A DNA stretch of 64,000 nt from an uncultured Chloroflexia bacterium (GCA_963749705.1 CAVVNQ010000003.1:288001-352000); one strand, 5' to 3'; counted from the first letter of the stretch, positions 1-64,000 are shown. Program-made: numbers and translations. Notes: generated by a model not told the origin, from the letters alone.

Positions 1-2399
1 TCGGCGTACCTGTCGTAGTCGTCGACGACCTGGGGCGACCCGCTGTGGACGACCGCCCAACCGAGGCCGGTCCCGGGTGGCAGGCGGTACCCGACGTGGG
101 CTTCGAATGCGCCGATGCCGACCCGCGCCACGAGCTCCGACGATCCGCGGCCGTCGTCCTCGAGCAGGTACAGATAGCCGTGCTCGACGCCAACCATCCC
201 GGCCGCGCGCTCGACGATCGCGTGCAGCAGCTGGGACGCTTCCAGCCGCTCGAGGAGCCGGAACGTGGTCTCATCGACCGCGGCCAGGAACAGGTCGCGG
301 GTCGGATCGTTCGACGGCCCACGACCGACGTCGGTGGGCTTGGCCAGGTACAGGGCACGGTCCGCAGCCGCCACCACGTCGTCCTTGGTGGCGCCGTCGT
401 CGGGGAAGCGCGCCAGCCCGACCGTGACCGTGACCAGCGGTCCATCGCTGGTCGTCAGGAGGGCGACAGCGGCGCGGACGCGCTCTGCGACCTCGCGCGC
501 CTGGGCGATGGGCGTGCCCGTGAGGAGGATCGCGAACTCGTCGCCCCCGTACCGGTAGACGCGGTCGTCGGCGCGGATCGTGTCTCGCATCGCCATCCCG
601 ATGCGCGACAGCAGCGCGTCTCCCGCCGGGTGGCCGTGGGCGTCGTTGTACGACTTGAACGAGTCCAGGTCGAGCATGAGCAGCACGAACGGGTCGCCCG
701 CCTGGACCCACTCGCCGATCTCGCGCTGGAAGGCGCCGTGATTGCGGAGACCGGTCAACGCGTCACGCTCGGCGCGCGTCACGACCGCTCCGTGCGCCTC
801 CGCGTTGCGAAGGGCGATCGACGCCTGGCCCGCGAACAGCTGGACGAGCTCGAACTCGTCCTGGTTGAAGTGCGCATCGTCCTCGCCCATCCGCGACAGG
901 TTCAGCGTCCCGATGACCTCACCCGCGACCACCAGCGGGCACACGATCATCGACTCCGGCTCCTCGGTGGTGCCGGGGATGTGCATGGATCGCGGATCCA
1001 GGTGGGCGTCGTTGGCCAGCACCGCCTCGCGGTTGTGGACGACCCATCCGGTGATCCCGGCGTCGAGCGGGCCCTCGTGCGACAGGATCACCTCGGCGAA
1101 GCTGTCGCGCGCGACGACCGCCCGCCTGACCGCGGCGACGTGATCCACCCGGTAGATCGTGAGCGCGTCGTAGGACACGACGGTCTTGAGCGAGTCGGCG
1201 ATCATCTCGAGCACGCCGCCGGGATCGAGCGTCGCCATCAGCCGCTCGTTGACCTCGAGCAGGCGCCGCTGGCTCTCGAGCCGTCGGTGGAGCTCCTGCC
1301 GCTGACGGTGAACCTGGGCAAACGCCTCGGCATTCACGAGCGCCTGGGCCGCGTAGCCGGCGAAGATCTCCAGGGTCCGCTGATCGTCCTCGGAGTATCG
1401 GTCGTACCCGGACTTGGACACCACGATCACGCCCAGGACCCGTTCCTCGTATGACATCGGGACCAGCATCATGGACATCGAACCGCGCGACTCGCCGATG
1501 TGCCGCGCCCGGGGATCCGCGTACGCGTCGCCCAGGCGGATCGTGAGGTTGTGGAGCGCCACCCATCCGGTCAGGCCTTCACCGACGGCCAGCCTGAGCA
1601 TCTCGGGCGACGGATTGTCGGTCCCCGCGAACTCGCCCTGGAACGCCACCGGCTCGCACATCCGGGTGCCGTGGTCCACCCGGTAGACGCGGATGCTGTC
1701 GTGCTCGATGAGCTGGTCCGCCTCGGCGACGATCGCCTCGCCGATCCCCTCGACATCCTGGATCCGGCTGAGCCGCGACGACAGCTCCTGGATCGCACGG
1801 AGCCTTGCCGCGCCGTCCTGGACGGAGCTGTACAGCCGGCCGTTGACGACCGCCGAGGCGATCTGGTGGACGAACGCTCCGAGGAGTGCGACCTCGTCCG
1901 GGGTCCAGTCATACGCGTCCCGGTGGGCGACGACGAGCATGCCGACCGGATCCTCGCGGAACCGGAGCGGGGCGATGGCCACGTTGTGGAGCTTCTCGCT
2001 TCGGAAGACCGCGAGCAGCTCCGGGCCAAGGTCGTGCTGGTCCAGGATGATCGGCCGCCGCTCGCGCATCGCGCGCTCGCCGAGGATGGGCAGGTCGGCC
2101 GCTGCCCGGGTCGCCTCGTCGACCACGCCGAGGTCCGCGCCCCGCAGCGCCACCAGCCGGAACGGATGGGATCCGGGCTCGAGGAGCCACAGCCCCGCGA
2201 CGTCGGCGCCGAACAGTGCCTGGGATGCGTCGAGCACATCCTCGAACACCGCTCCAAGCTCGAGGTTCGCGTTGACACCGGCCACGATCCGGTCCAGCGC
2301 CGAAGCCCGGTCGTCCGGCTTTCGGACCCCGGATCCCGGTGTGGCTGTCGGTCGCGGGCCGCGTCCGATCGTGTTGCCCCTTTCGAGCGCAGTCGCCAT
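1..2399 (-). CDS. Multi-GAF diguanylate cyclase (GAF-GAF-GAF-GGDEF-GAF...), runs off the left window edge
   Basis: Manual translation from ATG 2399 (MATALERG...). Repeated GAF motifs (DVAGLWLL; MIVCPLVVAGEVIGTLNL); intact VYRYGGDEFA at ~531-560; another GAF starts after the GGDEF. Missing from the ORF track, probably because its stop lies outside the window. Confidence 0.88.
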   Translation of the reverse strand, partial: MATALERGNTIGRGPRPTATPGSGVRKPDDRASALDRIVAGVNANLELGAVFEDVLDASQALFGADVAGLWLLEPGSHPFRLVALRGADLGVVDEATRAAADLPILGERAMRERRPIILDQHDLGPELLAVFRSEKLHNVAIAPLRFREDPVGMLVVAHRDAYDWTPDEVALLGAFVHQIASAVVNGRLYSSVQDGAARLRAIQELSSRLSRIQDVEGIGEAIVAEADQLIEHDSIRVYRVDHGTRMCEPVAFQGEFAGTDNPSPEMLRLAVGEGLTGWVALHNLTIRLGDAYADPRARHIGESRGSMSMMLVPMSYEERVLGVIVVSKSGYDRYSEDDQRTLEIFAGYAAQALVNAEAFAQVHRQRQELHRRLESQRRLLEVNERLMATLDPGGVLEMIADSLKTVVSYDALTIYRVDHVAAVRRAVVARDSFAEVILSHEGPLDAGITGWVVHNREAVLANDAHLDPRSMHIPGTTEEPESMIVCPLVVAGEVIGTLNLSRMGEDDAHFNQDEFELVQLFAGQASIALRNAEAHGAVVTRAERDALTGLRNHGAFQREIGEWVQAGDPFVLLMLDLDSFKSYNDAHGHPAGDALLSRIGMAMRDTIRADDRVYRYGGDEFAILLTGTPIAQAREVAERVRAAVALLTTSDGPLVTVTVGLARFPDDGATKDDVVAAADRALYLAKPTDVGRGPSNDPTRDLFLAAVDETTFRLLERLEASQLLHAIVERAAGMVGVEHGYLYLLEDDGRGSSELVARVGIGAFEAHVGYRLPPGTGLGWAVVHSGSPQVVDDYDRYA

Positions 2400-2715
2400 T
2401 TGGGGGTCGTGGCTGCCCCATGGTCCTCGCAGAGCGCCCTTGCCAGACGTTCCTGATCGAGGTGTCAACTGGCACCGTAACGATCCGTTCGCCGCCGGAC
2501 GATAGGCCGGTGGTACTCCCGCGGGCGGCCCGCCGGGTCCACGTTCGCGACCGGAACGCATCCCATTCGGCCCGGGCCGCGGCGCCGTCGGCGGCTCCCG
2601 GTTCGCCCATCCGGCTCTCCAGTCCGACGGTCGCGAGCCGGACACTGGTCGGGCGACAGGGATCCGCCGACGCTGGGCTTGTGCCGGTGGACGCGGAACG
2701 CTCGCCAGGAGACGG

Positions 2716-3231
2716 ATGATGAAGGTGCTCGTCAGTGCGGCCTCACGGCATGGCGCCACGACCGAGGTGGCCGATGCGATTGCCGCTGCGCTCACCGCCG
2801 CGGGCGTGGATGCGGTCCTGACCCCGCCGGGCGAGGTGACGACCGTCGAAGGCTTCGATGGCGCCGTCATCGGGTCGGCGGTGTACGTCGGGCGTTGGCT
2901 CGAGCCGGCGAGGGAGCTCGTCGAGCGACATCGGGACGCGCTGACCGCGATCCCCGTCTGGCTGTTCTCGAGTGGGCCCATCGGCGATCCGCCCAAGCCG
3001 ATCGACGATCCCATCGACGCGCCCACCATGCGCGCCCTCGTCGGAGCCCGCGAGCACCGCCTGATCCCGGGGCAGATCGACAAGAAGCGGCTCGGCCTGG
3101 GCGAGCGCGCGATCCTCGCGGCGGTGCGCGCACCCGAGGGCGACTTCCGTCCGTGGGCGGAGATCGAGGCCTGGGCGCTCGAGATCGCGGCGGCGCTGCG
3201 CGAGGTCAGGCGACCCGTCGCGGCGCGCTGA
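2716..3231 (+). CDS. Flavodoxin-domain protein (HemG-like)
   Basis: KVLVSAASRHGATTEVA flavodoxin N-terminus, IGSAVY, WLFSSGP, GDFRPW; AGGAG RBS. Confidence 0.85.
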   Translation: MMKVLVSAASRHGATTEVADAIAAALTAAGVDAVLTPPGEVTTVEGFDGAVIGSAVYVGRWLEPARELVERHRDALTAIPVWLFSSGPIGDPPKPIDDPIDAPTMRALVGAREHRLIPGQIDKKRLGLGERAILAAVRAPEGDFRPWAEIEAWALEIAAALREVRRPVAAR

Positions 3232-3374
3232 CCGCGCCGCTCGGCGACTCCAGAAGGGCGGGGATCCGGTCACCCGCTCGGCGGCTGCCCGCTCCGGGTT
3301 CCACCGCGCCCATTCCCAACGGGTTGAGAATGGACGCCGGGCGCGGCTGGCGCGCCGCCAACGGAGGCTGCACG

Positions 3375-3977
3375 ATGCGGATTGCGATCCTGGGAGCGGG
3401 CAACGTGGGCGGAGGGCTCGGCAAGGCGTTCGCGGCGGTCGGGCACGAGGTGGCGTTCGGGGTTCGCGATCCCGAGAGCACCAAGACCATGGCGGCATTG
3501 GCCGACATCCCGGACGCGACCGCGACCTCGCCCGAGGATGCGGTCAACGGCGCGGACGTGATCGTGTTCGCCGTGCGCCCGGTCGCGATGCACGCGATGA
3601 CCCAGGACCTGCCGCCGCTCGACGGGCGGATCGTCATCGACGCCATGAACCGCTTCGACGGCGACCCCGGACGATCGACGGTCGACGACCTGGCGCAGCT
3701 CATCCCCGGCGCCCGGCTGGTCAAGGCGTTCAACACGATCGGGTTCGAGAACTACGCGACGGCTCGCGAGCGCCGCACGCAGGCCGCCATGTTCGTGGCC
3801 GGTGACGACCCGGATGCCAAGGGGGTGGCGCTCGGCCTGGCTGCCGAGATCGGGTTCGCGGCGGAGGACGCGGGCGGCCTGGCCAACGCCCGCTCGCTCG
3901 AGGAGATGGTCAAGGTCTGGCTGGTGCTGTCGCAGACGCACGGGCGCAACGTGGGCTTCGCGATCTCACTTGGCTGA
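3375..3977 (+). CDS. NADPH-dependent F420 reductase-family / NAD(P)-binding oxidoreductase
   Basis: MRIAILGAGNVGGGLG Rossmann motif, IDAMN, VKAFNTI, AGDD; GGAGG RBS. Confidence 0.85.
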   Translation: MRIAILGAGNVGGGLGKAFAAVGHEVAFGVRDPESTKTMAALADIPDATATSPEDAVNGADVIVFAVRPVAMHAMTQDLPPLDGRIVIDAMNRFDGDPGRSTVDDLAQLIPGARLVKAFNTIGFENYATARERRTQAAMFVAGDDPDAKGVALGLAAEIGFAAEDAGGLANARSLEEMVKVWLVLSQTHGRNVGFAISLG

Positions 3978-4030
3978 CGTGCCTGCGTTGGCGCGGTCGG
4001 AGCTCGCGCAGGATCACGGCATCGGTTACG

Positions 4031-4570
4031 TCAGCCTGTTGGCACCCAGAACCGCAGCTTGCCGGCGCGCTCGTCCTCGAGCCGGCCGCCGTTGCGCTCG
4101 ATGACCGTGCGGGAGCCGACGTTGTCGACATCGCAGGTGACGAGAGCACGCTCGATGCCGAGACCCGCAGCGATCGCCAGGCCCTCGTGCAGCATCGCCG
4201 TCGCGTGCCCGCGCCGCCGCGCCGACGGCCGCACGTCGTAGCCGATATGGCCCCCCGCCTCGAGCAGGAACGGCGTCAGGCGGTGGCGGATCCCGATCCG
4301 TCCCAGGAACTCGTCCTCGCCGACCCACCACAGCTCGGTGGCCGGCACCCAGCCATCGGGGCGCGGCGTCTCCTCGAGTCGTTCCGCCCGGACCGCGGCG
4401 CAGAACGCCGCGAATGCCCGGTCGGTCGACCACGCATCGGCGCGATCGCGAACATAGCCGCCGATGACCGTGCGGTCGTCCGGCGCGCCCCGCCCTTCGG
4501 CCGCGAACTCGGCCATCGCCGCAGCGAACGAGGCGCGAAGACGGTGGTTCGGCGCGGACAGCTCAGCCAT
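4031..4570 (-). CDS. GNAT family N-acetyltransferase
   Basis: IRHRLTPFLLEAGGHIGYDVRPSARRRGHAT and NVGSRTVIERNGG motifs. Confidence 0.85.
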   Translation of the reverse strand: MAELSAPNHRLRASFAAAMAEFAAEGRGAPDDRTVIGGYVRDRADAWSTDRAFAAFCAAVRAERLEETPRPDGWVPATELWWVGEDEFLGRIGIRHRLTPFLLEAGGHIGYDVRPSARRRGHATAMLHEGLAIAAGLGIERALVTCDVDNVGSRTVIERNGGRLEDERAGKLRFWVPTG

Positions 4571-4919
4571 GATCGGATTGTTGCGGACTGCGGCGCCTCT
4601 TATCACGACGCAGCGTGAACCGACGCCGGTAGCCAGATCCTTTCCTGGCAAATGCCCGCGGGGCGAGCATTGGCCAGCGTCCCGAGCCCGAGCATTCCCC
4701 CCAGCCGCTCGCCAGCCCACCGCTCGAGCACGGTTGGCCGCGCTGCTCGGGTGGTCGACCGTCACCTGCGCTCCGAAATGCCCGTTGCCGCCCGGGCACG
4801 CTGGCGAACGCCCATCGCCTGGTCATGTGTCATGCCCGGACGGGTTCCCGACGTCGGGCAACACCTCGCATCGCGCCGGCTGAGTGCGAGGCGGCCGACC
4901 GAGGCGGAGGGCCGGGTGC

Positions 4920-4949
4920 TTGACATGTGACTATCTGGTCACGTATTGT
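4920..4949 (+). promoter_or_regulatory. Sigma70-type promoter with an internal inverted repeat (probable ArsR operator)
   Basis: TTGACA 4920-4925, TATTGT 4944-4949; GTGAC-N6-GTCAC 4927-4942 between them; ATG 7 nt downstream. Confidence 0.65.
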
Positions 4950-4956
4950 GCCGGCC

Positions 4957-5709
4957 ATGGACGAGGTGTTCCGAGCCCTGGCCGACCCCACCCGGCGGCG
5001 CCTGCTCGACGAGCTGTTCCGCGAGGACGGCCAGTCGCTGACAGCGCTCGAATCGCGGTTCGGGATGTCGCGCTTCGGGGTCATGAAGCACCTGAGGATC
5101 CTGGAGGACGCCGGCCTGGTCGTCACCCGACGGCGCGGCCGCGAGAAGCTCCATTTCCTCAACCCCGTCCCCATCCGGCTCGTCCACGATCGGTGGGTGA
5201 GCAAGTACGCAGCGCCCTGGGCGGCAGCGCTCAGCGGCCTCAAGCAGGAGCTGGAGCGTCCCATGGAGAAGGTGTTCGAGATCTACATCAAGACGACCCC
5301 GGAGCGGCTGTGGGAGGCGATCACCGACCCGGAGATCCGGGCGAAGTACAACTTCGGCGCCCGCCAGATGTCGGACTTCACGCCGGGATCGACCTACCAG
5401 ATGGGGGCACCGGGGGCACCGGGACCGCTGGGCGAAGGCGTCAACCTCGAGGTCGATCCGCCGCGCCGGCTCGTCCAGAGCATGGTCGCGTTGTGGGGCG
5501 AGGACGTGAAGGCCGAGGGCACGTCGCGGGTGACCTGGGAGATCGAGCCCGTCGGCGACTCGTGCCACCTCACGGTCACCCATGACCAGCTCCGCGAAGG
5601 TGCCAACGAGCAGCTGTACGGCGGCTGGCCGATGATCCTGTCCGGGCTCAAGACCTGGCTCGAGACCGGTGAGCTGCTCACCACGCCCGGCTCGCTGATG
5701 TACACCTGA
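4957..5709 (+). CDS. ArsR HTH fused to SRPBCC/AHSA1 ligand-binding domain
   Basis: VFRALADPTRRRLL...KHLRILEDAGLV followed in frame by VFEIYIKTTPERLWEAITDP...GWPMILSGLKTWLET. Confidence 0.9.
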   Translation: MDEVFRALADPTRRRLLDELFREDGQSLTALESRFGMSRFGVMKHLRILEDAGLVVTRRRGREKLHFLNPVPIRLVHDRWVSKYAAPWAAALSGLKQELERPMEKVFEIYIKTTPERLWEAITDPEIRAKYNFGARQMSDFTPGSTYQMGAPGAPGPLGEGVNLEVDPPRRLVQSMVALWGEDVKAEGTSRVTWEIEPVGDSCHLTVTHDQLREGANEQLYGGWPMILSGLKTWLETGELLTTPGSLMYT

Positions 5710-5957
5710 GCCGCGCCCTCGGCGCGACGTCGGGCGTCGGCAGCACGTCTGTTCGGGCCTCGGAACGGAGGTACTGACGACCCCGTACTTCCGGCCAATT
5801 CTCCCGACGACCAAATCGCGGTTGTCTTGTGCAGTCAGGTACGGACCGACCCCGTACGAACAGGGCAGTCGGTACTGGGACAGACCAGGCGTCTGGGACG
5901 TCAGCGTGTCCCCAATGGCGGCCTAAGCGCTCTCACATTTCCGCAGGAGTGCCCCCG

Positions 5958-7346
5958 GTGGAATGGAGCCAAGCGTCACCGTCCCTACTCGTTGCTGCCG
6001 CCGCACCGCGGCGCCGGCCTGATCCCGTCCTCCGAGCGAGACCGCTCGCGCGCCTGAGACGGATACGCCTCGAATCGCGCGAGCGCCTTGCCATCTGGGT
6101 TTCGTTTCAGGTGCTCGCCGCGACCGGCATGTTCGCGATCGTGCTCGCCAACATCTCCCTCAGGGCCGAGATCGCGCTGCCCTGGCCGGGACTCGCTCCC
6201 GACACCGCCCTCCTGGCGGGGATCGTGTTCTGGCTGGTGTTCGGCCTGCTCGGCGGCGTGCGGGCGCACGCGAGGCCCGGTGGTGGCGTCATGACCTTCA
6301 GCATGCCGTTCATCGTCGCCGGGACGATCCTCGGCGGACCGCTCGTGGGTGGCCTGATGGCCCTCGTTTCGGAGCTCGAGGCTCGCGAGCTGCGGACGCA
6401 GCCGTGGTACGGGATCCTCGCCAACCACTCCGTGTCGATCATTGCCGCGATCGCCGCTGCCTGGGCCGCCGACCTCGCGCGGTCCGTGTTCACGCCGGCG
6501 CTGCCCGCGCAGCAGCCGCTCCAATTCTTCGTGGTTGCGATGGTGACGGCGACCGTGTTCGGCGTGGTCAGCTTCGTCCTCGTCGTCCCGACCCTCGCCC
6601 TGCGGGGCGAGCTCAGCCTGGCGGAAGCCAGTCGTTCGGCGGACGCCACGTTTCGAGCCACATCGGTCGGCGAGGGCATCCTGGCCTGGCTGATGGCCGC
6701 GACCTACCCCCTGATCGGCTGGTGGGCGCCGATTGCCTGCATCGTCCTCGTCCTGATCACGTGGCAGGCGCACGATCGATCGGAGGCGCTTCGCCACGAC
6801 GAGAAGACCGGGCTGTTCAATGACGCCGGGTTCAATCCCCGACTCATCGCAGCGGTCGAAACGGCCCGCAAGGGCCATCGCTCCGCGGCGTTCGTGCTGC
6901 TCGATCTCGACCGGTTCAAGGCGGTCAACGACATCTGGTTCTACGAGGCCGGCGACGAGGTCCTGCGGGCGACGGCGCTCCGGATGCTCGCGGCCGTCCG
7001 CGCGACCGACTGCGTCGCGCGCATGAACCGCGCCGGCGACGAGTTCGCGGTCCTGCTTGACGACATCCGCGACGTCGCGATGGCCCAGCGGCTCGCCGAG
7101 CGCCTGCAGTCCAGGATCCGCGAACCGATCCGGCTGCGGAGTCGCGACGGCATCGTCGACGTCGACGCGTCGATCGGTGTCGTGCTCCTCGAGCGCGGGA
7201 CGTCCTTCACGGCGGCCGATGTCGTGCGGATCGCCGACGCGCGGATGCAGCGAGGCAAGGCACTCGGCTCGGGGATCGTCACCGATGGCGACGACGACGA
7301 AGCCGCGTTCGAGGAGCGCCGCGCGCGAGTGCCGTCCCGCGTCTGA
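5958..7346 (+). CDS. Multi-TM membrane protein with C-terminal GGDEF-type domain (variant RMNRAGDEF)
   Basis: Several hydrophobic segments; DEKTGLFN, LDLDRFKAVND, GDEVL, AGDEF; GTG 5958 with AGGAG upstream. Confidence 0.8.
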   Translation: MEWSQASPSLLVAAAAPRRRPDPVLRARPLARLRRIRLESRERLAIWVSFQVLAATGMFAIVLANISLRAEIALPWPGLAPDTALLAGIVFWLVFGLLGGVRAHARPGGGVMTFSMPFIVAGTILGGPLVGGLMALVSELEARELRTQPWYGILANHSVSIIAAIAAAWAADLARSVFTPALPAQQPLQFFVVAMVTATVFGVVSFVLVVPTLALRGELSLAEASRSADATFRATSVGEGILAWLMAATYPLIGWWAPIACIVLVLITWQAHDRSEALRHDEKTGLFNDAGFNPRLIAAVETARKGHRSAAFVLLDLDRFKAVNDIWFYEAGDEVLRATALRMLAAVRATDCVARMNRAGDEFAVLLDDIRDVAMAQRLAERLQSRIREPIRLRSRDGIVDVDASIGVVLLERGTSFTAADVVRIADARMQRGKALGSGIVTDGDDDEAAFEERRARVPSRV

Positions 7347-7398
7347 GCGCCCATTTCCTGCAGCCAGTGCTCCGAACACATCCTGGGAGGTTCATCCA

Positions 7399-8514
7399 AT
7401 GCCGTTCGTGAGGGTCGGGCCCAGCCAGTACCTGCTGGTCGGCCGTGGGGGAAAGGTCGAGAACCGAGGGTCGGCGGTGCAGGCGTTCCTGCTTCCAGGG
7501 GCCGTCTACGTCGTGGTTCCTGCATCCAAGCAGGAGGCGGCGTTCGAGTTCACGCAGGAGACCAGGGACGGGATCCCGCTCCGGTTCAAGGGGATCATCA
7601 TCTACCGGATCACGGACCCGGTCGCCGCTGCGCGCCTGTTCGACTTCAGCGATCGCTCGGGCATCTCCCAGATCACGACGCTGCTCACGGATGTCTGCCT
7701 CGGGGAGCTTCGCCACGCGGTCTCGCACATGAACATGGTGGACTGCATCGAGCAGCGGAAGACGACGCTCAGTGCGGTCGCCGAGTCTGCTTTGCAGGCG
7801 ACGATCCACGGGGAGCATGGCCAGGCGGACGATTGGGGCATCACCCTGGAGGTCGCCCAGCTGGCGCAGGTGTTCATCGTTGACAAGGAGCTCCGCCAGC
7901 AGCTCGAAGCGGAGGTCCGCAACGAGATCAAGCTCAGGAGCGAGCAGTCCAACCTCCGGACGCAGGAGGAGAACCGGCTCGCGGAGATGGCCTCCGACGG
8001 TCGTGTGCAGGAACGAAAGCTGGCCAGCGACCAGGAGAGCCTCCGCCGCGAGGAGGAGCTGGAGATGGCGCAGCTGGCTCGCCAGCGCCGGATGCAGGCC
8101 GAGGCCGTTGCCACCGAGCGCCGGGCGTTCGAGCTCGAGCAGGAGCGGTTCGAGGCCGAGATGGCACGGGACCAGGCCGCCGTGGAGATCGAGGCTCCGG
8201 TCCGTCTCCTGCGTGTCGCACGCGAGGCGGAGGTGCTCCGCGAGGAGCTGAAGATGCGCAGGCTCCAGAACCAGGTGAAGGCGCTCGACGTCGAGCACGA
8301 GCTGCTCCTCCCGCGTGCCCAGCAGGAGCTGCGGCTCGAGATGCTGCCCGTCGAACAGGCGCCGCAGATCGTCGAGGCGGCGTCACGGGTGCTGCACGGC
8401 ACGAACCTGTCGATCTACGGCGAGAACGCCCAGCTCGTCGGCCAGCTCGCGCCGGTGTTCGAGATCCTGGCCCGTGGCATCAAGGAGGCGATCCCCGGCC
8501 ATCCATCGGCATGA
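7399..8514 (+). CDS. SPFH/band-7 (flotillin-like) protein
   Basis: SPFH-like N-terminus (TQETRDGIPL, YRITDP) then long E/R/Q-rich coiled coil; GGAGG RBS. Confidence 0.75.
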   Translation: MPFVRVGPSQYLLVGRGGKVENRGSAVQAFLLPGAVYVVVPASKQEAAFEFTQETRDGIPLRFKGIIIYRITDPVAAARLFDFSDRSGISQITTLLTDVCLGELRHAVSHMNMVDCIEQRKTTLSAVAESALQATIHGEHGQADDWGITLEVAQLAQVFIVDKELRQQLEAEVRNEIKLRSEQSNLRTQEENRLAEMASDGRVQERKLASDQESLRREEELEMAQLARQRRMQAEAVATERRAFELEQERFEAEMARDQAAVEIEAPVRLLRVAREAEVLREELKMRRLQNQVKALDVEHELLLPRAQQELRLEMLPVEQAPQIVEAASRVLHGTNLSIYGENAQLVGQLAPVFEILARGIKEAIPGHPSA

Positions 8515-8555
8515 GGGGGTCAGGTGGGGCCCCGGCCCGGCCGGACTCCGCGGCG

Positions 8556-9317
8556 CTATGGACTGGGGATGGACGGGATCGGGCTGGCTTCGCAGTCGCG
8601 GGCGAGACGCTCCAGCGCCCTTCGCTCCGCTGCGTCGATGGCGAGCTGCCAGCGGGTCTTCACCGCGACCCAGTCCACGGCGTACGCACACCGGGCTGAT
8701 GCGAGCGGCGGCAGCCAGTGGGCGGGGTCCTGGTCGCCCTTGCTGCGATTGGACGACGCGCTGACCGCCAGCAGCGCCCACGGCACCCCGAGGTCGTTGG
8801 CAAACGCCTCCCGGCGCTGCGGCGTCCAGCCGTAGGCCCCGGAGTCCCATGCCTCGGCGAGCGCGACGACATGGTCGATGTCGAGCTCGGATGCATCGGT
8901 GACGTCGAGGCCGTCGTAGAGGCTGATCCACTCACCCCCTGAAAGCGAGCATCCGGGCCCGACCTCCGGGGCCACGATCGCCTCGGCGATCAGCACCTCC
9001 CGGCGCGTGTCGCAGCCGTCGCCATCCGCATCGATCCAGTGGACGAACAGGTCCCGGGAGTAGCCGCGGCGATGCTCCGGCGCGACCACGAGCTGATCGA
9101 TGAGCATCGTCAGGCTGCCGGGTCCAGGTTGCGATCCCGCGACCGATGGCGCCGGGGCTTCCGTGTGCCTCGCCGTCCCGGACGAGACTGCCGCGGTGGG
9201 CGTCGCGCGTGCTGCGGCCGGTTCCGACGGCGCTTCGCCGCGCAGGCCGATGGCGATGATGACGAGCAGGATCACGACAGCCGCGACTGCGAGGAGGAGA
9301 CGGCTGCGTGGCGACAT
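8556..9317 (-). CDS. Membrane-anchored/secreted HNH nuclease (DUF1524-like)
   Basis: N-terminal TM; GYSRDLF.HW, CDTR, IDHVVAL.EAW.SGA, SNRSKGD, CAY...W..VK. Confidence 0.85.
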   Translation of the reverse strand: MSPRSRLLLAVAAVVILLVIIAIGLRGEAPSEPAAARATPTAAVSSGTARHTEAPAPSVAGSQPGPGSLTMLIDQLVVAPEHRRGYSRDLFVHWIDADGDGCDTRREVLIAEAIVAPEVGPGCSLSGGEWISLYDGLDVTDASELDIDHVVALAEAWDSGAYGWTPQRREAFANDLGVPWALLAVSASSNRSKGDQDPAHWLPPLASARCAYAVDWVAVKTRWQLAIDAAERRALERLARDCEASPIPSIPSP

Positions 9318-9435
9318 GCGATGCACTCTGGCTGGGTAGATCCCTGGCAAGCCGGGTGGGGCGCCAGGTCGCCGGCTCGCCCACCGCTCCGCGACCCCGA
9401 TGCTACCCGGTCATCGGCCGCATAGACTCGCGATC

Positions 9436-11508
9436 ATGAACGATCGTCCCGAGCTCCCCCCGACCCCGCGCCGCCCCGTCGTGGACACCTATCACGGCGT
9501 CGAGGTGGTCGATGACTACCGGTGGCTCGAGGATCGCTCCGACCCCGAGGTCCGGGCGTGGAGCGATGCCCAGAACCGGGCGTCGCGCGCGCACCTCGAT
9601 GCGCTGCCCTCGCACCCGATCCTCCGCGAGCGGGTCGCCGAGCTCCTCGGGACGTCCGTCCGCTACGGGCCCATCGGCTGGCGCGACGGTCGCCTGTTCG
9701 CCCTCAAGCTCCAGCCACCGCTCCAGCAGGTGCTCCTCGTCGCGATCGCCGATCTGGACGACCTGTCGAGCGAGCAGGTCGTCGTCGACCCGAACGCCCT
9801 GGACCCGACCGGGGCCACCGCGATCGACTGGGCCGTCCCCTCGCTCGACGGCGCGCTCGTCGCCGTCTCGCTGTCGGTGGGCGGCAGCGAGGACGGCACG
9901 CTCCATGTGTTCGACACCCGGACCGCGCAGGAGGTCGGCGAGCGGATCCCGAGGGTCCAGTACGGAACGGCGAGCGGCAGCGTCGCGTGGCTGGAGGGAT
10001 CGCGATCCCTGCTCTACACACGCTATCCGAGCAAGGGCGAGCGGGACGCGGCCGACCTCAACTTCTACCAGCAGGTCTGGCGCCACGAGCTCGGCTCGTC
10101 GGTGGCGTCGGATTCGTACGAGGTGGGCGGCGACTTCCCGCGGATCGCCGAGGTGTCGATGACGTCCTCGGAGGACGGGCGGCGCGTGTTCGCCCGGGTC
10201 GCCAACGGCGACGGTGGTGACGCCGAGATATGGCTGCGCGACCCGGACGGCCGTTGGCGTGGCCTGTTCACGTTCGAGGACCGGGTCGTGGGCGGGGCGT
10301 TCGGGCCCGATGCGCTGTGGCTCCGCAGCCTCGCCGATGCGCCGAACGGGAAGCTCCTCCGCCTGTCCCTGGACGGCGACCTCGCGTCCGCGACGACCGT
10401 CATCGCCGAGACGGGCGGGTCGATCGGCGCGTGGGCGGTCACCCGCAACCGCATCTATGTGGTTCGCCGCGAGGGCGGCCCGTCGCGGCTCGAGGCGTTC
10501 GACATGGATGGGCGGCTGGTCGGGACGGCGCCGGGTCCCGAGGTGTCCGCGGTCCGGTCGCTCGTGCGACTCGACGGCGACGAGGTGCTGTTCAGCCGCG
10601 TCAGCTACACCGAGCCCGAGGCGTTCTTCCGCTGGTCGGGTGAGGGCGAGCCGCGGCCGACCGCTCTGCGGGTCACCTCGAACGCCGATTTCTCGGGCGT
10701 GGAGGTCGTCCGCGATGAGGCGGTGGCGAAGGACGGGACGAGGATCCCGATCAGCATCCTCCGTCCGCGCGGGATCGCGCTCGACGGCGCCATTCCCACG
10801 CTCCTGTACGGGTACGGCGGATACGGTGTCAGCCTGGATCCCGTGTTCGATCCGGTCCTCCTCGCGTGGCTCGAGCAGGGCGCGGTCTACGCGGTCGCCC
10901 ACATCCGCGGCGGCGGCGAGTTCGGCGATGCGTGGCATCGGGCGGGCAACCTGGCCCGCAAGCAGACGGTGTTCGACGACTTCATCACGTGCGCCGAGCG
11001 GCTCATCGAGCTCGGCTACACGACCACGGAGCGGCTGGCGATCATGGGTGCGTCAAACGGCGGCCTCCTGATGGGCGCCGTGCTGACCCAGCGACCGGAC
11101 CTGTTCCGGGCGGTCGCCGCGAACGTCGGCGTGCTGGATGCGATCCGGGTCGAGAACGACGACAACGGCGCGTTCAACGTCACCGAGTTCGGCACCGTCA
11201 CCGACCCTGACCAGTTCCGGGCGATCCTCGCGTACTCGCCCACCGCGAACGTGCGCGACGGCGTGGCGTACCCGGCCGTGCTCCTGTCGACGGGGGCGAA
11301 CGACCCGCGCGTCGACCCCTACCACTCCCGGAAGATGGCGGCTCGCCTCCAGGCTGCGACGTCCTCGGGTCACCCGATCCTGCTGCGGACCACGGACAAG
11401 GCCGGCCACGGGATGGGGTCCGGCCTCGACGAGACCATCGCGCTCCGGTCAGACCAGCTCGCGTTCCTGCTCGATCAGCTCGGCGCGGAGGTCAGCACAC
11501 GGGGGTGA
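9436..11508 (+). CDS. Prolyl oligopeptidase (S9A)
   Basis: DDYRWLED, YGYGGY, RGGGEFG, GASNGG nucleophile, DPRV, AGHG. Confidence 0.93.
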   Translation: MNDRPELPPTPRRPVVDTYHGVEVVDDYRWLEDRSDPEVRAWSDAQNRASRAHLDALPSHPILRERVAELLGTSVRYGPIGWRDGRLFALKLQPPLQQVLLVAIADLDDLSSEQVVVDPNALDPTGATAIDWAVPSLDGALVAVSLSVGGSEDGTLHVFDTRTAQEVGERIPRVQYGTASGSVAWLEGSRSLLYTRYPSKGERDAADLNFYQQVWRHELGSSVASDSYEVGGDFPRIAEVSMTSSEDGRRVFARVANGDGGDAEIWLRDPDGRWRGLFTFEDRVVGGAFGPDALWLRSLADAPNGKLLRLSLDGDLASATTVIAETGGSIGAWAVTRNRIYVVRREGGPSRLEAFDMDGRLVGTAPGPEVSAVRSLVRLDGDEVLFSRVSYTEPEAFFRWSGEGEPRPTALRVTSNADFSGVEVVRDEAVAKDGTRIPISILRPRGIALDGAIPTLLYGYGGYGVSLDPVFDPVLLAWLEQGAVYAVAHIRGGGEFGDAWHRAGNLARKQTVFDDFITCAERLIELGYTTTERLAIMGASNGGLLMGAVLTQRPDLFRAVAANVGVLDAIRVENDDNGAFNVTEFGTVTDPDQFRAILAYSPTANVRDGVAYPAVLLSTGANDPRVDPYHSRKMAARLQAATSSGHPILLRTTDKAGHGMGSGLDETIALRSDQLAFLLDQLGAEVSTRG

Positions 11509-11554
11509 GGACCGGTCCGCGTCGCAGGCTGCAGGCGCCGGGCGTCAGCGCGAT

Positions 11555-12487
11555 ATGCAGGTGACGAGGATCCGGAGGCTCGCGCTGTTCGCCGGCGTTG
11601 CGGGCGCCGTTGCGATCGCAGCAGGTGTCGCGATCGTCGATCCGTCCCTCTGGCCCCGGCTGCTCGCCCGCCTCCGCCAGCCGGCACCGGTGACAGCGCT
11701 TGCGTCGCAGCCCGCCGTCGACGCGACCTCGATCCCCAGCGCGGTGCTCGGACGGTCGATGGCGATCGAGCGGTGGATCCCGGCCGGGACTGCGCCCCGC
11801 GACCGGCTCCCCGTCCTGTACCTGTTCCATGGCGTCGGCGGCAATGCCTCGTCGTGGTTCTCCGGGTCTGGCGGCGACGGCGTGGGTGTGGCGGGGGTCG
11901 CCCGCGACCTCGTCGCGGCCGGGCGGATCCGGCCGGTGGTGATCGTCTCGGCCGACATCGACAACAGCTATGGCGTCGATTCATCGCCGGCGCCCGATGG
12001 CTATGACCACGGCGCGTACGAGACCTACCTGCGCGACGAGCTGATCGCGGCCGTCGAGTCCCAGCACCCCGTGTCCCGGGTCGCCGCGGACCGCTACGTC
12101 GGCGGGCTCTCGATGGGGGCGTTCGCCGCGGCCCACCTCGCGCTCCGGGATCCCGGAGCGTTCGCCGGCATCGGCCTGCTGAGCCCGGCGATCTTCCAGG
12201 AGCTTCCGGCGGATCGCTCCTGGGAGTACGGCTCCAATCCCGCCGCCAACGACCCGCTCCGTTTGGCCGAAGGCGCGGACGTGCGAGCCTGGCGGGCCTT
12301 TGTTGGGGTTGGGAACGACGACTACGACTGGATCCGGGCGTCGGCCCCCGTCCTGGCGCAGCGGCTGCGCGACGGCGGTGCCGCGACGGAAGAGCAGGCG
12401 GTTCTCGGGGGACACGAAGTCACCACCTGGCGGGCGCTGGCGGCGCCGATGCTCGAGTGGCTGTTTGGGACCGACGGCGCGCCGTAG
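11555..12487 (+). CDS. Exported alpha/beta-hydrolase esterase
   Basis: N-terminal hydrophobic segment, PVLYLFHG, GLSMG nucleophile elbow, GGH..W. Confidence 0.8.
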   Translation: MQVTRIRRLALFAGVAGAVAIAAGVAIVDPSLWPRLLARLRQPAPVTALASQPAVDATSIPSAVLGRSMAIERWIPAGTAPRDRLPVLYLFHGVGGNASSWFSGSGGDGVGVAGVARDLVAAGRIRPVVIVSADIDNSYGVDSSPAPDGYDHGAYETYLRDELIAAVESQHPVSRVAADRYVGGLSMGAFAAAHLALRDPGAFAGIGLLSPAIFQELPADRSWEYGSNPAANDPLRLAEGADVRAWRAFVGVGNDDYDWIRASAPVLAQRLRDGGAATEEQAVLGGHEVTTWRALAAPMLEWLFGTDGAP

Positions 12488-12717
12488 CCGCGCTCCCCGG
12501 GTTCGGCTGCGGATGTACTCCCCGACGAGCGCGTCTCTCGCATGCTCGCGATGCCGACGAACGTCGAGTCCCGACCGGGCGGCGTGGCATGAGCCACAGG
12601 GCCGAGGGCGATGATGAATAGCGCAGAGACGGCGACGATCAGCGCCGCGCTCCATAGCAGCCGCTCTTCCGCCCAATCCAGCGTCCCGTTCGACGCCCGT
12701 ACGAAGAAACGCCGCCG

Positions 12718-13275
12718 TCACTCGATCGGGGGAGGCCGCTGCATCACGAACCCTGAACCTGACATTACTGCGTGGACGTCCCCGGGAAGAAGGAGCCGCC
12801 AAGCCTCACCGGCCGAGAGCGGATCCGGCGGCTCGATCTCCAGTGAGAATGGGCCACGGAACCGGAGATGGAGGCCACCACCCTCGGTGACGGTCGCCTC
12901 CTCGACCGTCCGCTCATCAACGGCTGTATTCGCCAAGTAACGTCCGAGGAGCTCGTCACGTAATGTCCGCGACCCCAGATCGGGGTCAAACGGAGCATCA
13001 GGATCCTGCGTCGTGGGCTTGAGGATGTCGTCGTACGTGACGAGCGGGACCTCGGCGTCGATGAGTCTCCACCAACTCTGAATGTGAAGCCGGTACTCGC
13101 CGATCGCGCGATGATGACCGTGGCGATCAACAATCGGTGTCTCGATGCCGAAGTCGAAGATCTGCATGTCCGCGGCCCGGCGTGCGCCGAACATCGGCTT
13201 CCCGACCAGCACTTGGATCACCTCGGCCGGCGGCGGTTCGCCGGCTGACTCTCCGCGGAGCGCTTGATCACGCAT
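12718..13275 (-). CDS. Hypothetical protein
   Basis: Open frame, globular composition (RAADMQIFDFG, LHIQSWWRL, EAWRLL); TATCGT 8 nt before ATG; less GC-skewed than neighbours. Confidence 0.65.
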   Translation of the reverse strand: MRDQALRGESAGEPPPAEVIQVLVGKPMFGARRAADMQIFDFGIETPIVDRHGHHRAIGEYRLHIQSWWRLIDAEVPLVTYDDILKPTTQDPDAPFDPDLGSRTLRDELLGRYLANTAVDERTVEEATVTEGGGLHLRFRGPFSLEIEPPDPLSAGEAWRLLLPGDVHAVMSGSGFVMQRPPPIE

Positions 13276-13355
13276 GTCGAACAACGATAGGACGATCGTG
13301 CGCGCGGCCGGGGATCGTGACGCCGCGGGCGAGTGATCGTCGCGACGTCCCTCGA

Positions 13356-13844
13356 CTAGCCTTCCGACTCCCCCTCCGGGCTGTCCTGGATCCGGTGGAG
13401 CAGGCCGATGTAGGCGCGCAGCTCGTCGTCGGCGAGCACGCTCATCCAGGTCTTCTCATTGCGGTGGACGAGGGTCCGAACCGCCTGCAGCACCTCGAGC
13501 CCCTGGGGCGTGATGTCGACCAGGATGCTGCGACGGTCAGCGGGGTTCGCCGTCCGGCGCACGAAGCCGCGTCGCTCGAGCGAGTCGAGCAGCCCCGTCA
13601 CCGTCGCCCGGGTGACGATCAGGCGCTCCCCGAGCTCGGACGGCGACATCCGTCCGTGGTCGCGGAGCATCCCGAGCACCAGACCACCCGCGGCGCTGAC
13701 GCCCAGCGGCCGGAGCAGGCGACCGATCCGCTCGAACAGCAGGTCGGCCGTCCGCATCGTGTTCATGACCGCCTCGGTCGCGAGGATGTTCCCGTCGGGC
13801 GTCTGGTCATAGAAGTCGTCGGGCATCCGGATCTTTGCACCCAT
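13356..13844 (-). CDS. MarR family transcriptional regulator
   Basis: SPSELGERLIVTRATVTGLLDSLERRGFVRR..DRRSILVDIT. Confidence 0.92.
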   Translation of the reverse strand: MGAKIRMPDDFYDQTPDGNILATEAVMNTMRTADLLFERIGRLLRPLGVSAAGGLVLGMLRDHGRMSPSELGERLIVTRATVTGLLDSLERRGFVRRTANPADRRSILVDITPQGLEVLQAVRTLVHRNEKTWMSVLADDELRAYIGLLHRIQDSPEGESEG

Positions 13845-13850
13845 ATGCCC

Positions 13851-13901
13851 ATCATACGGGTGTTGACAATACGGCGGCTAACTATATACTTAGGGGCCTA
13901 A
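13851..13901. promoter_or_regulatory. Divergent promoter region with probable MarR operator
   Basis: TTGACA 13863-13868 and TATACT 13885-13890 on +; TATGAT on - 6 nt before marR ATG; palindrome TTAGG-GG-CCTAA 13890-13901. Confidence 0.6.
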
Positions 13902-13958
13902 CGACCGATGACGGCGTCGTCACCGGTCACCCGAGCAACGAGCACAGGGAGCGTCCCC

Positions 13959-14243
13959 ATGGCCAAGGTCATCGTCCAGCACCACGTCGCCGACTACGAC
14001 CGCTGGTTCCCCGTCTACACCGAGCACGAGGCCGTCCGGCGGCAGCACGGGGGCACCGGCCACGTCATCACGCGCGAGGCATCTGATCCGAACTCGCTGG
14101 TCGTCGTCAACGAGTTCGCGACGCTCGACGGCGCCCGCGCGTTCTCCACCGACCCTTCGCTTCCCGAGGCCATGCAGCGGGCGGGGGTCGACAGCGCGCC
14201 CCTGGTCTGGATCGTCGACGACGCGGAAGCCCGCGCGTACTGA
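13959..14243 (+). CDS. Small dimeric alpha-beta barrel (ABM/cyclase-like) protein
   Basis: VQHHVADYDRW...DPNSLVVVNEF...AMQRAGV pattern; GGGAG RBS; divergent from MarR. Confidence 0.75.
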   Translation: MAKVIVQHHVADYDRWFPVYTEHEAVRRQHGGTGHVITREASDPNSLVVVNEFATLDGARAFSTDPSLPEAMQRAGVDSAPLVWIVDDAEARAY

Positions 14244-14791
14244 GCCTCGAGCCGCGCCCGCCGGGGAATCCGATCACCGGTCGGGCGCGGCAACCTCACC
14301 GGACCCCACGCTGGCAGACGACGCCCTTGGCACGGCGCGACCTTCGTCTGCGCGCCCGCCACCCCGATCGGCTCTTGCGCGCAGATCCGCGGCCTTGCGG
14401 GCCTTGGCTGACAGGATCTCGCCCGGACGCAGTTGCGTGCATCCTGGAAGCCGATGACTAGGATGTACTCGTGTGCTCCGAGAACGCATTCACCCCCCTG
14501 AGCTTGAGTGTCTGACCCGCCATATACCGTGACCTCAGAACCCCGGAGGTCGCGGGGGCCTGCGTCCGGGCCCAGAGCGATGTCTGGACCATCTTCCAAG
14601 AAGCGCCATGGAGCCACCGCCACTGCCGGCTCCCATGAATGGGGTGGGATCCGGCGATCCCCGCATGGTAGGAAGTGTCCGAGTTCCATCTTCGGGAGCG
14701 AGCGAATCCATCAGATCTCCAGCGTAGCGGTCTCGAGGCTCCGGCCGTGACCGGCAACTTCAGATCTGCCTTCTACTACCCCGGCCCACCG

Positions 14792-14846
14792 TTGACGCTC
14801 TGCGAGCGGCGGTCTAGACTCAATCCCGACGAAATCGGTCGGATTT
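14792..14846 (+). promoter_or_regulatory. Promoter of the suf/cys operon plus IscR type-1-like operator
   Basis: TTGACG-17nt-TAGACT (14792-14820); AATCCCGAC-N7-GTCGGATTT 14822-14846. Confidence 0.72.
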
Positions 14847-14919
14847 CCCCGGCGCGGCGGCCTCCTCGCCGCGGGCGTCCCCCCGGGGAACCTCCGACCG
14901 GACCCGAGAGGACCGAACC

Positions 14920-15465
14920 CTGACCACCCGCGCGACCTTCCACGGATCCGGCGCCGTCGCCTTCAGCACGAAGGGCGAGTACGGCGTGCGGCTGATGGTC
15001 CAGCTGGGCCGCCGGTATGGCACCGGCCCCGCCAGCCTGGCCGAGATCGCGCTGGACGAGGACCTGCCGCGCGCCTACCTGGAGCAGCTCGTCACGAGCC
15101 TCCGGGACGCCGGCCTGGTCGTGTCCACGCGCGGCGCGCGCGGCGGCTACGAGCTTGGCTCCCCGCCCGACAGCATCCGGATGAGCGACGTCCTGCGCGC
15201 GCTGGAAGGCCCGATCGCCCCGATGATCTGCGCGTCGGACGAGCACGAGCACACCACCTGCGACCGCTCGGCCCGATGCACGGTCAACGTCCTGTGGGTG
15301 GCGGTCCGCGACGCGATCTCGGGCACGCTCGACGCCATGACGCTGGCGGACCTCGTCCCCGCCCGGCACATCACCCTCGACCCCCGCGACCCGGCCGCGT
15401 CCCCGGCCGTGGTCGCGCCGGGGTCGGCCCCCAGTACCGCAACCCTCCAGGGAGCCTCTTCGTGA
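14920..15465 (+). CDS. Rrf2 family (IscR-like) regulator, probable CTG start
   Basis: [33 protein letters not shown], three Cys (C-x9-C-x5-C); no ATG/GTG/TTG in frame upstream of STKGEYG. Confidence 0.88.
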
Positions 15466-16343
15466 CCGATACCAACGACCGCGAGCTCGTCATCTCGGAC
15501 CTTCGGGTCGCGCCGATCGCGCACCCGGAGACGGAGATCCTCCAGGGGATCAACCTCACGATCCGCAAGGGCGAGACCCACGCGATCATGGGTCCCAACG
15601 GCTCCGGCAAGACGACCCTCGCCTACGCGCTCATGGGTCACCCCGCCTACGTCGTCAAGAGCGGCGAGGTCACCTGGAAGGGCCGCAACCTGCTGGCGCT
15701 GTCCCCGGACAAGCGGTCCCGCCTCGGGCTGTTCCTCGCCTTCCAGTACCCGACCGCGATCCCCGGGCTGAGCGTGGCGAGCTTCGTCCGCAGCGCGCTC
15801 AACGCCAAGCTCCAGGGCATCGACAAGGACCCCGACATCGATCCCACCGACAGCATCAAGGGCGGGGTCTCGATGCTCGAGTTCCGGCGCAAGATGCGGG
15901 AGAAGATGGCGCTCCTCAAGATGGAGGACAGCTTCGCCAGCCGGTACGTCAACGATGGCTTCTCGGGCGGTGAGAAGAAGCGGCTGGAGATGCTCCAGAT
16001 GGCGATGCTCGAGCCCGAGTTCGCGGTGCTCGACGAGACAGACTCGGGGCTGGACATCGACGCCCTGCGCATCGTGGCCGAGGGCGTCAACGCGATGCTC
16101 AACCCGGAGATGGGCGTTCTCCTGATCACGCACTACCAGCGGCTGCTCAACTACATCACGCCCGATTACGTCCACGTGCTGGCGGCCGGCCGGATCGTGA
16201 CCTCCGGTGGCAAGGAGCTCGCGATCCGACTCGAGGACGAGGGCTACGGCCCGATCCTGCGCGAGAACGGCCTGGCGACCGACGTTCCCGACGAGGCGCT
16301 CGCCATCCCCCTGGAGCCCGAGGTCGCCGGCGCGAGCCGGTAG
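15462..16343 (+). CDS. sufC: Fe-S assembly ATPase SufC
   Basis: [53 protein letters not shown]. Confidence 0.95.
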
Positions 16344-16349
16344 CGCGCG

Positions 16350-17673
16350 ATGACCACCGAGGCACGCCCGCTCGCGGCCGCCGCTGTCGGGGACGCGACC
16401 CCGTCCCCGTCAATCGGCGCGCACCACTGCGGCACTGGACGCCGCGCGGATCCGACGCGACTTTCCGATCCTCGACCAGCAGGTCCACGGCCACCGGTTC
16501 GCCTACCTGGACTCCGCGGCGACCTCGCAGAAGCCGCTCGCGGTGATCGAGGCGGTGGATGCCTACTACCGGGAGTACAACGCCAACGTCCATCGCGGGA
16601 TCTACACCATCGGCGAGCGGGCGACGGCCGCCTACGAGGCGGCGCGCGTCAAGGTCGCGACGCTGATCGGGGCGCCGGACGCGCACGAGGTCGTGAACGT
16701 CCGCAACGCGACCGAGGCGATCAACCTCGTGGCGTACTCGTGGGGGCGCAAGAACATCGGCCGCGGCGACGTGATCGTGCTGACCGAGATGGAGCACCAC
16801 GCCAACCTCGTCCCGTGGCAGCTGCTCGCCCAGGAGAAGGACGCGGACCTCGAGTTCATCCCGATCACCGACGACGGCGTCCTCCGCCAGGACGTGTTCG
16901 AGGTGCTGTTGCGGCTCAAGCCCAAGCTGGTCGCGTTCGCGCACGTGTCGAACACGCTGGGCACGATCAACCCCGTCGAGGACATGACCCGCCGGGCGCA
17001 CGAGGCCGGCGCGCTGGTCCTGATCGACGGCGCCCAGGCGGTGCCGCACCTGCCCGTCGACGTGGCCGCGATCGGCTGCGACTTCTACGTGTTCAGCGGA
17101 CACAAGGCGCTCGCGCCCATGGGCTCCGGCGCGCTGTGGGCCCGCCGCGAGCTGCTCGAGGCGATGCCGCCGTTCCTGGGCGGCGGGGAGATGATCCGCG
17201 AGGTCCACCTGCGCCGATCGGAATGGAACACCGTCCCGCACAAGTTCGAGGCCGGCACGCCGGACGTGTCCGCCGCCATCGGTCTCGGCGTCGCCGCCGA
17301 CTACCTGCTCGAGCTGGGCATGGACAAGGTGTTCGCGCACGAGCAGGCGCTCGCGGCGTACGCCCTCGATGTCCTGGCGCGCGAGGTCCCGGGGATCGAG
17401 CTGTACGGGCCGCCCGCAGCGCAGCGGGTCGGCGTCGTGTCGTTCAACCTGCCGGGTGTCCACCCGCATGACGTGGCGCAGGTGCTGGACCGCTTCGGGG
17501 TGGCCGTCCGCGCCGGGCACCACTGCACGATGCCGCTCCACGAGCGGCTGGATCTCACGGCGACGGCGCGGGCCTCGTTCCAGGTGTACACGACGCGGGA
17601 CGACATCGACGCGCTCGTCAACGGCCTTCGCGAGGTGGTCAAGCTCTTCGGCGCTCCACCGTCGCTATCCTGA
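16350..17673 (+). CDS. sufS: SufS-type cysteine desulfurase with a +1 frameshift near the 5' end (between 16350 and 16435)
   Basis: RRDFPIL, YLDSAATSQKP, EHHAN, FSGHK, FEAGTP, RAGHHC; ATG 16350 is out of frame with the conserved body. Confidence 0.92.
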
Positions 17674-17680
17674 GCACGGC

Positions 17681-18076
17681 ATGGACGACCTGTACCGCGA
17701 CTACATCCTCGAGCACTATCGGCGACCCCACAACTTCGGGGTCCTCGACGAGCCGTCCGCGACCCATGAGGGCGCGAACCCGTTGTGCGGCGACCGGATC
17801 ACGATGCAGCTGACGATCCGCGACGGCGTCGTCGAGGACATCGGGTTCACCGGCCGCGGCTGCGCGATCAGCCAGGCCTCGGCCTCCCTGCTGACCGACG
17901 AGATCAAGGGCAAGCCCGTGGCCGACGCGGCCGACTTCGGTGCGGCCGACCTGCTCGACCTGCTCGGGATCGACATCAGTCCGGCCAGGCTCAAGTGCGC
18001 GATGCTCAGCTTCGACTCCCTGCAACACCTGCTCGACGAGGTCGGCGCGAAGCCGCTCGTGAAGGAGCAGGGCTGA
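17681..18076 (+). CDS. sufU: SufU/NifU-N Fe-S protein
   Basis: LYRDYILEHYRRPHNFG, NPLCGD, GCAISQAS, RLKCA. Confidence 0.93.
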   Translation: MDDLYRDYILEHYRRPHNFGVLDEPSATHEGANPLCGDRITMQLTIRDGVVEDIGFTGRGCAISQASASLLTDEIKGKPVADAADFGAADLLDLLGIDISPARLKCAMLSFDSLQHLLDEVGAKPLVKEQG

Positions 18077-18220
18077 TGCGCCGCTGCGCGTGTCGCCGGC
18101 CGGCCTGACGCCGGCACGTCCCCGGCATCCGTCGGCGCGAACCACGCGCACCCGACCGGGAGCCCCCGACCCATCGTCCCCGCCCCGCCGTTCCACCGGC
18201 GGCCCGTCGTCCATCGGAGC

Positions 18221-19426
18221 ATGAACTCTCCAATGCCCAAGACCTATGCCGAGCTCCTCCGCGAGGCCCGCAGCGAGATCCGTGAGGTCACGCCGGCCGA
18301 GACGGATGCGCTGCGCCAGCGCGGCGGCATCGCGCTGATCGACGTCCGCGAGACGTCCGAGTGGGAGCAGGGCCACCTGCCCGGCGCGACCCACGTGTCC
18401 AAGAGCTACCTCGAGCAGGAGATCGAGGCCGCGGTCCCGAAGCGGGACACGCCCGTGGTCCTGTACTGCGCAGGTGGCATTCGCTCGCTGTTCGCCGGCC
18501 AGACGCTGGCGGCGATGGGCTACACGGATGTCGCCTCGATGACCGGCGGCTTCCAGGCCTGGAAGGGGCAGGGTCTCGACTGGACCCAGCCGGTCGTGCT
18601 CAGCGACCAGCAGAAGCTGCGCTACAGCCGTCACCTGCTGATCCCCGAGGTGGGGTCGGCCGGCCAGGCGAGGCTGCTGGGCTCGAAGGCGCTGCTGATC
18701 GGCGCCGGCGGGCTCGGGTCGCCGGCCTCGCTGTACCTCGCGGCCGCGGGCGTGGGCACGATCGGGATCGTCGACTTCGACGTCGTCGACCTGTCGAACC
18801 TCCAGCGCCAGGTCGTCCACACCAGCGACCGCGTGGGGGAGAAGAAGGTCGAGTCCGCACGCAGGACGCTGACCGCGCTCAATCCCGACGTGACCGTGGT
18901 CGCCCACGAGGAGATGCTGGTCGCGGACAACGTGGAGCGGATCATCGCCGGCTACGACGTCATCCTCGACGGCACCGACACGTTCGAGACGCGGTACATC
19001 CTCAACGACGCCGCGGTGGCGGCCGGGATCCCCGTCGTCCACGCGTCGGTGTTCCGGTTCGAGGGCCAGCTCACGACCTTCGTCCCGTACGAGGGCCCGT
19101 GCTACCGCTGCCTGTACCCGACGCCGCCGCCGCCCGAGCTCGCCCCCGGCTGCTCGGTGGCCGGGGTGCTGGGCGTGGTACCCGGGATCATGGGACTCCT
19201 CCAGGCGAACGAGGTGCTCAAGCTGCTGCTGGGGATCGGCGAGACGCTGGCCGGCCGGCTGCTGCTGTTCGACGCCCTCGAGACCGAGTTCACGGAGCTC
19301 AAGCTGCGGCGCGATCCGCACTGCCCGGTCTGCTCGGACGAGGCCCGGGCCGCGCGGGACGCGGGGACGCCGATCGCGGCTCCGGCCTACGGCGAGGGCG
19401 TGTTCACGCTCGGAGGATCGAGGTGA
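18221..19426 (+). CDS. moeB: Rhodanese + ThiF/MoeB adenylyltransferase (MoeZ/MoeBR-type E1-like enzyme)
   Basis: DVRE..EW..GHLPGA and YCAGGIRS rhodanese; RYSRH, IGAGGLGSP, SNLQRQ, CYRC, CPVC; start may be 18233. Confidence 0.92.
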   Translation: MNSPMPKTYAELLREARSEIREVTPAETDALRQRGGIALIDVRETSEWEQGHLPGATHVSKSYLEQEIEAAVPKRDTPVVLYCAGGIRSLFAGQTLAAMGYTDVASMTGGFQAWKGQGLDWTQPVVLSDQQKLRYSRHLLIPEVGSAGQARLLGSKALLIGAGGLGSPASLYLAAAGVGTIGIVDFDVVDLSNLQRQVVHTSDRVGEKKVESARRTLTALNPDVTVVAHEEMLVADNVERIIAGYDVILDGTDTFETRYILNDAAVAAGIPVVHASVFRFEGQLTTFVPYEGPCYRCLYPTPPPPELAPGCSVAGVLGVVPGIMGLLQANEVLKLLLGIGETLAGRLLLFDALETEFTELKLRRDPHCPVCSDEARAARDAGTPIAAPAYGEGVFTLGGSR

Positions 19427-19710
19427 GCACGGTCAAGTTTCCCGCCGTGCTCCGCGCGAACGTCGGCGGCGCGCGCGAGGTTGACGCCGCCGGGTCCACG
19501 ATCGGCGAGGTGCTCGACACGCTCGTGTCGACCTATCCGTCATTGCGCGACCAGCTGTTCACCGACGACGGCGAGCTCAACCGGTTCGTCAACGTGTACG
19601 TGAACGGGCAGGACGTGCGCTACCTCGACGGTCGCAGGACGGCGGTCGCCGAGTCGGACGAGGTCCGGCTGCTGCCCGCGATGGCCGGTGGAGCCGGCGA
19701 GGCGAGGTGA
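19423..19710 (+). CDS. Ubiquitin-like sulfur carrier (MoaD/ThiS/CysO family)
   Basis: FVNVYVNGQDVRYL, LLPAMAGG followed by AGEAR; GTGA overlap with moeB. Confidence 0.9.
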   Translation: MSTVKFPAVLRANVGGAREVDAAGSTIGEVLDTLVSTYPSLRDQLFTDDGELNRFVNVYVNGQDVRYLDGRRTAVAESDEVRLLPAMAGGAGEAR

Positions 19711-19726
19711 CGCCGGGCGCGGCGGG

Positions 19727-20722
19727 GTGACCGCCGCCGACCACATCCACGCGCAGGCGCATGACGCCGTCGAGCGCCACGGCGGACGGTACGAGTCGAT
19801 CCTCGACGCCGTCGGTCATACGCCGCTGGTCGCGATCCCGCGGATGAGCCCCAACCCGCGCGTGGCGATCTACGCAAAGCTCGAGATGTACAACCCGACG
19901 GGGTCCGTCAAGGACCGCGCCGCGAAGTACCTCGTCGAGGACCTCGAGCGGCGCGGGCTGCTCCAGCCGGACTCGATCATCCTCGAGCCGACGTCGGGGA
20001 ACACCGGGATCGCGCTGGCCATGATCGGGCGGCGCAAGGGATACCGGGTGGCGCTGGTCATGCCCGACAACGTGACGATGGAGCGCCGCCAGGTGGCCGC
20101 CCTGTTCGGCGCCGAGATCATCGACTCGCCCGGGCGCCTCGGGTCCAACGGGGCGATTGCGATGGCCAAGGAGCTGTGCGCGAGCGATCCCCGGTTCGTG
20201 ATGCCCTACCAGTACGGCAACCCGGCCAACCCGCTGGCGCACTACGAGACGACCGGGCCGGAGATCCTGGCCGACTGCCCGGAGATCGACGTGTTCGTGG
20301 CGGGGCTGGGGACGTCGGGGACGCTGATGGGCACCGGGCGGTATCTGCGCGAGCACAAGCCGGGGGTAAGGATCGTCGCCGCGGAGCCGCTCCCCGGGGA
20401 AAACGTGCAGGGCCTGCGGTCGCTCGAGGAAGGCTTCGTGCCCGAGATCCTCGACCCCGAGATGCTCGATGCGAAGTACCTCGTGTCGAACCGGGATGCG
20501 GTCGCAGCCCTGCGGGACCTGGTGTTCCGGGAGGGCGTGTTCGCGGGCCCGTCCTGCGGCGCGGTGCTGGTCGCCGCGGCGCGCGAGGCCCGCACGATGG
20601 AGTCCGGCACGATCGTGGCGCTCCTGCCCGACGGCGGCTGGAAGTACCTCTCGGCCGGCACGTTCGAGCGCGCCCTGGACGAGATGGAGGACGATTTCGA
20701 GGGCGGGGTCAACTGGTGGTGA
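19727..20722 (+). CDS. cysM: PLP-dependent cysteine synthase (CysM-type)
   Basis: AKLEMYNPTGSVKDR, EPTSGNTG, GLGTSGT, DGGWKYLS; next to sulfur carrier and JAMM gene. Confidence 0.88.
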   Translation: MTAADHIHAQAHDAVERHGGRYESILDAVGHTPLVAIPRMSPNPRVAIYAKLEMYNPTGSVKDRAAKYLVEDLERRGLLQPDSIILEPTSGNTGIALAMIGRRKGYRVALVMPDNVTMERRQVAALFGAEIIDSPGRLGSNGAIAMAKELCASDPRFVMPYQYGNPANPLAHYETTGPEILADCPEIDVFVAGLGTSGTLMGTGRYLREHKPGVRIVAAEPLPGENVQGLRSLEEGFVPEILDPEMLDAKYLVSNRDAVAALRDLVFREGVFAGPSCGAVLVAAAREARTMESGTIVALLPDGGWKYLSAGTFERALDEMEDDFEGGVNWW

Positions 20723-21183
20723 GCCCGTCGTCTTCGCCTCAGGGTCCCTCGTCTGTCCGCCTGCCCCGCCGGATCGCGAATGCGATCGTGGACCAGGCGC
20801 GAGCCGAGTACCCGAACGAGGCGTGCGGGCTGGTGGTTGGGACCGCGCCGGCGGCCGACAACGGGACTCCGGTCCGCTACGAACCGTGCCGGAACAAGGC
20901 TGCGTCGCCGTATCGCTACGAGATCCACCCCGACGACCTGCTCCGGATCACCGTTGCGACGGACGATGCGGATGAGGTGTTCTGGGCGATCGTCCACTCG
21001 CACGTGAAGTCGCCGGCGGTGCCGTCCCCGACCGACATCGGGCTCGCGTTCTATCCCGACGCGCTGTACATCCTCGTGTCGCTCAGCGCGATCGAGGCCG
21101 AACCCGCCACGGGTGCCCCGTCCCTGCGTGCGTGGCGGATCGTGAACGGCGAGACGCACGAGGTCGGCCTGGAGGTCGTATGA
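20719..21183 (+). CDS. JAMM/M67 metalloprotease (Mec-like)
   Basis: PNEACG and HSH-x5-PS-x2-D motif. Confidence 0.9.
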   Translation: MSPSSSPQGPSSVRLPRRIANAIVDQARAEYPNEACGLVVGTAPAADNGTPVRYEPCRNKAASPYRYEIHPDDLLRITVATDDADEVFWAIVHSHVKSPAVPSPTDIGLAFYPDALYILVSLSAIEAEPATGAPSLRAWRIVNGETHEVGLEVV

Positions 21184-21741
21184 GCGTCGACCGGGACGCG
21201 TCCCACCCCGACCTGCCCGAGGGCGTCGCGGCGCTGACCGGGGCCCGTGTGCGACTTGTCCCGGCGACCGACGAGCACATCCCGGCGTTCACCAAGCTGT
21301 TCTCCGACCCGACCGTTCGACGCTGGTGGCCGGCACCCGATCCCGCCGCCGAAGCGCGCGAGCACGTGGCACCGGAGGCCAAGCGCGCCGTATGGGCGAT
21401 CGAGGCCGATTCCCAGGTCGTCGGCCTCATCCAGGCGTGGGAGGAGACCGAGCCTGGCTACCGGCACGCGGGGATCGACCTCTCGCTGCTCGGATCGGCG
21501 CAGGGGCTTGGGCTCGGCCCCGATGCCGTCCGAACGGTCGCCCGTTGGCTGTTCGAGCGTCCGACGGCATCACCGGATCACCATCGATCCCAGCGCGACC
21601 AACGACCACGCGATCCGGGCCTACGACAAGGTCGGGTTCCGGCCCGTCGGCGTGATGCGTCGCTATGAGCGCGGCCCGGACGGCACCTGGCACGACGGCC
21701 TCCTGATGGACCTGCTCCCCGAGGACCTGGCTGATGACTGA
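21180..21741 (+). CDS. GNAT acetyltransferase (AAC(6')-like) with a +1 frameshift at ~21555-21560
   Basis: N-part (RHAGIDL, GLGPDAVRTVARWLF) and C-part (HHRITIDP..N..AIRAY.KVGF.PVGVMR.YER) are in adjacent frames. Confidence 0.82.
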
Positions 21742-22198
21742 GCCGCTCGATCGCGCCCGTGAACGCATCGACCTCGGCCGCAAACCGGTCGACCGCGGCC
21801 GTCTCGGATGGCTCGCGTTCGGGCTCCTGGCGTTCGGGGGCGGAAGCCTGCTCGGCTGGAACGGCTCGCTGCTCGAGGCGCTGGCGACACCGCCCGCCCT
21901 CGTCCGGGCGGGCCTCGTGGGCGCCGCGGTCGTCGTCGGGCTCGCCCTGGTCGCACGCGCCGTGCAATCGCTCGAGACCGGTCGCGGCCGGGCGACCGGC
22001 GAGCTCGGCGCCCGGGACCTGGCCGCCCTCGTCCGTGGCGCGCGATACGTCTTCCTCGCGGTCGCGGCCTTCGCCGCAGCCATCGGCTGGCTCGTCGGCC
22101 ACCCGCTTCCGTTCGTCGTTGCGCTCGTCATCGCCGGTGTCGACGTGCTCGAGACGTCCTTCCTGATGCTCGTGGTCACCCTGCGTCGCGATCTCTAG
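21734..22198 (+). CDS. Hypothetical membrane protein (about 4 TM)
   Basis: Hydrophobic segments; overlaps the upstream stop. Confidence 0.7.
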   Translation: MTEPLDRARERIDLGRKPVDRGRLGWLAFGLLAFGGGSLLGWNGSLLEALATPPALVRAGLVGAAVVVGLALVARAVQSLETGRGRATGELGARDLAALVRGARYVFLAVAAFAAAIGWLVGHPLPFVVALVIAGVDVLETSFLMLVVTLRRDL

Positions 22199-22211
22199 GC
22201 CGGCGCGCGGC

Positions 22212-22364
22212 GAAAACCACCCCGGTTCCTGATGAGCGTCGCCGCATCACCCGGGGGCGGCGGCGGGGCGGGTGAGGCTCGGCCCGACATGGCGTCCCGA
22301 CCGCCGACGCAGTCCCGAACCAATCACTCCCACCTGCGATGAGCGTCGCCGCATCACCCCGAGG
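22212..22364 (+). repeat. Two direct copies of a ~45-bp repeat with palindromic core GATGAGCGTCGCCGCATCAC
   Basis: Identical 20-mer cores at 22231-22250 and 22338-22357. Confidence 0.85.
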
Positions 22365-22431
22365 TGCCGCCCGCCCGCTGGAAGGACGGCCGCTGATCCG
22401 AGCGCGCCCCTCGAGGTCGGCAAGTGAGATC

Positions 22432-22725
22432 TCACCTTGGTTCACGTGCGTCGGCAGCCACATCACGCGGGAGACGCAAGATCACCGGTGGCGGCGGCAT
22501 CGGCCCCATCGAACCCCGGTCGGAGAGCTCGTCGAGCACGAGCACGAGCCGCGCCAGGCGATGCGATCCGAGCCCTTCCAGGCCGCGCTCGGCCCGCGAC
22601 AGCCCACCCTGATCGACGCCCGCCTGGGACGCCAGTGACCGCTGGGATACGCCTGCCTGGCGTCGCCAGCGCGCGATCCATGCCCCCAATACGATCCTGG
22701 CCGCGGCATCGTCGAGGTCCCACAT
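22432..22725 (-). CDS. Small XRE-family HTH protein
   Basis: LGAWIARWRRQAGVSQRSLASQAGVDQGGLSRAERG. Confidence 0.75.
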   Translation of the reverse strand: MWDLDDAAARIVLGAWIARWRRQAGVSQRSLASQAGVDQGGLSRAERGLEGLGSHRLARLVLVLDELSDRGSMGPMPPPPVILRLPRDVAADAREPR

Positions 22726-22783
22726 CGGCGAATCACAGCACGCGTCTCTTACCCGCGACTTCCGAGCTGCCCACTCGCACGAC

Positions 22784-22941
22784 GTGATGCGCGGACGCTC
22801 ATCGCGGACGGCAGTGACTTGGCCAGCGCCTGATCACATGCCGTCGCCGGCGCCAGCCTGACCTCCACCTGCAATGGCCTTGAGGCCATCCTCCCACCCG
22901 AGGTGATGCGCCGACGCTCATCGAGGACGGCAGTGAGTTCC
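22784..22941 (-). repeat. Two inverted copies of the same repeat
   Basis: Reverse-strand cores GATGAGCGTCCGCGCATCAC (22784-22803) and GATGAGCGTCGGCGCATCAC (22903-22922), both preceded by TCACTGCCGTCC. Confidence 0.85.
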
Positions 22942-23045
22942 CGACCGACGAGAGCCGCGCGACCGACGGGGATCCGGAACGGTCGCGACCAAACCCATCC
23001 CGGAGGTAGGCTTGGCCGTGGACCCCATCGAACCGGAGGAGACGC

Positions 23046-25443
23046 ATGAGCGCCGGTGACACCCGCCCGACATCGACCCCTGCGGGACCACTTTCCGAGG
23101 ACGAGCTGCGCCGGATCGACGCCTACTGGCGCGCCGCCAACTACCTCTCCGTCGGTCAGATCTACCTGCTGGACAACCCGCTGCTTCGCGAACCCCTGGG
23201 ACCCCGGCACGTGAAGCCCAGGCTGCTGGGCCACTGGGGGACGACACCGGGCCTGAACTTCATCTACGCCCACATGAACCGGGTGATCCGGAACTGGGAC
23301 CTGGACGCGATCTACATCACCGGGCCCGGGCACGGCGGCCCCGCGATCGTGGCCAATGCCTATCTCGAGGGCACGTACAGCGAGGTCTACCCCAGCATCA
23401 CCCGGGACGAGGACGGAATGCGGCGGCTGTTCCGCCAGTTCTCGTTCCCGGGCGGGATCCCGAGCCACGTCGCGCCCGAGACGCCGGGATCGATCCACGA
23501 GGGGGGCGAGCTCGGGTACGCGCTGTCGCACGCCTACGGCGCCGCGTTCGACAACCCGGACCTCGTCGTGTGCGCGGTGGTCGGCGACGGGGAGGCGGAG
23601 ACGGGGCCGCTGGCCACGAGCTGGCACTCCAACAAGTTCGTGAACCCGGTCCGCGACGGAGCGGTCCTGCCCATCCTCCACCTGAACGGCTACAAGATCG
23701 CCAACCCGACGGTGCTCGCGCGCATCCCGCAGGCGGAGCTCCAGGCCCTCATGGAGGGCTACGGCCACAAGCCGTACTTCGTCGAGGGCGACGACCCGGC
23801 CAGCGTCCACCAGCAGCTCGCGGCGACGATGGACACGGTGATCGAGGAGATCCAGGCGATCCAGAAGGCGGCCCGCGAGGGTGGCGTCACGGAGCGCCCG
23901 CGGTGGCCGATGATCGTGTTCAAGACGCCCAAGGGCTGGACGGGCCCGAAGGAGGTCGACGGCAAGCCGGTCGAGGGGACGTGGCGGTCGCACCAGGTCC
24001 CGATGGCCGAGGTTCGGACGAACGAGGACCACCGCGCCATCCTCGAGGCGTGGCTGCGGAGCTACCACCCCGAGGAGCTGTTCGACGAAACCGGCGCGCT
24101 GATCCCCGAGCTCGCATCGCTGCCGCCCAAGAGCTACCGGCGGATGAGCGCCAACCCCGTCGCCAACGGCGGCGAGCTGCTCCGCGACCTGGTCCTGCCG
24201 GACTTCCGCGACTACGCCGTCGACGTGCCGTCACCCGGCGCGACGACCTCCGAGGCGACCCGGGTCCTCGGCACCTACCTGCGCGACGTGATCGACCACA
24301 ACCGTGAGACGTTCCGCGTGTTCGGACCCGACGAGACGCAGTCGAACCGGCTGGGAGCCGTGTTCGAGGCGACCGACCGCCAGTTCGACGCCGAGATCCT
24401 GCCCACCGACGAGTCCCAGGCGCCGGAAGGCCGGGTGATGGAGGTCCTCTCGGAGCACCAGTGCCAGGGCTGGCTCGAGGGCTACCTGCTCACCGGCCGA
24501 CACGGCCTGTTCAACTGCTACGAGGCGTTCATCCACATCGTCGACTCGATGTTCAACCAGCATGCGAAGTGGCTCAAGGTGACCCGGGACATCCCGTGGC
24601 GGCGCCCGATCGCCTCGCTCAACTACGTGCTCAGCTCGCTCGTCTGGCGGCAGGACCACAACGGGTTCTCGCACCAGGACCCGGGCTTCATCGATCACGT
24701 GGTCAACAAGAAGGCCGACGTCATCCGCGTCTACCTGCCGCCGGACGCGAACACGCTCCTGTCGGTCGGGGATCACTGCCTGCGCAGCCGCCACTACGTC
24801 AACGTGATCGTCGCCGGCAAGCAGCCGGCCCCGAACTGGCTGGCCGATGGACCAGGCGATCCTCCACTGCACCCGCGGGATCGGGATCTGGGACTGGGCG
24901 AGCAACGACCAGGGCGGCGAGCCGGACGTCGTCATCGCATGCGCCGGGGACATCCCGACCCTCGAGGCGCTGGCCGCCGTCGACCTGATCCGCACCCACC
25001 TGCCGGAGCTCAAGGTCCGGTTCATCAACGTCGTGGACCTGATGCGGCTCCAGGACGAGAAGGAGCACCCGCACGGGCTGTCCAACGCCGAGTTCGATGC
25101 GCTGTTCACGACGGACAAGCCGATCGTGTTCGCCTATCACGGCTACCCGTGGCTGATCCACCGCCTCACCTACCGCCGGACGAACCATGCCAACCTGCAC
25201 GTCCGCGGCTACAAGGAGGAAGGGACGACGACCACGCCGTTCGACATGGTGATGCTCAACGACCTCGACCGGTTCCACCTCGTGATCGACGCGATCGACC
25301 GGGTTCCGGGTCTCGGACCAAGGGCCGGCCACGTGCGCCAGCTGATGGTCGACAAGCGGATCGAGGCCCGGGCGTACACCCGGCTCGAGGGCGAGGACGC
25401 GCCCGAGATCGCGAACTGGGCCTGGCCGCAGCCGGCCGGCTGA
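23046..25443 (+). CDS. xfp: Xylulose-5-P/fructose-6-P phosphoketolase with a +1 frameshift at ~24843-24846
   Basis: [43 protein letters not shown]; C-terminal part ([15 protein letters not shown]) in the next frame. Confidence 0.95.
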
Positions 25444-26571
25444 ATGACGCGATCAGCCCTTCCCGGCGGCGGGCGGATCCTCGTCGTCAACGCGGGATCG
25501 AGCAGCCTCAAGCTGCGGGTCCTCGACGATGGCGACGAGCTCGTGGGGTCCGCGGACCTGCCCGCGCCGAGGGGATCGACCGACGCGGCGGAGGTCGAGG
25601 CTGCGATCCGCGGCTTCGGTGCGGTCGCGGCGGTGGGCCATCGGATCGTGCACGGTGGGACGGTGTTCTCGAGCCCGGTCCGGATCGATGCCCGGGTGAT
25701 CGCCCGCCTCGAGGCCCTCACGGACCTCGCGCCGCTCCACCAGCCAAAGTCGCTCGCGGCCCTCGCGGCGGTCAGCGCGGTCATCCCCGACGTGCCCGCC
25801 GTCGCGTGCTTCGACACCGCGTTCCACGCCACGCTGCCGGCGGCCGCGTCCACGTACGCCCTGCCGCCCGAATGGCGCAAGCGCTGGGACCTGCGGCGAT
25901 ACGGGTTCCACGGTCTGTCGCACGCCTATGCGACGCGTCGCGCCGCACAGCTCCTCGGACGACCGGTCGCGGACCTCCGCCTGGTCACCTGCCACCTCGG
26001 CGCGGGTGCCTCGCTGGCCGCGGTCGCGGGCGGGCGCTCGGTCGACACGACGATGGGCTTCACACCGCTCGAGGGCCTGGTGATGGCGACCCGGTCCGGG
26101 AGCGTCGATCCGGGCCTCGTGCTGTGGCTTGCCGAGCACGTCGGGATGCCGCCGGCCGAGCTCGCCGCGACGCTCGAGCGCCGGTCGGGGCTGCTGGGGC
26201 TGGCCGGGACCTCGGACATGCGGGTGATCCTCGCCGGCGCCGCCGCCGGAACGCCAGATGCGGCCCTCGCGCTCGACGTCTACGTCCACCGGCTGCGGGG
26301 GTCGATCGCGGCGATGACCGCAGCGTTGGGCGGGCTCGATGCGCTCGTGTTCACCGGCGGCGTCGGCGAGCGGGCGCCGCGGGTCCGCGCGATGGCGGCC
26401 GACGGGCTCGGCTTCCTCGGCGTCACCCTCGATCCATCACGCAACGACGAAGGCTCCGCCGATCGCGAGATCTCGCCCGACGGCGCGGGCGTCCGGGTGC
26501 TCGTCCTCGAGGCGCGCGAGGACCTCGAGATCGCGCACGAGGTGCGCGACGTGCTCGGCGGGCAGGGTTAG
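25444..26571 (+). CDS. ackA: Acetate kinase
   Basis: [55 protein letters not shown]. Confidence 0.95.
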
Positions 26572-26611
26572 CCGGGGATCGGCGCCGGGAGGAGCGTTCA
26601 GCGGTGGTCGA

Positions 26612-27517
26612 TCAGCCCTTCCGCTCGCGAACCACCAGCACCGAGCACGGAGCATGGAGCAGCACGTTGCGGGCCACGCTGCCCAGCAACAGCCTCGCGA
26701 GCCCGGTATGGCCGCGGGTGCCCATCACGATCGTGCCGATCCCGCGCTCGCCGGCAAACCGCACGATCTCGCCCGCGGCGTCACCCTCGAGCACGACCGG
26801 CTGCGCGTCCATGCCCAGGCCGCCCAGGCGTCCGGCCGCGGTGTCGGCCTCGATCCTGGTCTCCTCGCGAGCCTCGTCGACCGACCGCGTGTAGGAGGCG
26901 AGCACCTGGTCGTACAGCCCGGGCGTGAACCCGGCCGCGACGGGCACGGCGGTCTCGGCCACGGTCAGCACCGTCAGCGCGCGATGCTCGAAGATCGGCC
27001 ACGTGGCCAGCACTTCCTCGGCCGCGCGCGCTGAGCTCGAGCCGTCGTCGGCGAACGCGATCGGCCCCAGCGTCGCGCCGCGAGCGACGAGCACCGGGCA
27101 CGGGCCGTGATCGACGACCTCGGACGCCGTGCTGCCAAGGACCATCGTCGCGATCGTGCTGTGCCCCCGGCTGCCGACGACGATGAGGTCGGCCTCCATC
27201 CCCCGCCCCTCATCGACGATCGCGCTGGCGGGGCGGCCGCGAAGCAGGAACCCCTCCACCTTCGCGCCCGTTCGTTCGAGCGTCCGCTCGGCCCGGTCGA
27301 TCGCCTCGCGATGGTGGCGGGCCTCGACCTCCTCCTCGGTCTCGTGGGAGCGCGGTCCGGGCCCCGAGGACGCCCACGCGAGCGCCAGGACGTCGGCATA
27401 CGGCTGCTGGACGGAGACCACGCGGACGAGCGAGCCCGCGGGGAGCATGAAGCTGGCGACGAGCTCGGTCGCCCGGTCGCTGGAGACCGAGCCATCGACG
27501 GCAAGCAGGATTCGCAT
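26612..27517 (-). CDS. Tandem universal stress protein
   Basis: [36 protein letters not shown]. Confidence 0.92.
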
Positions 27518-27677
27518 CGGGAACCTCCGATCTCCACCAATCGTCGTGCGGCCGCCGGCTGCCCGGATCGGCCGAACGGCCCGATCACCGAGCCCGTTAT
27601 GCCCGCTCCACGGCGGGCCTCCGGGACGGGCCGGCCGACCGGCGCGGTCGACTCGATGGTACGGCCCGCGGCCAGGC

Positions 27678-28484
27678 TCAGGCTCGCTCGAGCGCCGCGA
27701 GCAGGGCCAATTCGGTCGGGGTCGCCCCGAGCCCCAGCCGCTCGCCGAGCCGCGCCGCGAGCGGAGGCTCGAGGAACGTCGACGCGAGCGCCTCGGCGTG
27801 CTCCCCGGCGAACACGGACGCGGGTGGCCCGTCGAGGATCACCCGTCCCGACCGCATGACCACCACCCGCTCGAACGACTCGGCGACGAACCGCATGTCG
27901 TGGCTGATCGTGATCACGGTCCGGCCGCTCGACGCCAGGTCGCCGACGATGCGCTGGATCTGGGCCACGCCGCGCGCATCCTGGCCGGTCGTCGGCTCGT
28001 CGAGGATGACGACGGGCGTCTCCATGGCCAGGATCGACGCCAGCGCGAGCAGCTTGCGCCGCGAGTGGCCCAGGTCGTAGGGGTTGGTCCCGGCCTCGCC
28101 GGTCAGCCCGACCGCCTCGATCGCGGCGCCGACCGCGCGATCGAGATCCGCGCCGCGGCGGCCGAGGTTTCGCGCCCCGAACGAGACCTCGGCGCGAACC
28201 GAGCCGGCGAAGATCTGGCGATCGGGGTCCTGGAACACGAGGCCCGCCGTCGCGGCGAGGTGGGCGACCCGCCGATCGTGGATGTCCTCGCCGTCGTGGA
28301 GGACCTGTCCCTCGGTGGGCCGGAGCAGCCCGTTGAGATGGCGCACGAGCGTCGACTTGCCGCTGCCGTTGCGCCCGACGATCGCGACACGCTGTCCGTC
28401 GGGAATGTCCAGGTCGACGCCGTCGAGGGCTCGCGTGGTCCCCTCGTACACGTGGACCAGCCCGACGGTCGAGATCCGGGTCAC
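27678..28484 (-). CDS. ECF transporter ATPase (EcfA')
   Basis: GRNGSGKST, FQDPDRQIF, LDEPTTGQD, ISHDM. Confidence 0.9.
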   Translation of the reverse strand: MTRISTVGLVHVYEGTTRALDGVDLDIPDGQRVAIVGRNGSGKSTLVRHLNGLLRPTEGQVLHDGEDIHDRRVAHLAATAGLVFQDPDRQIFAGSVRAEVSFGARNLGRRGADLDRAVGAAIEAVGLTGEAGTNPYDLGHSRRKLLALASILAMETPVVILDEPTTGQDARGVAQIQRIVGDLASSGRTVITISHDMRFVAESFERVVVMRSGRVILDGPPASVFAGEHAEALASTFLEPPLAARLGERLGLGATPTELALLAALERA

Positions 28485-29419
28485 GACGCGTCCACCGTGG
28501 CATCGCGCCGTCCGGCGCGACCCGTGTCATCGGCGACCAGCGCTGCCAGCGCCCGGAGCACCCGCGGGTCACCCGTCGTGGGTCCCGCGGCGCCGCCGCC
28601 CTCCGCGACTCCGCCGGCGCGACCAGGACCACCGGGACCACCGGCACCACCGGCACCCGCGAGCGCGCGTTCCAGCCGGACCCGGGACGGCGGCTCCACG
28701 CCCAGCTCGGGCAGATCGGGCATCGCGAGCACCTCGCCCGCCGCCCCGTCTCGGACGATCCGTCCGGCATCCAGCACGACGACCCGGTCGCACAGCCCGT
28801 CGAGGAGGTCCGTCTTGTGCTCGGCGATCAGGAGCGCCGTGCCGCTCGCGGCCAGGCGCACCAGCGCCTCGCCCACGAGCCTCGTCCCCTCCGGATCCAG
28901 CTGTGCGGTCGGCTCGTCGAGCACGAGGTGGCGCGGCCGCATCGCGAGGATCGACGCGATCGCCACCAGCTGGGCCTGGCCACCGGACAGCCGCCCGGGG
29001 TCGCGCCTGGCGAGGTCCTCGATCCGGAGCGCCATGAGCGCCTCGCGGGTCCGGTCGAGGCTCTCGGCGACGTCCAGGCCCAGGTTGACCGGGCCCATGG
29101 CGACCTCCTCGAACACGGTGGCGGTGGTGCCCGAGCGCTGCGTGTTCGGGTTCTGGAACACGAGGCCGACGAGGGTCGCCAGCTCGTGCGTCCTGCGTCC
29201 CGTCGTCGGCTCGCCGTCGATCCGCACCTCGCCCCGCAGCGTTCCGCCGATCGAGGCCGGCGCGAGGCCGGACGCGACCAGGCACACGGTGGACTTGCCC
29301 GCCTCGTTGGGTCCGACCAGGCCCACGATCTCGCCGGCGTCGATGCGCAGGTCGACGTCCTGGAGCACCTGGCGGGCATAGCCCGGGTAGCGGTACCCGA
29401 CCGCGATCAGCTCGAGCAT
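28481..29419 (-). CDS. ECF transporter ATPase (EcfA)
   Basis: GPNEAGKST, FQNP, LSGGQ, LDEPTAQLDP, EHK. Confidence 0.9.
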   Translation of the reverse strand: MLELIAVGYRYPGYARQVLQDVDLRIDAGEIVGLVGPNEAGKSTVCLVASGLAPASIGGTLRGEVRIDGEPTTGRRTHELATLVGLVFQNPNTQRSGTTATVFEEVAMGPVNLGLDVAESLDRTREALMALRIEDLARRDPGRLSGGQAQLVAIASILAMRPRHLVLDEPTAQLDPEGTRLVGEALVRLAASGTALLIAEHKTDLLDGLCDRVVVLDAGRIVRDGAAGEVLAMPDLPELGVEPPSRVRLERALAGAGGAGGPGGPGRAGGVAEGGGAAGPTTGDPRVLRALAALVADDTGRAGRRDATVDAS

Positions 29420-30261
29420 CAGCGAATCGGGGGCACGAGGCCGGCCACCCGGCCGACCATGAACAGCAGAAAGGCGATGCCCAGCACCCACCGGATCACC
29501 TGCTGGCGGGGGCTGTCGGGCAGCGACCACAGCAGCTGCCGGCGCCCGGGGCGCCCGAATGCCCGCACCTCGAGCGCCAGGCTGCGCTCCTCGACCTCGG
29601 TCAGCGAGGACAGGATCACCGGACCGACCAGCGGCATCACGCCGCGCAGCCGGGCACGGATGCTGCCCTCCGTGTCCAGGCCGCGGGCGCGCTGCGCCGC
29701 CTGGATCGCGGCGGCGCGCTCGATCAGCAGCGGGATCGTCTCCAGCGTCGCGGCGGCAGCGAACGCCAGCCGCGGCGGCAGCCCGCGGCGCTCGATGTCG
29801 GTGACCAGGGCCCGGGGATCCGTGGTCAGGCCGAACAGGCCGAGAGCCATGGCGGCGACGAACAGCCGGACCAGGATCTGGCCCGCGAAGTCCACGCCCT
29901 CCGCCGTGGCATCGAACGGCCCGATGGTCAGCAGGACGGTCTGGCCCGCCCGCGTGAAGATCGAGACCAGGGCGACCGAGATCGCGATCGGCAGGCTCAC
30001 GGCCACGGCCACCCGCAGCAGGCGCAGCAGCAGGCGGGCGGCGAGCGCGCTGGGGACGACGATCCCCAGCAGCAGGGCCAGGGGCAGCAGGTAGCCGCCG
30101 GCGAAGAACGCCGTGAGCGTGACCGTGGCCGCCGCGACGGCCTTGGTCAGCGGGTTCAGCCGGTGGTACGCCGTGGGCATCGGCGGCACCAGCGACGCGA
30201 GGAACGCCCGGTCCTCGGAGGTCAGGCTCCGCGTCCCGGGCGTCCCGGCATCGGCTACCAC
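29419..30261 (-). CDS. ECF transporter T component
   Basis: LNPLTK, AQRARG and LEVRAF coupling motifs. Confidence 0.88.
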   Translation of the reverse strand: MVADAGTPGTRSLTSEDRAFLASLVPPMPTAYHRLNPLTKAVAAATVTLTAFFAGGYLLPLALLLGIVVPSALAARLLLRLLRVAVAVSLPIAISVALVSIFTRAGQTVLLTIGPFDATAEGVDFAGQILVRLFVAAMALGLFGLTTDPRALVTDIERRGLPPRLAFAAAATLETIPLLIERAAAIQAAQRARGLDTEGSIRARLRGVMPLVGPVILSSLTEVEERSLALEVRAFGRPGRRQLLWSLPDSPRQQVIRWVLGIAFLLFMVGRVAGLVPPIR

Positions 30262-30280
30262 GTCGCCCGGGGCGATCGGG

Positions 30281-31348
30281 TCAGTCCTCGATGGTGCCGA
30301 TCGCGCGCTCGCCCTGCGGGAAGCGCGCCACGAAGCGGCGCGACAGCGACTGGAGCAGCACGAACACGATGATGTACGTGATGGTCTTGTCGATCGGGTC
30401 CGAGATCAGGCCCTGCTGGAGCACCAATTCGGTGAGCGACGAGCCGGCCTGCTGGAACGCGGCCACCAGCACGTCCGTGCCGCCGCCGGTCACCCCGCCG
30501 AAGCCGTAGGCGGAGATCGGCGCCGACAGGATCGCGGAGATGACCCCGCAGATGGCGCCGCCGACCACGATGTACGCCACCCCCAGGTTGCGGCGCAGGA
30601 ACAGCTGGAGCAGGAGCGCGATGATCGCCACCACCAGGATCGCCGCGATCAGCCACGCGACCACGATGAAGATCGGGTCCACGTTGCTCAGGTCGCCGAA
30701 GAACGTCACGCCATTGGTGTAGGCGGGCAGGATGCCCCAGATCGCGAGCGCGGCGAGCACCCCGATCGCGACCACGGCGCCGATCACGAGCTCGCGCGTG
30801 GGCGTGTTGGGACGGCTTCGGAAGAACCCGAGGTAGCCGAACACGCCGGCCAGCAGGCCGATCTCGGCCGCGACGATGGCGTACGGCCACGCGTACGGGC
30901 TGCCAAACGGCGTCCCGGCGAGCACGAACGTCCAGATCAGGTTGGCGAACAGCCCGGTCAGCAGCCCCGGGATCGGGCCCGCGAGCGCGCCGACCAGGAT
31001 GGTGCCGATCGAATCGAGGTAGATCGGCACCTTGAGCGCCTGCCCGACCGTCTGGCCGAGCACGATGTTGATCGCGATCGCGATCGGGATCAACACGATG
31101 GTGCGCGTGTCGAACTGGCGCGCGATCGACTCGATGCCGCCGGTCTGCGCATATTCAGCGACGGCGTAGACGACGAGCCCGATGAGCAGGGCGATGGCGA
31201 TCACGAGGGCGATCGTGTTGGCGCCCGCGACCAGGCCCGTGTCGGGGTCCGCGGTGACGTCGAGGTTGCCGGTGATGCTGACGCCGATCACGACCGCCAC
31301 GATCGCGGCGATGACCCCCGCGAGCACCCGGATCCAGAACTTGGACAT
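30281..31348 (-). CDS. Enlarged ECF S component (substrate possibly a nucleoside)
   Basis: IAINIVLGQ..LKVPIYLDSIGTILVGALAGP and DPIDK motifs; extra TM segments; in operon with ecfTAA'. Confidence 0.8.
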   Translation of the reverse strand: MSKFWIRVLAGVIAAIVAVVIGVSITGNLDVTADPDTGLVAGANTIALVIAIALLIGLVVYAVAEYAQTGGIESIARQFDTRTIVLIPIAIAINIVLGQTVGQALKVPIYLDSIGTILVGALAGPIPGLLTGLFANLIWTFVLAGTPFGSPYAWPYAIVAAEIGLLAGVFGYLGFFRSRPNTPTRELVIGAVVAIGVLAALAIWGILPAYTNGVTFFGDLSNVDPIFIVVAWLIAAILVVAIIALLLQLFLRRNLGVAYIVVGGAICGVISAILSAPISAYGFGGVTGGGTDVLVAAFQQAGSSLTELVLQQGLISDPIDKTITYIIVFVLLQSLSRRFVARFPQGERAIGTIED

Positions 31349-31388
31349 GCCTGCCTCCATCCTCCGCCCGGGCGAGCTCCGGACCCGT

Positions 31389-32462
31389 CTAGCGTGCCAC
31401 GTCCGCGCGCCCTTGGGCCAGCATTCCGACACGTTCCACCCACCGGCGCAGGAACTCGGCCGCGTCGACCTCGACGGCAACGTCCGCGTTTGCGGTCCGC
31501 TGCCACAGGCCCCGCCAGTCGGCGACCGTCAGGCCGTCGGCAACGCCGCCCGACGCATCGACGTCCACCGCCACCGCCCTCGTGCTCGTGAGGCGTTCGT
31601 CGAGCGCGGTCGCCACGACCAGCGCGTCGTGGACGAAGGCGCCGTAGAAGCCGTCGTACTTCGCGTGGAACTCCATGTAGAAGCGGAGCGCGTCGGCGAC
31701 GTACCGGACGACCCGGTTGCTGGCCACGGACCGCCGCTCCGGCTCGCCGGGCTCGCGGCCCGGATCGAGCGTGTCGTCCGGGGTGCTGCCGGCGCGGCGC
31801 GCAAGCTCGACCACGTGATCCGGCGTCATCCGGGCGGTCTCCGTCACGTCGAGGCCCATCGCAAGCACCCGTGGGATCGCCGGATCGTCGTCGATCGCCG
31901 ACTGCCAGGCCGCGAACGCGATCCGTGCCGCCTCCGGGTCGCAGTGGATGTTCCACTCGGTCGTGGGCGTGGTGTTGCCCGGCACGCGGTAGCTCCCGCC
32001 CATCAGCACCCAGCGCCGCAGGAGCTGCGGGAGGCGTGGCTCGGCGAGCACGGCGATCGCGAGGTTGGTCAGGGGCCCGAGCGTGACCAGGGTGACCTGC
32101 CCGGGCCGCCGGCGCGCCTCGGCGACGATCAGATCCGGCGCGTACCGGTCCGACAGAGCCGCGGCGGGCTCGGGCAGCTGCGCGTAGCCGATGCCGTGCG
32201 GGCCATGCGTGTCGGGAGCGATGTCCAGCGGCCGCAGCAGTGGCTGCTCGCGACCCAGCGCCACCTCGACGTCGCCGCGGCCGGCGAGCGCCAGCACCTG
32301 GCGCGTGTTGCGCTCGACATCGCGCGCGGCGACGTTGCCCGACACGCAGGTCACCGCCACCAGCTCGGCGTCCCGGCTGGCGCAGGCGTACAGGATCGCG
32401 AGCGAGTCGTCGATCCCGGTGTCGACGTCTAGGATCAGGGGTGTCCGGTCGCTGCTGGCCAC
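31389..32462 (-). CDS. Inosine/uridine-preferring nucleoside hydrolase
   Basis: DVDTGIDD, VSGN, HGPHG, LGPLTN, EWNIHCDPEAA, GLDVT, HD. Confidence 0.93.
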   Translation of the reverse strand: MASSDRTPLILDVDTGIDDSLAILYACASRDAELVAVTCVSGNVAARDVERNTRQVLALAGRGDVEVALGREQPLLRPLDIAPDTHGPHGIGYAQLPEPAAALSDRYAPDLIVAEARRRPGQVTLVTLGPLTNLAIAVLAEPRLPQLLRRWVLMGGSYRVPGNTTPTTEWNIHCDPEAARIAFAAWQSAIDDDPAIPRVLAMGLDVTETARMTPDHVVELARRAGSTPDDTLDPGREPGEPERRSVASNRVVRYVADALRFYMEFHAKYDGFYGAFVHDALVVATALDERLTSTRAVAVDVDASGGVADGLTVADWRGLWQRTANADVAVEVDAAEFLRRWVERVGMLAQGRADVAR

Positions 32463-32549
32463 GGAGCGATGCTACTCGCCGCACGCCTGGAGGGTCGCCC
32501 GCGCCGCGCCGGGTTGACGCGGCCCACGTACTGGACTAGGGTCCGGTTC

Positions 32550-33149
32550 ATGACGCAGGAGGCAGCCCGCCCGCAACGCCGGCCGGAGCGCGCCGACGCC
32601 TCACGCAACCGCACGATGCTGCTCGTGGCCGCCGCTCGGCTGTTCGCGCTCCACGGGGTGGCGGCGGTGTCCATGGACGACGTCGCGGCGGCCGCGGGCG
32701 TGGGCAAGGGGACCCTGTACCGCCGGTTCGGCGACAAGTCGGGACTGGCCATGGCGGTCCTCGATGCCCGGGACCGGGCGCTCCGTGAGGCGATCGTCGC
32801 GGGACCCCCGCCGCTCGGTCCGGGCGCCGGCCCGAAGACGCGTCTCCGCGCGTTCATCGGCGCGTATGCCGAGTACCTCGAGCGCAACCTGAACCTGCTC
32901 ACGCTCGCGGAGACCGCGTCTCCCGGCGCCCGCTACCGGAGCGAGGCGTACGCGACGTGGGGCCGCCACGTGCAGGCACTGCTCGAGGCCGAGGGCACGC
33001 CCGAGCCCGATGTCACGGCGGAGCTCGTGCTGGCACTGCTGGACGCGGACCTCTACGCGTATCTGCGGATCGCGCGCGGCTGGCCGCCCGCGAAGATCGC
33101 GGACTCGATGGTCGGCGCCGCCGACGCGATGGCCCGCCGCCGCCGCTGA
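32550..33149 (+). CDS. TetR/AcrR family regulator
   Basis: SMDDVAAAAGVGKGTLYRRFGDK. Confidence 0.92.
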   Translation: MTQEAARPQRRPERADASRNRTMLLVAAARLFALHGVAAVSMDDVAAAAGVGKGTLYRRFGDKSGLAMAVLDARDRALREAIVAGPPPLGPGAGPKTRLRAFIGAYAEYLERNLNLLTLAETASPGARYRSEAYATWGRHVQALLEAEGTPEPDVTAELVLALLDADLYAYLRIARGWPPAKIADSMVGAADAMARRRR

Positions 33150-33154
33150 ACTGG

Positions 33155-34003
33155 TCAGGGCGCCCTGGGGCTCACGAACCGGCAACGGTCGCGGACGGGG
33201 CACAGGTCGTGCTTCGGGTTCTGCGCGTGGCAGATCACGCGGCCGTGGTGGATCAGCAGCACGTGTGCCGGGTACATCTGGTCCGGCACCAGCAGGCCCA
33301 GGAACAGGTCGTGGGCCTGGTCGGCGGTCGCCTTGGCCGGGATCAGCCCGATCCGCTTCGACACCCGCTCCACGTGGCGGTCCACAGCCATCACGGGGGC
33401 GCCGAAGCAGAACGCGAGCACGATCGAGGCCGTCTTCTTGCCGATGCCATCGATCGCGGTGAGCCAGTCGCGCGCCTCGAGGACCGGCATCTCGCCCAGG
33501 AAGTCCAGCCGGTAGTCGCCGCGCTGCTCGCGGATGTGGCGCAGCGTGGCCTGGATCCGGGGCGCCTTCTGCGGCGCGAGGCCGCCGGGCCGGATGACGT
33601 CCACCAGCTCCGGCTGCGGTGCGTGCTCGACCAGCGACCAGTCGGGCGGGGCCGCCGTCGACAGGCCGTCGCCGCCCCAGCCGATCCCGGGACGGTGCTC
33701 CTCCGCGGGCCGATCGCTGGGGTAGCGCGCCCGGAGCGCCTCGAACGCCTTCTCCGCGTTCACGTCGGCGGTGTTCTGGGTCAGGATCGTGAGGATCAGC
33801 TCGCTCGTGGGGTCCAGCCGTGACACCCATTCCTGCGGGCCGTAGGTCTCAGTCAGGCGGTCGATCACGTAGTCGGCCAGCCCCGGTCGGTACCGGCGGA
33901 GATACGACGCCCACGCCTTGACCGGGTCCGTGCGCTTCCTCGGTCGCCGCCCCGTCGCGGTCGCACGACGCCCGGTCGCCGCGGCGGTGCTGCGCGGGCT
34001 CAC
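33155..34003 (-). CDS. nth: Endonuclease III / HhH-GPD DNA glycosylase
   Basis: LILTILTQNT, HhH LTAIDGIGKKTA, VDRHVER, C-terminal Fe-S loop; GTGA overlap with glycerate kinase. Confidence 0.85.
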   Translation of the reverse strand: MSPRSTAAATGRRATATGRRPRKRTDPVKAWASYLRRYRPGLADYVIDRLTETYGPQEWVSRLDPTSELILTILTQNTADVNAEKAFEALRARYPSDRPAEEHRPGIGWGGDGLSTAAPPDWSLVEHAPQPELVDVIRPGGLAPQKAPRIQATLRHIREQRGDYRLDFLGEMPVLEARDWLTAIDGIGKKTASIVLAFCFGAPVMAVDRHVERVSKRIGLIPAKATADQAHDLFLGLLVPDQMYPAHVLLIHHGRVICHAQNPKHDLCPVRDRCRFVSPRAP

Positions 34004-35163
34004 CGGACCCCGCCCGACGCATCGTGTTTGCGAAGGGCGACCATCCCGAGTGACACCAGCCTGGCGATCCGCTCGCCGCAGCGCTCGACCGGCGCCGATC
34101 CGGCGGCCATGGCCGTCTCGACGCTCTGCGGCGCCTCGACGACCGGGACGACGACCGCGCCCACGCTCGCCAGCGCCGCGATGCCGCCCGGGGTGACGCC
34201 GCCCCCGATGACGACGCACGGCGTGCCCGCCGCACGGGCGCGGCGCGACACGCCGAACGCGGTCTTGCCGTATGCGGTCTGCTCGTCGACGCGGCCCTCG
34301 CCGGTGATCACCAGATCGGCCGCCGCGAGCGCGTCGTCGAACCCGGCCTCCTCCATCACCAGGTCGACGCCCGGTTGGAGCTCGAGCGACGCAAACCGGT
34401 CCGTGAGGCACAGCAGCCCGAACCCCACGCCGCCCGCCGCGCCGGCGCCCGGCGTCTCGCGCTCGCGGCGGCCGGTCGCCGCCTCGAGCGCGTCGGCGAA
34501 CCGGGCGAGCCGCGCGTCGAGGACCCGGACCAGGTCGGGATCGGCGCCCTTCTGCGGCCCGTACGTCGCGGCGGCGCCAAGCGGCCCGAGCAGCGGGTTG
34601 GTGACGTCGCACGCGATCCGCAGGCGGGTCTCCGCGAGCCGCGGATCGAGTCCGGCAAGGTCGACGGTCGCCAGGTCATCGTCCACGCGGGCGCCCAGGG
34701 CACGCAGGATCCCCGCGCCGCCATCGCTGGTCGCGCTGCCGCCGATCCCCAGCGCGATGTCGCGGATCCCCGCGTCGAGCACGGCGCGGAGCAGGTCGCC
34801 GGTCCCCTGGCTCGTGGCGCGCGCCGCATCGCGTGCCTCCGGGGCGACCAGGGACAGGCCGGAGGCCGCGGCCATCTCGACGAACGCGACCGTGTCGCCG
34901 TCGCGGACGAGCCATCGGGCGCGGATCGGCCGGCCCAGCGGATCGATCGCGGCCGCCTCGCGCCACGCCCATCCCCCGGACGCGTCGATCGCGACCAGCG
35001 TGCCCTCGCCGCCATCCGCGAGCGGTGCCAGCCGGACGCCGTCATCCGGTCGAGCGCGCCGCCAGCCGCCGGCGACCGCGCTCGCGACCTCGACGCTCGT
35101 CAACGAGCCCTTGAACGAGTCGGGCGCGACGAGGATGTGGAGCGACCGGTCCGGTGACGTCAC
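34000..35163 (-). CDS. Glycerate kinase (GlxK/GarK family)
   Basis: APDSFKGSL, ADGGEGT, GIGGSAT.DGG, YGPQKG, GAAGG, TGEGR.D.QT..GK. Confidence 0.93.
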   Translation of the reverse strand: MTSPDRSLHILVAPDSFKGSLTSVEVASAVAGGWRRARPDDGVRLAPLADGGEGTLVAIDASGGWAWREAAAIDPLGRPIRARWLVRDGDTVAFVEMAAASGLSLVAPEARDAARATSQGTGDLLRAVLDAGIRDIALGIGGSATSDGGAGILRALGARVDDDLATVDLAGLDPRLAETRLRIACDVTNPLLGPLGAAATYGPQKGADPDLVRVLDARLARFADALEAATGRRERETPGAGAAGGVGFGLLCLTDRFASLELQPGVDLVMEEAGFDDALAAADLVITGEGRVDEQTAYGKTAFGVSRRARAAGTPCVVIGGGVTPGGIAALASVGAVVVPVVEAPQSVETAMAAGSAPVERCGERIARLVSLGMVALRKHDASGGVR

Positions 35164-35196
35164 CGGCCATCCGTGCGCGAACGCGGCGCGTCCATG

Positions 35197-37113
35197 TCAG
35201 GACCCGTTCTCACCGGCTGTCGGGTGCCGCTTGTCGAGGTACTCGGGGATCCGGATCATCGGCGGCCGCTCGTGATCGGCGAGCTCGATGACCTCCAGCG
35301 ACAGCCGTCCGCGGCCGGACCGCGGCAGCTTCATCGTCGAGCCGAGCTCCGCGAACAGCCGGGCGCGCCGCCGCTCCTCGAGCCGCTTCATGACGGCCTG
35401 GAGGATGACGAACGACATCCGCGACAGGCCCTCCAGCTCCTGGTTCCGGTGCACCCGGCGCTCGAGGTCGACCTGCCCCAGGCTCTCGATGCCGGCTCGC
35501 TCGGCGGCGTCGATCAGGTGGCCGATCTCGACCGCGTAGCCCGTGAAGAACGGCAGCTGCTCGAGCAGCGAGCGCCGGCCGGCGTACTCGCCGCTGAGGG
35601 GCTGGATCATGCCCGACAGCTCGGGGAAGAACAGGTTGATCAACGGCCGCGCGACGAGCTCGGTGACCCGGCCGCCGCCCCCTTCCTTGAGCACGCCACC
35701 CTCGACGATCGGGCGCTGGTAGTAGCCCTTCACGTACTGGAGGCGGGGCTCGACGAGCAGCGGTCCGAGGGTGCCGTAGACCATCCGGTGATGCCAGTTC
35801 CGGACGTCGGTGTCCGCCCACACGATGATGTCGCCCGAGGTCTCGTACAGCGACTTCCACAGCGCCTCGCCCTTGCCCCGGTACGAGCCGTACCGGCTCA
35901 GCACGTCGGGGTGCTGGACGACGCGCGCACCTTCGGCCTCCGCGATCGCGCGGGTGTCGTCGGTGGACGCGGAGTCGATGACGAGCAGCTCGTCCACGAG
36001 CCTGAACCGCTCGTGCATCTCGCGGATGGCGCGGCGCACGATCGGCCCGATCGTGTCGGCCTCGTTGAGCGTCGGCAGCACGAGGCTGACGGTCACGCCG
36101 AGCTTGTCCTTGAGCGCGGTCATGCGTGCCAGGTCGGCGAACTCCGAGTGGTGGAAGTTCGCCTCGGCGAACCACCGCTCGACCCGGGCCGGGATGGCCT
36201 GCGACTCCTCGGCCGCGCGATCCGCGGCGGCCAGCGTCTCCGCGCGCTGGGCAAGCTGCTCGAACGTCTGGCGGCCGATCGGCTCGCGGGTCTTGACGAC
36301 GATCACGGTCGGCTTGGCACGCTGGGCGATCGCCTCCGGCAGCGCGCCGAACAGCGAGCTCCCCGCGTCGCCGGGCGGCGCCGAGGCGCCCATCACCACG
36401 AGATCGGCACGCTCGGCCTCGCGAAGGATCGCGGTCCGGACGTTCTGCGTCTCGCGCAGGATCGGCTCCGAGCGGGCCGTCAGGTGCTGGCGCACGAACG
36501 ACGCAAGCGCATGCTCCGCCTGGGCGCGGACCGCCTCGGTGACGCCCGCGGGCACGACATGCATCACCACGACGGTGGCGTCCAGCCGATGGGCGAGGGC
36601 GTTGGCAAACCGCAGCGCGAGCTCCGCGTGCGGACCGCCGCGAACGGGGACCAGGATCCGCTGGATGTCGCGCGCGCCGCGCTGCTTGACGACGGCGATG
36701 TCGCACGGCGATTCGCGCACGACCTCGTCGATCGTGGGCGAGATGACGGACGCCCCCGGATCGCGCCGCGGCCCGGACTTGCCGCCCCAGCCGAAGATCA
36801 GCAGGTCCGCCTCCTGCTCGGCGGCCGCTTCGACGATCCCGGCCGCCGCGTGCCGGCCGATCCGGACCAGGGGGTGGATCGTGGTGCCCTCGGGGACGTA
36901 GTCGAGCACCTTCTGGAGCAGCCGCCGCGCCTGGCGGGCCCGGGTCGCGCCCTCGCTCAGCGGCATGCCCTCGGGCACCTCGACGATCCCCAGCGCGGCC
37001 AGCTCGCCGGTTCGCGGATCCAGCAGGGTGGCCCCGATCCGGATCAGCTCCTCCGCGGTCAGCGGGTTCGCGACCGGGATCAGGATGCGTGACGGCAGCG
37101 GCTCGCCGCTCAT
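35197..37113 (-). CDS. gpgS: Tandem USP domains fused to glucosyl-3-phosphoglycerate synthase
   Basis: RILIPVANP..PCDIAVVK, RILVPVRGGPHA; then LPTLNEA.TIG, IDS.S.D, GKGEALWKS, DTD, GGGRVTELVARP, QPLSGEYA. Confidence 0.88.
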   Translation of the reverse strand: MSGEPLPSRILIPVANPLTAEELIRIGATLLDPRTGELAALGIVEVPEGMPLSEGATRARQARRLLQKVLDYVPEGTTIHPLVRIGRHAAAGIVEAAAEQEADLLIFGWGGKSGPRRDPGASVISPTIDEVVRESPCDIAVVKQRGARDIQRILVPVRGGPHAELALRFANALAHRLDATVVVMHVVPAGVTEAVRAQAEHALASFVRQHLTARSEPILRETQNVRTAILREAERADLVVMGASAPPGDAGSSLFGALPEAIAQRAKPTVIVVKTREPIGRQTFEQLAQRAETLAAADRAAEESQAIPARVERWFAEANFHHSEFADLARMTALKDKLGVTVSLVLPTLNEADTIGPIVRRAIREMHERFRLVDELLVIDSASTDDTRAIAEAEGARVVQHPDVLSRYGSYRGKGEALWKSLYETSGDIIVWADTDVRNWHHRMVYGTLGPLLVEPRLQYVKGYYQRPIVEGGVLKEGGGGRVTELVARPLINLFFPELSGMIQPLSGEYAGRRSLLEQLPFFTGYAVEIGHLIDAAERAGIESLGQVDLERRVHRNQELEGLSRMSFVILQAVMKRLEERRRARLFAELGSTMKLPRSGRGRLSLEVIELADHERPPMIRIPEYLDKRHPTAGENGS

Positions 37114-38564
37114 CGCGCGGTGCTCGCGGGTGAGTCGGCGCCGGGATCCGGCTCCCGTCCCGCAGTCCCGCCGGACTCGCCGGCATCGGGCTCGTCCGAC
37201 ACGGCCAGCCAGCGCTCGACGAGGTACGGCTTGAGCAGCTCGAACTCGCGCGCCTGCCGCTCGACGCCCTCCTCGGCGTCGGCCGTCGTGAGGTGGCGGT
37301 TCTCGATGATGAAGCTGCCGACGCGCCCGAAGTAGATCGGGACGAGCGCCGCGACCAGCCGGGCGGTGCCCACGGAGCCCTGGCGGGTCGCGATCACGAG
37401 GTCGTAGATCACCCGGGCCCACAGGTCGTCCGGGAAATGGAAGCCCGCCAGCGCCTCGGCCATCTCGAGCGTGGTCGGGTGGGCGCTGTCGGTCTCGCCG
37501 CCGACGCCAAGCCGCAGCTGCGCCGCGTCCGCGAGGCGTCCGGCCTCCGCGGCCAGCGTGAGCACCATGTCCAGGTTGGCCGGGTCGAGCATCGTCCGCC
37601 AGGTGTCGACCATGCCGAGCGACCCCGCGTGGAACTCGGACAGCAGCCGGATCGAGTTCACCTCGAGCGGCGGCGGGTCGATGATCCGCTCGAAGCCATA
37701 TGCCGGAACGTCATGGCTGCCGCGGATCCCGAGCCACGAACCCGGATGCTGGACCGCCAGGCTCAGGATCGTGCCCACGACCTGCCGGAACATCGGGCCG
37801 AGGTCGGCGCCCGGATCCTTGGGATCGTGGATCTTGGCACCCAGCCGCGTCTGGCATACCGCGTACCCGCCCGACACGGCCGACGTGGTCATCCAGATGT
37901 CGATGCCGAACTTGCTGATGTCCTCGGTCCAGTCGTCGAGCTCGAGGTAGTGGCGGACGAGGTCGCCGCTGACCCCGAAGTCGCCACCGATCGGCTGGCG
38001 GATCCGGTGGCCGTAGAGCGCCCGCGTCAGGGGATAGGTGACGGTGTTGGTGATCGTCCCGTCGTACTTGTAGCGCGAGTACAGCGGGGCGACGAAGTCG
38101 TAGCCGCCCTTGAGGATCGGACCCGCCAGCAGCTCGATCCACTCGGGGACGATGCTGCGCAGGTCGCTGTCGACGACGACCAGGGCCTGGACCTCGAGCG
38201 CCGCCGCGATCTCGAAGATCGTGCGCAGCGCCGCGCCCTTGCCGCCGATGCCGTCGATCTCCGGGTAGGTCAGCGTCACCCGGTCGAGGCGGTTGGTCGG
38301 CCGCACCAGGAGGATCGATTCCACGTAGTCCGGCGGCTCGGTGTCCACGACGACGCGCTGGGTGCCGTCCGGGCTGCCGGCATCCGAGTTCACGAGCACC
38401 GGCTTGAGGTCGGGGAAGTACTGGACCAGCCCGGCGTGGGCCGCCCGCACGACATAGCCGATCGTCGCGGCGTTCTTGAAGCTCGGGATGCCGACCATGA
38501 TGTCGGCGCGGCCGAGCCGGGCGATCTCTTCGCGGATCGCGGGCGTCAGGGTCGTCGCGGGCAC
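37110..38564 (-). CDS. GT-A glycosyltransferase, glucosylglycerate/mannosylglycerate synthase-like
   Basis: VGIPSFKNAATIG, DAGSPDGT, GKGAAL, DSDLRSI, YDGTITN, RQPIGGDF, FGIDIWMT. Confidence 0.8.
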   Translation of the reverse strand: MPATTLTPAIREEIARLGRADIMVGIPSFKNAATIGYVVRAAHAGLVQYFPDLKPVLVNSDAGSPDGTQRVVVDTEPPDYVESILLVRPTNRLDRVTLTYPEIDGIGGKGAALRTIFEIAAALEVQALVVVDSDLRSIVPEWIELLAGPILKGGYDFVAPLYSRYKYDGTITNTVTYPLTRALYGHRIRQPIGGDFGVSGDLVRHYLELDDWTEDISKFGIDIWMTTSAVSGGYAVCQTRLGAKIHDPKDPGADLGPMFRQVVGTILSLAVQHPGSWLGIRGSHDVPAYGFERIIDPPPLEVNSIRLLSEFHAGSLGMVDTWRTMLDPANLDMVLTLAAEAGRLADAAQLRLGVGGETDSAHPTTLEMAEALAGFHFPDDLWARVIYDLVIATRQGSVGTARLVAALVPIYFGRVGSFIIENRHLTTADAEEGVERQAREFELLKPYLVERWLAVSDEPDAGESGGTAGREPDPGADSPASTAR

Positions 38565-38684
38565 GGGCTCACCCTACCACCGGGCGGAACCGGCCGGCAC
38601 GAACGAACGCGATCCGGGGCATGGCCACGGACTATGATCCTGCCCACCCTGCGACCGTCACCCGAGCCAACCCTCGAGGCGCCC

Positions 38685-40094
38685 ATGTCGGCCCCATCCG
38701 TCCCCGCGGCCGTGCCCACGGCTGCCAGCGCGCGTGACCCGAACCTGCGTCCCGCCGCGCAGGCGTCGTGGGTGCTGTACGACTTCGCGAACACCATCTT
38801 CTCGTTCGCGATCGTGTCCGGCGCGATCGGCCTGTGGCTGACCGACGACGCCCGCTTCGGCGCGGCGACGGGCCAGCTCGTCCTGAGCGTTGCGATCGCG
38901 GTCAGCGTCGGGTTCAACGCGATCGTGTCGCCGGTCCTGGGCGCGCTGTCCGACCGGGGTGGCCGCCGGCTGCCGTTCCTGCTCGCGTTCACTGCCATGT
39001 GCATCGGGCCGACGGCGATCATCGGGCTGAGCGGCCCGCTGGTGGGCGTGCTGCTGTTCGTGCTGGCCAACTTCGGCTACCAGGCCGCGCTCATCTACTA
39101 CGACGCGTCGATCAAGCTGGTGAGCACGCCCCGGACGCGCGGGCGGCTGAGCGGCATCGGCACCGGCGTCGGGTACTGCGGCACGGTCTTCGTCGGTCTC
39201 GCGATCTTCCTGTTCGACGTGCCGGTCGAGGCCCGCTTCCCGCTCTCGGCGGTGCTGTTCGCCCTGTTCGCGATCCCGGTGTTCGTGGTCGTCCGCGAGC
39301 ACCGCGACCCGTCGGTCCCGCGGCTGACGGTCGCCGACGTGCTCGCCTCGTGGCGCCAGCTCGAGACGACGATCGCCCACGCCCGGGACGTGCCGGGGCT
39401 GCCGCGGTTCCTGGTCGGGCGGTTCTTCTACTCGGATGCCGTCAACACCGTGATCGTGGTCATGACCGTCGTGTCGGTCGAGGCCGTCGGTCTGACGGCC
39501 GGGCAGGCGAACCTGATCCTGCTGTCGCTGACGCTGGTCGCGATCGTGATGTCGTTCGTGTGGGGGTGGCTGAGCGACCGAGCCGGTCCCAGGAAGACGC
39601 TGATCACCGTGCTCCTGAGCTGGGCCGTGGGTCTCGTGCTGGGGGCAGTGTCACTGTCGCTCAATGGCACGGATCCGCTCACCGGGGGACCCACCCCGTC
39701 GACGGCCGGTCTCGCGCTGTTCCTGGTCGCGGGGGCGATCCTCGGCTCCGGGCTGGGCGGCGTGCAGGTCGCGGACCGGGTGTTCATGGTCCGGCTGTCG
39801 CCCCCCAACCGGGTGGGCGAGTTCTTCGGCGTCTACGGGCTGGTCGGCAAGGCCTCGCAGGTCATCGGGCAGCTCCTGTACGGCGCGATCGTGTTCCTGC
39901 TGCTCGAGTCGATCGGGGTTGCCGCCTACCAGGTCGCGATCCTGAGCCTGATCGTGACCATGCTCATCGGCCTGTGGCTGGTGTGGCCCGTGAGCGACCG
40001 GTGGATCGGCTCGGGCGAGGTCTCGTCCGACGGCGCCGATGCGCCACCGCCGCGCCTCGCGCCGGACCGCGCGCCGCTCGAGGACCGCCGCTGA
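38685..40094 (+). CDS. MFS transporter (UMF1/Atg22-like)
   Basis: SWVLYDFAN, PVLGALSDR, about 12 TM, GEFFGVY. Confidence 0.88.
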   Translation: MSAPSVPAAVPTAASARDPNLRPAAQASWVLYDFANTIFSFAIVSGAIGLWLTDDARFGAATGQLVLSVAIAVSVGFNAIVSPVLGALSDRGGRRLPFLLAFTAMCIGPTAIIGLSGPLVGVLLFVLANFGYQAALIYYDASIKLVSTPRTRGRLSGIGTGVGYCGTVFVGLAIFLFDVPVEARFPLSAVLFALFAIPVFVVVREHRDPSVPRLTVADVLASWRQLETTIAHARDVPGLPRFLVGRFFYSDAVNTVIVVMTVVSVEAVGLTAGQANLILLSLTLVAIVMSFVWGWLSDRAGPRKTLITVLLSWAVGLVLGAVSLSLNGTDPLTGGPTPSTAGLALFLVAGAILGSGLGGVQVADRVFMVRLSPPNRVGEFFGVYGLVGKASQVIGQLLYGAIVFLLLESIGVAAYQVAILSLIVTMLIGLWLVWPVSDRWIGSGEVSSDGADAPPPRLAPDRAPLEDRR

Positions 40095-40122
40095 CGATCG
40101 GCGCGGCGAATCCGGGCGGGGA

Positions 40123-41133
40123 TCAGTCCCCGTAGCCCGCCGGGTGCGCCCGCCGCCACGCCCACGCTGACCCGATCATCTCCTCGAGGGTCGACCGTGC
40201 CGGCGCCCAGCCGAGCTCCCGCCGCGCCCGCTCGCTCGAGGCGACCAGGGCTGGCGGATCCCCCGGGCGCCTGGGCCCGATCGTGTGCGGGATGGCGGCG
40301 CGAACGACGGCCTCTGCCGCCCGTATCACCTCGAGCACGGAGAACCCGGTCGACGTGCCGAGGTTCGCGATCAGCGGCGCGCATGGACCGGACCCGGGTC
40401 CGGTCCTCGAGTCCGCGGGCGACGTGGCTTCGAGGGCGGCGAGGTGCGCGTCCGCCAGGTCCGCGACGTGGATGTAGTCGCGGATCGGCGTCCCGTCGGG
40501 CGTGGGGTAGTCGTCCCCGTACAGCGTGAGCCGTGGCCCACCCGCCGCGGCCCGGAGCAGGTTCGGGATCAGGTGCGTCTCCGGCCGGTGGACCTCGCCC
40601 AGTCGCTCGGTTGCGCCGGCGACGTTGAAGTAGCGAAGGATCACGCTGCGCACGCCGTACGCCTGCCCGTACCAGTGCAGCGCCCCCTCGAACGTCCGCT
40701 TGGTCTCGCCGTACGTGTTGATCGGGCGGAGCGGCGCATCCTCGAGGATGGGCGTCGCATCGGGGATGCCGTAGACCGCGGCGGTCGACGAGAACACGAT
40801 CCGGCGTACCCCGACGGCACGGGCGGCCTCGAGCAGCGCGACGCCGCCGGCCACGTTGTCGCGGTAGTACTTCGCGGGATCCGCGACGCTCTCGCCGACC
40901 AGGGAGCGCGCCGCGCAGTGGAGGATGGCATCGATGCCCTCCGACTCCAGCAGCGTCCGCATGGCGGCTTCGTCGGCGTAGGAACCGACGACGGTCCGGG
41001 CGTCGGGGTGAACGCTGGCCGCGTGGCCGGTGGTCAGGTCGTCGAGGACGACGACGCCATGACCCGCGGCGATGATCGTGTCGACGGACACGCCGCCGAC
41101 GTAGCCCGCACCACCGGTGACCAGGACCTTCAT
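40123..41133 (-). CDS. galE: UDP-glucose 4-epimerase
   Basis: VTGGAGYVG, FSSTAAVYG, YGETK, LRYFNVAGA, RDYIHV. Confidence 0.94.
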   Translation of the reverse strand: MKVLVTGGAGYVGGVSVDTIIAAGHGVVVLDDLTTGHAASVHPDARTVVGSYADEAAMRTLLESEGIDAILHCAARSLVGESVADPAKYYRDNVAGGVALLEAARAVGVRRIVFSSTAAVYGIPDATPILEDAPLRPINTYGETKRTFEGALHWYGQAYGVRSVILRYFNVAGATERLGEVHRPETHLIPNLLRAAAGGPRLTLYGDDYPTPDGTPIRDYIHVADLADAHLAALEATSPADSRTGPGSGPCAPLIANLGTSTGFSVLEVIRAAEAVVRAAIPHTIGPRRPGDPPALVASSERARRELGWAPARSTLEEMIGSAWAWRRAHPAGYGD

Positions 41134-41807
41134 GTGCGATTCCTCCGAAGGAGCCGGTCGAGCAGGGAGCGACGGCGCGCGGGCGGCGGTGGCTCGATCT
41201 CGGGCTCGGTCACGGCCCACGGTCGGAGCGTGCCGAGCGGCTCGACGACGCGGGGCTCGGGCGCATGCGCTGGCTCGGGCTTGGACGGCGACGCAGGTTC
41301 GGGCGGCGGCTCCGGTTCGGGCTCAGGAGCCGGGCGAGCCGGGGGTTCGGGTTCATTCTCACGCACGGGCTCAGCCTCACGCACGGGCTCAGGCTCTGGC
41401 GCGGGTTGGGGAGCCGGCATGGGTTGGGGAGCCGGCACGGGCTCGGATACAGGCTGGCGCGCGGGCGCGGGTTGCGGCGGGGCGGACCTGGCGGGAGCCG
41501 GCGTGCTGGCGGGCACACCGGCAAGGTTGACGACGGATCCTCCCGGGCTGCCGCGGTAGGGAGTGAGCTCCTCGAGCCGGCGCACGAGCCGGTTCGCGGC
41601 GACGTTCTCGGGATCGATCTGCAGCGCCTGCCGGGCACGCCGGTAGGCCTCCGCGTCGTCCGAATGCTCGAGCGCGACGCGGGCGAGCCCGACGACGGCG
41701 ATCGAGTTGCGCGGGTCGGCGGCGATCGCCTGGCGGTACAGCCGCTCCGCCTGGTCCACGAGGCCAAGGGCCAGCGCCCGCTCGGCCTGCAGCAGCAGCT
41801 CGATCAT
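41130..41807 (-). CDS. TPR protein with Pro/Glu-rich tail
   Basis: Two TPR-like units (AERLYRQAIAADP; ARQALQIDPEN) then EPEP/PAPQP repeats. Confidence 0.78.
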   Translation of the reverse strand: MIELLLQAERALALGLVDQAERLYRQAIAADPRNSIAVVGLARVALEHSDDAEAYRRARQALQIDPENVAANRLVRRLEELTPYRGSPGGSVVNLAGVPASTPAPARSAPPQPAPARQPVSEPVPAPQPMPAPQPAPEPEPVREAEPVRENEPEPPARPAPEPEPEPPPEPASPSKPEPAHAPEPRVVEPLGTLRPWAVTEPEIEPPPPARRRSLLDRLLRRNRT

Positions 41808-43183
41808 GCATCACCCATGTCGGCAAGCATGCCCTGTGCGAGCAGCATCAGCGTCGCGCGATCGTTGAGCGCTGGGTCCGCGATCACGTGCTCGACGAGC
41901 GCCTCGAGGATCCCGCCCAGCCTCGGGCCGGGTTGGAGGCCCAGCTCCCGCATCAGTTCGCTGCCGTCGACGGCGAGGGCGTGCCGATCGAGCACGACCC
42001 GGGCGGTGATCTCCGCGTCGATGCGCGCCCGGAACGCGGCAAGGCCGGGGTCGTCCGGGGGCACGCCGCTGCCGATGTCGTCCGCGTGGCGGAGGGCGAA
42101 CAGGGCATCGATGTTGTCGCGGCCGATGCGCTTGATGAACCGGCGGACCGCGTAGTCCGACGCCTCCGGGTCGACCGTGAACATGTGCTGCCGGACGAGG
42201 TGCACCACCTCGTCCATGGCCGCACGCGGCACCCGGAGCTTCCGGAGCAGGCCCTCCGCGAGCCGTGCGCCGACCGCGTCGTGGTGGTGGAAATGTCCGT
42301 CGGCGAGCGTGGCCGGCTTGCCGATGTCGTGGAGCAGTGCCGCGAGCCGGACGATCGGCCGGTCCGCGGGTGCGGCGTCGACGGCCCGCAGCGTGTGGTC
42401 CCAGAGATCCTCGCCGGGGATCTTGTTCTGGGGGATGCCGGGCTGCCTCGCGAGGTCGGGCGAGATGACCGTCAGCAGCCCCGTCTCGAGCAGGAGGCGA
42501 AGGCCGATCGACGGGACGGGGGCGACCAGCATCCGGCCCAGCTCGGCGCCCACGCGCTCGCCTGACAGGTGGGCGACGAGGCCGGCATTGGCCCGGATCG
42601 CCGTCAGCGTCGCGGGCTCCACCTCGAAGCCGAGCGACGCCGCGAGACGGACGGCCCGGACCATTCGCAGCGCATCCTCACGGAACCGTGCGTCGGGATC
42701 GCCGACGGCCCGGAGCATCCGGGCGGCCAGGTCCGATCGCCCTCCGAACGGGTCGACCAGTCGGTTCGGCCCCTCGTCCGCCGGGCCGCGGCCCCAGGCG
42801 AGCGCATTGACGGTGAAGTCGCGCCTGGCGAGGTCCACCTCGATGTCGTCCCCGAACTCCACCCGGTGCGGCCGCCGGAAGTCGGCGTAGTCGTGCTCGG
42901 TACGGAACGTCGTGATCTCGTACACGGCGTCGTCCCGGCGCACCGCGACGGTGCCGAACCGGTTCTCGTACACCGAGCCCGGGAACAGGGCGACGATCCG
43001 ATCCGGACGGGCATCCGTGGCCATGTCCCAGTCGGCGGGCTCGCGCCCCAGCAGCACGTCCCGCAGCGACCCTCCGACGACGTAGGCTGCGTACCCGGCC
43101 GCGTGCAGGTCCTCGATGATCCCGATGACCGCGGGCGGCATGACGCTCGCGAGCCGCTCGCCCGCGTCGTCCGGGGCGGTCAC
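41804..43183 (-). CDS. cca: CCA tRNA nucleotidyltransferase with HD domain
   Basis: VGGSLRD, DWD, EITTFR, RRDFTVNA, EDALRMVR, LLHDIGK. Confidence 0.9.
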   Translation of the reverse strand: MTAPDDAGERLASVMPPAVIGIIEDLHAAGYAAYVVGGSLRDVLLGREPADWDMATDARPDRIVALFPGSVYENRFGTVAVRRDDAVYEITTFRTEHDYADFRRPHRVEFGDDIEVDLARRDFTVNALAWGRGPADEGPNRLVDPFGGRSDLAARMLRAVGDPDARFREDALRMVRAVRLAASLGFEVEPATLTAIRANAGLVAHLSGERVGAELGRMLVAPVPSIGLRLLLETGLLTVISPDLARQPGIPQNKIPGEDLWDHTLRAVDAAPADRPIVRLAALLHDIGKPATLADGHFHHHDAVGARLAEGLLRKLRVPRAAMDEVVHLVRQHMFTVDPEASDYAVRRFIKRIGRDNIDALFALRHADDIGSGVPPDDPGLAAFRARIDAEITARVVLDRHALAVDGSELMRELGLQPGPRLGGILEALVEHVIADPALNDRATLMLLAQGMLADMGDA

Positions 43184-43190
43184 CGGACCC

Positions 43191-43706
43191 TCAGCTTCGG
43201 CCGAGGAAGAGGTACGTCCGCCAGGCCTCGTTCCGATCGTCGTCGAGATACGGCGTGAACAGCGAGTAGAGGTCGCTGCGCGGCTCGAACGGCAGGCGCA
43301 CGAGCTTGAGCCTGGCCTCCTCAGGGGTTCGACCGCCCTTCCGGTGGTTGCAGGCCTTGCATGCCGCAACGAGGTTGTCCCACGAGTGAGCCCCGCCGCG
43401 ATGCCGGGGCATCACGTGATCCAGGGTCAGGTCGTGTGCCTGGCGACCGCAGTACTGGCAGGTGTGCCGGTCGCGCGAGAAGATCTCGCGCCGGGTCAGC
43501 TTGACCCTCGGTCTGGGCCGCCGGATGTGGTGCTGGAGCCGGATGACCGAGGGCGCCTTGTAGACCTCGCGCACCGTCCGGATCTCGGCATGGTTGTACT
43601 CGATGACCTCGGCCTTGAAGCCGAAGAGCAGCCGGAACGCCCGCGGGATGTTGCAGACGTTCAGCGGCTCGTAGTTCTGGTTCAGCACGAGCACGACGCC
43701 GTCCAT
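43191..43706 (-). CDS. HNH endonuclease (McrA-like)
   Basis: VLVLNQNYEPL, RDRHTCQYCG, TLDHVMP, WDNLVAACKACN. Confidence 0.92.
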   Translation of the reverse strand: MDGVVLVLNQNYEPLNVCNIPRAFRLLFGFKAEVIEYNHAEIRTVREVYKAPSVIRLQHHIRRPRPRVKLTRREIFSRDRHTCQYCGRQAHDLTLDHVMPRHRGGAHSWDNLVAACKACNHRKGGRTPEEARLKLVRLPFEPRSDLYSLFTPYLDDDRNEAWRTYLFLGRS

Positions 43707-43779
43707 CGGCCGAACGATAGCAGGACGGTCGGGAGGGGCAGCGGGGCTCGAAACCGAGGTCTTGGCGGCTGCCTCCTCG

Positions 43780-43983
43780 TCAACCCCGGGGCGGGTTCAT
43801 GGCGCGCTCGACGCGCGCGATCTCGACCTCGATCCGACCCACGTCGGCGCTCGCGGCCGCCCATTCGGGACCGCCCAGCGGAGCGCGGTTCCGGCGTGCC
43901 CGAGCCTCGGCGTGCTGCTCGAGGAGCTGTTCGCGTGTCATCGCCGGGGCGGGGTCGCCGGCCTTGGCGTTGTTGGCCATCAT
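43780..43983 (-). CDS. Small hypothetical helical protein
   Basis: 67-aa ORF with GGAGG RBS (REQLL..HAEARARRN...IEVEIARVER). Confidence 0.65.
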   Translation of the reverse strand: MMANNAKAGDPAPAMTREQLLEQHAEARARRNRAPLGGPEWAAASADVGRIEVEIARVERAMNPPRG

Positions 43984-44057
43984 TCCTCCGGATTGCTGGC
44001 GGAAGCGTAGCGCGATGCGCGCCGGCGTGGCGCCACGGCCAGCGTCCGCTGCCGCGG

Positions 44058-45323
44058 TCAGCCGGGTGTGGCGACCCGGACCGCCATTCCCGGCGCGACC
44101 GGTCCCTCGCGGAGCACGCGGGCGTACCACCGGGAATCCTCCGGGTGCGCCGTGGGGCTGATCCGACCGATCCGCCGGTCGACGAACCAGTGCGCGATCG
44201 TCTGGCACGGTGCCGCGTGCCCGTGCAGCTCGAGCATCGCCCCGTGCTCGTCGTCGCCGATGACCAACCGATCGCCGCCGTGCAGCAGCGACCAGTCGAT
44301 CCCCAGCAGGGTCAGGTTCTCGCCGTACGCGCCGGGGAAGGCGGCGTGGCCGTCGGCGCGCACGCGCTCGATCGCCTCCTGCGAGTACAGCGACACGGCC
44401 TGATCGGGGCCGCCGTGAACGGGTTCCGGTTCGTTGTGCCCGTCGCCCTCGAGGCCCAGCCGGACAATTCGCGCACCGTCCACCGGTGGCTTGGGCACCC
44501 CGCCGGCATTCACGTTGACCGAGGCGACGATCCCCGTCGTCGACGGTGCGGGGGATCGCCGATCGGCCCACATGATCTCGGTCGTGTACGGCAGGTCGAT
44601 CGACGCATGGCCGGCGGTGGCCGGATCCCGGGCCAGCAGCGCGGCCACCTCGGCCAGGATCGCGGCACGCGCCGCGGGCTCCGCGGCTGCGATGTAGCTG
44701 ACCGAGGCGACCCGGTCCACCACCGCCTGGGGCGTGAGCGCGTGCACGTGCCGGAACATCGCCACGTCGAACGGCGCGAACAGCGCGCACCGGGCCAGCG
44801 CATCACGCCAGGTTCGATGCCACGCCTGCGGCTCGTCCCGGATCAGCCGGTGGGTCAGCTCGCCCAGCTCCTTGACCCAGGGCACCGTCTCGTCGCGGAA
44901 GTTCCAGGCCAGCAGCAGCCGCCCGCCGGGCCGCAGGACCCGGTGGATCTCGGACAGCGCCCGGATCGCGTCGAACCAGTGGAACGCCTGGGCCGCGACG
45001 ACGGCATCGACCGACGACGCCTCCAGCGGGATCGACTCGGCTGTCCCGCCGATGAGCTCCACGCCCGGGGCGACCGCCGCCAGCTTCGCGCGCATCGCCT
45101 CGACCGGCTCGAGCGCCAGCACGCGCGCGCCGCTCGGAACCAGCAGCCGGGTCAGCTTGCCGGTCCCGGCGCCGAGCTCGAGCACGCTGCGGCCGGGCCG
45201 AAGGTCGAGCCGGTCGGCGATCGTCGCGACCGCATCCGCAGGGTATGGGGGTCGCGCGCGCTCGTACGCATCCGCGGCCGCGTCGAACCCCCGCGCGGCG
45301 ATGTCATGCACGGTCTCGGTCAT
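44058..45323 (-). CDS. Class I SAM methyltransferase fused to MOSC domain
   Basis: VLELGAGTGK, AQAFHWF, LRPGG; then GGVPK, GLEGD, HGG..QAV, GENL, PC. Confidence 0.85.
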   Translation of the reverse strand: MTETVHDIAARGFDAAADAYERARPPYPADAVATIADRLDLRPGRSVLELGAGTGKLTRLLVPSGARVLALEPVEAMRAKLAAVAPGVELIGGTAESIPLEASSVDAVVAAQAFHWFDAIRALSEIHRVLRPGGRLLLAWNFRDETVPWVKELGELTHRLIRDEPQAWHRTWRDALARCALFAPFDVAMFRHVHALTPQAVVDRVASVSYIAAAEPAARAAILAEVAALLARDPATAGHASIDLPYTTEIMWADRRSPAPSTTGIVASVNVNAGGVPKPPVDGARIVRLGLEGDGHNEPEPVHGGPDQAVSLYSQEAIERVRADGHAAFPGAYGENLTLLGIDWSLLHGGDRLVIGDDEHGAMLELHGHAAPCQTIAHWFVDRRIGRISPTAHPEDSRWYARVLREGPVAPGMAVRVATPG

Positions 45324-45332
45324 CGCCGGATG

Positions 45333-46397
45333 CTAGTCCAGCGCCGCGTAGACCGCCTGGGCGACCCGCTCGATCGGCGAGGGATCGAAGCCCCACACGC
45401 CGGTCAGGTAGACGAACACGAGGTCGTGCTCGGGGTCGATCCACAGGCGGGTGCCCGACCCTCCGCCGTGGCCGAACGCGCGGCGGGAGCCCGGATCATC
45501 CGCGCCCGGCTTGCCCCACGCGAGCGCGTAGTGACGAGATCGTAGGCGGTCAGCGGCGGCTCCGAGCCCGTCCCCCGTCACCTCGCGGGTCATCAGCTGG
45601 AGCTGGGCGCGGGGCAGGATCCGCACCCCATCAAGCTCGCCGCCGCGCAGCATCGCCCGACCGAACCGGAGAAGGTCCGACGCCGAGCTCCACAACCCCC
45701 CGCCGGCCAGCTGCAGGGCGATGAACCGGTCCATCTTCGGATCGGTTGCCGGGTCCAGCACAGGGAGCTCCGGGTCCCACGGCCCGATCCGGATCGGCGC
45801 CATCCGCGCGGCCAGCACGGGACGCGGATCGAACATCGTGGACGTCATGCCGAGCGGGTCGAGCAATCGCCGGTGCAGCGCAACCTCGAACGGGACGCCG
45901 TCCAATCGGGCGACGGCTTCCGCGAGCAGGTTGAACGTGGTGGTGGTGTAGCTGAACGCTGTGCCCGGTGGGGCGGCACGATCGGCCGCGATCGCCTCGC
46001 GGAGCACGTCCTCGACGTCATCGCCGCGTCCGATCATCTGCTCGATGTCGATATCGACCATCCCGCTCGTGTGGCTCATCAGGTGCCACGCCGTCACCGG
46101 TTCGGCATCCGGGATCGCGAGCTCGGGGATCACCGCCTCCAGCGGCGCGCCGAGCGTCAGGCGGCCCTCGGCGACCAGCTGCATGATCGTGGTGGCGACC
46201 ATCGGCTTGGTGATCGAGGCGATGAGGCACACGGCGTCGCTCCCGATCCGGGGCATGCCGGACCGCGACGCCGCCTCGAGCCGAACGACGCCCGTGCCGG
46301 TCGCGACGCCCAGGATCACGAACGGAGCAATGCCGTCGGCAACCTGGTCGCGGGCGAGCACGAAGGCCCGGTCGAGGGCACGGGGATCGAGGTCCAT
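45333..46397 (-). CDS. Serine hydrolase, beta-lactamase class C-like
   Basis: ASITK (SxxK), LMSHTSG, PPG..FSY, FGHGG. Confidence 0.88.
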   Translation of the reverse strand: MDLDPRALDRAFVLARDQVADGIAPFVILGVATGTGVVRLEAASRSGMPRIGSDAVCLIASITKPMVATTIMQLVAEGRLTLGAPLEAVIPELAIPDAEPVTAWHLMSHTSGMVDIDIEQMIGRGDDVEDVLREAIAADRAAPPGTAFSYTTTTFNLLAEAVARLDGVPFEVALHRRLLDPLGMTSTMFDPRPVLAARMAPIRIGPWDPELPVLDPATDPKMDRFIALQLAGGGLWSSASDLLRFGRAMLRGGELDGVRILPRAQLQLMTREVTGDGLGAAADRLRSRHYALAWGKPGADDPGSRRAFGHGGGSGTRLWIDPEHDLVFVYLTGVWGFDPSPIERVAQAVYAALD

Positions 46398-46520
46398 GGC
46401 ACCCAACCATAGCGGCGTCGAGATCGGCAGGGAAGCCGGCTCGCCGCTCGGTGGCAGGCTCGACCAGGAAAATCGGCTAGCCTGCAGGTGCAGGTTTCCG
46501 AAGCGGAGTAGCATGCCGAC

Positions 46521-47264
46521 GTGACCGACGCCGCTCCCGATCTCGTTGCCGACCGCCTCCCGGCCTCGCCCATGGCCGAGGAGATCCGGCTTCGCCTCGC
46601 GGACGCGTGGGGCGAGATGGGGGCGGCCTGGGGTGTCGCGCCCGCGATCGCGCGGGTCCACGCCTATCTGATGGCGCGCGGCGGGCCGCTGACGGAGCGC
46701 GAGGTGCGCGAGGCGCTCAACCTGAGCCATCGCGCCGCGAGCCTGGCGCTCGCCGAGGCCGAGGCGTGGGGTCTGGTCGAGCGCGTCCCGGAGCTGCGCC
46801 GCGTCGGCAGACGCGGCCCGGCGGGCACTGCCTACATGGCCGTCGGCGACCATTGGCGCTGGTTCGGCCGCGTCGTCGCCGAGCGCAAGGTGCGCGAGGG
46901 CGACCCGATCATCGTGGTCCTCGAGGCCACGCTCGCAGACGCGGGCGTCGCCCTGATGCAGCACCCGGGCGATCGGGACCTCATCCGCCTCCGCGACTGG
47001 CTGTCGACGTTCCTCGTGTTCGTCAGGCTGTTCGACCGCGCAGTCGGCCTCGTGTCGCGCCTCGAGCCCACCGAGCTCGAGCGCGCGCTGCGGCTGCTGG
47101 GCGAGGTGCCCGACGACACGGTGATGCGCCTGGTCAAGCTGCTGGACGGGCTCCCGGACGACGACGTGCTGGGGCTGGTCGAGGCGCTCAGTCGCCTGTC
47201 GCCCACGTCCGCGCGCCGCGCGACCACGCTCATGTCGGGCGTCGTCCGCACCCTCGTTCGCTAG
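46521..47264 (+). CDS. GbsR/MarR-like winged-helix regulator
   Basis: WGEMGAAWGV...ARVHAYL...LSHRAASLAL....WGLV. Confidence 0.8.
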   Translation: MTDAAPDLVADRLPASPMAEEIRLRLADAWGEMGAAWGVAPAIARVHAYLMARGGPLTEREVREALNLSHRAASLALAEAEAWGLVERVPELRRVGRRGPAGTAYMAVGDHWRWFGRVVAERKVREGDPIIVVLEATLADAGVALMQHPGDRDLIRLRDWLSTFLVFVRLFDRAVGLVSRLEPTELERALRLLGEVPDDTVMRLVKLLDGLPDDDVLGLVEALSRLSPTSARRATTLMSGVVRTLVR

Positions 47265-47387
47265 GGCATTCCCGGTCCTCATGCGATAATCCGGCGGTGA
47301 CGTCGGGCCGAACCTCCTCGAACGGGCGACGACCCCGGGGCAAGCTGGCGGGCCGACCACTCAAGCGTCCTCTCGGAGCCTGACCTC

Positions 47388-48272
47388 ATGACCGAAACCT
47401 CCACCTGGGCCACACGGAAGGGCCTCGCCCAGATGCTCAAGGGCGGCGTCATCATGGACGTCGTCACCCCGGAGCAGGCCAAGATCGCCGAGGATGCCGG
47501 CGCCGTCGCGGTGATGGCGCTGGAGCGCGTCCCGGCTGACATCCGCGCCGCCGGCGGCGTCGCCCGGATGTCGGATCCCGAGATGATCACCGGGATCATG
47601 GACGCGGTCACGATCCCGGTCATGGCCAAGGCCCGGATCGGCCACTTCGTCGAGGCGCAGGTGCTGGAGGCGCTCGGCGTCGACTACATCGACGAGTCCG
47701 AGGTCCTGACGCCGGCCGACGAGACCAACCACATCGACAAGCACGCGTTCAAGGTGCCGTTCGTGTGTGGCTGCCGGAACCTCGGCGAGGCGCTGCGCCG
47801 GATCAACGAGGGCGCGGCGATGATGCGCACCAAGGGCGAGGCCGGAACCGGCAACATCGTCGAGGCGGTTCGGCAGCTGCGCGACGTGCTGGCCGGGATC
47901 CGCCGGCTCCAGGGCATGCGCGAGGACGAGCTGTTCGTCGCCGCCAAGGAGCTCCAGGCGCCATACGAGCTGGTCCGGGAGGTCGCCGCGGCGGGCAAGC
48001 TGCCGGTCGTCAACTTCGTCGCCGGCGGCATCAGCACGCCGTCGGACGCCGCCCTGGTCATGCAGCTCGGCGCGGAGGGCGTGTTCGTGGGCTCCGGGAT
48101 CTTCAAGAGCGAAGATCCGGCGCGGATGGCCAACGCGATCGTCCAGGCGACAACCCATTACCAGGACGCCAAGATCATCGCCGAGGTCTCCAAGGGCCTC
48201 GGAGCGCCGATGCGCGGGCTCGCCATGGAAGCCATTCCGGAGCAGGAGCGGCTCGCGGTCCGCGGTTGGTAG
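47388..48272 (+). CDS. pdxS: PLP synthase subunit PdxS
   Basis: [45 protein letters not shown]. Confidence 0.97.
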
Positions 48273-48363
48273 TCCTCGCGTCGAGGATGTGCTTGAGCGC
48301 CGCCGCCGTGGCGCCTGGTCCGCGCGCGTCGACATCCCTGACGCGCGCCTGCCCGGTGACGCC

Positions 48364-49002
48364 ATGAGGATCGGGGTCCTCGCCCTGCAGGGGGCGTTCG
48401 CCGAGCATGTCGCCGTGCTGCGCGCGATCGGCGTCGAGCCGGTCGAGGTGCGCCTGCCCGCGCACGTGCGCGAGATCGACGGCCTGATCATCCCGGGCGG
48501 GGAGAGCACGACCATGCGCCACCTGATCGACCGCTGGGGACTCCGCCAGCCGATCCTCGACCTGGCGGCAAGCGGCGCGCCGCTGTTCGGCACCTGTGCC
48601 GGGATGATCGTGCTCGCGCGCGACATCGACGGCGGCGAGCCGGCCGTGCTGCCGCTGCTGGACGTGAGCGTCCGCCGCAACGCCTTCGGCCGCCAGCTCG
48701 ACTCCTTCGAGGCAGAGCTCGACGTGCCGCTGCTCGGCTCGCACCGGGTCCACGGGGTGTTCATCCGGGCGCCCGTCATCGAGCGCGTCGGGCCCGGCGT
48801 GGACGTCATGGGCCGGCTCGACGACGGCCGGATCGTCGCCGTCCGCGAGCACAACGTGATCGCGACGGCGTTCCATCCCGAGCTGGCCGGCGAGACGCGC
48901 TTCCACCGGCTCCTGTCGACGATGGCCGCCGAGCACGCCGAACCGGGCGAGGGTGCGGGCCGCCGGCCCCACCCCACCCGTCGCTCCACGCAGGCCGGGT
49001 GA
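48364..49002 (+). CDS. pdxT: PLP synthase glutaminase PdxT
   Basis: GVLALQG, PGGEST, GTCAG, RNAFGRQ, FHPEL. Confidence 0.96.
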   Translation: MRIGVLALQGAFAEHVAVLRAIGVEPVEVRLPAHVREIDGLIIPGGESTTMRHLIDRWGLRQPILDLAASGAPLFGTCAGMIVLARDIDGGEPAVLPLLDVSVRRNAFGRQLDSFEAELDVPLLGSHRVHGVFIRAPVIERVGPGVDVMGRLDDGRIVAVREHNVIATAFHPELAGETRFHRLLSTMAAEHAEPGEGAGRRPHPTRRSTQAG

Positions 49003-49009
49003 CGGCGAC

Positions 49010-50056
49010 ATGGCACGCAGCTCCGGCAAGGTACGCGCCGCGCGGCTGACGGATCTCGCCGCGCTCGGCGAGCTGTCGAGGCTTGCCCAGGCGGATGGCG
49101 ACGGAACGCGCTCGCTGGGCCTGCCCGTGTCCGGGCCCCCGATCGGCATGTTCAGCCTGTTCCGGCTGCCGCTGGGGGCGTTTCGCCCGCACGACGTGCT
49201 GTACGTGTTCGACCGCGACGGCCACATCGCCGGGCTCCTGCGCGTGGAGCGGGAGAGCCACCGCGACGAGTGGACGGTCGTCGAGCTCGACGCGGTCGGC
49301 GGGCTGGACGCGGGCGATGTCCGGTTCCGCCTCGTGCAGCACCTGCTGCGCGACGGCGCGAAGCGGGGTGCGGTCCGGTTCCATGTCGCGTGCGCGGAGG
49401 CCGATGACAACGTGGAGCTGTTCATGCAGGCCGGGTTCGTGCGCTACGGCGACGAGCGCGTCCTGTACCGGGAGCCGGAGCAGCCGCTGCCGAGCCCGTG
49501 GAGCGACGACGAGGCGCGCGCCGCCCGCATCCGGCCGGCCGTGCCGCTCGACGCCCTGCCGCTCGCCCGGCTGTACGCGTCGGTGACGCCGGCACCGATC
49601 CAGCGCCTCGAGGCGCTCCGGCTGGCCGACTGGGAACGCCAGGGCCGCGAGTGGCGGGTGCCCCGAAGCTCGCTGGCGCCGATCCTGCGCTTCGCGGACG
49701 TCGACGCGTTCGTCATCGACGCCCCGGGTGGCGGAGCGGACGGGACGCAGGTCGACGGGTTCGTCCAGGTCGGCGTTGCCAAGGAGGACCAGCCGCACTA
49801 CCTCAAGCTGCTGGCGCGACCGGGCGCGGATGTCGTGCCGCTGCTGCGCTTTGCGCTGGGCGTGATCGCGGCCCGGTCCGAGGCCGAGCACCGCGGCAAC
49901 CAGGGCATCCTGGCGCCTGTGCGAACCTACGAGCTGCCACTCGACCGGCGGCTCGAGGAGGAGGGCTTCGACACCATCGCGACGGTCACGCTCCTGATGA
50001 AGGAGACCCTTGTCCGTGTCGCCGAGCCGCGCCTCGTGCCGGCTGGCATCAGCTAG
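49010..50056 (+). CDS. Hypothetical protein, probable tandem GNAT fold
   Basis: Two VRAA/IRPA..D starts and two GF-ending halves; co-oriented with pdxT. Confidence 0.65.
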   Translation: MARSSGKVRAARLTDLAALGELSRLAQADGDGTRSLGLPVSGPPIGMFSLFRLPLGAFRPHDVLYVFDRDGHIAGLLRVERESHRDEWTVVELDAVGGLDAGDVRFRLVQHLLRDGAKRGAVRFHVACAEADDNVELFMQAGFVRYGDERVLYREPEQPLPSPWSDDEARAARIRPAVPLDALPLARLYASVTPAPIQRLEALRLADWERQGREWRVPRSSLAPILRFADVDAFVIDAPGGGADGTQVDGFVQVGVAKEDQPHYLKLLARPGADVVPLLRFALGVIAARSEAEHRGNQGILAPVRTYELPLDRRLEEEGFDTIATVTLLMKETLVRVAEPRLVPAGIS

Positions 50057-50071
50057 GGGCCGAACGGAGGA

Positions 50072-52186
50072 ATGAGCAGCGTGGGATCCCGGGATGGGCA
50101 GCGCGAGACGATGGATGACCTGGACGTGCTCCTCGCGGCACTGCCGCCGGAGATCGTCGCCGCCATCCACGCCCTGCCCGACCCCGAGACGCTGATCGAG
50201 GTCGTGCTCGACCTGGGCCGCCGGCCGGAGGCGCGCTACCCCAACAGCGAGGTCGCGCTGCTCGAGCGCGAGATCGGGGAAGCCGACATCCAGTACGTCG
50301 TCGAGCACATCGGGACGTTCGGCGACGACAACCGCGCCGGCATCGAGCGGACGCTCCACCGGATCAGCGCCATCCGGAACCGCAACGGCAAGGTCGTCGG
50401 GCTCACCTGCCGCATCGGGCGCGCCGTGTACGGCACGATCGAGATCATCTCCGACTTCGTCCAGAGCGGGAAGTCGATCCTGATCATGGGCCGGCCGGGC
50501 ATCGGCAAGACGACCATGCTCCGCGAGGCGGCCCGCGTGCTCGCGGACGAGCAGGGCAAGCGCGTCGTGGTGGTCGACACCTCGAACGAGATCGCGGGCG
50601 ACGGCGACATCCCGCACCCGGCGATCGGCAAGGCGCGCCGGATGCAGGTCCGGACGCCCAGCCTCCAGCACGAGGTCATGATCGAGGCCGTCGAGAACCA
50701 CATGCCCCAGGTCATCGTCATCGACGAGATCGGGACGGAGCTCGAGGCGCAGGCGGCGCGCACGATCGCCGAGCGCGGCGTCCAGCTGATCGGCACCGCC
50801 CATGGCAACAACCTCGACAACCTGATGCTCAACCCCACGCTGTCGGACCTGATCGGCGGCATCCAGAGCGTGACCCTGGGTGACGAGGAGGCGCGCCGGC
50901 GTCGGACCCAGAAGAGCGTGCTCGAACGCAAGGCGCCGCCGACGTTCGACGTCATCGTCGAGATCCAGGACCGGGAGCGGGTGATGGTCCACGCGGATGT
51001 CGCGGCGACCGTCGATTCGATGCTCCTCGGCGACCTCGTGACACCCGAGCTCCGCTGGCGGGACGAGGAAGGCGTGCATCGCTCGCAGGCGCGACCCAAG
51101 CCGTCCGCCCGCGACTCCGGATCGGGCGATCGGTTCAACGGGCTCACCGGCTCGGGTGCCGGTGCCTGGGGGCGCGAGCCCGGCTGGCGTGGGACGTCGA
51201 CCTACCGCACCGGGGGCTACGCGGGCGAGGACCGGCTGCCCACTCGACCCGGGTTCCGGCCCGGTCAGGCCGGCGGTTGGCGCAGCTCGCGCGGTGGCTC
51301 GGATCGTGGCAGCGACCGTGGCGCGCGCACACCGGAGGGCGATCGACCAGCGTCGCTGAACACCCTGCCGGGCGAGCGGTTCGCGGTGCAGCCCGGGTCG
51401 CCGTTCGTCGCCGGTGACATCGCCGACCGGGGACCGCTGGAGCGCGCCGAGGCCGCGGCGGCCGCCGAGATCCGCGCCCGCGATGCCCGCGAGCTGCAGC
51501 GCCAGAAGGCGTGGCGCGACGAGGCAGCACGCGCGCTCAACGCCCTCCGCGAGGACGAGGGCACCCGTCCAGTCAACGCGGCCGAGCTGGAGGCAGAGGC
51601 GGAGCGCCAGCTCGCGCTGCTCGTCCCCGGCGAGACCGGGCCGGGACCCGACGAGGCCGATGACGACGACGCCGCGTTCGGCGACGGCGCGCTCGAGGTC
51701 GAGGGTGGCACGCTGCCGACCCTGCGCGTGTTCCCGCACGGGATCAGCCGCAAGCGCCTGGAGCAGGCGATCCGAGACCTGCAGCTGCCCGTGATCGTGG
51801 CCCGCGATGTCGACGAGGCCGACGTCGCGATGACCCTGCGCAGCGAGTATCGCCAGAAGCCGCCGGCGATCCGGGAGGCGGAGGATCGGGCGATCCCGGT
51901 CTACGTCCTCAAGTCCAACACGATCGTCCAGATGCAGGCATCGCTGACCTCGATCTTCGCGCTCGAGGTAGACCCGCGCGAGGCCGCCCTGCGCGAGACG
52001 GAGCAGGCGATCGGGATGGTCGTGAAGCAGCAGGAGCCCGTCGAGCTGGCCCCCCAGAACGCGTACATCCGCCGACTGCAGCACCAGATGGCCGAGCGGG
52101 CGAATCTCGTCTCGCGGTCACGCGGGCGCGAGCCGTACCGTCGCGTGCGCCTGTACCCGGACGCGGCCCGCACGACCTGGCGCTAG
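50072..52186 (+). CDS. Ycf45/SpoIIIAA-like AAA ATPase with C-terminal R3H domain
   Basis: [29 protein letters not shown]; RRLQH R3H motif; start may be 50111. Confidence 0.9.
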
Positions 52187-52410
52187 CGGCGGACCCCACT
52201 CGGCATCTGCTCCGTTAGGAGCGCGCCCGGCTTGCCTGCCAGGGGCCCCACTCACCTGGCGCATCACCTCGGCGGCCCGACACCGGCGTCGACCCGAATT
52301 GTCCCGTTCACGCTCGTGGCCCGCCAGCCTCGCCACGCGCTTGACGTGCCCGGTGAGTCATGGCAGGTCTGGGTGCGGTGACCCGGCCAAGGGCGGCTGT
52401 GTCCGCGGCT

Positions 52411-53613
52411 TCAGTAGCCGACGAAGCCGAGCGCCCACACCGTCCACAGCGCGTACATGTTGACCGCGATCCCGGCCACGATCGCCGCGCGCATGCCCAG
52501 CGTCAGCCCGCGGTTCACCGCGACCCATGCCAGCAGCCACCACAGGATCGGCAGCACGTCGCAGATGAACCGGTACCCGAACTGCGCGAAGCCCGGTGCG
52601 CCGTGGAGCAGGTCCGGGACGAGCACGAGACCCGCAACCAGCCAGGGGACGATGAGCACCTTCGCCCGGGCCCGGTGGAGCCATGCCAGGACCGGCATCG
52701 TGAGCAGCACCGACGCGCCCGTCCAGTTGGGACGGAACCACGGCGGGTCGGACACGATGTCGAACGTCCGGAGCAGCATCGTGTGCAGCCCGCGCGGCAG
52801 GTAGTCGATCGCGAGGATCCCGTGGTCGTACCAGGGCTCGTCGAGGACCGACGTGGGCGGGTTGCCACCCATGATCCGGGCCAGCCCGAAGTCGACCGGA
52901 TTGCCGAATCGGGCCGTGTTGTACAGGACGACGAGCGCACCGATGGGAGCGGCGGCCAGCACGAACCGCGCGATCTGCCGTCGATACAGCCACGCGAACA
53001 GGGGCAGCGCGAGCCCGACCGGGACGCGGCAGGTGACGGCGAACGCCCACAGCAGCCCGGCCGCCGCCGGGCTGCGACCGGCGATCGCGAGGCGAAGGCT
53101 GCCCATCAGGCAGGCCATCGCGAGCGTGTGCTCGACGTTGTGGGGACCCCCGGAGGTCGCCACCCAGGTCAGCTCGGACCCGAACGCGAGCCCGACCGTG
53201 AGCCAGGCCGCCTGCCGCGCGGTCCCGCCGATCTGCCGCACCAGGCCCCACGCCAGCCACACCGCCACGGCGGCCGAGATCGCCGACAGCAGGCTGGTGT
53301 CCACGACGTGCGGCCCGACCAGCGCGACGACCGGGAGGAGGACGATCGCGGGACCCGGCGCGAGCGGGACGTACCAGCCCCCGTCGGGCGCCGGGACGCT
53401 CTCCAGCCAGGGCATCGGGTCGGAGATCGAGAGGCGACCGTGGAGGAGCGCGGCGGCCAGCGGGTTGAACGGGTCGTTGTCGCCCTGGCCGGGACCGAGC
53501 AGCCAGAAGAACAGGGCCGCACCGATCGCGAGCAGCGCCCGCGCCAGTGCCTCGGCCGTGACCTGACGGCCGAGGATGCGGACCTCGTTCCGGGAGAAGC
53601 TGCGGATCGACAT
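52411..53613 (-). CDS. Polytopic membrane protein, probable GT-C glycosyltransferase
   Basis: About 10 TM; YNTARFGNP.DFG and FGYRF motifs. Confidence 0.65.
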   Translation of the reverse strand: MSIRSFSRNEVRILGRQVTAEALARALLAIGAALFFWLLGPGQGDNDPFNPLAAALLHGRLSISDPMPWLESVPAPDGGWYVPLAPGPAIVLLPVVALVGPHVVDTSLLSAISAAVAVWLAWGLVRQIGGTARQAAWLTVGLAFGSELTWVATSGGPHNVEHTLAMACLMGSLRLAIAGRSPAAAGLLWAFAVTCRVPVGLALPLFAWLYRRQIARFVLAAAPIGALVVLYNTARFGNPVDFGLARIMGGNPPTSVLDEPWYDHGILAIDYLPRGLHTMLLRTFDIVSDPPWFRPNWTGASVLLTMPVLAWLHRARAKVLIVPWLVAGLVLVPDLLHGAPGFAQFGYRFICDVLPILWWLLAWVAVNRGLTLGMRAAIVAGIAVNMYALWTVWALGFVGY

Positions 53614-53682
53614 CGTGGACCAGCGCAGTCTGCCACCGCGATCCGCTTGTGGGCGGCCCCTCCCGCGGCCCGGGGACGGTCG

Positions 53683-55125
53683 TCAGGTCCGGCGGAGGAC
53701 CTCGCGCGCCGCGTGCCAGCCGCTCATCCCGTGCACGCCCCCACCCGGCGGCGTCGAGGACGAGCACAGGAACAGCCCAGGATCCGGCGTCGTGTACGGG
53801 TTCCAGCGGAGGACCGGCCGGAACAGCAGCTGGCGGATGTCCTGGATCCCGCCGTTGATGTCACCGCCGATGTAGTTCGCGTCATACGCCTCCATCGCGG
53901 CCGGGTCACGGGTGGACCGTGCGAGGACCAGATCCCGGAAGCCGGGAGCGAAGCGCTCCACCTGTGTCTCGATCACCTCGGCCATGTCCGCGGTCGAGCC
54001 GTTCGGCACGTGGCAGTACGCCCATGCGACGTGCTTCCCCTCGGGGGCCCGCGACGGATCCGCGATGGTCGGCTGGACGAGCAGCACGAACGGGCGATCG
54101 GTGGTTCGGCCCCGCGAGATCGCGGCCTCTCCCCGGGCCATCTCGTCCAGCGTGCCGCCCAGGTGCACCGTCCCGGCCCGCGCCGTGCGCGCGTCCTGCC
54201 ATGGGATCGGGCCGTCGAGCGCCCAATCAACCTTGAACACGCCCGGCCCGTACCGATACCGCTCGAGCCCGCGTCGATAGCCGCCGGCCAGCCGGTCGCC
54301 GGCGATGGCCAGCACCTGGCGCGGCGTGAGGTCCATGACGATCGTTCGCGCCGGGGGCAGCCCGGCCAGCGACTCGACCCGGTGGCCGGTCACGATCTGG
54401 ACCCCCAGCGATCGGGCTTCGGCCTCGAGCATGTCCACGATCCGCCCGCTGCCGCCTCGAGCCACCGGCCACCCGACGGCGTGCGCGAGCGCCGCGAGCA
54501 CGAGCCCGAACGTACCCGTGAGCGGGCGGTCGAGGCGCAGCATCGAGTGGGCGGCGAGGCCCGCGAACAGCGCTCGCGTTCCGGCGTCGCGAAACGCGAG
54601 CCGGGTGAGCGCCGTGGCCGGCAGCAGGCCGGGCAGCCCGAAGCGGGCCATCAGGATCGGATGGCGCGGCGGCCTGACGACCGGACCGAGCACCGCGGGC
54701 ATCAGCCGCTCCCATTCGCGAACCAGGGGACCCACCAGGCGCCGCCAGGCGGTCGCGTCGCGGGCGGACCAGCCCGACGCATCGAGGGCGTCGAGATCGC
54801 GCTCGAGGAGGACGCTCCGGCCCGGCGTGAGCGCGTGCGCCACGGGCGCCTCGGGCTGCACCCACTCGAGGCCGTGGCGGGCCGCGTCCAGGCTGCGCAT
54901 GAACGGTGACGCGAGCGCCAGCGGGTGGACCGCCGAGCACGGGTCGTGGATGAAGCCAGGCAGCGTCAGCTCGGCGGAGCGCGACCCGCCGCCGACCGTG
55001 TCGGCGGCTTCGTACAGGCGGACCGAACGACCGGCCCGGGCCAGCTCGATCGCGGCGGCGAGCCCGTTTGGCCCGCCGCCGATCACGATCGCGTCGAGTG
55101 CGCTCGAGCCGCCTCCGGCAGTCAT
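53683..55125 (-). CDS. Phytoene dehydrogenase-like FAD oxidoreductase
   Basis: IGGGPNGL, HDPCSAVHP, STPPGGGVHGMSG. Confidence 0.9.
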   Translation of the reverse strand: MTAGGGSSALDAIVIGGGPNGLAAAIELARAGRSVRLYEAADTVGGGSRSAELTLPGFIHDPCSAVHPLALASPFMRSLDAARHGLEWVQPEAPVAHALTPGRSVLLERDLDALDASGWSARDATAWRRLVGPLVREWERLMPAVLGPVVRPPRHPILMARFGLPGLLPATALTRLAFRDAGTRALFAGLAAHSMLRLDRPLTGTFGLVLAALAHAVGWPVARGGSGRIVDMLEAEARSLGVQIVTGHRVESLAGLPPARTIVMDLTPRQVLAIAGDRLAGGYRRGLERYRYGPGVFKVDWALDGPIPWQDARTARAGTVHLGGTLDEMARGEAAISRGRTTDRPFVLLVQPTIADPSRAPEGKHVAWAYCHVPNGSTADMAEVIETQVERFAPGFRDLVLARSTRDPAAMEAYDANYIGGDINGGIQDIRQLLFRPVLRWNPYTTPDPGLFLCSSSTPPGGGVHGMSGWHAAREVLRRT

Positions 55126-55144
55126 GTGCCCATGGTGACGGCGA

Positions 55145-55915
55145 TCAGCCGACCGCGCGCCGCCGACGAACCCACCTGGCCGGTGCCGTGACCGTGCCGA
55201 TCGCCATGTTCACGGCGGCGCTGTGGCGCAGGTTGCGGACGTACCGCCACTGTCGCTTGCGATCGACGCACACCTTGCGCGCGGTCACCTCGGGCACAAC
55301 GACGCCAACGGCGCGCGCCAGGTTCTCCAGCGTCTGCTCCCAGAAGTGGTCGTTGGAGCGGTTGGCGCCGAACATGTAGGTGAGCTCGATGAACGGGTCG
55401 CTGGTGCGCTCCAGCGCCTGCGCCTGGGCGATGGTCGTGTCGCCGTCGCGGAAGGCCGAGAACGTGATCCAGGCCGACAGGGCGTGGCCCTCGGGCGTCA
55501 TGAACGTGAACGACTCGTTGTCGGCATAGATGACCATCACGCCGGTCGACATCTTGACCGGCGATCCGGGCACCGGCGCGATCTCGAGCAGGGCGACCTC
55601 GCCGGGCTTGATCCCGGACAGCGGTGCATAGAACCGCGCGCCCTTGGGCCAGAAGGTCGGGAAGCGCTCCTTCCAGAACGCGACCAGCGCCTCGGGCGTC
55701 ATGTCCACGCCGTCGAGACGGACGCTGAACGTCTTCTGCCACATCTGGCCGAAGCCCTGGACGGGCCCGGCGACACGGCGCCCGGTGACCGTGTCCATGC
55801 CGGTGGTGACGGCCGTCGTCGACAGCCTGGTGACGGGGTGCGCCCAGGCGTCCGTATCGCGACGGGCCGGGTTGGTGGCGGTGTCGGTGGGGGGATTGGT
55901 GGGGGACGCGGACAT
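55145..55915 (-). CDS. Conserved-looking hypothetical protein (possibly SRPBCC/DUF1990-like), last gene of the STAS module
   Basis: GFGQMWQKT, FTFMTPEGH, FWEQTL; GGAGG RBS; co-oriented with STAS genes. Confidence 0.72.
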   Translation of the reverse strand: MSASPTNPPTDTATNPARRDTDAWAHPVTRLSTTAVTTGMDTVTGRRVAGPVQGFGQMWQKTFSVRLDGVDMTPEALVAFWKERFPTFWPKGARFYAPLSGIKPGEVALLEIAPVPGSPVKMSTGVMVIYADNESFTFMTPEGHALSAWITFSAFRDGDTTIAQAQALERTSDPFIELTYMFGANRSNDHFWEQTLENLARAVGVVVPEVTARKVCVDRKRQWRYVRNLRHSAAVNMAIGTVTAPARWVRRRRAVG

Positions 55916-55937
55916 CTCGTTACCTCCGATCGTCCGG

Positions 55938-56279
55938 TCAGGCCGAGGCGGCCGCGAGCGCGGCGCTCTCGTCGTCGTGGATACCGATCGCCTCGTCAAG
56001 GCGTGTCAGGGCCAGGATCTGGCGGTAGTGGTCGGACAGCCCGATCGCGTGCAGCCGCTGTCCCGCGCGCTGCGCCCGGACAAGGAGCGTGACCAGGAGG
56101 CCGATGCCACCGCTGTTCATGTACTCGAGGTCGCCGAAGTCGAGGACGACCGAGCGGACACCGGACCCGGCCCGGCCGTAGGCGTCCATCAGCACCTCCT
56201 CGCTGGCGCCCGTGATCTCGCCGTGGATCCGCAGGATGGTCGCCGACCCCGCGGGCACGATGTCGATGGTGGTGCTCAT
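55938..56279 (-). CDS. STAS anti-anti-sigma factor
   Basis: LDFGDLEYMNSGGIGLL with phosphorylatable Ser. Confidence 0.9.
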   Translation of the reverse strand: MSTTIDIVPAGSATILRIHGEITGASEEVLMDAYGRAGSGVRSVVLDFGDLEYMNSGGIGLLVTLLVRAQRAGQRLHAIGLSDHYRQILALTRLDEAIGIHDDESAALAAASA

Positions 56280-56638
56280 CGAGCCGCCTCCTCAAGCTGG
56301 CCGGCCGCGGGCTCCGGGTCGGCGATGGTCAGGTAGTCCGAGAGCCGGGTGATCCGGAAGATCTCCCGGTAGTGGTCCGAGAGGCCGACCGCGATGACCT
56401 CGCGATGGTCGCGCCGCGCCTCGGCCAGGAGCCGGACGATGAGCGCGATGCCGGTCGAGTTGATGTAGTCCACGGTCCCGAAGTCGAGCACCAGGCGCGT
56501 GGCGCCGGCATCGACCGCCGCCCGATAGGCGCCGCTCAATGTCTCGTCGGCCGCGATGTCCACGTCGCCGCGCATCGCGAGGCGGACCTCCCCCGGGCTT
56601 GCCGCGATGACCTCGATGTCGAGTCGTTGCTTGTCCAT
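56276..56638 (-). CDS. STAS anti-anti-sigma factor
   Basis: LDFGTVDYINSTGIAL, IFRITRL. Confidence 0.9.
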   Translation of the reverse strand: MDKQRLDIEVIAASPGEVRLAMRGDVDIAADETLSGAYRAAVDAGATRLVLDFGTVDYINSTGIALIVRLLAEARRDHREVIAVGLSDHYREIFRITRLSDYLTIADPEPAAGQLEEAAR

Positions 56639-56653
56639 CGTGGTTCTCCCTCT

Positions 56654-58297
56654 TCAGCGCCCGTCCCGGGCGAGGGTGAGCGTGACCGTCTGCAGCCCAT
56701 CGGCGAAGTGCACGTCCATCCCGTCCACCATGTGGCGGATCAGGAACAGCCCCCAGCCACGCGGCTTCTGACGGCCCTCGAGCTTGGCATCGAGATCAGG
56801 CGCCTCGACATCGGGCACCGGACCGGACAGGGCGCGGTCGGTGACACGCACCCGGATCTCCCTGGCATCCGCGTCCACGCGGACGTCGACCGGGATGTCG
56901 GGGTTGCCCTGTGACCCGTACTCGATCGCGTTCATCACCGTCTCAGCGACCGCGGTCTTGAGCCGTTCCAGACGGCTCTCGGTGAGTCCGAGCGGTGCCA
57001 CGGCCTTGGCCACGCGCGTCATCGCGTCGCGCTCGTTGCCGATCGCACCCTCGATCGTGAACGCGATCAGGGCGTCGTCCGACGCGGTGGGCGCCGGTGC
57101 GTCATCGCGCGTCAGCTCGACCTCGGGGCGCACCTCGGACCAGCCGGCGGTGCCCGCGGAGCGCTGGAGAGCGACCAGCGTGATGTCGTCCTCCTGCTCG
57201 ATGACCGGACCCTGGAACTCCTTTAGCCCGACCAGCAGCCGGTCCAGCAGCTCGGTGCCGGCGTCGTCACCCTCCATCGCCTGGCGCAGACGAGGGAAGC
57301 CGTACATCTCGCGGTCCGGTCCGTGCTGCTCCACGACCCCGTCCGAGTAGAGGAGCATCCCCTCGCCCGGTCCGACGACGCCCTCGGCCTCCTCGTAGGT
57401 GATGTCCGGCATCAACCCCAGCGGCAGCCCGGTCGCCCGGAGCTCCGTGACGCCGCCCTCGGTTCGGACGTAGGGCAGGTTGTGACCGGCATTGGCGAAC
57501 CGGAAGCGGCCGACCGCTGGCTCCAGGACGCCATACAGGCAGGTCACGAACATCTTGGCCGGCATCTCGGGGACCAGCAGCTCGTTCGCACGAGCGAGCA
57601 CCTTGCCGGGGTCGACCAGGCGGGGGGCCTCGGCCCGGAGGATCGAGTGTGTCCGGGCCATGACGAGGGCGGCCGGGACGCCCTTGTCGGTGACGTCGCC
57701 GACGACGACACCGATACGGCCATCGCCGAGGTCGATGAAATCGTAGAAGTCGCCGCCGACGACCCGTGCCGGGCCGTAGTAGGCCGCGATCTGCCACTCC
57801 GGCAGGTTGGGCAGCTGGCGCGGCAGGAACTGCTGCTGGATGAGCTGCGCGACCTTGAGCTCCTGCTCGTAGCGCTCGCGCTCCGCGGCCTCGGCGGCCT
57901 GCTCGCGCACCAGCTGGGCGACGCGGATCGCGGGCGCTGCCTGCGCGGCGAGCGTCGCCAGGAGCCGGCGGTCATCCGTCGAGTAGTCCTGCTCGGAGAG
58001 GCGGGGCCCGAGGTTGAGGGTCCCGATGAGCTCGCCCTGGGTGACCAGCGGCACGACCAGCGCGACGCCGGCGTCGCGCAGCGCCTGGAGCGCCGGCGAC
58101 GCGAGCTCCAGCTTCGACAGATCGACCGGACCGGGCGCCGCCTGCAGGAACGCGAACAGCGGATCGGTCTCGGGGATGTCGATCGCCACGCCGGGCTGGT
58201 CGACCAGGGTCGGTGCCGCGGCGGCGGGCGCCGCCTCGTCGACCGCCTGGGCGTGTCCGCTGCGGAGACGGCGGAATGGACGGGTCAGGGCTGTCAT
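56654..58297 (-). CDS. Partial GAF + SpoIIE/PP2C phosphatase + RsbW-type HATPase kinase fusion
   Basis: VVPLVTQGELIGTLNLG; EL.VAQ.IQ..FLP; VGGDFYD, GDVTDKG, NAGH, YSDG, DDIT; E..MNAIEYG, RGWGLFLI; alternative start 58315. Confidence 0.92.
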   Translation of the reverse strand: MTALTRPFRRLRSGHAQAVDEAAPAAAAPTLVDQPGVAIDIPETDPLFAFLQAAPGPVDLSKLELASPALQALRDAGVALVVPLVTQGELIGTLNLGPRLSEQDYSTDDRRLLATLAAQAAPAIRVAQLVREQAAEAAERERYEQELKVAQLIQQQFLPRQLPNLPEWQIAAYYGPARVVGGDFYDFIDLGDGRIGVVVGDVTDKGVPAALVMARTHSILRAEAPRLVDPGKVLARANELLVPEMPAKMFVTCLYGVLEPAVGRFRFANAGHNLPYVRTEGGVTELRATGLPLGLMPDITYEEAEGVVGPGEGMLLYSDGVVEQHGPDREMYGFPRLRQAMEGDDAGTELLDRLLVGLKEFQGPVIEQEDDITLVALQRSAGTAGWSEVRPEVELTRDDAPAPTASDDALIAFTIEGAIGNERDAMTRVAKAVAPLGLTESRLERLKTAVAETVMNAIEYGSQGNPDIPVDVRVDADAREIRVRVTDRALSGPVPDVEAPDLDAKLEGRQKPRGWGLFLIRHMVDGMDVHFADGLQTVTLTLARDGR

Positions 58298-58318
58298 GGC
58301 CGCATCCTCATGCATGAA

Positions 58319-58336
58319 CGTCCGGACATCGTTACG
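58319..58336 (-). promoter_or_regulatory. 18-bp motif CGTAACGATGTCCGGACG upstream of the phosphatase
   Basis: 16/18 identical to the motif at 61497-61514. Confidence 0.5.
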
Positions 58337-58391
58337 AACAACCGTGATTGTTCAACATCGTCACGCACCGCCGAGTCGTCAATGGTGAACG

Positions 58392-59588
58392 TCACTGCCC
58401 TGCCTCCTGCCGGCTGCGCAGCCACAGCCCCGCGTGGATCGGACGGACCGTCTCGTCGACGGTGGCCAGTGCCTCGCGCTCGATGGACGCCAGCCCGACC
58501 TCGTCCCGCAGACGCTCGGCAAAGGCATCGACGGTGCGCTGCCCGTCGTACCTGGCCCGGTCGAACCGGCGGTCGACCCCAGCCTGGATCCGCCGCCGCA
58601 AGGGCTGGAACAGCGCGAACGCGACCAGCGTGGACCCGGCGACCGCCAGCGTCTCGCCCTGGGTGAACCCCGCGAGCAGCGCCTGCAGGGCGAGCACCAG
58701 ACCTACGAACACCGCCGCCAGGATCCCGGTCACCAGCGCCCAGCCGATCGTGCGGCTGATGAGCCGGTCGATCTCGTACAGCCGGTACCGGAGGACCGCG
58801 ATGCCGATGGCGATGGGGAGGAAGGCGAAGGCGAGCATCAGCAGCGACCATGACCAGGTGTTCTGGAACATGGCGAGAACCAGCACCGACGCGGCGAGCA
58901 GGACGATCCCTGCCACGAACCACTTGAGCTGCTCGCGCTCGGCCCCAGCAGCCCTGCGGAACCGCATCACGACTGCGCCGACGGCGACCGCGAGCAGGAT
59001 CCCCATGGTGACCGTGGCCGCGCCCCCGATCAGCCTCAGAACGCCTTCATCCGAGCCTGTGGGGGTGACGAGGGCGACGGTTGTGATCGCGGCCACCACG
59101 CCCACGATCCGCCACCGAGGTCCTGGTAGCCGCCCATCCGGGAACAGGAGCGGGAGCCACACGGCCAGGAGTGGGTACGCGAGCCCCGAGAGCGTGGGCG
59201 CCAGCGAGTCAAGCAGCCGATATCCGGGAAGGGCTGGCCCAACGATCGTGCTTCGCTCCACGTAGGCTTCCGTGAAGTCCCCGAGAATCAGGCTCACCCC
59301 CCCGACCAGCAGGATCCAGCCGATCGGATTGCGCGGTCGAAGCACCACGAGGATCGCTCCGACGACGGGCAGGCTCAGAGAAGCCGCAACGGACGAGGCG
59401 ATGGCGATGAGGTCCGTCGCGTCCTGCGCGCCAATGGACAGCTGCTCGTGTCCCGGCAGGATGGCCGAGGCGAACATGAACCCCACCATGCCCAGGGCGA
59501 TGAGGAGCAGGGCGACCGCGAGCCAGGTGGTGGGCCGGCGTCGGGCGGGGACGGCAGGTTCGGGGCGGGTGACGCGGGCTGCCGTCAC
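58392..59588 (-). CDS. Multi-TM receptor-like protein, paralogue 1, ending in a GAF N-terminal fragment
   Basis: NPIGW, FPDG, REQLKWF, LRYRLYEID, FQPLRRRIQ..VDRRF.RARYD, ends VRPIHAGLWLR; GTGA-coupled to paralogue 2. Confidence 0.88.
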   Translation of the reverse strand: MTAARVTRPEPAVPARRRPTTWLAVALLLIALGMVGFMFASAILPGHEQLSIGAQDATDLIAIASSVAASLSLPVVGAILVVLRPRNPIGWILLVGGVSLILGDFTEAYVERSTIVGPALPGYRLLDSLAPTLSGLAYPLLAVWLPLLFPDGRLPGPRWRIVGVVAAITTVALVTPTGSDEGVLRLIGGAATVTMGILLAVAVGAVVMRFRRAAGAEREQLKWFVAGIVLLAASVLVLAMFQNTWSWSLLMLAFAFLPIAIGIAVLRYRLYEIDRLISRTIGWALVTGILAAVFVGLVLALQALLAGFTQGETLAVAGSTLVAFALFQPLRRRIQAGVDRRFDRARYDGQRTVDAFAERLRDEVGLASIEREALATVDETVRPIHAGLWLRSRQEAGQ

Positions 59589-60802
59589 CGGCCCGCCCCC
59601 TGGCGCTCGCGCAGCCACAGCCCGACCGCGGCCGGACGCACGGCAGCGTCGACCGTGGCCGGGACCTCGGCCCGAATGGTCTCGAGATCGACCTGGTCGC
59701 GCAGCCGCTCGCTGAACGCCCCGACGAGCTGCTGCCCGTCGTACCGGGCCCGGTCGAACCGGCGGTCGACCCCAGCCTGGATCCGCCGCCGCAGGGGCTG
59801 GAACAGCGCGAACGCCGCCAGGGTGGACGCCGCCACCGCGAGCGTCTCGCCCTGGGTGACGCCAGCCAACAGCGCCTGCAGCCCGATCACCAGACCTACG
59901 AACACGGCCGCCAGGATCCCGGTCACCAGCGCCCAGCCGATGGTCCGGCTGATCAGCCGGTCGATGTCGTACAGCCGGTACCGCAGGATCGCGATGCCGA
60001 TGGCGATGGGGATCGCGATCATCCCGAGCATGAAGAGGTAGAAGGCCAGCTCATTGCCCGTCGCTCCGGCGATGGGGAGCACGATCGCCATGTAGCCGGC
60101 GGCCGCCAGGAACCACTTGAGCTGCTGGCGCTCGGGACCGCGGGATCGCCGGTAACGAACGATCACTGCCGCGATCGCCACGAGGATCCCGACGAGGAAG
60201 AAGACGCCCAGCGCCTTGAGGGCATCGGTCACGGGACCGTCGGCGGCAATCGGGTTGGGCAGGATCCCGTCGGTCGTCAGCGCCTCGACCGCGACCTGAC
60301 TGGCGGTACCGATGGCGGCCACCCAGGCGACAGGGCGCCAGTGCGAGCCTGGCAGGTGACCATCCGGGAACAACATGGGGACCCAGATCACGGCCAGCCC
60401 GACTGCAGCGGTGATCGACCAGGAAGCAACCCAGTCGACCAGGCGATAGCCGGGCAGGTCGGCACCCAGCCCGACGCTCCGACCGACATACTCCCAGGAG
60501 AAGACGTAGATGGAGAAGCCGAACCCGATCAGGAGGAACAGCCAGCCGATCGGGTTGGATGGCTGGCGAACGGCGAGGATCGCGCCAACGGCAGGCGACG
60601 TGAGGAGCACGCCCAGCACGACCGGGGCACTGACCGGCCCGAGCGGGTTGGTCTCGCCAGGTCGACCGGCCAGCTGCTCGGTACCTGGCAGGACCGCGAG
60701 GACGAACGCGAAGCACACCATTCCGACGGTGCTCGCCAGCAGGACGCCGGCAGCCCAGACCCCAGGCCGTCGCCACGTTGTCCCGGAGAGACCGCCGGTC
60801 AT
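59585..60802 (-). CDS. Multi-TM receptor-like protein, paralogue 2
   Basis: Same motifs; ends VRPAAVGLWLR; start uncertain. Confidence 0.88.
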   Translation of the reverse strand: MTGGLSGTTWRRPGVWAAGVLLASTVGMVCFAFVLAVLPGTEQLAGRPGETNPLGPVSAPVVLGVLLTSPAVGAILAVRQPSNPIGWLFLLIGFGFSIYVFSWEYVGRSVGLGADLPGYRLVDWVASWSITAAVGLAVIWVPMLFPDGHLPGSHWRPVAWVAAIGTASQVAVEALTTDGILPNPIAADGPVTDALKALGVFFLVGILVAIAAVIVRYRRSRGPERQQLKWFLAAAGYMAIVLPIAGATGNELAFYLFMLGMIAIPIAIGIAILRYRLYDIDRLISRTIGWALVTGILAAVFVGLVIGLQALLAGVTQGETLAVAASTLAAFALFQPLRRRIQAGVDRRFDRARYDGQQLVGAFSERLRDQVDLETIRAEVPATVDAAVRPAAVGLWLRERQGAGR

Positions 60803-61013
60803 CGTCGGCTGCGGTTGAGCGGCTGCTTCGGCTGGCGCGCCACAGGCGCCTCGTTCATCGGCATCGGTGGACCTCCTGCGCGGATGCCGCGCGCATCGCC
60901 TGGACACCCATGGTCGGCCGCCATCGCAACCCCTGACCTCGCTGGGGGCACGCCCGGGCCCTCATGTTCCTCAGGAGGGCCCGGGCCGTTCCCTATCGCG
61001 GGCGAGAGGTGAC

Positions 61014-61433
61014 CTACACGTGAGTGCCGAGAGCCGCCGTGTAGATCTGGACCGCCGCGGGGAACCAGTCGCCGAGATGGTCGACCCCCTTGCCGTCAGC
61101 GGCGTGCTTGTCCATGGCCGGCGTGCCTTCGGCAATGGTGTGGTTACCGATGAAGATCGAGAACTCGTTCGGCATACCCGCCGCCCTCGCCTCGCCGACA
61201 GCCCACGCGAGCTGGCTGTCCGACAGGGGTGGAAGGCCGGTCTCGTCGGCCAGGAGCCCAAACAGCTCAGACAGGCTCCCGATGTAGACCCACGCACGCG
61301 AGTGGGTGCCTGCCGTCACGGTGCCAGTATCCGACCGGCTGGCGATGAAGCACTCGTGTCCGAGCGCGGTTCCGGCGCCGAGGGTGGCGATCAGCGTTCC
61401 GGCGAGGATCGAGCGGGCGAGAATGCGACGCAT
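61014..61433 (-). CDS. Small secreted protein
   Basis: Signal peptide MRRILARSILAGTLIATLGAGTALG then HECF; GGAGG RBS. Confidence 0.8.
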   Translation of the reverse strand: MRRILARSILAGTLIATLGAGTALGHECFIASRSDTGTVTAGTHSRAWVYIGSLSELFGLLADETGLPPLSDSQLAWAVGEARAAGMPNEFSIFIGNHTIAEGTPAMDKHAADGKGVDHLGDWFPAAVQIYTAALGTHV

Positions 61434-61496
61434 CGGTGGCCTCCAGCTGCGGCAGCTCCAGGGGGCGGGCTGCGTAGCCAGAGTCAACCGGTCGCG

Positions 61497-61514
61497 CGTC
61501 CCGAAATCGTTACG
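61497..61514 (-). promoter_or_regulatory. 18-bp motif CGTAACGATTTCGGGACG upstream of the secreted protein
   Basis: 16/18 identical to the motif at 58319-58336. Confidence 0.5.
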
Positions 61515-61571
61515 GAGGCCAGGATCTTGGGTTGCGCATCGCGGACCGCTTGAGGCGCTAGACGCGACGAA

Positions 61572-62786
61572 TCATGAGGCGCCTCCGCCGGAATGCCGGA
61601 TCCAGACCGACGCTCCGCTCGGTCCCAGGGACCGGACGATGGCCGCGATGGCACCTTCGGTGACCTCGTTCAGGTCGGTGACGCCCTGGAGATGCGCTGC
61701 AAAGCCGCCGACCGTCTGCTCCGCGTCGTACCGACTGCGGTTGAAGCGACGGTCGACGGCGGCCTGGATCCGCCGGCGTGCCGGCTGGAACAGGGCGGCG
61801 GCCGCCAGCGTCGAGGCGGCGACCGCGAGGCTGCTCTCGCTGGTCACCGGGGCGAGCAACGCCTGGAGGGTAACGATCAGCCCGGCGAACAGCGCCCCGA
61901 TGAGGCCGGTCGTGAGCGCCCAGCCGACAGTTCGGCTGACGATCCGGTCGATGTCCCACAGGTGGTAGCGGAGGATCGCGATCCCGATCGCGATGGGCAG
62001 CAGCGGCAGCATCGCCAGTCCCAGAGCCCAGGCGGCGTCCGAGATCGGCCCGTTGTTCGGGAGCGAGATCACGAACGTCACCACGGCGACGCTCGCGACG
62101 AGGCCAAACCATTTGAGCTGCTGGCGCTCGACAGCCGCCGCCTGCCGGTAGCGCAGGAACACACTGATCACCGCGCCTCCGAAGAAGACCGGCGTGGCGA
62201 GGTTGGAGACCAGGGTGACGATCGCGAGCACGTCGGTCGCTCCCGCGATCCCGAGCGGGTTCCGGATCCAGGGTGTGCTCGACAGTGGTCCGGGCGTGAA
62301 CGCCACGGCCAAGGTCCCAAGGATGCCGACCAGGCCGATCCGGCCGAATGCGCGCCAGCGCGGCCCCAGGAAGCGACCGGTCGGAAACAGCAGCGGAAGG
62401 TAGACCAGGAGCATCCCGATCGCGGGCAGGAAGGTCCAGCTCGACAGCCAGGCGATCGGGACCACCAGCGGCAGCCCCGCCGCGAGGTCATGGTCGTAGT
62501 TCACGTACGTGCCGCCGAAGATCCCGATCGCTGCCGCCAGCCCGGACAGCTCGAGCAGCCAGCCAACCGGATTGCCGACCCGGTACGCCACGAAGCCGCC
62601 GACCAGCGTGAGCGAGAGCACGATCGCCGGGAAGATCACGATGAATACAGGCCCGGTCGGCCCGTATTGGTCGAGCGTCGCGATCCCCAGCGGGATCCCC
62701 ACGGCAGTGAACGCAACGGCCACCGCCGCGATCGCCGAGATGATCGCCAGCCGCACTCGCGAGCGGCGCCGACTCCGGATCATCAT
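61572..62786 (-). CDS. Multi-TM receptor-like protein, paralogue 3
   Basis: NPVGW, FPTG, RQQLKWF, LRYHLWDID, VDRRFNRSRYD, ends LGPSGASVWIR. Confidence 0.88.
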   Translation of the reverse strand: MMIRSRRRSRVRLAIISAIAAVAVAFTAVGIPLGIATLDQYGPTGPVFIVIFPAIVLSLTLVGGFVAYRVGNPVGWLLELSGLAAAIGIFGGTYVNYDHDLAAGLPLVVPIAWLSSWTFLPAIGMLLVYLPLLFPTGRFLGPRWRAFGRIGLVGILGTLAVAFTPGPLSSTPWIRNPLGIAGATDVLAIVTLVSNLATPVFFGGAVISVFLRYRQAAAVERQQLKWFGLVASVAVVTFVISLPNNGPISDAAWALGLAMLPLLPIAIGIAILRYHLWDIDRIVSRTVGWALTTGLIGALFAGLIVTLQALLAPVTSESSLAVAASTLAAAALFQPARRRIQAAVDRRFNRSRYDAEQTVGGFAAHLQGVTDLNEVTEGAIAAIVRSLGPSGASVWIRHSGGGAS

Positions 62787-62878
62787 CGCGCGCGACCTCG
62801 GATCCAGACCGTGCTGAACGCGGGCTGCACGGCGGGGACCGCACACGTGCCGGTGGCGAGTGCCCGGGCCTGCGTCAT
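62783..62878 (-). CDS. 31-aa mini-ORF carrying only the receptor C-terminal motif (remnant or peptide)
   Basis: MTQARALATGTCAVPAVQPAFSTVWIRGRAR; ATGA overlaps at both ends. Confidence 0.55.
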   Translation of the reverse strand: MTQARALATGTCAVPAVQPAFSTVWIRGRAR

Positions 62879-64000
62879 CGCGCGATCCCGCCATGACGCG
62901 TCCAGACGCCCACCGACCGGGGCTGCATCGAGCGCGCCACGACGGCCTCCAGGTGCTCGTTGAGGGCCTCGAGCGCCGCGTCGTCGCGCAGCCCGGCCGC
63001 AAAGCCGTCGAGGACACGCTGGGCATCGACATGCGCCCGATTGAACCGCCGGTCGACCGCCGTCTGTACGCCGCGCCGCAACGGTTGGAACACGGCGAAG
63101 GCGACGAGGGTCGCTGAGGCGACGGCGATCGTGCTCTGCCCCGTCAGCCGGCTCAGCAGCACCTGGATGCCAACGACCGTCACCGCGAACAGGACCGCGA
63201 GGACGGCGCTGATGATCAGGTAGCTGATCGTGCGGCTGACGATCCGGTCGATGTCCCAAAGCCGGTAGCGGAGCACCGCGACGCCGGCCGAGATCGGGAT
63301 CCCCAGGATGCCAGCCGTGACCACGTCCTGGGTGAGCTTGTCACCGCCCGGTGGGAGGACGCCGAGCTTGCCCAGCGGGATGACCCAGAACACCAGACCG
63401 CAGACGGCGACGCTGAAGGCAAGCCACTTGAGCTGCTGACGGCTCTCCCCCGTCGCCCGGCGGAATCGAAGCACGAGGGCGCTGGCGCCGATGAAGATGG
63501 CGACGATGAGCGGCATGTAGGCAATCCAGCGCAGCTCGGGTCGGATGCCGATGTCGATGGCGAAGGGGTTGGACAGATAGGCGGCGTTGTCGAGTGGTCC
63601 CGGCAGCAAGGCGGCACCCAGTGTCGCGAGAGCCACGATCGCGACGTCGAGCCCCATGACCAGCCGCCAACGCGAGCTCAGCAGGCGGCCGTCCGGGAAC
63701 ACCAGCGGCAGGAACACGGTCACCAGCGCGATGGCTGGGATCCAGATCCAGCCGGAGACCCAGGCTGCGACCTCCCCTCCCGCATGGGCGCCCGGCTCGG
63801 CGATGAGGGCCAGCGTCGCGTACTGATCGCAGGCGCCCTCCACGGCCGACAGGATGCCGGCGGCCAGGAACAGCCACCCGATCGGGTTTCCCCGTACGCG
63901 GATCACGACGATGGCCCCAATCGCAACGCAGGTGACCGCGATCGCGATCGGAAATCCGCGGACCGACCACGTGCCTGGGACCTCCACCGACCACGTGTTG
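62875..64000 (-). CDS. Multi-TM receptor-like protein, paralogue 4 (5' end probably outside the window)
   Basis: NPIGW, FPDG, RQQLKW, LRYRLWDID, VDRRFNR, ends MQPRSVGVWTR. Confidence 0.88.
   Translation of the reverse strand, partial: NTWSVEVPGTWSVRGFPIAIAVTCVAIGAIVVIRVRGNPIGWLFLAAGILSAVEGACDQYATLALIAEPGAHAGGEVAAWVSGWIWIPAIALVTVFLPLVFPDGRLLSSRWRLVMGLDVAIVALATLGAALLPGPLDNAAYLSNPFAIDIGIRPELRWIAYMPLIVAIFIGASALVLRFRRATGESRQQLKWLAFSVAVCGLVFWVIPLGKLGVLPPGGDKLTQDVVTAGILGIPISAGVAVLRYRLWDIDRIVSRTISYLIISAVLAVLFAVTVVGIQVLLSRLTGQSTIAVASATLVAFAVFQPLRRGVQTAVDRRFNRAHVDAQRVLDGFAAGLRDDAALEALNEHLEAVVARSMQPRSVGVWTRHGGIAR

What the first reader, a model, noticed from the sequence alone, without database searches (positions are those of the whole stretch)
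55145..64000. Candidate split-GAF signalling system: receptor array carries the GAF N-half, a phosphatase/kinase carries the C-half
Seen: four paralogous multi-TM proteins have no output domain and all stop at the same point, after helix-helix-strand (e.g. FSERLRDQVDLETIRAEVPATVDAAVRPAAVGLWLR). This parallels the start of an intact GAF in gene 1 of this window (IVAGVNANLELGAVFEDVLDASQALFGADVAGLWLL). The downstream SpoIIE/HATPase protein has no TM segment and shows only the end of a GAF (ALVVPLVTQGELIGTLNLG...DRRLLATLAAQAAPAI; compare MIVCPLVVAGEVIGTLNLS...FELVQLFAGQASIAL in gene 1). Known: TM sensor-GAF-PP2C/kinase is a common single-chain architecture. Inference: the GAF is split in trans, so interchangeable receptors dock on one enzyme by fold complementation and control two STAS proteins. 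I know of no description of this but cannot search the literature.
Basis: partly seen in the sequence, partly recalled or inferred. Interest (0 to 1): 0.9.

Follow-up and report, generated by a model that had tools for sequence, protein, structure and literature searches.

The report
Naturally split GAF sensor with receptor array
A soil bacterium encodes several membrane receptors that each end with the first piece of a GAF sensor domain, next to one phosphatase/kinase that starts with the rest of that domain, so receptor and enzyme probably snap together to signal.

Summary
Four tandem multi-TM paralogues (R1-R4, minus strand) have no Pfam domain. All stop 6-7 residues after a conserved W-x-R strand. 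The next gene is a soluble SpoIIE/PP2C + HATPase_c_2 protein (PK) whose GAF match covers only the C-terminal part of the profile. Two STAS genes and a DUF1990-like gene follow.

Natural single-chain homologues exist (P0024; five Chloroflexota genomes). In them the receptor tail and the enzyme's partial GAF are contiguous. Pfam GAF then spans the whole profile, starting inside the tail. AlphaFold2 gives a confident complete GAF for one such fusion (pLDDT 91.8). PK's N-terminus alone gives an incomplete one.

The split operon R(n)-PK-STAS-STAS-X is present in 80 of 80 related loci. In a 401-genome phylum sample, split PK and tail-terminated receptors occur in the same 27 genomes, against 2 tail-only genomes and 4 PK-only genomes (3 of those 4 carry a fused form).

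Receptor paralogues keep the tail (58% identity) while the membrane part diverges (38%).

Docking in trans is inferred, not shown: the one complex prediction gave no verdict. I read this as a gene-fission, split-GAF partner-switching module, a new variant of a known kind. I found no description of it in print.

The parts
62875..64000 (-). Receptor R1. It is a multi-TM protein whose 5' end runs off the window; the full open frame in the genome is 423 aa. The tail lies at 62875-63090.
   Evidence: 9 TM-like segments; W-x-R at residue 366 of the 374 seen, 6 residues before the stop; no Pfam domain.
61572..62786 (-). Receptor R2, 404 aa with an ATG start. The tail lies at 61572-61790.
   Evidence: 40% identity to R3. 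One search scanned a slightly shorter version and found no Pfam domain.
59585..60907 (-). Receptor R3, at most 440 aa from a GTG start; an ATG at 60802 is an alternative start. The tail lies at 59585-59803.
   Evidence: This protein was the query.
58392..59618 (-). Receptor R4, at most 408 aa. It is the last of the array and its stop lies 94 nt before the PK start. The tail lies at 58392-58610.
   Evidence: It is the first row of alignment A1.
56654..58297 (-). PK, a soluble 547-aa enzyme. Its parts in order are a basic N-terminal peptide and a disordered linker (residues 1-38), a GAF remainder, a long linker helix, a SpoIIE/PP2C phosphatase domain and an RsbW-type HATPase_c_2 kinase domain.
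   Evidence: Pfam; NCBIfam, partial matches only; AF2 of residues 1-150; no TM segment; ATG preceded by GAGGA.
57926..58129 (-). The part of PK that Pfam matches to GAF, covering only the C-terminal part of the profile.
   Evidence: PF01590 profile positions 64-133 of 133; helix, helix, two strands and a long helix, with no N-terminal helix or strand; only partial GAF matches.
57161..57724 (-). SpoIIE/PPM (PP2C) phosphatase domain of PK.
   Evidence: PF07228, E 1.1e-47, profile positions 2-191 of 192.
56675..57022 (-). HATPase_c_2 domain of PK (anti-sigma-factor type Ser kinase).
   Evidence: PF13581, E 1.7e-19, profile positions 11-126 of 127.
56276..56638 (-). STAS protein 1, 120 aa.
   Evidence: STAS, STAS_2. 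(TIGR00377; 52.6 bits against a cut-off of 53.45); a Ser aligns with the Ser of the DSAG motif of TM1442.
55938..56279 (-). STAS protein 2, 113 aa. Its start overlaps the STAS1 stop by 4 nt.
   Evidence: its Ser aligns with the first Ser of the DSSG motif of SpoIIAA (1th8_B), which is Ala in 1tid_B.
55145..55915 (-). X, 256 aa, the conserved last gene of the cassette, DUF1990-like.
   Evidence: no Pfam match at E<=1; the nearest Atlas clusters are auto-named DUF1990 family (a lead only); it follows the two STAS genes in most of the loci.

Best explanation
This is a gene-fission version of a single-chain sensor of the type multi-TM receptor, GAF, PP2C phosphatase, RsbW-type kinase.

Each receptor paralogue keeps a variable membrane sensor and a constant cytoplasmic tail. 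The tail consists of a juxtamembrane signalling helix, GAF helix 1 and GAF strand 1, the strand carrying an invariant Trp. The soluble enzyme PK keeps the remainder of the GAF and the long helix that leads into the phosphatase.

I propose the following steps.
1. The tail docks on PK and completes the GAF sheet and helical bundle in trans.
2. This ties PK to a receptor at the membrane.
3. Receptor state then passes through the signalling helix and linker helix to set the balance between the PP2C and kinase activities.
4. That balance sets the phosphorylation of the two STAS proteins, which relay to an unknown target, possibly the DUF1990-like protein X.
5. Several receptors (seven tail-terminated ones in this genome) would share the one enzyme.

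Shown here: the domain content, the split point, the existence of natural fusions, the fold of the fused form as a model, operon conservation, co-occurrence, and stronger conservation of the tail than of the sensor.

Inferred: physical docking, the direction of regulation, the STAS proteins as substrates, and the output.
For: 1. The split is real and precise.
- PK matches only the C-terminal part of the GAF profiles.
- AF2 of PK residues 1-150 alone gives disordered residues 1-38, then two short helices, two strands and a long helix. There is no N-terminal helix or strand.
- Foldseek finds only GAF domains, all partial: 0 hits at E<=1e-3, TM-score to target 0.33-0.44.

2. Natural fusions join the pieces.
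- P0024 and P0029 are receptor + GAF + SpoIIE + HATPase_c_2 in one chain.
- In P0024, Pfam GAF covers profile positions 1-132 of 133 over residues 378-499, and so starts inside the tail.
- Five more fusions occur in Chloroflexota genomes in the same STAS/X context, with a loop of about 15 to about 90 residues between strand 1 and the remainder.

3. The fused form folds as a complete GAF.
- AF2 of one natural fusion (L079) has pLDDT 91.8 and pTM 0.81.
- Tail strand 60-64 is assigned as a beta strand, and the only other strands lie in the enzyme-side part.
- Foldseek gives 122 hits at E<=1e-3. The listed top matches are GAF domains or GAF-containing proteins, with TM-score to target up to 0.71.

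4. Fused and split forms interleave on a tree of the enzyme part. At least 2 changes of state are forced by well-supported branches.

5. Linkage.
- Eighty loci were chosen only by similarity to the PK N-terminus. All 80 have a split PK, and 79 have 1-8 tail-terminated receptors directly upstream on the same strand. The remaining one has them downstream.
- Among 17 split-PK loci from nine families, counting the window, 15 have a receptor in the fetched stretch, in either gene order.

6. Co-occurrence in one 401-genome draw.
- 29 genomes have strong tail hits (best E<=1e-28) and 31 have a PK orthologue (best E<=1e-88). 27 genomes have both.
- The 4 PK-only genomes include 3 with the fused form.
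- Presence is patchy within families but coincident. In f17 the same 3 of 12 genomes have both, and in f3 the same 1 of 16.
- The thresholds were set after seeing the gaps in the E-value lists.

7. The constraint sits on the tail.
- Within-locus paralogues are 58% identical in the 65-residue tail and 38% in the preceding 300 residues. The tail is the more conserved part in 544 of 550 pairs.
- The positions conserved in 385 stand-alone tails (P3, Q9, RRF, F30, LR, P57, W63) are the same ones conserved in the fusions.

8. The split is old and intact. The PK orthologue matches over the full query (from position 1) in 19 of 36 other genomes of the genus, and 4 more hold strong partial matches. It starts with the same Met-led basic peptide in 19 of the 22 loci read (21 of those genomes plus the window's own).
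Against: No tool result shows binding.

The tail alone has no detectable GAF similarity. Pfam finds nothing at E<=1, and hhalign against the first GAF of gene 1 gives probability 5%.

Tail-terminated receptors also sit far from PK.
- Three are elsewhere in this genome.
- Many receptor pairs or arrays in other genomes have no PK in the fetched stretch: 13 of the 20 array stretches. For at least four of these, PK lies just outside the stretch.

Two genomes that are 91-92% complete have such receptors but no PK was found in them. The tail may therefore have a PK-independent role.

AF2 models PK residues 41-150 with fair confidence without the tail (block pLDDT 77-93), so the remainder might be stable by itself or by self-association.

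Kin are not independent, so the co-occurrence counts overstate the statistics.

No sigma factor or other known output lies in the operon.
Confidence: 0.58

Rival explanations
1. Receptor and enzyme act in the same pathway, but there is no fold complementation. After the ancestral gene split, the receptor tail became an autonomous helical stub, for example for receptor dimerisation. PK's truncated GAF became a mere dimerisation or linker module. Receptors and PK would then communicate in another way, such as a diffusible product, another contact surface or a third protein like X, or they would only be co-regulated.
For: - PK residues 41-150 are modelled with fair confidence without the tail.
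- The tail alone is not recognised as GAF.
- Orphan receptors and two receptor-only genomes exist.
- PK has a conserved basic N-terminal peptide of its own that could target it to the membrane independently.
Against: - The very last strand, with its invariant Trp, sits 0-9 residues from the C-terminus in 328 of 396 tails. The same positions are conserved in the fusions, where that strand is part of the GAF sheet. A lone terminal strand has no partner within the receptor tail.
- The tail is more conserved than the sensor in 544 of 550 paralogue pairs.
- State changed between fused and split at least twice.
Confidence: 0.27
2. The tail-terminated receptors are independent membrane proteins, either sensors for another partner or transporters. 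Their neighbourhood with PK reflects shared regulation or history only. PK would be an ordinary cytosolic RsbU/RsbW-like enzyme with a degenerate GAF.
For: - The tail profile finds 14,007 cluster representatives at E<=1e-3 in the 1.84-billion-protein library. That family may be much wider than PK's.
- Receptors occur far from PK, and in two genomes without PK.
- Public annotations call PK plain 'RsbU/anti-sigma regulatory factor'.
Against: - Split PK and strong-tail receptors coincide in 27 genomes of 401, with only 2 tail-only genomes, and they are patchy but coincident within families.
- 80 of 80 PK-selected loci carry receptors.
- Fusions of exactly these two parts exist.
Confidence: 0.12
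3. The pattern is an artefact: frameshifted or decaying pseudogenes of one long sensor gene, or assembly errors in a metagenome-assembled genome.
For: - The genome is an 88% complete assembly in 22 contigs.
- Some relatives show receptor and PK in one open frame, or with frame breaks (L019, L029, L036; P0027, P0006, P0033).
Against: - The same stop position recurs in hundreds of intact genes from independent assemblies.
- PK has its own ATG with a GAGGA motif upstream. The same Met-led basic N-terminal peptide opens PK in 19 of the 22 genus loci read.
- There is no room between the R4 stop and the PK start for the missing GAF elements. The gap is 94 nt, and the PK frame opens only 18 codons upstream of its ATG.
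- Codon-position GC is that of coding sequence throughout.
Confidence: 0.03

Closest known systems
Single-chain receptor-GAF-SpoIIE-HATPase_c_2 proteins (P0024, 919 aa, named by NCBI 'SpoIIE family protein phosphatase [Actinomycetota bacterium]'; P0029)
   Same: They share the membrane domain (37% identity over 92% of R3 for P0024), the tail, the GAF remainder, the PP2C domain and the kinase domain.
   Different: They are one polypeptide. The window has four separate receptor genes and a separate enzyme, cut in the loop after GAF strand 1.
RsbU-type PPM phosphatases regulated through an N-terminal domain and a coiled-coil linker, including GAF-PPM proteins such as C. difficile RsbZ, and RsbT activating RsbU in trans (PMC12143880; I read passages only)
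   Same: A sensor domain joins a PPM phosphatase through a long helix. A separate protein can switch the phosphatase on by binding its N-terminal region. The output runs through STAS proteins.
   Different: In those systems the N-terminal domain is complete, and the activator is a folded protein that binds to it. Here the sensor domain itself appears to be divided between receptor and enzyme.
Fused partner-switching enzymes such as M. tuberculosis Rv1364c (PAS, PPM, anti-sigma kinase, STAS) and S. coelicolor OsaC (as described in passages of PMC12143880)
   Same: Phosphatase and RsbW-type kinase lie on one chain, with a sensor domain in front.
   Different: They are soluble and have complete PAS or GAF sensors. 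They have no membrane receptor array and no split.
Donor-strand complementation in chaperone-usher pili (recalled; not searched for as such)
   Same: An incomplete beta fold is completed by a strand supplied by another polypeptide.
   Different: That is a structural assembly outside the cell, not a signalling domain. It is a resemblance only.
Engineered split phytochrome reporters (PMC4992171; seen in a search listing only)
   Same: PAS/GAF-based proteins can be reassembled from two pieces.
   Different: They are man-made. As I recall, they are split between the PAS and GAF domains rather than within a GAF.

Membership tests
GAF domain (Pfam PF01590 / PF13185 / PF13492) | A match over the whole profile within one polypeptide | tested here: not met
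   PK matches only profile positions 64-133 of 133, 91-135 of 136 and 70-127 of 129. The receptors match nothing at E<=1. The fused homologue P0024 matches positions 1-132 of 133.
GAF domain (fold) | A central antiparallel sheet with an N-terminal helix and a C-terminal helix packed on one face | tested here: inconclusive
   This is met by the AF2 model of a natural fusion. It is not met by PK residues 1-150 alone. The trans assembly of the window's own two chains could not be judged (no verdict).
PPM / SpoIIE phosphatase (PF07228) | A full-length profile match above the gathering score | tested here: met
   162.9 bits against a cut-off of 25, profile positions 2-191 of 192. Catalytic metal-binding residues were not checked one by one.
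RsbW/SpoIIAB-type Ser kinase (HATPase_c_2, PF13581) | A profile match above the gathering score | tested here: met
   70.5 bits against a cut-off of 27.4. The NCBIfam equivalogs RsbW and SpoIIAB match only far below their cut-offs. It is therefore a member of the domain family, not an orthologue of either.
STAS anti-sigma-factor antagonists | A STAS profile match and a phosphorylatable Ser at the SpoIIAA acceptor position | tested here: met
   Both proteins exceed the Pfam STAS cut-off. In both, a Ser aligns with the Ser of DSAG or DSSG in TM1442 and SpoIIAA. That this Ser is the acceptor is recalled, supported by its replacement with Ala in 1tid_B.
Canonical partner-switching system (RsbU-RsbV-RsbW-sigma) | A sigma factor or other defined target held by the kinase and released by the STAS protein | tested here: not met
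   No sigma factor was found in the cassette, or in the next two genes downstream of X or the four genes beyond them on the opposite strand. The conserved fourth gene is DUF1990-like.
DUF1990 (PF09348), for protein X | A Pfam profile match | tested here: not met
   No Pfam match at E<=1. The Atlas's nearest clusters are auto-named DUF1990 family, with the Pfam family on only 10% of the members of one cluster. This is a lead only.
HisKA_7TM (PF16927), for the receptor membrane domain | A Pfam profile match | tested here: not met
   No match. The nearest named Atlas cluster scores 0.84, which is below the level that counts as more than a lead.

The most novel reading that the evidence does not exclude
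Fold complementation of a split GAF domain is a natural receptor-effector coupling principle. A family of thousands of 'plug-in' membrane receptors, each ending in a signalling helix plus GAF helix 1 and strand 1, competes for, or takes turns on, one cytosolic enzyme that carries the rest of the domain. New inputs can then be added by tandem gene duplication without touching the output enzyme. The half-GAF enzyme would be unfolded or inactive until it is plugged in.
Probability: 0.45. Interest if true: 0.88.

Novelty: new variant of a known kind. Interest (0 to 1): 0.74.

Why it matters
Bacterial sensors are normally described as chains of complete modules. A sensor domain that is itself divided between a receptor and its enzyme would be a different wiring principle, with many interchangeable receptors feeding one enzyme.

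It would explain a very large set of 'hypothetical' membrane proteins. The tail profile finds 14,007 cluster representatives at E<=1e-3. It would also explain why public annotation of the enzyme as plain RsbU/RsbW misses its input.

It is directly testable with short peptides and a 150-residue fragment. If it holds, it offers a natural design for modular, swappable inputs in synthetic signalling.

Tried and rejected
Complex prediction. I sent PK residues 1-150 (alignment A2) with the R4 tail (alignment A1). The three runs scored 0.62, 0.65 and 0.65. The two controls with the partner replaced scored 0.00 and 0.00. The control with chain 1 replaced by an unrelated protein scored 0.46. The tool's verdict was 'no answer', so I use this neither for nor against binding.

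Direct profile comparison of the tail with the GAFs of gene 1. The third GAF does not align meaningfully. I do not use this as support.

Programmed read-through or frameshifting that would join R4 and PK. I rejected this because the frame relation between the last receptor and PK differs among species of the genus (same frame with one stop in L018 and L027, other frames elsewhere). The window has a 94-nt gap in a different frame.

Self-completion of PK's GAF by its own N-terminal peptide. AF2 leaves residues 1-38 disordered. This is weak evidence only.

Promoter and terminator scan of 54500-64000. It was uninformative: 0 promoter-like sites and 1 terminator-like site, against 1.9 expected.

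NCBIfam. There was no family for the receptors or X, and PK matched only far below the cut-offs.

Inter-protein covariation between tail and PK. I considered it and did not run it, because both surfaces are too conserved in the roughly 100 loci held.

Literature. Searches used these terms: GAF domain, SpoIIE, partner switching, STAS, split GAF, fold complementation, trans complementation, gene fission, DUF1990, anti-sigma factor antagonist, Chloroflexi, Limnocylindria, tandem array, split domain, strand complementation, sensor histidine kinase, and incomplete, truncated or partial GAF. None found a description of a natural split GAF or of this operon.

A second call returned only a format error. 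No earlier findings were seen.

Full report
WHAT IS THERE

The region lies in a 70% G+C genome. Its genes were called by third-position G+C and open frames. All are on the minus strand:
- R1, 62875 to beyond the window end. The full frame in the genome is 423 aa.
- R2, 61572-62786.
- R3, 59585-60907.
- R4, 58392-59618.
- PK, 56654-58297, 547 aa. Its ATG has GAGGA nine bases upstream.
- STAS1, 56276-56638.
- STAS2, 55938-56279.
- X, 55145-55915.

The receptors have 8-9 hydrophobic TM-like segments. PK, the STAS proteins and X have none.

Pfam finds nothing in the receptors. In PK it finds SpoIIE (1.1e-47), HATPase_c_2 (1.7e-19) and GAF. The GAF matches cover only the C-terminal part of the three GAF profiles (PF01590 positions 64-133 of 133). 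Both small proteins are STAS. X has no Pfam match.

In all four receptors the DRRF motif and the W-x-R strand are 50 residues apart, and the stop follows 6-7 residues later.

IS THE TAIL THE MISSING PIECE OF THE GAF?

A search for longer homologues of R3 found true single-chain forms. P0024 (919 aa) and P0029 (910 aa) have the same membrane domain (37% identity over 92% of R3 for P0024), the tail, a GAF, SpoIIE and HATPase_c_2. The search also returned many receptor-GAF-HisKA_3 kinases and tandem double receptors.

In P0024 the tail's W-x-R strand is followed after about ten residues by the sequence that aligns with PK residues 37 onwards. Pfam GAF and GAF_3 there span profile positions 1-132 of 133 and 1-127 of 129 over residues 378-500. 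The GAF match therefore begins inside the tail.

Five more fusions were found in Chloroflexota genomes, followed by STAS and X genes where the contig allows (L065, L066, L067, L079, L082). Between strand 1 and the remainder they have a loop of about 15 to about 90 residues. That is exactly where the window's genes are cut.

Three other 'fusions' from the protein database (P0027, P0006, P0033) contain the PK start peptide internally. They look like frameshifted or read-through calls of adjacent genes.

STRUCTURE MODELS

AF2 of PK residues 1-150 with 16 homologues gave mean pLDDT 75.9.
- Residues 1-38 are disordered.
- The rest is helix 46-53, helix 68-75, strands 80-86 and 89-95, and helix 107-149.
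- Foldseek against the PDB returned only GAF domains, all partial. There were 0 hits at E<=1e-3, and TM-score to target was 0.33-0.44.

AF2 of the natural fusion L079:3151-3723 gave pLDDT 91.8 and pTM 0.81. The alignment held 5 fusions, 37 tails and 16 PK N-termini as rows.
- The elements are helix 2-34 (juxtamembrane), helix 40-55, strand 60-64, a low-confidence loop at 65-86, helix 87-94, helix 109-115, strands 121-127 and 130-137, and helix 148-190.
- The only strands other than 60-64 lie in the enzyme-side part, so the tail strand must pair with that sheet.
- Foldseek now gave 122 hits at E<=1e-3. The listed top matches are GAF domains or GAF-containing proteins, with TM-score to target up to 0.71.

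The refutation condition 'the phosphatase N-terminus folds as a complete GAF alone' is therefore not met by the models.

HOW WIDESPREAD AND HOW LINKED

Own genome:
- There are eight receptor paralogues: the four of the array, three elsewhere with the same tail end and no PK-like neighbour, and one with a different, longer C-terminus.
- There is only one PK-like half-GAF.

Genus:
- The PK orthologue matches over the full query (from position 1) in 19 of 36 other genomes, and 4 more hold strong partial matches.
- It starts with the same Met-led basic peptide in 19 of the 22 loci read (21 of those genomes plus the window's own).
- A receptor tail is found upstream in 21 of those 22 loci, in most of them ending close to the PK start.

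Phylum sample of 401 genomes, the same draw for both queries. The thresholds were set after seeing the gaps in the lists.
- 29 genomes have tail hits with best E<=1e-28. The next best is 3e-19.
- 31 genomes have PK hits with best E<=1e-88.
- 27 genomes have both, 2 only the tail (G275, G401) and 4 only PK (G197, G215, G233, G347).
- A profile search of G275 and G401 found no PK.
- Three of the four PK-only genomes carry the fused form, and the fourth is unclear.
- The 27 genomes lie in nine families and are patchy within them. In f17 the same 3 of 12 have both, and in f3 the same 1 of 16.
- G400, an unpublished genome, is one of the 27. Without it the table is 26, 2 and 4, of 400.
- Kin are not independent, so I give no P-value.

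Gene order:
- Receptors-PK-STAS-STAS-X occurs in families f1, f3, f17 and others.
- PK-STAS-STAS-X-receptors occurs in f7, f28 and others.
- Arrays reach at least 13 copies (L064).
- Of 17 split-PK loci examined, counting the window, 15 have a receptor in the fetched stretch. G224 and G339 do not.
- Of the 20 stretches chosen as receptor arrays, 6 contain PK. For at least four more, PK lies just outside the stretch. The rest show no PK, so dispersed receptor clusters are common.

An unbiased set. Eighty loci were picked only by similarity to the PK N-terminus, out of 559 confirmed relatives in GTDB species genomes. Most are titled Candidatus Limnocylindrales or Chloroflexota.
- All 80 have a split PK.
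- 79 have 1-8 tail-terminated receptors directly upstream on the same strand.
- One has them downstream.
- STAS genes and X follow wherever the contig continues.

Tail ends. Of 401 tails in loci L045-L162, 5 continue into a GAF remainder. Of the other 396, 328 stop 0-9 residues after W-x-R and 389 stop within 30. L090 and L137 duplicate L047 and L048.

Library-wide:
- The tail profile finds 14,007 cluster representatives at E<=1e-3 and 9,396 at E<=1e-10.
- Of the best 150, 130 end within 30 residues of the match.
- Of the 50 that are 380-500 aa long, 49 do.
- Ninety-three of the 150 are shorter than 380 aa and probably fragments.

The PK N-terminus finds 3,423 proteins at E<=1e-5 among the 8,000 candidates scored. 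The best 120 are 281-627 aa long, most about 547-570. Where they are named, they are called RsbU/anti-sigma regulatory factor or SpoIIE family phosphatase.

CONSTRAINT

Within loci, paralogous receptors are 58% identical (median) in the 65-residue tail and 38% in the preceding 300 residues. The tail is the more conserved part in 544 of 550 pairs.

The positions conserved in 385 unique stand-alone tails are the ones conserved in the five fusions, including the Pro before strand 1 and the Trp in it.

A quick maximum-likelihood tree of the enzyme part was built from 40 rows: 33 split and 7 fused. Of the split rows among L083-L162, only one in four was kept. The tree places the fusions in at least two separate positions, with 3 changes by parsimony, 2 of them forced by well-supported branches. 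Caveats are long branches, a midpoint root and a short search.

HOW IT MOST LIKELY WORKS

Shown: a sensor of the type receptor-GAF-PP2C-kinase exists both as one chain and as two. The cut lies in a variable loop after GAF strand 1. Both halves stay under constraint, stay linked and are gained or lost together.

Inferred: the tail docks on PK and completes the GAF.
- In the fused model the juxtamembrane helix and the long C-terminal helix flank the domain. Receptor state could therefore pass to the helix that leads into the PP2C domain.
- That is the kind of linker control described for RsbU-type phosphatases with PAS, GAF and other N-terminal domains (PMC12143880, passages read).
- PK, carrying both a PP2C and an RsbW-type kinase domain, would then set the phosphorylation of STAS1 and STAS2. 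Both have a Ser at the SpoIIAA acceptor position.

The target is unknown. There is no sigma factor in the cassette or its neighbours. The conserved fourth gene is DUF1990-like, from an Atlas lead only.

Seven tail-terminated receptors against one PK in this genome suggests shared or competitive use of the enzyme.

I put 0.58 on this mechanism. I put 0.27 on 'same pathway, no fold complementation', 0.12 on independent receptors and 0.03 on artefact.

WHAT COUNTS AGAINST

- No result shows binding. The single complex prediction ended without a verdict and is not used either way.
- Tail-terminated receptors persist far from PK, and in two genomes without a detectable PK.
- AF2 is fairly confident about PK residues 41-150 without the tail.
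- The tail alone is not recognisable as GAF.

COMPARISON AND NOVELTY

The parts are members of known domain families: PPM/SpoIIE, HATPase_c_2, STAS and, when fused, GAF. The logic resembles partner-switching modules with a sensor-linked phosphatase.

The differences are these:
- The sensor domain is divided between two gene products.
- The receptor part is multiplied in arrays with diverging membrane domains.
- The cassette carries a DUF1990-like gene instead of a sigma factor.

Five literature searches found no description of a natural split GAF or of this operon.

I rate it a new variant of a known kind, of high interest because it is easily tested and touches a very large family of unannotated membrane proteins.

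Noticed in passing
window 58183-58297 (-), PK residues 1-38; alignment A2: PK orthologues all begin with a short basic, partly hydrophobic peptide followed by a variable low-complexity linker. In MAFFT this peptide aligns by chance or otherwise with the start of the receptor tail. It may bind membrane or receptor. AF2 leaves it disordered.
   Followed up: partly
window 55145-55915 (-); loci L045-L162: A 256-aa protein with no Pfam match is the conserved last gene of the cassette after the two STAS genes. Atlas clusters nearest to it are auto-named DUF1990 family. It might be the target of the switch.
   Followed up: partly
G000:C3:441797-443350 (outside the window); also G000:C3:418025-419302, C6:126032-127564, C2:112417-113877: One further receptor paralogue has a longer, different C-terminus instead of the tail end; that domain was not analysed. 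Three more tail-terminated receptors lie singly beside unrelated genes.
   Followed up: partly
P0001 (801 aa); L048 351-2759; L050 9147-11555: Some relatives have two complete receptor modules, each with its own tail, in one open frame of about 800 aa. These are either tandem double receptors or a missed stop.
   Followed up: no
L018, L027, L019, L029, L036 (same genus); P0027, P0006, P0033: In some species the last receptor and PK are in the same frame separated by one stop, or are read as one frame with a break inside the tail. These could be assembly errors, pseudogenes or recent re-fusions.
   Followed up: partly
L071 9530-10636 (G324): A receptor next to a PK cassette is broken into three frames, apparently a decaying copy.
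   Followed up: no
   Followed up: partly
window 50072-52186 (+) and 53683-55125 (-): The neighbours are a 704-aa protein with AAA-type NTPase, PTPase and R3H matches, and a FAD amine-oxidase-like protein. Neither was among the cassette genes looked for in related loci.
   Followed up: no
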